NCBI RefSeq assembly: GCF_000315625.1
Contig: NW_005434591.1
Coordinates: forward strand, 1 to 34,152
DNA length: 34,152 nucleotides
Direction: 5' to 3'
Origin: Guillardia theta CCMP2712
Lineage: Eukaryota > Protista > Cryptophyta
Position numbers and translations under genes: made by a program. The first letter of the stretch is position 1, and each line of letters opens with the position of its first letter. The notes below the pieces were generated by a model. It had not been told where the DNA came from, did no database searches, and was given only the letters and a program-made list of their open reading frames with translations. This document shows, one piece after another, positions 1 to 34,152 of this stretch.

Positions 1-120
1 GCTTCTGCTGCTTGTTACTTGATTGCCGGGTATCGCGTCTAAGGGATTTTATCCCTCCTGCATGCTCCTGCTGCTTGTTGCTTGGGCTGGCGATGCCGGG
101 TCTGCTGACGGTTGCCCACT

Positions 121-883
121 GGATTTACTGGCAGAAGGTAAAAAGTGCCTCAAGCAAAATAAAGCAGGAACAAGCTAACCTCCTGGCACACAGCGCACAG
201 CGAGAAGCTGCACAATCACACACAAAACACAAGCCCGAAAAGAACCAGCACTGCTGGCACCCAGACGTAAATCCTATTGCTTCCCAGACGCGGCATCGCC
301 AGCCCATGCGCGAAGCCGCGCAGACAAGCCTTCTAAGGGTCAGGCAATCAAGCAACAAGCAGCAGGAGCATGCAGGAGGGAGTATAGGATTTACTGGCAG
401 AAGGTAAAAAGTGCCTCAAGCAAAACAAAGCAGGAACAAGCTGAACCGGCAGGCACACAGTCCACAGCGAGAAGCTGCACAAACACACACAAAACACAAG
501 CCCGAAAAGAACCAGCACTGCTGGCACCCAGACGCGGCATCGCCAGCCCAAGCGCGAAGCCGCGCAGACAAGCAGCCTAAGGGTCAAGCAATCAAGCAAC
601 AAGCTATAGGATTTACTGGCAGAAGGTAAAAAGTGCCTCAAGCAAAACAAAGCAGGAACAAGCTGAACCGGCAGGTACACAGTCCACAGCGAGAAGCTGC
701 ACAAACACACACAAAACACAAGCCCGAAAAGAGCCAGCACTGCTGGCACCCAGACGCGGCATCGCCAGCCCAAGCGCGAAGCCGCGCCGACAAGCAGCCG
801 AAGGGTCAAGCAATCAAGCAACAAGCAGCAGGAGCACGCAGGAGGAATAACATCCCTTAGACGCGATACCCGGAGGCAGCCGA
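121..883 (-). repeat. Three head-to-tail copies of the element's 3' terminal segment (121-381, 383-604, 605-883)
   Basis: Direct repeats, each starting at or just before ggatttactggcagaaggtaaaaagtgcctcaag. Confidence 0.9.
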
Positions 884-2538
884 CTGACCACTGTCAGTCG
901 AGACGTCCGCTGCCGCCACAAAGCGGGCGGCCGCGGACGGAGAAAGGGCAGCCGCCGACAAGGAGCCGGCGTTGCCCGGGGGTCCGCCTGGGGCAGCGGA
1001 CGGAGGGAGGCTGGACACAGGAACACGGTACCGCTCGAGGTAGTCCTCCTCGCTAGCCTCCGAGTCAGCGGTAGCCAAGTCAGTGTTAGCCGCCCGTGAC
1101 GGCGGCGACGCCGCGGCAATGCCCAAGGACCGGCGTGACCCGACCGATGCCGGGGAGGAAGCAGGCGAGCTCGGACCAGCAGCAAGCACCCCAGTGGTGT
1201 CGAGCTCTCCGGAGGCACCCGACGTCACAGTGAGGGACGGAGACGCCTCGCCAGCTCCGCGCCGATCGTCGGGGCCACTCGAAGGGTGGCCCCCATCGGA
1301 GTCGGAGACCTCCGGCGAAGACTCCTCGGGCGACTCGACAAAGTCCGAGGAGGAGCTGTCCTCTGGCTCGAGAAGTGCTTGCGCCCGCAAGGNNNNNNNN
1401 NNNNNNNNNNNNNNNNNNNNNNNNNNNNNNNNNNNNNNNNNNNNNNNNNNNNNNNNNNNNNNNNNNNNNNNNNNNNNNNNNNNNNNNNNNNNNNNNNNNN
1501 NNNNNNNNNNNNNNNNNNNNNNNNNNNNNNNNNNNNNNNNNNNNNNNNNNNNNNNNNNNNNNNNNNNNNNNNNNNNNNNNNNNNNNNNNNNNNNGTCAGG
1601 ATGCAGGGTACCGTCCGTCGAGATGGCAAGAGGGATGAACGCTCGAGGAGGAGTAGTCATGGCATATGCAGCGCGATGTTTGCGAATCTTCTCAGACGCT
1701 GCAACATGGAGGGCGTCGAGGTTGACCTCCCCCCACTTGGTCAGGTCGGCAGAGCTACCAATGTAAGGGTGGACCAACGTCACGTCCGCCATCAAGCCCT
1801 CGTACTGCTCGGACCCTCGATCGCGGATTCCAGGAATGTGGATATCGCCCTTCATCTTGCGGCCATGAGGATTGGAGGGTACCTGCCGTCGAGAACGAGG
1901 ATCCCCCACTGTATCGATGACGCTCTGAAGACCAGCTTCGTTCAGCATCGACCGAATCGTACGAGTAAGGTTGTCATGCGCCGTGGGAAGCTTGGAGGAT
2001 CGGCGTTTGCAGGTCTGGAGATGATGTGCAGCAACGGAGGGATCGAGCTCGCGCTGACATCCATCACATTCCGTCGGACACTGGCAGATCGGCATGCCAT
2101 GGAGATAGCAGTCGAGCATCTGAGCATAGCGGTGCGGGAAGGCCTTGAGGGGGTAGTAGCTCGAGACTCGCATCGGAGAGTGGCTCAGGTCACGCTCAGG
2201 AAAATGAGCGAAGATGGTAGACTGCAAGACCCTATCCTGCGACTTGAGCGAGTGTGTCCTGCGGCTGTGCAAGGTGAGGATATCACGCTGCTGATCGGTC
2301 AGCGCAGCGCGAGCATGCACATGGCGAGGGAAGACGCGCATGACAAGAGGGGTCACATTTCGCTGCGCAGGGGGAGGAATGAAGTGCTCATGAGACGAGT
2401 CGACGAGAGCGCGCAAACCAGGGATGTGTACCACAGATGCCGGGGGGCGTCCTGCATCATCAGGCACAGCAGCCGGGGCAGGTGGGATCGCCGCACCATC
2501 TGCAGCCGGTGCAGGAGCCTTGACACGACGGTAGAGGA
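857..2538 (-). CDS. 5'-truncated retroelement ORF: CCHC zinc knuckle + restriction-like endonuclease + acidic Ser/Ala-rich tail (no RT in window)
   Basis: Motifs CDGC-x10-HHLQTC, AHD, KGD, ADVTLVHP, EKIRKH and FIPLAISTDG match the C-terminus of RLE-type (CRE-like) non-LTR elements. The frame is open from the junction at 2538, and the stop (GYRV*) lies inside the terminal repeat. The ORF contains a 202-N gap. Confidence 0.8.
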
Positions 2539-2817
2539 TCGGCTGCCTCCGGGTATCGCGTCTAAGGGATGTTATTCCTCCTGCATGCTCCTGCTGCTTG
2601 TTGCTTGATTGCTTGACCCTTAGGCTGCTTGTCTGCGCGGCTTCGCGCTTGGGCTGGCGGTGCCGCGTCTGGGTGCCAGCAGTGCTGGTTCTTTTCGGGC
2701 TTGTGTTTTGTGTGTGCTTGTGCAGCTTCTCGCTGTGGACTGTGTGCCTGCCGGTTCAGCTTGTTCCTGCTTTGTTTTGCTTGAGGCATTTTTTACCTTC
2801 TGCCAGTAAATCCTATA
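2539..2817 (+). repeat. 279-bp inverted copy of 605-883
   Basis: Reverse complement of 605-883 with a few substitutions. Confidence 0.9.
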
Positions 2818-2923
2818 CTAGCGTCCGCTCGAGGTGTACAATGGATTTACTGGCAGAAGTGCCTCAAGCAAAATAAAGCAGGAACAAGCTAAACCTCCTG
2901 GCACACAGCGCACGAGGTAGTCC

Positions 2924-3543
2924 TCGCTCATTTTCCTGAGCGTGACCTGAGCCACTCTCCGATGCGAGTCTCGAGCTACTACCCCCTCAATGCCTTCCCG
3001 CACCGCTATGCTCAGATGCTCGACTGCTATCTCCATGGCATGCCGATCTGCCAGTGTCCGACGGAATGTGATGGATGTCAGCGCGAGCTCGATCCCTCCG
3101 TTGCTGCACATCATCTCCAGACCTGCAAACGCCGATCCTCCAAGCTTCCCACGGCGCATGACAACCTTACTCGTACGATTCGGTCGATGCTGAACGAAGC
3201 TGGTCTTCAGAGCGTCATCGATACAGTGGGGGATCCTCGTTCTCGACGGCAGGTACCCTCCAATCCTCATGGCCGCAAGATGAAGGGCGATATCCACATC
3301 CCTGGAATCCGCGATCGAGGGTCTGAGCAGTACGAGGGCTTGATGGCGGACGTGACGTTGGTCCACCCTTACATTGGTAGCTCTGCCGACCTGACCAAGT
3401 GGGGGGAGGTCAACCTCGACGCCCTCCATGTTGCAGCGTCTGAGAAGATTCGCAAACATCGCGCTGCATATGCTATGACTACTCCTCCTCGAGCGTTCAT
3501 CCCTCTTGCCATCTCGACGGACGGTACCCTGCATCCTGACACC
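2924..3543 (+). pseudogene. Second fragment of the RLE ORF (truncated at both ends)
   Basis: Near-identical to the reverse complement of 1595-2212; corresponds to ORF 2962..3582. Confidence 0.8.
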
Positions 3544-3646
3544 GCTGTGTGCCTAGGTATAGGATTTACTGGCAGAAGGTAAAAAGTGCCTCAAGCAAAA
3601 CAAAGCAGGAACAAGCTGAACCTCCTGGCACACAGTCCACAGCGAG

Positions 3647-4456
3647 AAGATGAAGGGCGATATCCACATCCCTGGAATCCGCGATCGAGGGTCTGAGCAG
3701 TACGAGGGCTTGATGGCGGACGTGACGTTGGTCCACCCTTACATTGGTAGCTCTGCCGACCTGACCAAGTGGGGGGAGGTCAACCTCGACGCCCTCCATG
3801 TTGCAGCGTCTGAGAAGATTCGCAAACATCGCGCTGCATATGTTTCTGCTATGACTCCTCCTCCTCGAGCGTTCATCCCTCTTGCCATCCGATGATCTCG
3901 ACGGACGGTACCCTGCATCCTGACACCCTCCCGAGTCCGCTTCATCTGGTATCTCGCGGACATCATTGCTCAGCGCTCGATGCCTCTTGAGGATGCGGCG
4001 TTTGGTCGGCACTTCGTGCCTGATGACGGCCCTGCTGCTGAGGTCTTGGCTCGCAAACGCGCCGCCACCTATCAGCGCCTCACTATGCAGCTGACGCTGG
4101 AGGCGCTCTTGTCTGGTGCGAGGCGCATGACGCCCTTGCGGGCGCAAGCACTTCTGCAGCGGACTCAGGGATGCTGGGCACAGGAGCACGGTACCGTCTT
4201 CCTCACTAGCCTCCGGGCCGAGTCAGCGGAAGCCGAGACAAACACCACCCGTGACGGCGGCGACGCCGCCGGCATCAATGCCCAGGGACCGGGGCTGGGC
4301 GGCATCGGAGGCAGCTCGGACCACTGGGCCAGCTGCAAGCACCCCATTGGTGTCGAGCTCTCAGGCTCCGGAGGCATCCGACGTCCGATCGGCTCCAGTC
4401 TGGATGTTTCCCCCATGGGAGTCCGAGACTTCCGGGGAAGACTCCTCGGGCTACTC
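3647..4456 (+). pseudogene. Third, frameshifted fragment of the RLE ORF
   Basis: Identical KMKGD...KIRKH segment, then small insertions (near 3842, 3890 and 3931) that break the frame. It continues TLRFIWYLADII...YQRLTMQL, followed by a scrambled and partly inverted tail. Confidence 0.75.
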
Positions 4457-5168
4457 GCTTGTTCCTGCTTTGTTTTGCTTGAGGCACTTTTTACCTTCTG
4501 CCAGTAAGTAAACTTAGTGCCTCAAGCAAAACAAAAAACTCAGGAGATTTACTGGCAGAAGGTAAAAAGTGCCTCCGAAGCAAAACAAAGCAGGAACAAG
4601 CTAAACCCGCTTGCAACAAAGCAGGAGGTTTAGCTTGAACAAAGCAGGAGCCTGTTTAGCTTGTTCCTCCCCTCCCCTGAGAAACGAAATACAAATATCG
4701 TCAATTTGTTCATGAAGAAACGACTTCCACGAAAGACCCCCGGAGAATGGTCTGGCAGCGTCCGCGGCCCGTGACGGTACGCGATCACCGTCACTCCGAG
4801 GCGGCCCTGAATGGCCCGGCGGCCGGCCGCGCCGCTTCCGCGGCGCTGGTACCGGGGAGTCCCGGGCCGGAGCCGCCGGCGCCCGGATCGGCCTGTGACA
4901 CCCGGGCCCCGGATCGGACCGGCGTACCGTGAACCGGTAGTACGGTCGGACTCACCGTTACAACGCGGCCCCGGCGGCTCGGAGCTGAGTCAGCCCGGCT
5001 GGCCCAGTGGCCCTCATCCCGGATCATCGGATAGGATTCAAGTTCGGAACTTGAGTAATACAAGTTGGAATTCTCCCGAAATAGCGCGATGGCGACAAAG
5101 GGGCGTGGGCGTGGGCGTGGGCAAGGGGCAGTGGTAGTGGCAGGAGCAGAGGCAAGCAGAGGTAGGGT

Positions 5169-5306
5169 CCGATCAGGAGCAGAGGTAGGGTCCGATCAGG
5201 AGCAGGGGTGTGGCCCGATCAGGAGCAGAGGCAGCGTCCGATCAGGAGCAGGGGTGTGGCCCGATCAGGAGCAGAGGCAGCGTCCGATCAGGAGCAGAGG
5301 CAGGGG
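5169..5306. repeat. 23-bp-period minisatellite, 6 units, core ccgatcaggagcag
   Basis: Core starts at 5169, 5192, 5215, 5238, 5261 and 5284. Confidence 0.9.
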
Positions 5307-5432
5307 CAGGGGCAGGGTCGGGGAAATTCAGTTGGTGCGATGATGTGAGAGAATTGATGGTATGCAAACGGAAGAGGGAGTGGTGCTTTCATGATTGAGA
5401 GCTGTGCTGAACGGGTTTCAATTCAGAAAGGA

Positions 5433-5742
5433 ATGGGAGTCTTTCAGATACTCGAGGCTACCAAGGTGAGTCGTTGCTCTCCTAGCGCGCCGACCTGTTG
5501 ACTTGTATTCTTAGACTTCCTCGACCTCCCAGCCGAAGAAAGGAGCAGCTACGTCATCGTCTGCTTCCACTCTCTCCGCCATGACTCAGATGGGCCAATT
5601 CAATGGGAAAAGCCCCAAGGATGAGGCGATCCAGTCCATCGAGAATTGGTAGGCGAAGAGTTCTAGGTGTTGCGAATGACTCTTGTTTGACAGGTTCAGC
5701 TCAGAGCTAAAGTCGTTCATGGGAGGTGCTCCCAAGAAGTGA
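5433..5742 (+). CDS. Putative small 3-exon hypothetical protein (~71 aa)
   Basis: Two GT-AG introns of ~45-50 nt join one frame: MGVFQILEATK-TSSTSQPKKG...EAIQSIENW-FSSELKSFMGGAPKK*. Confidence 0.45.
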
Positions 5743-6489
5743 AGGAAGAAGGAGAGAAGTTTCAGAGCACAACGTTGATGGAGGAGATTCTGTTTCATTA
5801 CACGCCGTATGCTTCATCTTGTTTGTCATATGCTTCATCTTGTTTGTCATTCTGTTTCTTTTCGTATCAAGCTTCTGCTACTTTCGTGCGGCGAACTCTT
5901 GAACTACCGTCGAGAAAGAGCGTGAAGAGTTTCTGAGGGAGGATGATTGCGTGGAGTGCTGCACGAATGTTGAATGCCTGCTCTAGCGTTGCTTAACCTG
6001 CTGGCCCTGCTGAGGTTCGGTAGAAAGGATCATCCTGCACGAAAGTTGTCCAGAGCTTCAAGCACCACCTAAGCCGAGTTCCACGGTGTCTGATCACCAT
6101 AGCTCGAGCTTCTCGCGTGATGCTGTTCCAGTCAGTGACTGCCAGCATGCTCAATGCCGCGGCTGCTGCATCATGCTGCTGCCGCCGCATCAAGACTACA
6201 TCAGGTTCACCTCAAAGCGGCTGCTGCATGAAACTTGAGTGACTTGGCCGGGCCCGGAGTTTTTCACTGCCAGGCCGCCTACGGCGCCGTTGACGGAGGC
6301 CGCTGAGCGCTCAGCCCGGCCCGGCCGCTCCTCGCCGCCCCGGGGCCCGCCGCTCCCGGCGGGGCCGCCGGGCCGACCCCCTCACAGAGCCTCGGAGTCC
6401 GATCGGATCAAATCATTTTGCCACGGTTACAAACAGTAACGTTCAAACAATTATCGTCTTCACATTTTCATCCCTATCGGTGCTCGTCC

Positions 6490-9726
<3,237 letters not shown>

Positions 9727-10415
9727 ACTGAAAACTCCTCTCGTCACCCGCCGGCATGCGTACACCTCCATGCTGACAAGAGAGCGAGGGACAGGAACAG
9801 ACGCCAGTCCACGACCTGCTGCAATCCCATCACATCTAGCTCGCTCACTCACAGGTTGTACCTCAAGACTCACTTCCCCAACACGAGGAAGCATTCTTGC
9901 AAGACTAACATCGCGGACGCTTTTGCGATGAGATCTCGTGTCGCTGACTGTGAGGGACCATACTTGTGGGTTGACATCTGACAGCCAGTGAAAACTCTCA
10001 AACATGCCTTGCACCCTTGGAACATCTTGTTCACTCACAAGCATCTTCGACAAGTCGAAATCCAATGGAGATAATCCTTTACATGCAGGCAATCATGGTT
10101 CAGGGAGGGATCGGCTTCATTTGCTGCTTGTGAAATCAATGAAAATATAAGCCTGCAGCAAAACATATCTTCCGAGTCTTACTGTTCACACGGAGATGAT
10201 GATATCGCTTTGCACCATTTCTAGCATACTTAGTTTGAGGCGGAACACTTGTTGCCGAACGCGTTGTTGGTCATCAGATCGCCTGGTACTAGATGGCTTC
10301 AGCAACAAGCGGCGACGTGTCACGCAGACACTACTGGTCTTCAGCCCCACGGCATGGCAGCCGTCAAGCCTCTTTCTGATTGACTATATCTATTTTTCTC
10401 TTGATGGATCGGCAT

Positions 10416-10488
10416 GCCCGGTTAGCTCAGTCGGCAGAGCGCAAGGCTCTTAACCTTGTGGTCGTGGGTTCGAGCCCCACATCGGGCG
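10416..10488 (+). tRNA. tRNA-Lys (anticodon CTT)
   Basis: Acceptor stem gcccggt/atcgggc, D arm tagctcagtcggcagagc, anticodon arm caagg-ctCTTaa-ccttg, T arm gtgggttcgagccccac; T6 Pol III terminator at 10503-10508. Confidence 0.97.
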
Positions 10489-10788
10489 AAGCTCCGACTG
10501 AATTTTTTGTTGGACTCCAATATGAGTACCGCTGAATCGTTTAAAAGGATAGTCTTTAGCTTTAACTTAACTTTGAGTGAAGCCTCTAATGATTCTTTTT
10601 CTTTCTTTTTTGACTCCGGGCAGACCGTGAGACGCCGGTGGTGACCGTCGGACTCTCAGTGACGGGCCGGGCCGCGGCCACTCACTGCGCCGGCCGCCGG
10701 CGGGATGTCGGATTGAGTCCACGGTACTGAGTTGAGTAAAAACTTGGAAAGAGAGGGAAATGTGAATGGGAGGGGAAGAGCGGCGGGA

Positions 10789-10858
10789 GGGGAGAGGGGA
10801 GAGGGGAGAGGGGAGAGGGGAGAGGGGAGAGGGGAGAGGGGAGAGGGGAGAGGGGAGA
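10789..10858. repeat. (GGGGAGA)~10 heptamer tandem repeat
   Basis: Read directly from the sequence. Confidence 0.9.
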
Positions 10859-11223
10859 AGGCGGGGAGGGGAGGAAATGATGGGGAATTAGAAAGGAGTC
10901 GGAAACGAGGAGAATGATGCAAGCCAAGAATTTCTTTTTCTCAACGCAAGGGACAGGAAGTAGGATAAAGTACTGGCAAACAAGGGAATAGCAGACAAGA
11001 ATTGCTTTGAAATGGGAAGAAAGAGCGAGTTTGTTGCGATAGGCTGATGTAAAAAGAGAAGATTTCACTTGTTGTCAGTCAAACCAAGAGGCGCTTCTAG
11101 ACCTTGCTGTGACATCACATTGCTGGCAGCTCATTCCGTGCCTGGGGTGTGAATGACGGACACACTGTAACATCATCCGCTGCTGATGGAGGTTGGTCAT
11201 TCGCTAAGTTGGCCGAAACCAAG

Positions 11224-12619
11224 ATGGATAATACTGGGGATCTTGCTATCTGCAGCTGCCATCTTCGGGGTATACGAGATGACGAAAGCTCTCAACAATT
11301 CATGAACGGCCAAGTCCCTTGTCCGAGACATGACCGTTCTGTGGTGAAGACAAAATAACAACTGGCTGTCAACTCCTGAGAGGATGTGCTTTGGATGGCT
11401 TGTTCATTCACCGGGCAGGATTTCATGTCTGCCATGTGCAGACAGGTATTCTTGGTGCTGAATGTGGGGCTGGTCTTGTCGTCTAATCCACCCTCATTTT
11501 CCAAGAGAGCTCGCGTCTGCGAATGGCATTCGTGCATGAAGCGGCCGAGCTATGGTCCTGAAGGTGGTCCTGCCGTCGCTTGCTCATCGCATCGTCTGGA
11601 GCACTACGTGGATGTCATCAATGTAAGGTGCTCCTATGCCGGCAGTTGCTCGAAGCGAGCTTACTTCGGAGGCGAGGACTGCGGGTGGAGGCCCACCTTC
11701 TGCGGGAGTCACCGACGCGCCTCTGACGTGAACGTTGTGGTTCGGGCAAGCAATCACACTCAGAGAGAGATCAGGTCCTGTAACTGCTCGCAGCGGCAGC
11801 AGCTGTGCGAGTGGACGGGATTGGACGGTCATTCTTGCTGGCGAAGCGCTCGGTATGCGCATACGGGGGGAAGACCCGAGCGATGCAGCATCCATAGGGA
11901 GGAAGGGATGGTGCCTTTCCCGCCTACCTGCACCAGAACAGGATGCAAGCGAAAAGCTATTTTCGCTACCAATGAAGGATCGACCCCCACCGCTTGCTCG
12001 CTGCATCGCAAGGCAGGGGACATTGATCTCGTGCGGCTGACGTGCGTGGTGCAAGGATGCAACCTGTCGGCTTCCTTCGGCAAGTGGTGAGTGATGAAAT
12101 GTTTGAGCGAGAGGTAGCTTCACTGACGTAGACTCAGCAAGTTCCACCCGCTGCATTGCTCGCTCCATCGGGACTACCATGAGCGAGACTTGAGGCATGG
12201 CTGCTGCTCGCACACAGGTTGCTTCAGGTCTCCCACCTACGGCAGCTTGTTCGAGCGACCGCAGCGATGTGCATGCCACAGGACGAAGGAGGACCTGAGC
12301 ATGGCGCAGCACAAGTCCATTCTCTCCTCGTGGGTTGAGACCTTCAACCTGCCCAACACACCCATGAAGAGAAGATGCGGAACCAAACACGACCAAGTCC
12401 CTTGTGAGGAAGCTCAAAAGGTACTCCTCCTCCTTCTCCCCCTCCTCCTCCTTCTCCTCCCATCCTCATCCCGCTAAGGAAAATCGAATTCCCCTCGCCG
12501 GGCCCTCTTCCCTCAGCCGACTCACTCATTTTCAGGCAAGTGGAAGTGAAAATGAACTGCACAAGCCGCGGGGTCTAAGCAAGGTAGCGAGGAGGGGAGG
12601 GGGAAGGGGGAGGGGGTAG
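11224..12619 (+). CDS. EsV-1-7-type cysteine-rich repeat protein (spliced; ends approximate)
   Basis: About six repeats of C-x4/5-C-x3-[PA]-x-[YF]G...C-x2-H-[RK]...D, e.g. CEWHSCMKRPSYG...ACSSHRLEHYVDV. Confidence 0.75.
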
Positions 12620-12894
12620 GAGAATTTCCGTTTCCCACTCATGCCCGTGGCAGCTCATTGCTCGCTACCCCAACGTGGCTCCTGAGACTCTGAGGAGCAT
12701 GCTTTGTGTGTGGCCCTCCATGTACCAGCAGGCAGAGGCTTCTCCTCTCGTCGTCTCCTCCAAGTCTCTGGGCCATCGCCCGATGAAGATTGAAATCCGT
12801 AGGAACTACACCTCCTCCTCTTTCTCGACATCTTCCAGCTAACCTTGTATGTCATGAACCCTTTAAAGTGAATTGCCCATCCTCTCAGCTCGTT

Positions 12895-15184
12895 GGCGTC
12901 ACCTCGGCGTTCCCTGCAGGAGGCTCAGCCCCTCCTGCGCCCATCGCAGCCCCTCATGCAGCCCGCCGCCTGTCGCCTCCCGGGGCTCCTGACCCTGCAG
13001 GAGGGGTGAGGAGAGGAGAGAGGGAGAGGAGGCACCTCAAGGAAGGCCACGAACATGCTGAGCTGACCAGGCAGCACCTCCATGCGAAGCGACTTGCCGT
13101 CTAACACCTGAGAGACGCGACACTTGAGACGATGATCAAGAAGGAGTTAGGAAGGAGGAGGAGGAGGAGGAGGAGGAGGATGAGGAGGAGGAGGGGGGTG
13201 CTTGCAGATCAAGAGGCAGAGGAGCTTGTGGTGGAGGGGCAGAAGGTTTGATCAGACGCCTCACCAACACGAAAGAGCCACTCCACTTGACCTCAACTAG
13301 TTGCTAGAGACAACCAAGGAGTCAAACGAGTCACACGGTCAGTCCGGGCCCTCCTTCCTTCATCAGCCCTTCTCCCTCCCCACCTCGTTCCTCGCTTTCT
13401 TCTCTTCTTCACAGACGGGACAAGAGGCGGCAAAAGCGCAGGAGCCATGCTTCTTGGTATAGCTCTCTGCTACTAGTCAGCCAAAGAAGAACAAGGCAGG
13501 GACAGAAATCAGAACTATGAAGAAGCAACTGAAGATCCAAACAACGTTGGGCACAAGGGGATGGAAGGGTAGAACAGAAGCTGAGGATGGACGATGCATA
13601 GAAATAAGGTGGAAGAATGAAGGGGAGGGAAGAAAGGAGGAGGATGGAGGGGGGAGGAGCAAGAGGGAGGAGGAGGAGGTAAATGGATTTAGAGGATGGG
13701 GACAGAGTGAAGAATTGCTTGCCTGTGTCGCGCAGGCCAGTAATGAGCAATTCTCCCTTACAGCCCTTGAGGTTCATGAAGCTCTGGTGCCTTTAGGTCA
13801 GTACCAAGGGGTCAGACCCTTGCGTCCTCACCTTAAGGCCGCTAACGAGATATCGAGCAGGTCCGTACGTGGCCCTCAGAGCCTCTGAGTCCTCGGCAAG
13901 TTTGCCACCCAGGCCCCAGCCGACGCCGCAGAGGGAGAAGAGCTCGCGGCGGCTCTGCGAGATGCGGATGAGGTCGACGGGCCGCACGCGATGGCCCTTG
14001 AGGATGGTCCAGGTCGCCGCCAGGGGGGTCACGAAGCTCATCATCTTGGCGAGGGCGCACTCAGAGCCGGCGGGGATGGTGCCCAGCACAAGCCTGCGCA
14101 TCAGCTCGTCGCGATCCGGCCGGCTCATGATGCCGTTGACGACCTCAGAGATGGTCCCGTCACCTCCGATGCAGACGATGACGTCGAGGACGGAGAGGTC
14201 GAGGGAGCCGTGAGGTCCCACGAGGTCGTACGCGTGCCTTGCTCGCTCCGTCAGAGTCACCGAGTAGTCCAGCTCTGTGCACGCGAAGATCTCCTCCACC
14301 CTCTCCCAGTACGCTTTGCCTTGCCTGTGCCCCGAGACTGGGTTGACGATGATGTGAACGCGCGATCGCCCGGAGAGGAGGGGCGAGGCCTCTGCCATCC
14401 TCCTAATCGCATCTCTACACTCCTGTGCCGCTCGACGTCGAGAGTGATGGGAGGAGCGAAACTCGAAGAGCTTGTAGCGGCGGTAGAAGCTCTCACCGTC
14501 GGGGGAGCAGGGGAAGGGCGTGGTGAGGACATGGAGGTCCAGGCAGTCTCCTTCCTTGGAGGCGAAGTCACAGGCAATGACGTTGACCGATGCGATGCTC
14601 TCCTTCCCGAGGAACGCTTCCCCCAGCGGGTCCTTGCCGATGAACGCCTCCACGTGGTTCCACTTGAGCGTGAGTGACTCCTTCCCCACGGCTACCGACG
14701 CCTCGTGCTGCGGGCGGTTGGGTCGGAGAATCTGCCGGCACGTCAGACAAGAGCCTCACGTCCTCCATGCGCCTACCTGACACTGCCAGGACCCCAAAAG
14801 CGCGCTGACGCCCGGGTTCCCTCCCGGAGCTCCTCGCCGTCGTCGTCGAGATCTGCCATCCCTGCCGTCTGCAGGTAGTAGGGGCGAGGCATCGCTGACA
14901 TGGCGGGTGAGGTCTGGCTCTTGAAGCTCGTCAGTGTGCAAGGTCAAGGAGTCCGAGCGAAGGAGCGCGAGGGAGCTCAGAACTTGGTCAAGGGCGATGC
15001 TGACCGACTCGTTGCGAACCATCCTCGACCTCCTCCAGAGCTGCTCCATGCTCTCAACCACATCCCTCTCAGCTTCCACCGCCATCGGCACAGGTGGCTT
15101 CGGCAGCTCAGCCGGGAATGAGGGGACTGGTTGATCGGCAGAAAGACTTTCATGCCCCACGTCCGTCATGACCTGCCTATCCAT
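12895..15184 (-). CDS. Ceramide/sphingosine kinase-like (DAGK catalytic family), spliced; 3' end approximate
   Basis: IIVNPVSG, TERARHA, VCIGGDGTISEVVNG, LGTIPAGS, GVGWG; an exon near 13385-13470 encodes CAFAASCPVC, similar to the CERK Cys motif. Confidence 0.85.
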
Positions 15185-15695
15185 GGGATGGCATCTGACC
15201 CGCTCAGACCTCGCTCATGTTGATGATTTTGTTGTCCTCCACCCCCTCCCCTCATGCATGAGTTGAGTCTGTTGGGTGTTCTTGTCACCTCAAAGCATGG
15301 CTTCTGTCTGCCTGCAATTCAGTCACTGCTCCTGCTCTCTTCTCCTCCTCCTCTCTCGTCCTCTTCTTCCTCCCCCCTCTCCTCCTCCTCCTCACTTCGT
15401 CTCCTCCTCCCCCCTTCTCCTCCTCTCCCCTATCTTCGCATCCTCCTCCTCTCTCCTCCTCTCCCCCCGCCTCCTCCTCCTCTCTTCTCCTTCCTTCTCC
15501 TTCCTTCTCCTCCTCTCTCCTCTCTCTCTCTCTTCCCTTCTCCTCTTCTTCGCCTCGCCTCGCCTCGCCATCCCCATACTTTCCGTCTGCACCCAGTCAT
15601 CTTACCAATCATGTATGTCATTTGAAACATTCTGGTAAAATTTAAAAACATAATGTAAGATTCTGAAACAGTGTTGGGGAAAGGGAAGGGTCGCC

Positions 15696-15906
15696 ATGCA
15701 GGCGAAGACGCTGCTGGCCTGGTTGGCGATCATCCAGGTGAGTCCATGGCAGGCAAGCGAAGCCATGCACACACGTCGCTTGCTCCGCGACCATGGCGGG
15801 CTGTTGCATACCCTCATGCCGAGTCTGGTCACGGTGCGACGCGATGGCAGTGCTGTTCCCTGAGAGTCAAAACTTGCCATCACTGCGACGCGACCAAGGA
15901 CGAGTA

Positions 15907-15992
<86 letters not shown>

Positions 15993-16660
15993 TAAAGGAG
16001 AATGAGAATGAGCGGAAGGAGGAGTGGGAGGTTGTAGGTGGGGGAGAAACGGTTTGAAGTTCAAAGGGTTTGAGTGGTCCAAATGAAGCTACTTATAGAA
16101 AGAGGGACTAGAATAGAAATTCAGTTTGTCCGTTCTCCACAATGACTCATGCACTTCCGCAGATTTGTTTGGTGTTGCTCAATTTCACACTGGCAGCCTT
16201 TGTCATTTACATAACCCTGCCATTCGCCTTCCTCGCATTGGTTTCCGTCTACATAGCCATCTACTGCCGATGGAAGACAGGCATTTATATCTTCATCTTC
16301 GGTTGCACTTGCATCCTTGTGAGCTTGAGCTCGGCATGCGCGGGCGTTGACTTCTCGCAGTTGTACGGGGCGTTCATGTTGTTTTGGATCATATCACGGG
16401 GACAAGCGTCATCGCATCCCTTGGACATCACCTGGTACAGTCTGCAAGTTTTGGCAGAGGTGAGGAGCATCTCAGTAGTCTAGCTGACACTGACGGTCCC
16501 TGCTCTAGTTCTTCTGTATCATTGTAGCCTTGTGGGTACTGTGGGAGGTGAGGGAGGAGGTTGGCGCAATGTGCTGGAACTGACGCATCCCGAACAGATC
16601 AGCTCAGAATCGAGCAAGAAGAAAGACAAGGGCGAATCCCAAAGCTTGCTCGGCAAATAG
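15696..16660 (+). CDS. Small ~4-TM membrane protein (~146 aa, 4 exons)
   Basis: Exon 1 MQAKTLLAWLAIIQ|gtgagt splices in phase to ccgcag|ICLVLLNF...QVLAE|FFCIIVALWVLWE|ISSESSKKKDKGESQSLLGK*; strongly hydrophobic. Confidence 0.65.
15907..15990. repeat. (GACGAT)14 microsatellite, intronic
   Basis: Read directly from the sequence. Confidence 0.95.
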
Positions 16661-16856
16661 ACCTCCATCTCCTTCCTTTATTCCTATTAATGTGACGGCA
16701 AAATCCGTCTATTTGCTTCAAATAATTTTCAGAGCGCAACAACGCGGTACGAGGATTGGGTCAGCTTATGCTGGGCAGAATTTGTAGCTGAAGCGAATGA
16801 CTTGAGACTGCTCATAAACTAAGGGGCAACATTCAGCTATCTCCATCTTAGTTCTG

Positions 16857-19508
16857 CTACTTGCGATCCTTTACCCTGACGCATGAACTATCCAAAGTAA
16901 CCAGAGTAGGAGGATCGGACGCGAGAATTCGCAGCTGCCGCTGAGTCAGAGAGGTTGCAGAGGTATCGATTCTACCTCATAAGTAGACCCTCCGTCCTTG
17001 GAATCCACCACTTCCCCTCGAACCCATTTGCCACCTTGCAGGATTTCTACCTGTGTGCCCGCCACCAACGAACCCTGTATGAATTCATGTCAGGATTGAA
17101 CAACAACCCACTTTACGTCTTGCCGGCTTCGAAACGCCATCAGCTTCTCCTGCGTCTACATCATCCCAAGAGCAGAGGCAACAAGTCGCTGTACCTGACT
17201 TCACTGCCTCGAAATGCTTCACAAGGACTTCCCGAGCGTGCTCAGGGAGAAGCGCGAGATCGCCCATGACTTCCGGGCTGCGCCAAACCTGCGCCATGTA
17301 TCACTTTGCGCATCTATAGCGCTATGCACAGCCCGTACCTTTATGGCATCTTCCAATTCTTCAGGATGCGGCTCCTTCTGGATCTGTTGTTGCCATTCGG
17401 GTTATCGACTTGTCTGAGTGCTTCACTGGTTTAACGTACTTGGGAATCGTCGAATCCTGGAGGCAGCAGAGCCCCATATTGTATCAGCAAATCGACAGAT
17501 TCTTCAAATCCTATGTCAACAGCAACTTGTATGTCCTGCGAAGATAGTGGTTTTCAGCCACAGAACTGATGATTATAGAGAAACTTACGTATGCGATGGA
17601 TGCTGGACGTTCCTTTTCCTTGAACCTGAGAAGTTGGGTCACTCCCGCGTGACTGCGTTGAATGGAGATTCTTACACATTGAATTGAAGATCGGGCAACA
17701 TGCCTCGGCTCAACAGCCGCTTCAGGCAATCCAAGGACTTCGTTCGCAAACAAAGTTGCAGACAAGTAGGAGAGTCAGGCTGCGTTGTGAACATAGTCGT
17801 GTCGTTGATGAAAAACTTCTCTCCTGCACTTTCTTGTGCAATAGATGAAGAACAAGTGGAGTGTTGAAGAACACCTTCAATCTTCTTTTCTATCCATTCC
17901 GATGCGTTATGAACAGTTCGATCTTCAACAATGTCTGCTAGCACTGTTTGAAGGCATATGTTACCAACGGGCGAAGTGAGACCAACACCCTTTCTGATAA
18001 ATGTTTGCAACAAGGAGGTACTCCCAGTATCCACTACTTTTCCAAGTGTCTTTGCTGCTGTATTTGAGGATGCATTGAGGTTTGCGCCATGCTCGAGAAA
18101 AAGTTTTGCAATTACTTCAGTCTGTTCCATCGTCAAATCATTCTCCAATTGTCTATCAAGAACAAAGTTGAGCGCTGTGCAGCAATATGGATTTGGCAAG
18201 ACATCAGAACCCTTGATTTCTCCTGAGGCAATCATTGTTTGAATCTTAGGAAAATCACGCTTGAGGTATAAATCCACAAATTGATCTGTATACTGCGAAG
18301 ACTGTAAGTGCCTGCAATACTTTGTCAGCTGGAAAATTGCTAGCCAACAAGACATACTCCTCGGATTGACCATCTATTTTTCGCTTTTTTGCCGTTGCTT
18401 CAACACTCTTCAACGAGCGCTTTACTCGGGACTGCAAGCGAAGCATCGGGTCTGAACGAATCATCTTCCGTTGAAGCTTTGCATACTTGTCTCCAGAAAT
18501 TCCAGTTGATGGAAATTGAACAATTCGTGCTGTGCTGTTCCTGGACCTTGAGTGGCTCCCTGTAATGAAAGCAACATGAATGAAATATCAAAATTTATAT
18601 CAAAAAATCTTACTTGATCTCGGCGTGGAATTGCGAAGACCTTGGTTGAGCGCAGAGTTACTGTTCTCATTTTCTGATTCGTTCGAACCCAATTTGCCTT
18701 CCTGCATCTTGACGCCAGAAGTCGAGTCCTCCAGGAGAACAGCAAAAGCTTTGAGTGCTGGCACATTGCCGCTCGCACCATTGTCGTTTTCTGAAACAGT
18801 AGATCCATCTGGCACCGTCCCCTGCTTTTTGGTTTTCTTAGAGACTTTGTCTGTGTCTTCATCACCCTCATTTGGGGCATCGTCATCATTTCCTTGTTCC
18901 TGAGGAGGAGGAGGAGGAGGCAAGTCCGTTGAGTTCGGATCAGCCTTTGCAGCAGGAGAGCGACTGTCAGCGTTTCCTTTCTTTTGCGAGGAAGGGGTTC
19001 TTGCAGTTCTAGCTCCGCTGGACGTCTTGCGATCTTCGCACGCTCGATTCACTCGAGCACACCGAGAACAAGGACGGTTGCCATCACATCGCATCTTCAT
19101 TCGTGAGCAGGCTGCACATGCATAGGCAACTCCAGACTTGGGGGTTTTCTTGCCTTCAGAATTCGGTTCGGCAGGTTTTGCTTGGGCAGGAGTCGAGGTC
19201 TCCTCATTTCCGCCGCTTTTCCCCGGAGTTGCAGTAACATGGGTACCATCATTCGATTGATTGCCGTTGGCTACGACATGGTTCTGCCCCGATGAATTTT
19301 GATCTTCTGACTCCGATGGAATACCGAAAGGAAGGAAAATGCTGAATTGTGGTTTAGTCGCACCAGGCGAATTTTGGAGATCAGCTTCAGTATCTAGGTT
19401 CATTGCAGTGTCAGCACCACTGTTTTTCCCTGTGTTGTTGTCGTTTTCGGCGCTTCCATCATCGGCTGCGACAGGCGGGGGCGGGGGCAGTGTTGACTTG
19501 GAGCTCAT
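16857..19508 (-). CDS. Zn2Cys6 binuclear cluster protein with ankyrin-like repeats and C-terminal Tudor/Agenet-like barrel (about 9 exons)
   Basis: ACAACSRMKMRCDGNRPCSRCARVNRAC; ankyrin-like IAKLFLEHGANLN and AVDIGFEESVDLLIQYGA; the frame stays open across successive GT-AG introns to ...CVRVKDRK*. Confidence 0.8.
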
Positions 19509-20029
19509 TCTTACCGATGTCCTGGTCCAGAACAATGAGTGAGAGCAGAAACAGAAAGTTGTCTCGCGATTGAAAGGATGATGATAGGAGAACAAGCGCA
19601 AAAATCTCTCATGCAGCGATGAAGGCCATCAGCTGAATTCCTACTTGCCTTGTGGACGGCTGGTCCAGCCCGTTACAGCTTCACACACAAGGCTGAGAGC
19701 AGCGAATCCTTCTTGCTCAGAAGCTGATGATTCACCAGGAGAAAGTATCCACAAGAAGAGCTACAGGAGGACCAAGACGCGCGATATTGCAGCTCTTGAT
19801 GAATGGCAATGGACCGGCGCTGCAGAGGCTGGGAGGGATGCGAAGCAGAGAGAACAAGGCAAGTGAGAAGGGGCCTGACAAGTAGGAGGAGGGAGCAGAG
19901 AGGAGGGAGAAGTAGGAGGAGGGAGCCTTGTAGGAGGAAGAGGAGGGAGTACCGCTTGCTCTCTCAGCTCTTATGCTTCTTGCTCAAGCCGCGGTCGTCC
20001 CCTGAGCATTCCCTGGTTTGTGGTCCTGG

Positions 20030-20945
20030 AATTTCGAATGGGGGTCGAATCCCAGCCGTTCAAAATTGTGTTTGAATCATTTCGACAATGTCCCTAGATT
20101 TGTGAATCTCACTTCTCCTCTTAATTTGAAATGGTTCATAATTTGGAGCATTTGCTTTCAAACAATTCATGTATCCCTCACCCCATCGAGACCCAGTCTT
20201 CCACTACCCCTTCACCTCACCCCATCAACTCCCTCTGATTCGAATCATGCCGGGGGTGAGGGTAGCCTCAAACCCCACCCCCCTTCACTACAAGAATCAT
20301 GACTAGTCTCCACCCGTCCTCATTCATGGCCGGTACCAACAGAGTTGTGGTACCCTACCGTTTTCCTAGCATTTCTGAAGATAAAATATTTTAATATTCA
20401 AATTTGAATAAAATGTTCAACTCCAATCTTCATATTACATTTTTCCCCAGGAGAAATGTTCAAAATTTGAGGGCTCAGAGGAAGATGTCCATTTTCCTTC
20501 GTGGTCCAAGGGGGGGGTGGGGGTCCTGTTGATCGTTGGGGGTAGTTTTCAAACAGGTTCGCCTCAGAGCTTCAATCTCGTGGAATTTTAGCGAGGCGAG
20601 CCCGAAAATGACTGGGTAGAGGCGGGCCCACCTCATCTTACATCTAAATGGAAGCCTCCCGACCGATACTAATTATTTTCAGGTCTGCCTCAGAACTAGG
20701 ATAATAACTTAGTGGAGGCACCAATCTTACCTAGTGAGAGCCTCCACTCAATGAAATGTGCAAGCCTCGACGCGTTGAGGGGTTGTAGAGGCTATTCAGA
20801 AGGGGTGGGGGTGTTCAAACTGTGTGGGTGGGTCATTTCAAAAGTATAATTGGTGGGTGTATTTGTAGGAAAAGAGCCAGGTAGGGGTGTATCATAGAAT
20901 GGGTCAGGGTACTTCAGCATCCGGGGTAGGGGTACTCAGTTGTTC
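20030..20945. repeat. Probable non-coding dispersed repeat or non-autonomous element rich in ACCC/GGGT motifs
   Basis: No credible ORF; C-run motifs on the left and G-run motifs on the right; shares gggtaggggtac with 28581. Confidence 0.35.
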
Positions 20946-21471
20946 CCCTTCTCTTCCCCTTGTTTCCCCGCTGTCGGCTATGAGATGGAGTCAACAGCAG
21001 CAGACTCAGTCTCCTCTCCTCTCCTCTCCTCTCCTCTCTCCTCTCCTCTCCTTCTACTCTCCTCTCCTCTCTCCTCTCCTCTCTCCTCCACTTCTTTATC
21101 AACCATTTCACCTACGCTGCATTCATTTCGCTCCCGTATCACCCCGCTCCTTCTGATGTTTCCTGCCTGCCTGCCTTTTCTCCAGCCTCCTATTCCTCGC
21201 GTATACCTATAACAACAAGATCACTTAAATGTAGAGCATTTCTCGTTTCTCGATCGTGCAATACCTCGAACCTTTTCCCATTCATATTACGTCATGCCTA
21301 TCTTTGTTATGTCCCCCTTTACCACATTTCTACATGTTTCGAATTGTTCCTGCAACGACCCGAAAGTTTTTGGTCTGATTTGACGTTTTCTTTTCCAGCT
21401 GAGCATTGTGTTGAAACAATCTTTTCAGGAGCTTGTGAGCCTAGTGTAGGACTTGCGGCTTCCTCGAGAGA

Positions 21472-24400
21472 ATGTCGAACTACTTCAAGGACCAGGGAAA
21501 ACGCGGTGAGAATGCAGAGCTGCAAGAAGAGCTTGCTTCTACAGATAAGAACAAGAAACGCGATGCTGTGAAGAAGGTGATCAGAGACATGACCCTTGGC
21601 AAGGATGTCGCCGGCCTGTTCACTGCTGTTGTGAACTGCATGATGACACCTAATCTTGAAGTTCGCAAGCTCGTGTACTTGTACTTGATCAACTATGCTA
21701 AGACTCAGCCTGACCTTGCCATCATGGCTGTCAATGGCTTTGTTAAGGACTGTGGAGACCCTAACCCGATCATCCGCGCGTTGGCAGTTCGAACTATGGG
21801 ATGCATTCGAGTACAGCAGATCAGTGAATACCTCTGCGAGCCTCTCCGGCGAGCGTTGAAAGACAGTGACCCCTACGTGCGCAAGACTGCCGCCATCTGC
21901 GTCGCCAAACTCTACGAGATTTCCCCAGACCTTGTGACAGACCAAGGCTTCATCGACACTCTGGTGATGCAGTGTGTTGTGTTGTGTTGTGTTGTGTTGT
22001 GTGGTGTTGTGGTGTGGTGTGATCATGTTGATGCTGACCTCGTTCACTTAGAACGACATGCTTGGAGATGGTAATCCCATGGTGGTGTCGAATGCTGTCG
22101 CTGCCCTGGCTGAGATCAGCGTTCGCGGAACTCCTAAAGCGCTTGTGCTGAAGAATTCTACGGTGACGAAGCTTCTGAATGTCTTGAACGAGGTACGACA
22201 TGTGCTTCTTGGTATCGAATACGGCTGAGATCATGCTCGAGTGTTCGGAATGGGGTCAAGTCTTCATCTTGGATGTTCTCTCGTCTTACACGCCATCGGA
22301 CAAGACTGAGGTGAACCACCGATCGCACTCCTCGTGGTGTTAATGTGCTGGGCAGGCTGTTAACATCCTTGAGCGGGTGAAGCCAAGGTTGCAGCACGCG
22401 AACAGCGCGGTATTCCAAGGATGAATATTGTGTGTAGTCGCCTGACAGGCAGCTTCCAGGTGGTGCTCAGCACAACCAAGGTGATAGTGAAGCTTTTGGA
22501 CATCGTGACAGACAGCGAAGTTGTACGAACATACGTGAAGGCTCTCGGACCTCCTCTTGTGACGCTCATGTCCAATGAAGCTGAGATCCAGTATGTTGCC
22601 TTGAGGAATATCATCCTGATCTGCCAGAAACGTCCGTCGGTGCTATCAAACGAAGTGAAGGTCTTCTTCTGCAAGTACAACGATCCGATTTATGTGAAGA
22701 TGGAGAAGCTCGACGTTCTGGTGATGTTAGCCAATGAGAACAACATTGAACAAGTTCTTATGGAGTTCATGGAGTACGCCACTGAAATCGATTGTGAGTT
22801 CGTTTGCAAAGCAGTTCGCTGCATTGGGCGTTGTGCCATCAAACTTCAAGGAGCAGCAGAACGATGCGTCAACGTGCTCGTCACTTTGATTCAGACCAAA
22901 GTGAACTACGTGGTACAAGAAGCGATCATTGTGATCCGAGACATCTTTCGCAAGTACCCCAACAAGTACGAGAGCGTCATTGGCACTCTCTGTGAGAACT
23001 TGGACACGCTGGACAACTCTGAGGCCAAGGCCAGCATGGTCTGGATCATCGGCGAGTATGCTGAGCGAATTGACAACGCGGGCGAGTTGCTCGACGGTTT
23101 CCTCGAGAGTTTCTCGGAAGAGACGACGGCAGTGCAGCTTCAGCTTCTCACTGCGACTGTGAAGCTCTTCTTGAAACGCCCGCAGATCGCGCAAGAGATG
23201 GTTAAGCGCGTGCTCGCGCTTGTCACTCATGAGTCGGACAACCCAGACGTGCGAGACCGCGGGTACATGTACTGGCGTCTGCTCTCCACCAACCCTGAGG
23301 CAGCCAAGGCGATTGTCCTGGCAGGTGCGTGAGAGGCGAGAGAGGAGATGGAGGGGGATGACAAGGGAGCGAGCTGAGGGCAAAAGAGTCGCATGCTGAG
23401 GTTGGGGAGGGGGGAATAGGAGGGGAAGGGATGTGAGGAGGACTCGTACGTCTGACGTCTGACGGCAGACAAGCCAACTATTGAAGACGACACGAACCTG
23501 ATCGAAGCTGCTCTCCTCGAAGATCTCATCGGGAATCTCTCCAACCTCGCTTCCGTCTACCACAAGCGCCCGACGGCCTTCATCGACCGCAAGAAGGCCA
23601 ACGACAGCATGGATGACTACGAGGAAGCTGAAGAGCCTGACAGCGCGCAAGCGACGGCGAGTGAGACGAGGGCACAAGGTCCAAGTGCCTTGCGAGCGTT
23701 GGGGAGGCTGACGTGGTTTCAGAGCATCCGCAAGGCTCGAGGGAGCAAGAGTCGGCTAAGGCTCCTGTGGTTGACATGCTGATGCTGGACGACCCCGTGG
23801 CACCTGCCACTCAAGCAGTGCGAGAGACCAAGCTTGACGACCTCTTGAGCCTGGACGCGCCTGCTCCTACTCAGAGCGCGCGGTCTCAGGGAGCTGACCT
23901 GCTCGACATGCTTGGCGGGCCATCGCCTGCCCCCGCCTCCTCGGGTCAGCTTCCGGTGCTGCTGATTGTTTTGCAAGAGAGGAGAGTGAAGTTGATGTAG
24001 ACGCTGCTGGCGGCGGACAAGGGCAACGGGATGGAAATGCATGGCGCCATCAAGCAAGTCAACGGACAGGTGGAGGAGCCTTGCGAGTGTCTCGCTCACG
24101 TGGATGCAGCTGGGGTACGAGCTCGAGTTCAAGAACGTCTCGTCGACCGTGTTGAACGGCATCAACTTTCAGGTGACGTCACCAGCTGTAAAACCTCGCT
24201 GAGCGACCGGCAGATGAACAAGAACCTTGTTGGTCTTGCCCTCAAGGCGCCTCTACAGACCCCCGACGTCCCTCCCGGCGGGTCTCACCGGGTCACCGTC
24301 GCGCTCGCCTCCGACCCCTCCAAGATCGAAGTCAAGCCGCATGCCGGCAACGCGGGTGGCAACGTCGTGCAGCTGGCGGTCAAGAGCAACTTGGGAGTCT

Positions 24401-25361
24401 TCTACCTCACTGACAGCATCGAGCTTGCGGCCATGACGACGCCCGGCTTCTCTCTTGCCCCCAACGTCTACATGTCCACCTGGCAGAACCTCCCGGCTGA
24501 GAACCAAACGGTCGCACTCCTCCATCTCCTCGCCCTCACCTGCTCCTCCTTTGCTGTTCCTCCCTCTTGTGATGCCCCTGCAGGTCAAAGACCTTTCGGG
24601 TTTCCCGATGAACAATCCCAATGCCATCGAACAAGCACTGCAGGTCAGCATGGGGAGGAGGGGGAGAGGCAGGTTCTAATGAACTTGTTGAGCAGGGAGC
24701 GCATCTCTTCCTCGTCAACAAGAAAGCAGGGGCAGGACCAACTTCTCTCTACCTCGCAGGCAAGACCGTGGCGAACCAAGGCTTCCTCCTTGAGCTGCAG
24801 GTACTGTCTGCCCCTGCACCTCCTCGCTTCCTCCTCCTTTCGTCCCTTCACTCTTGTCATTCCTCGCTCCTTTTCTTCATCTCTGTCTACCCCCTACCTT
24901 GCTTTCGCTCATTCTCGTTTCGCTCAGATTCTTCCTACCGCGTGTCGCGTCACCATCAAGTAAGAGCTTGTCCTCCTCCTCCTCCTCCTCCTCCTCCTCC
25001 TCCTCTCTTCTCTGCCACCACATACTGCTCGTCTGTCGTCTCTCATCGCTCTCGTCGCGTGCAGGTCAAACGTCGCGGGGCTTGCGGGCATCATTGCGGA
25101 GGCAGTGGAGAGCTGCTTGAGGAAAGCTCTCGTGAGTGTGCGGGAGGAGGAGGGAGGTGACGGCACTGAGAGAGTGGCAGGGGGGAGGAGGCGGGCAGGG
25201 AGTCGCGTTGCATGCCGCCACCATGCCTGCTATGGGAGGGATGGGCATGTCGATGCAGCAGGCGCCTCCTGCGGCAGCGTCGAAGCCTGTGCGGAGACAC
25301 GAGAATTCCGTATCATCACTGACGTCAGTCGCAGGTGGACCTGCTGGCGGATCTGTTCTGA
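21472..25361 (+). CDS. Beta-adaptin (AP-1/AP-2 complex beta subunit), multi-exon
   Basis: [73 protein letters not shown]; hinge with DLL motifs; appendage [12 protein letters not shown]. Confidence 0.95.
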
Positions 25362-25369
25362 TCGAAGTT

Positions 25370-27938
25370 TTACGCCCGAGCAATAAATTTTCTCATCCTC
25401 TTCATCTGGTTGACTCGGTTCTGCTCGAGCTTCTCGTCATCCTCCTTCCTCCCTCACAAGCTCCGACCACTCGTCTACTTCATCCCATCCCTCCTCCGTC
25501 CTTCTCCTCTCACTCCGCCTGACCTCCAGCTCGTACGCCTGGTGGAAGACCTCAAAGTTGATCGCCTGCTGCTGCGAGTCGAAGACTGGTAGCAGCATCC
25601 CCATCATCAGCTGTTTGCTCTGCTGCTCGTTGGCCAGCGCTCGCATCCTGCAGGAAGGGTTTCTCAGCTCGACGGACCAGGCGACATGGAGGAGGAGAGC
25701 GAAGGAGACGAGAGCGGTCCAGGTAAGCCAGTGCTTGTTGCTGTCAGAGGGGTGGACAGCCCAGCGGTATTGTGGCAGGGAGCTGTTATAGCGGAGCACG
25801 CCATGGTCGAGGAAGCAGACGAACTGGACGGGGCAGGAGGGTTTGCCGAGGACGGTCTCGCTGACGCTTCGGTTGGACACGAAGATCAAGACGGTGGGAA
25901 TGAGGAGGTTGGAGATGACGGTGACCGCGAGGAGAAAGGTGGCGAAGGAGCGGAGGCCCCGCGACCTCTTCGCGACAGGGCGTTGAGCCTTGTGGAGTAG
26001 GAAGCGAAGGTCCAGCTGAAACTTGACGGCGAGGATGAGGATGAGGACGGCGAGGCTGGCTGGTGCTGTCATGCCGAAGCACAAGACGATGGCGAGAGGG
26101 ACGGCGAGAAAGTGATAGCCCAGCTCGACCCCAGCAAACTTGGGAAGCTGAACCTCCTCGTCCGCCTGCCCTCGACTCGACATGACGATGTTGCGGCGCT
26201 GGCGGGGGCCGGAGGGCTGAGGCGGGCCCTGCTTGCCCCTCCTCTTCCTCATGAGCGCGAAGAGATCGTCGGAAGCCAACAGCTGGGAGAGGTTCAGCCG
26301 CCTCGCCCTCCTCCCCACCGCCTGCAGCAGCTCCAGCACCACGACCTGCGAGAAGAGGAGGGCCCACACGTTCAGCTGCAGGTCTAGCAGGCAGTCGTTC
26401 CTCCAGCACCGCGCGGGCCAGCTGAAGTCTCGCGGGTCACCGAAGGTCGTGGTGAGAGCGACGTAGAGGAGGCAGAGAGAGGCGTTGATGGACCGGAGGT
26501 AGAACGCCTTCATCTCTTGCAGGTGCGTCCTTGCCGACTTCACTTGGAAGCACGCGTCGTATCGCTTCAGATGCTCCAGCAGCCTCCGCCCCAGCTCCTC
26601 GAAGAGCAGCACTCTCCCTCCCTCCACCAGCGCGAACACAACCGCCGAGCTGGAGGAGAGCTGCGGCACGTATGCGTCACGCGCGATGCGGATCAGGATG
26701 CAGCAGATGCAGGCGACCCAGAGGAAGAGGGAGATGACGGCGAACTCGGACATGGCCGTCAGCCACCGCACGTACCGCAGCCGATCGATGCTCTTCTCCG
26801 CAAACTGACTGGAGGGGCTGAGGAGGATGGAGCTGAGGTCCAGGAGGCGCGAGACGTCCACGTCCTTGAACAAGTCTACATCCTCCTCTGTGTAGTCCTT
26901 CACCGCCCACTCCGTTCGCAGCTCGAACTCCCGGCGACTCCACGAGAGCGTATAGGCCGCCAGCTGCGTGTGGAAGGCGACGGCGAAGATTGCCTGCAGC
27001 CAGTAGAGAGCGCGAGCTGCCTGCCCAGCTGAGTCTGTGGGCACCTGCTGGTTCCAGATGGCAAGCTGGAAGAGCTGGAGGAGGAGGCCCGAGACGGCGA
27101 GGGGGGCCCAGTAGCGGACAAAGTGATAGAACCAGGCGAAGTAGAAGGCAAGGTCCTCCCCGAGGTAGTCGCGGACCATGGTGACTGAACGCGACTTGTT
27201 CTCGAGTCTCCTGCTCAGAAACTCCAGCTGCAGCCTCTCCTTCATGTTCCGATCATGGAGGGGGATGAGGTCGACGAGGACGCTGTCAAACACGCGCGTG
27301 AGGGAGGGAGGGAGAGCGCTGGAAGAAGAGGAAGAAAGGGAGAGGAGGGGGAGAGGAGGGAGAGGAGGGGGAGAGGAGCGAAAGGAGGGAGGGAAAGAAC
27401 GGGAGGAAGAGATGAGATACACGGCAGGAGGGAAGAAGGGCGCAGGAAGGATCAGGGGGAGAGGGAGGAGAGACAAGAGAGGAGGGAGGGAGGAGGGAAT
27501 GGAGGAGGAAGAGAAGCAAGGAGGGCAGATAATTCACCCGTCATCTCTCAACTTCTCCAAGTCCAGGCAGGCTCCGTTGGTCTTATGCTCGGACGTCATG
27601 ATGTTGTAGATGAGCAGCTGGAGTTGGCTGCTGGTGAAGAAGCTCGAGCTGCCGAGGCTGCCGTAGAAAAGATGTCGCTTCTCGATGGTGAAGGGCGCGA
27701 TCCCTCCGTCGTTGAGCAGCTCCTTCTGCATTCCTATCCTCTCTGCCTCCTGCTCCAACCTCTCGCAAGGGCATCGGACGTAGATGTGCATTTCCCTTCC
27801 GCTCTGGGACTTGCAGACGATGCAGATAAGGCCTGCTGCTCGGAGAAGGCGAATGAGTTTCGCTCTCGACTTATTGTCATCCTCCACGTCATGTGAAAGG
27901 ATGAGACACCATTCGCAGTGCATCGAGTCCATCGCCAT
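25370..27938 (-). CDS. Anoctamin/TMEM16-family membrane protein (spliced; start uncertain)
   Basis: LIPLHD, VRDYLGEDLAFYFAW, WSRREFELRTEW, CWRNDCLLDLQL, LDLRFLLHKAQRPVAKRSRGL, and multiple TM segments. Confidence 0.85.
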
Positions 27939-28429
27939 CCTCGCTCCTCGCTCCTCGCTCCTCCTCCCCTCAGCTCTGCTCCCTTCACGCTCTCCGCTGA
28001 TTTATTTCTTCGATTGGCACATTCGCTGCGAGGAATGCTTAGACACTCAGACGCTCGTACCCATCTCACCCCTCGTCCTCCTCATCATGACACAAGTCTT
28101 CTTGCTGCAGGCACATCTCCTGGTCTCCTTCGTTCTGACGATTCTTTCGACTTTCTTAATCTCATCATATCCTTGCGCACATCTTTCTGAAGACCTTTCA
28201 AGTAAAGCTTCCCTCTATTCCATCGTCACTTCCTCCTCCTAGCGCTTCTTTCCCTTCCGCACTCCCTCTTCCTTTTTCTATTCCTGACTTCCCCCCCCCC
28301 CCCCTCCCCCCCCCCCCTCCCCCCCCGTCCGTCCTCTCCCTCTCCCCCCCGTCTCTCCTCCTGCTTCTCCTCCCTCCCCCTGTCCTTCACATCGCAACTC
28401 ATTTCCGCATTTTTCTATTCCTGGCTTAC

Positions 28430-28720
28430 CGAATGATGGCAGACCACTTGGAGAAATACACCGGTCCTTTTCTCTGTGTTGACGGGGGTTCACGAAGAGG
28501 GGGTTGTTGCCCATGGGTTCGTGGGTGGACCGGAGAGCAGATTGAGTCGGGGTGGGTCCTGGTGAGTGGTGACTGTGAGTGGGTAGGGGTACATGAACTT
28601 GTCATATCACCCTACAAAAATCCTTTTGTTTAAGCTGATATGCAGGGGTATGAATGTCAAGGGTAGGGTTATGAGTTTGATCGTCGGGTAGGTGGTCGTG
28701 ATCTCGGTGGGTGGGCAGAG
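28430..28720. repeat. GGGT-rich non-coding tract resembling 20500-20945, between divergent genes
   Basis: Repeated gggtagg/gggtgggt motifs; adjacent to poly-C at 28289-28327. Confidence 0.3.
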
Positions 28721-29098
28721 CTGGAGCTAGGAGCGCAGATTTCAAGGGGAGCGAAGGGAAGGGAGAGAGGAAGAGGAAGGGGAAGCGAAGAGGAGGAGGA
28801 GCAGGATGGGGAGAGACCAGAGACGAGATGTCATGATGGGGACGAGACGACGAGAAGCCTTTCGGTGAAAGACAAGTCAGTGGAGGAGAAGTATTCCGAC
28901 GAGCTAAGAAACCTTAGACAAGGTGAAATTGAACAGGATTGTTACCAAGAACGTGGCGGGGGTTCAAGACAGCAAGAGCAGAAACAGACAAGCTGACAGA
29001 ACGAAAGTTACACGCCGTGTCTTGTTTGATTGGATAGTCGCTCGGAAGAAGAAGCCAGCTTCGTTGCTCTTCGCTAGAGCCTTGGACAACAAGGAGCG

Positions 29099-32000
29099 AT
29101 GAACGACGAGGAGCTTCTGTCGCACATCTACAGGAACGAGGCTCTGACAGCACGAGGGTTCGATGGTTATCGTCAGAAACACGATCAGTTCAAGCTGGGA
29201 GCCATCGCTGAGCTCATCGACAACGCCATGGAAGCTCAGTCGACAAAGGTGATGCTCAACATCGACGAAGCGACCGGAATCCTCGAAGTGCTCGATGACG
29301 GAGTAGGAGTGCCGCGCAAGGTGGTCAAGACGATGGTCATCGCCGGGAGAGGAAACAAGAAATCCAAGAACAACTACGGGGTTGGCTTCAAGTGCGGTAG
29401 CTTGGGGATAGGCAACGACGTCCTTGTGCTCTCCAAGACGGTCGAGTGTAACTGCGGAGTTTACTTCAAGGTCATCCAGGGGGAGGACGTGAAGTGCACG
29501 TGCGCGAAGGGCGAGCGAAGGCACGTGCGAAGCCTCATCTACCTCACCGCAGGCTCGCGCCTGGAGGGGGACGACGATTCGCTGCAGATCCCGATGATCT
29601 TCTGGCGGGGGGACGGCAAAGCTCTGGTGACGTTGGAGGATCTGAAGGAGATGCCGGAGCAGGAGGAGAGGGGGATCTCAGACGCGGGAGTCAGTCACCT
29701 GATCAAGTTCGTCTGCACGCACTTCCACCTCCATACCCTCAAGGCCATTCAAACGAGTTTCGATCGCATCAAAGGCAAAACCGGCACCCTCGTCCTCATC
29801 GCTCACCTCAACGACAACGAGCTGGCGCAGCAGGTAGAGCTCGACAAGCCTCGCAGCGACATCATCGCCAAGCAAGGGGACGCGAACCTCGTTCGCGAGG
29901 ACCGGAAGCCGCCCTTCAACGTGGGAACGGACGTGCCTCAAGACTATTCGCTGCGCTCCTACTGCGAGATGCTGTACGCGCGTAGCCCGCTCATGAAGAT
30001 GCAGATCTACATCGCAGAGAAGATCGTCGAGTTGAGGTGTGTGGAGGACATGTGTGAGCCCCGGGAGATGGTGAGTTACGTCGAGGCCCTCGAGGTGAAG
30101 GGTGAGACCCACAAGCTGGAGGTTAAGCTTGGGTTCTCACCCGATGCTTGTACTCGTGGTGTCTGCGGGTTCTTCGTCTACTTTGACAAGGGACACCAGC
30201 TTCCTCCCCGCCTCATCTCTGCGTATCATCGAGTCGGGTTGATGACGAACAGAGCTGGGAAGGTGAACGGGATGGTGGGAGAAGTGATCCTGTCGCACAA
30301 GGCGGTGAAGGTGGATCAAGGGAAGCAGCGCTTTGAGTACTCAGCGACGCTGAAAGCCGTGGACTCGATTCTCAACTCCTGCTGCGATCTCTACGAGGAA
30401 GCGTATCAGCTTCTGCGGGACCAGCACGATGCCTTGATGCGGGACCTGGAGGAGAGGGCGTTCTCGCAGGGAAGGATCGTATGGGCCCAGTACACCAACC
30501 AGGGCCCCTTCCGCCACTGGCCGGGTATCGTGCTCAACCGCTACGACCGTGAGGTGATGCGCTACATGCCGAGTGAGCTCTTTCAGCCCTCCAACCCCAA
30601 CGCCTTCCCCCGCGGCCCCCACCCTTCTCACCTCCTCGTCGAGTGCCTCGAGACCCGCGAGAAGATGTGGTGCAAGGTGTCGGATCTGGAGCCCTTCGAC
30701 AGCGACAAGGGGGAGAAGATGGAGAAGGAAGCAGTCAAGAGCGTTGAGAGCGACTTGAAGGAGAGCCTGAAGGCAGCGATCAAGCAGGCGAAGAAGGTGC
30801 TGGAGGAGTACGACGATGTGATTGAGTGTAGTATCCGCTGCCATCTGTGCACCGCATGGCGAACATTCAGAGGATCGCGAGCCGATGCAGAGGAGAATGA
30901 CTGGGAGTGCAGCATGGGCTACATCGTTGACGGAGAGACAAGATTCGACTGCGATCTGCCTTCGACGAACAAGCCGCGTGGGCAGTCGCACGGGCTGTTA
31001 AAGGACAGACCGGACAAGAAGCCGGTGAAGGCCGAGACGACGATCGTCAAGTCAGAGAGCGTGGCAGTGAAGGTGGAGAGAAGCAACGGGGATGAGAGGA
31101 AGGAGAGCTTGTTGAGGCGAATGCCTGCCAAAGAGTTCCTCTCGCTTCACTCCTCCCTCGTCCACAAGTGGGAGAGCGTGAGCAACGTCTCGGTGATGCA
31201 GGACGGGAGGGTCAGAACGTTGTCAGGCGTCTGGCGGAAGAACCCTGTGAAGATCAAGGAGTACAAACATGACAACTTCGACGAGTTTCTCAAAAACTTT
31301 CAGGTCATGAACACCTCTCTCTCTCACCGCAACATCATCAGCTCCCTCGGCGTCCTCCACAACGACGTCGAGCAAACCTTCGGCCTGATGATCAGCAGTC
31401 TACCCAGCGTGAAGTTGAAGATCAGCAACTCCCAGCTCGACGCGTCTCTGACAGTCAGGCTGGACGTGATGGAGAGAGTGTGCATGGCGCTGGCTTATCT
31501 TCATCAGCATGACCTCTTCCTCTCCAACCTCTCCTGGGAGTCCGTCCTGCTGGGGACTGACAACCATCCCTTCATCTCAGACTTCTCTCCCATGCAAGAA
31601 GCCTCTGCCGTCCTCAACTTGCGCTGGGAGCAGCTTCCGACCAACAGTAGAGCTGTTAGGAAGGGAGGACAGGAACAGCCCGCAGACACGCTCTTGACCC
31701 GCAGGCTCCTGATGCTCGTCGACCTGGAGCACCTGGGAGCTTTCATGCACTGCGTGGGATACGGGAGGGAGCCGGACGTGAATCTGGACCTGCGGTTGGA
31801 CTTGGACGAGGACGGAGAGTACGGGCCCTTGAAGAGGCACGACAAGCTGCTCGATTTGATCACAGATTGCCTCTACGTGGAGGAGGAGGAGGGGGAAGAG
31901 GGTTGGCCAAGGGGCGTGGAGGACGTGCTCAATGCGATCAGGTCCATCCATGAGGCGAAGACAGAGCAGGGGGGGCTGGAGGAGCTGCTGGAAGAGCTCC

Positions 32001-33364
32001 ATGAACACAAGTCCTCCTCCGATCGCTCCTTCCTGTGCTACAAGGTGCTCGACGCGCAGGACCTGTACTTGCTACGGGATACTAGCATGAAGGAAGGGCT
32101 TTTCTCCTCCTGCTTCGGGTGCCAGTCGAAGCTCCCTCATGCCGTAGCTGCCTTCACCCAGGAGGCTGCGGAGCCGATCAAGTCAAGTGAGGTTCTGCTG
32201 GTAAGAGACTGGAAGCTTGCCATGTGGAAGGCGAGCAGCGTCGAGCGAGCCAACGGATTTCTTCCCCTCGTGCTCGTCGTCGACCTCCGGAAGCTCCGCA
32301 CCAACAGCTCCTTCAGAGTCTGCGACGAGCGCGGGCAGCTGTTGAAGCCTAGCAAAGTGCTGCAGTCCAAAGAGAAGGTGCTGCTCTCGGTCAAGAGGAG
32401 CATGGTACCTCAGGCCATGGTGGACGTGTGGGACTGGAGGTCGAAGGCGTACAAGGAGTTTCACAAGGCGATGGAGGGGAGCAGGTCGAGACTCTCAGAC
32501 TTCGACGGCTGGAGCTCGAGAGTCGACCTGGTGCTCAAGGACAAGACGAGCGGCAGGAGCACAGCTGGAAAGCTGCTGGAGGGTCTGGAGTCGGACCCCT
32601 CCTGCGACCTCTTGAAGAAGCTTCAGGAGGTGATAGCGATCAGCGAGGGCAGGTGGAGGAAGGCCTTCCACCAGCTCAAGGCTGGCTGGACTTTCCTTCA
32701 GCTGGGCAGCAACCGGCTGCTGGTCGGAGAGTTTGACCAGAGGACGGTGAGGGCCGAGAGAGTCGCGTTTGCGATGAACCTGTTCGCTCGCGATCACATC
32801 CAAATAGGTTTCAACGGGTCGGTCGAGCGAGACTCGAGCCTGTGCATCGTCTACCTTTGCTATCAGCACATGGGGGTGACGAGGGAAGGGGGCAGGGGCG
32901 CGTGGAAGAAGCTCCTGATCGCTCTCTCCGATATCTTCCTGCTTGAGTGCATCAGGAACCGCAAGTTGTTCATCCATCGGGACAAGTCGCCCCGAGGCCC
33001 CGAGGAGAACGTCTGGCTCGTCCTGATCCTCATCGTCATGATGCGGCTGTTCAAGTGCTCGCTCAAGGACGCCCAGGGGAGGTGGCGGGACAAGGCGGGA
33101 GAGGGGGAGGAGGAGGCTCTGCATCCTCTTCACCTCCTCATCCTCCAAGACATCGAGCAAGACTTGAAGTCCGGCAGTCTCACACTGCACAAGAACGATC
33201 GTCGCTCCGCCTACCTCAAGGCCAAGGAACTGTCGCAGCCCCTGCTGCAGCCCTCGAAGCGACGAGCTCCTGCACCCGAGGAGAGTCGGAGCCCTCTCTC
33301 GGCTAAGAAGAGCAAGATGACTCACCCCGTCCCTGTGACGCAGCAGAGGGGGGAAAAAGACTGA
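29099..33364 (+). CDS. MORC-family GHKL ATPase fused to PWWP, zf-CW, pseudokinase and an ART-like/unknown C-terminus; single 1421-aa ORF
   Basis: GAIAELIDNA, DDGVG, YGVGFK, DYSLRSYCEMLY and KQRF (MORC); IVWAQY...HWPGIV (PWWP); CHLCTAWR...WECSM...CDLP (CW); HRNII...ALAYLH...ISDFS (kinase fold). Confidence 0.9.
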   Translation: MNDEELLSHIYRNEALTARGFDGYRQKHDQFKLGAIAELIDNAMEAQSTKVMLNIDEATGILEVLDDGVGVPRKVVKTMVIAGRGNKKSKNNYGVGFKCGSLGIGNDVLVLSKTVECNCGVYFKVIQGEDVKCTCAKGERRHVRSLIYLTAGSRLEGDDDSLQIPMIFWRGDGKALVTLEDLKEMPEQEERGISDAGVSHLIKFVCTHFHLHTLKAIQTSFDRIKGKTGTLVLIAHLNDNELAQQVELDKPRSDIIAKQGDANLVREDRKPPFNVGTDVPQDYSLRSYCEMLYARSPLMKMQIYIAEKIVELRCVEDMCEPREMVSYVEALEVKGETHKLEVKLGFSPDACTRGVCGFFVYFDKGHQLPPRLISAYHRVGLMTNRAGKVNGMVGEVILSHKAVKVDQGKQRFEYSATLKAVDSILNSCCDLYEEAYQLLRDQHDALMRDLEERAFSQGRIVWAQYTNQGPFRHWPGIVLNRYDREVMRYMPSELFQPSNPNAFPRGPHPSHLLVECLETREKMWCKVSDLEPFDSDKGEKMEKEAVKSVESDLKESLKAAIKQAKKVLEEYDDVIECSIRCHLCTAWRTFRGSRADAEENDWECSMGYIVDGETRFDCDLPSTNKPRGQSHGLLKDRPDKKPVKAETTIVKSESVAVKVERSNGDERKESLLRRMPAKEFLSLHSSLVHKWESVSNVSVMQDGRVRTLSGVWRKNPVKIKEYKHDNFDEFLKNFQVMNTSLSHRNIISSLGVLHNDVEQTFGLMISSLPSVKLKISNSQLDASLTVRLDVMERVCMALAYLHQHDLFLSNLSWESVLLGTDNHPFISDFSPMQEASAVLNLRWEQLPTNSRAVRKGGQEQPADTLLTRRLLMLVDLEHLGAFMHCVGYGREPDVNLDLRLDLDEDGEYGPLKRHDKLLDLITDCLYVEEEEGEEGWPRGVEDVLNAIRSIHEAKTEQGGLEELLEELHEHKSSSDRSFLCYKVLDAQDLYLLRDTSMKEGLFSSCFGCQSKLPHAVAAFTQEAAEPIKSSEVLLVRDWKLAMWKASSVERANGFLPLVLVVDLRKLRTNSSFRVCDERGQLLKPSKVLQSKEKVLLSVKRSMVPQAMVDVWDWRSKAYKEFHKAMEGSRSRLSDFDGWSSRVDLVLKDKTSGRSTAGKLLEGLESDPSCDLLKKLQEVIAISEGRWRKAFHQLKAGWTFLQLGSNRLLVGEFDQRTVRAERVAFAMNLFARDHIQIGFNGSVERDSSLCIVYLCYQHMGVTREGGRGAWKKLLIALSDIFLLECIRNRKLFIHRDKSPRGPEENVWLVLILIVMMRLFKCSLKDAQGRWRDKAGEGEEEALHPLHLLILQDIEQDLKSGSLTLHKNDRRSAYLKAKELSQPLLQPSKRRAPAPEESRSPLSAKKSKMTHPVPVTQQRGEKD

Positions 33365-33589
33365 CAGCTACCTTGTTGCTGCAGGAGCGAGGAGGGAGAG
33401 GGGAGTAGCCCCTCGATTTGACTTGGTAACCTAAACATTTGATGAATGAATGAAAGCCGTGAGTGCATGAAGCTGCTCTAGTTGACATCTACGCGGCAAG
33501 AGAAGCACGTGATGGCTGGTGTGTTTATTGCGTGATTGTAAGGAAGGAGAGGAGGAGCTGAAGTACAAAAGAAGCGAAGGGAGGAGGAG

Positions 33590-33910
33590 AGATCGTCTCA
33601 GTGAGGGTCCGAGTCAAGGATATTCGATGCCGTCCTCCTGTTCCCGATCGATCCAAGGCCCGCTGCACCTTAGTCAGTTCCTCCTCCTCCTCCTCCTCCT
33701 CCCCATTGCAAGTCCCGCCCCTCTCCTCTCATCGTGTCATCGGCTCACTTGAGATGGCGGTGGTGGATCCTTGCGCTGACTCAGAGGGCAGGAGGCTGGA
33801 TATCCTCTCCCTGCTTCCTTCTCGCGAGAGAACCGCTGCAGAGGCGCCGCCAGCCCTGGCAGGCGAGGAGTCTCTCGACTCTCTTCCGAAAGATCCTCGC
33901 GAGTCAACCT
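33590..33910 (-). CDS. Possible 3' exons of a gene entering from beyond the window
   Basis: A minus-strand acceptor ctgacttcctggcag is followed by an open Ser-rich frame and a gtgag donor; no homology recognised. Confidence 0.25.
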
Positions 33911-33932
33911 GCCAGGAAGTCAGTCATGTGGG

Positions 33933-34152
33933 GGAGGAGGAAGAGGAAGAGGAAGAGGAGAGAGGAGGAGGAGGAGGAGGAGGAGGAGGAGGAGGAGGAG
34001 GAGGAGGAGGAGGAGGAGGAGGAGGAGGAGGAGGAGGAGGAGGAGGAGGAGGAGGAGGAGGAGGAGGAGGAGGAGGAGGAGGAGGAGGAGGAGGAGGAGG
34101 AGGAGGAGGAGGAGGAGGAGGAGGACGAGGAGGAGGAGGAGGAGGAGGAGGA
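33933..34152. repeat. Long (GAG)n microsatellite running off the window
   Basis: Read directly from the sequence. Confidence 0.97.

What the first reader, a model, noticed from the sequence alone, without database searches (positions are those of the whole stretch)
605..4507. RLE retroelement whose truncated copies are capped by an inverted copy of its own 3' end
Seen: unit 605-2817 has 279-bp inverted ends. The ORF stop lies inside the repeat, so the repeat is the element's 3' end/UTR, and the second copy is fused inverted to the 5' truncation point at 2538/2539. The same geometry recurs at 2843-3543 (inverted terminus of ~70 bp, then body) and 3558-4507 (inverted terminus of ~90 bp, body, terminus), with a different cap length and breakpoint each time. 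Known: tandem and inverted 3'-end arrangements are typical of Penelope-like elements, whereas the encoded domain is the CCHC+RLE of CRE-like non-LTR elements. Inference: a possibly undescribed integration mode in which both ends of the cut prime reverse transcription from element 3' ends and the two cDNAs are joined, giving pseudo-TIR insertions.
Basis: partly seen in the sequence, partly recalled or inferred. Interest (0 to 1): 0.8.

Follow-up and report, generated by a model that had tools for sequence, protein, structure and literature searches.

The report
Nested truncated LINE copies, not pseudo-TIRs
The 279-base inverted repeat is real, but it most likely marks two separate, oppositely oriented insertions of one abundant R2-like jumping gene of the alga Guillardia theta inside an island where that element keeps inserting into itself, rather than a new way of integrating.

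Summary
Window 605-883 and 2539-2817 are a 279-nt inverted repeat (97%), the ORF stop (857-859) lies inside it, and the repeat is the 3' end of a retroelement. The element is a ~5.8-kb non-LTR retrotransposon of Guillardia theta with an R2-type reverse transcriptase and a CCHC + restriction-like endonuclease.

The proposed integration mode (both ends of the cut priming from element 3' ends) is not supported.
- The two arms are no more alike (97.1%) than random copy pairs (median 96.9%). At least five of their eight differences are polymorphisms shared with other copies, so the cap is not a copy of the unit's own 3' end.
- The "cap" at 2843-2912 has its own 6-bp target duplication and is a separate tiny insertion.
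- The unit 3558-4507 is a mosaic of pieces of different age.
- In 222 kb of such islands (71% this family), 43 duplication-bounded insertions are plain 5'-truncated pieces (median 66 nt).
- Of 49 cap-like junctions, 22 are nested or adjacent insertions, 6 look like twin priming and 21 are unresolved. The window's A and C are among the unresolved.
- Both candidate single-event capped insertions turned out to be two events each.

A minor both-ends-priming pathway is not excluded. Earlier scan notes flagged the same family on other DNA of this genome.

The parts
1..120 (+). Mosaic of short sense-strand 3'-UTR fragments of the element (about R5553-5577, R5514-5572, R5612-5636) at the contig start. 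R is my 5,782-bp working reference.
121..382 (-). 3'-terminal piece (R5539-5778) of a variant 3'-UTR type, 85% identical to the reference
383..604 (-). 222-nt 3'-terminal piece (R5561-5782), abutting the next copy's terminus with no base between
605..2541 (-). 5'-truncated copy (R3843-5782). It holds the C-terminal linker, CCHC knuckle, RLE nuclease, low-complexity tail and 3' UTR. The stop codon is at 857-859 and the N gap at 1393-1594.
2539..2817 (+). 279-nt 3'-terminal piece (R5504-5782): the 'cap', head-to-head with the previous copy, sharing 3 nt at the junction
2825..2928 (-). Short host fragment of the element (about R5339-5356), split by a tiny insertion. The 6-bp duplication CGAGGT lies at 2830-2835 and 2913-2918.
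2843..2912 (-). ~70-nt 3'-terminal piece of the variant UTR type (the 'cap' of unit B). It lacks the last 4 nt and has 7 extra bases (gtacaat) at its terminus.
2921..3543 (+). Internal body fragment R4170-4790 (CCHC + RLE coding), 99% identical to 1595-2214, with no 3' end of its own
3558..3652 (-). 95-nt 3'-terminal piece (R5688-5782), abutting the next segment
3647..4155 (+). Older body fragment R4526-5011 (94% to the reference, with indels)
4156..4457 (-). Inverted, diverged fragment R5045-5394 (74-87% to the reference)
   Evidence: (D9, D13, D14)
4457..4610 (.). Three further short terminal fragments: 4457-4507 sense R5724-5774; 4516-4535 and 4546-4610 antisense

Best explanation
**What it is.** The first 4.7 kb of the window is the edge of a self-nesting island of one young, abundant R2-type (RLE) non-LTR retrotransposon of Guillardia theta. 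The element is ~5.8 kb. A 71%-identical relative has a single ORF of about 1,500 aa holding an RT with a YADN motif, a CCHC knuckle and a PD-(D/E)xK nuclease. The 3' end is ...CCAGTAAATCCTATA, with no poly(A).

**How it behaves (shown).** The element integrates by target-primed reverse transcription, with extreme 5' truncation and target duplications of 2-12 bp. Its copies lie almost only inside such islands, in either orientation.

**How the repeat arose (inferred).** The 279-nt inverted repeat is a 1.94-kb truncated copy lying head-to-head with a separate 279-nt 3'-UTR-length piece. The two came from different source copies. The missing host flank was probably lost through later insertions or a target-site deletion.

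**The other two 'capped' units.** One is a tiny insertion with its own duplication. The other is a mosaic of pieces of different age.
For: **Element identity**
- RT hit PF00078, E 8.8e-6, below Pfam's cut-off.
- A family profile finds R2 proteins first in the PDB: E 6.6e-14 and 1.2e-13, against L1 ORF2p at 0.004.
- The predicted C-terminal domain (pLDDT 82) matches R2 structures first, at Foldseek E 8e-6 to 5e-3, and then Prp8.
- Conserved C..C...HH..C, HD, GD, D.T..HP and K columns.

**Island context**
- 222 kb of sampled island DNA is 71% this family, with 214 3' termini. 47% of the terminal pieces are under 100 nt, and there is a second class at 200-299 nt.
- On every contig with several hits, the hits fall in one stretch of at most about 30 kb.

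**Plain insertions dominate**
- 43 simple insertions into other copies are bounded by duplications. Median insertion length is 66 nt and median duplication is 6 bp, in both orientations.

**Cap-like junctions**
- Of 49, 22 show host continuity, 6 are twin-priming-like and 21 are unresolved.
- L009 3150-5834 mimics unit A but is nested, with a 6-bp duplication.
- Arms of unit A: 97.1% identical against a median of 96.9% for 1,020 random pairs. At least 5 of the 8 differences are shared polymorphisms.
- Unit B's cap has its own duplication.
Against: - For unit A and for the cap at 3558-3652 I could not find the host flank that a simple nested insertion requires. The nearest candidate, window 1-120, overlaps the cap by about 155 nt and is a different UTR variant.
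- Head-to-head junctions (68) outnumber the terminus-to-host junctions (48) that nested insertions should pair them with.
- The abutments 382/383, 604/605 and 2538/2539 have no host bases between the pieces. Proven adjacent insertions elsewhere leave 8-11 nt.
- No read evidence for the locus.
Confidence: 0.6

Rival explanations
1. **Both-ends priming.** In some integrations the second (top-strand) DNA end also primes on the 3' end of an element RNA, often a short UTR-length one. After running off that RNA, the enzyme jumps onto the first cDNA and so primes second-strand synthesis. The product has 3' termini facing outward at both ends.
For: - 21 of 49 cap-like junctions are not explained by host continuity.
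- UTR-length caps are enriched among them.
- Four long copies (window, L012, L013, L017) carry a 246-282-nt inverted terminal piece directly at their 5' end.
- Junctions have 0-3 nt of overlap.
- Penelope-like elements show this geometry (PMC8557442).
- End-to-end template jumping by the R2 enzyme is established knowledge. I recall it and did not check it in a paper here.
Against: - No confirmed case lies within one target duplication among about 48 verified insertions, giving an upper 95% bound of about 6%.
- L015 is better read as a large copy inserted into an older 31-nt piece (GTAAAA duplicated). L018 has 8 nt of host (taccctgc) between its two parts.
- The arms of unit A come from different source lineages, so two different RNAs would be needed.
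- In three of the four analogues the far side runs into N or the locus edge and cannot be tested.
Confidence: 0.2
2. **DNA-level rearrangement after insertion.** Deletions, fold-back or inverted duplications, and end joining inside a repeat-dense, possibly centromeric island brought unrelated pieces together.
For: - Large inverted duplications exist in the islands, for example L021 4173-5666 against 6436-7241.
- There is local tandem duplication of a tiny insertion with its flank at L010 8279-8383.
- Pieces of clearly different age abut in unit C.
- 14 junctions join internal 3'-side breaks on opposite strands.
Against: Breakpoints at exact 3' termini are far commoner than random breakage would give: 214 termini among 511 segments. 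That points to retrotransposition as the main source of junctions.
Confidence: 0.12
3. **Assembly artefact.** The scaffold join across the N gap (1393-1594), or chimeric assembly of 97-99% identical copies, created the apparent unit.
For: - The gap lies between the two arms.
- The window is at a contig start inside an island, and the islands are full of N runs.
- The reads tool gave no bridging record.
Against: - The cap/body junction 2538/2539 lies in uninterrupted sequence (1595-4700).
- Similar junctions with small duplications, far shorter than a read, recur in many contigs.
- The gap length equals the true interval.
Confidence: 0.05

Closest known systems
R2 and other restriction-like-endonuclease (RLE) non-LTR retrotransposons
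   Same: RT followed by a linker, a CCHC zinc knuckle and a PD-(D/E)xK nuclease. It shows 5' truncation and short target duplications and has no LTRs. R2 proteins are the best sequence-profile and fold matches among solved structures.
   Different: - No single target site. 43 insertion sites gave no strong motif, only that no duplication ends in A.
- Insertions are confined to self-nesting islands.
- No poly(A) or simple-repeat tail.
- No ribozyme match.
- YADN instead of YADD.
- Half of the terminal pieces are under 100 nt.
- Clade (CRE, NeSL, R4, Hero, Utopia, R2) not determined.
Penelope-like elements: pseudo-LTRs and an adjacent inverted 5'-truncated copy (Craig et al. 2021, PMC8557442)
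   Same: Tandem 3'-end arrays and head-to-head inverted truncated copies with 3' termini facing outward. There are extra bases at termini (7-22 nt here; a 30-40-bp 'tail' in PLEs).
   Different: No GIY-YIG nuclease and no hammerhead ribozyme, and the RT is of R2 type. Here most such arrangements resolve into separate insertions with their own duplications.
L1 twin priming (5' inversion); from my own knowledge, Ostertag and Kazazian 2001
   Same: Six junctions in the islands have an inverted segment lying immediately upstream, in element coordinates, of the direct 3' segment. Examples are L006 1564-1979 and L008 6122-6565.
   Different: The window's caps start at the 3' terminus itself and duplicate sequence also present in the body's own 3' end, which twin priming on one RNA does not give.
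Self-nesting LINE clusters such as Zepp of Chlorella, and centromeric retrotransposon nests; from my own knowledge
   Same: Copies inserted into copies in one compartment per chromosome-sized scaffold.
   Different: Zepp is not an RLE element as far as I recall. Whether these islands are centromeres is untested.

Membership tests
RLE-type (R2-like) non-LTR retrotransposon | Reverse transcriptase of the non-LTR type | tested here: met
   PF00078 at E 8.8e-6, below Pfam's cut-off. A family profile hits R2 proteins at E 6.6e-14 and 1.2e-13, ahead of L1 ORF2p at 0.004.
RLE-type (R2-like) non-LTR retrotransposon | C-terminal CCHC zinc knuckle followed by a PD-(D/E)xK restriction-like endonuclease | tested here: met
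   Conserved C..C...HH..C, HD, GD, D.T..HP and invariant K in 16 sequences. The model (pLDDT 82) matches R2 structures first at E 8e-6, then Prp8.
RLE-type (R2-like) non-LTR retrotransposon | TPRT footprints: fixed 3' end, variable 5' truncation, target duplications, no LTR | tested here: met
   214 3' termini and 43 duplication-bounded insertions of 27-2,533 nt.
RLE-type (R2-like) non-LTR retrotransposon | Sequence-specific target site (usual in the group, not strictly defining) | tested here: not met
   No strong consensus around 43 insertion sites. A few sites recur near GGTACC.
CRE clade | RT groups with CRE/SLACS/CZAR in a phylogeny | not tested
   No reference CRE, NeSL, R4, Hero or Utopia sequences were available through the tools. 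All distant relatives found are unnamed metagenomic proteins.
Penelope-like elements | GIY-YIG endonuclease and telomerase-like RT | tested here: not met
   The nuclease is RLE. Pfam finds no GIY-YIG.
Penelope-like elements | Hammerhead ribozyme in the terminal repeat | tested here: not met
   No ribozyme match at E up to 0.1 in two loci holding long copies.
TIR DNA transposon | Fixed-length terminal inverted repeats and a transposase | tested here: not met
   Cap lengths range from 27 to several thousand nt. The longest copies (L026, L032) start with unrelated 5' sequence and no inverted terminus. The ORF is RT + RLE.
   0 confirmed among about 48 verified insertions. L015 and L018 each resolve into two events.
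   Arms 97.1% identical against a median of 96.9% for random pairs. At least 5 of 8 differences are shared polymorphisms.

The most novel reading that the evidence does not exclude
A minority of integrations of this R2-type element use both DNA ends as primers on separate element RNAs, often a UTR-length one, and join the two cDNAs. This would give Penelope-like outward-facing inverted 3' ends. It would be the first RLE LINE shown to make such insertions, and it would suggest a route to second-strand priming.
Probability: 0.18. Interest if true: 0.6.

Novelty: new member of a known kind. Interest (0 to 1): 0.3.

Why it matters
- If the both-ends-priming reading were true, it would bear on the poorly understood second half of LINE integration. 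It would also link RLE LINEs to the odd tandem/inverted insertions of Penelope-like elements.
- As it stands, the finding shows how nested insertions of a hyper-truncating LINE can mimic terminal inverted repeats. That is a practical warning for transposon annotation.
- The family itself is of moderate interest. It is R2-like, apparently undescribed in the papers I could search, and confined to one self-nesting island per scaffold.

Tried and rejected
**Tool attempts that gave little**
- **Reads.** Only Logan unitigs and one low-depth RNA run were on offer. No listed record bridges 2538/2539 or the gap, so this says nothing for or against the assembly.
- **Genome letters.** The sample consists of islands chosen because they contain the element.
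- **Single-sequence searches.** Pfam on the window's own ORF pieces and phmmer against the PDB gave nothing. A profile and a fold were needed.
- **Word-based protein search.** It found only the family itself.
- **Papers.** No paper on Guillardia LINEs turned up in the library.

**Readings rejected**
- **TIR DNA transposon with internal deletions.** The ORF is RT + RLE, and the longest copies have no inverted 5' end.
- **Snap-back copying of the unit's own cDNA.** The arms differ as much as random copies do.
- **L015 2653-7592 as a single capped event.** The 13 nt after its terminus continue the 27-nt piece, with GTAAAA duplicated.
- **L018 8072-8990 as a single event.** 8 nt of host lie between its parts.
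- **Two tandem composites read as template jumps.** L010 7560-7700 and L010 8255-8460 hold host fragments between the pieces.
- **Window 1-120 as the lost host flank of unit A.** It overlaps the cap by about 155 nt and is a different UTR variant.
- **A 9-nt match left of 3558.** It is an internal similarity of the element, R4490 against R4760.
Full report

The repeat finder gives arms 605-883 and 2539-2817, 279 nt, 97% complementary. The long minus-strand ORF ends at 857-859, inside the left arm. The frame stays open across the breakpoint 2538/2539 into the right arm. An 80-nt probe across that breakpoint matches only itself in the 87-Mb genome. About 35 other copies match its body half up to window 2541, so 3 nt are shared by the two sides.

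The repeat is the 3' end of a very abundant family. A search with 605-883 gives 630 candidate places, with the best at 97-98% identity.

**2. The gap**

The N run 1393-1594 is 202 nt. In 9 of 11 copies that span it, the interval between the same flanking sequences is exactly 202 bp. The other two have 199 and 208 bp (coordinates). One frame is open on both sides, and L007 4699-6882 reads through the region as a 727-aa ORF. The letters are therefore compatible with continuity and with the frame.

Whether both sides are one physical copy is not known. The reads tool offered only short unitigs and a thin RNA run, and no listed record bridges the gap or the junction.

**3. What the element is**

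Earlier notes of this scan and the protein search identify the genome as Guillardia theta CCMP2712.

By walking upstream through longer copies I put together a 5,782-bp working reference, R, made of L026:634-1501 plus L015:2679-7592. These are natural copies, not a consensus. Two copies with different upstream flanks start at the same base, GGTTTTCCTGC.... Only about five copies reach the 5' region.

- L015 encodes an RT with a YADN motif. Pfam RVT_1 scores E 8.8e-6, below its cut-off.
- A 71%-identical relative, P0004, has one ORF of 1,511 aa.
- An exhaustive HMMER search finds unnamed metagenomic proteins aligned over RT through nuclease at 25-27% identity.
- A profile of these hits R2 proteins first among solved structures: E 6.6e-14 and 1.2e-13, with L1 ORF2p at 0.004.
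- The C-terminal 325 aa align with conserved C..C...HH..C, HD, GD, D.T..HP and an invariant K.
- The same region folds with pLDDT 82 and matches R2 structures first (Foldseek E 8e-6 to 5e-3), then Prp8.
- There is no ribozyme match.

This is an R2-type RLE LINE. The clade ('CRE-like') could not be tested for lack of reference sequences.

**4. Context**

On every contig with several hits, the hits fall within one stretch of at most about 30 kb.

In the 36 loci I could fetch plus the window's first 5 kb there are 222 kb of non-N sequence, and 71% of it is this family. It holds 511 segments and 214 3' termini. 47% of the terminal pieces are shorter than 100 nt. A second class lies at 200-299 nt and drops sharply after 300, which is roughly the 3' UTR. 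The rest of the window carries ordinary genes: a MORC-like ATPase, an anoctamin and a Zn2Cys6 protein.

**5. How copies insert**

Because hosts are themselves copies, the uninterrupted host sequence is known. That lets insertions be recognised by host continuity.

I found 43 simple insertions of a 3'-terminal piece bounded by a duplication of up to 12 bp (median 6). One event had none. The median insertion length is 66 nt; 28 are in the host's orientation and 15 are opposite. There is no strong target motif. These are plain 5'-truncated TPRT products.

**6. The cap geometry genome-wide**

I listed 49 junctions of the form [antisense piece starting at the 3' terminus][sense segment] with at most 10 nt between.

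- Host continuity at BLAST level, or an exact host match of 10 nt or more, explains 21.
- Reading the sequence explains one more, L018.
- Six have the twin-priming signature, with the inverted segment ending where the direct one begins.
- 21 stay unresolved, including the window's unit A, the cap at 3558, and 4156-4507.

L009 3150-5834 ([a5782>3250][s5634>5782]) looks just like unit A but has the host's left half beside it and a 6-bp duplication.

Two composites seemed to be capped insertions inside one duplication.

- In L015, the 13 nt after the big copy's terminus (ACTGTAAAAAGTG) continue the 27-nt piece. The big copy therefore went into an older 31-nt insertion, duplicating GTAAAA.
- In L018, 8 nt of host (taccctgc) lie between the two parts, so they are two insertions 8 nt apart.

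That leaves none of about 48 verified insertions as a confirmed capped single event, an upper 95% bound of about 6%. Two apparent tandem composites likewise hold 11- and 18-nt host fragments.

**7. The window's three units**

- **Unit A.** The arms are 97.1% identical. Among 48 copies of the same 279 nt, the median pairwise identity is 96.9%, and 44% of random pairs are at least as alike. At at least five of the eight differing sites, both states are shared with several other copies. The cap therefore did not come from the same template as the body's 3' end. That rules out snap-back or double use of one RNA, and it is what two separate insertions would give. The 279-nt length falls in the common UTR-length class.
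- **Unit B.** The terminal piece 2843-2912 is of a variant UTR type. It lies in a short antisense host fragment, with CGAGGT on both sides and 7 extra bases at its terminus. It is not fused to the body 2921-3543.
- **Unit C.** This is [a5782>5688][s4526>5011][a5394>5045][s5724>5774], with identities to R of 94, 94, 74-87 and 98%. It is a mosaic of different ages.

**8. What remains open**

I could not find the host flank that a simple nested origin of unit A needs. Several other signals also keep a minor both-ends-priming pathway alive.

- Head-to-head junctions (68) exceed terminus-to-host junctions (48).
- Three other long copies (L012, L013, L017) carry a 246-282-nt inverted terminal piece at their 5' end. 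Their far sides run into N or the locus edge.

Possibly that pathway uses short UTR-length RNAs with an end-to-end template jump. I give it about 0.2. Craig et al. (PMC8557442) describe such tandem/inverted structures as typical of Penelope-like elements and not seen in non-LTR TPRT, so a proven case here would be of some interest.

**9. Verdict**

The element identification is right. The proposed integration mode is not supported by the tests that could be run. The most likely reading is nested, independent insertions of a hyper-truncating R2-like LINE inside a self-nesting island.

Noticed in passing
G000 contigs, e.g. C53:473-494 kb, C48:119-138 kb, C108:42-59 kb, C63:399-409 kb: All hits of this family on a given contig fall in one stretch of at most about 30 kb. 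That is one self-nesting island per scaffold, as an earlier scan note proposed (candidate centromeres).
   Followed up: partly
L001-L036: Extreme 5' truncation. 47% of 214 terminal pieces are under 100 nt, and the median verified insertion is 66 nt. A second class of 200-299 nt ends sharply near the ORF stop. It could reflect an RT stop at the UTR boundary or an abundant UTR-length template RNA.
   Followed up: partly
L018 8054-9013; L010 7560-7700; L015 2652-2679 and 7593-7605: Independent insertions land within 8-11 nt of an earlier insertion, or inside a 31-nt one. This suggests that new copies are drawn to existing 3' termini or to a few hot spots.
   Followed up: partly
R4768-4773 and R5341-5346 (window about 1027-1032 and, behind the gap, about 1612-1617): Several insertion sites recur next to the two GGTACC palindromes of the element's 3' part (L006, L014, L016, L018 twice, L021, L030, window 2830). 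This may be a weak nuclease preference. Not tested statistically.
   Followed up: no
L006 1564-1979, L008 6122-6565, L015 7761-7998, L016 1452-1518, L019 5955-6398, L023 8411-8508: Six junctions with the L1-type twin-priming signature (an inverted segment adjoining the direct 3' segment in element coordinates). None is verified by a target duplication.
   Followed up: partly
L021 3683-4404 and 7010-7486; window 121-883: Head-to-tail arrays of the last 222-244 nt with 0-1 nt between units. L021 also holds a large inverted duplication of such an array with its neighbouring copy.
   Followed up: no
L015 3446-3500 (R1636-1709): A 74-nt piece of a variant 3' UTR sits in sense orientation between CAG/CAA microsatellites inside the N-terminal coding region of the long copy. 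I did not check whether other long copies share it.
   Followed up: no
runs X2, X3, X6, X9-X11, X13-X15, X18: Freshwater, lake and runoff metagenomes hold about 45% of the words of window 2300-3700. One 819-nt contig is 99% identical to the element body (record 13). The element or its host occurs in those samples, although G. theta is, as far as I know, a marine isolate.
   Followed up: no
window 5132-5338: Seven tandem copies of a 23-bp unit (...GGTCCGATCAGGAGCAGAGG...) just outside the island.
   Followed up: no
window 29099-33364 (+): A 1,421-aa ORF combining a MORC-type GHKL ATPase (PF13589, PF17942), a PWWP domain and a protein-kinase-like segment.
   Followed up: no
L001 4868-8968, L003 3851-8488, L012 1-2915, L013 1292-4388, L017 5002-10000: Multi-kb N runs replace the upstream (RT) part of many long copies in the islands. 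The 'open frames' of 1,900-5,800 aa reported by the genome search are these N runs.
   Followed up: yes
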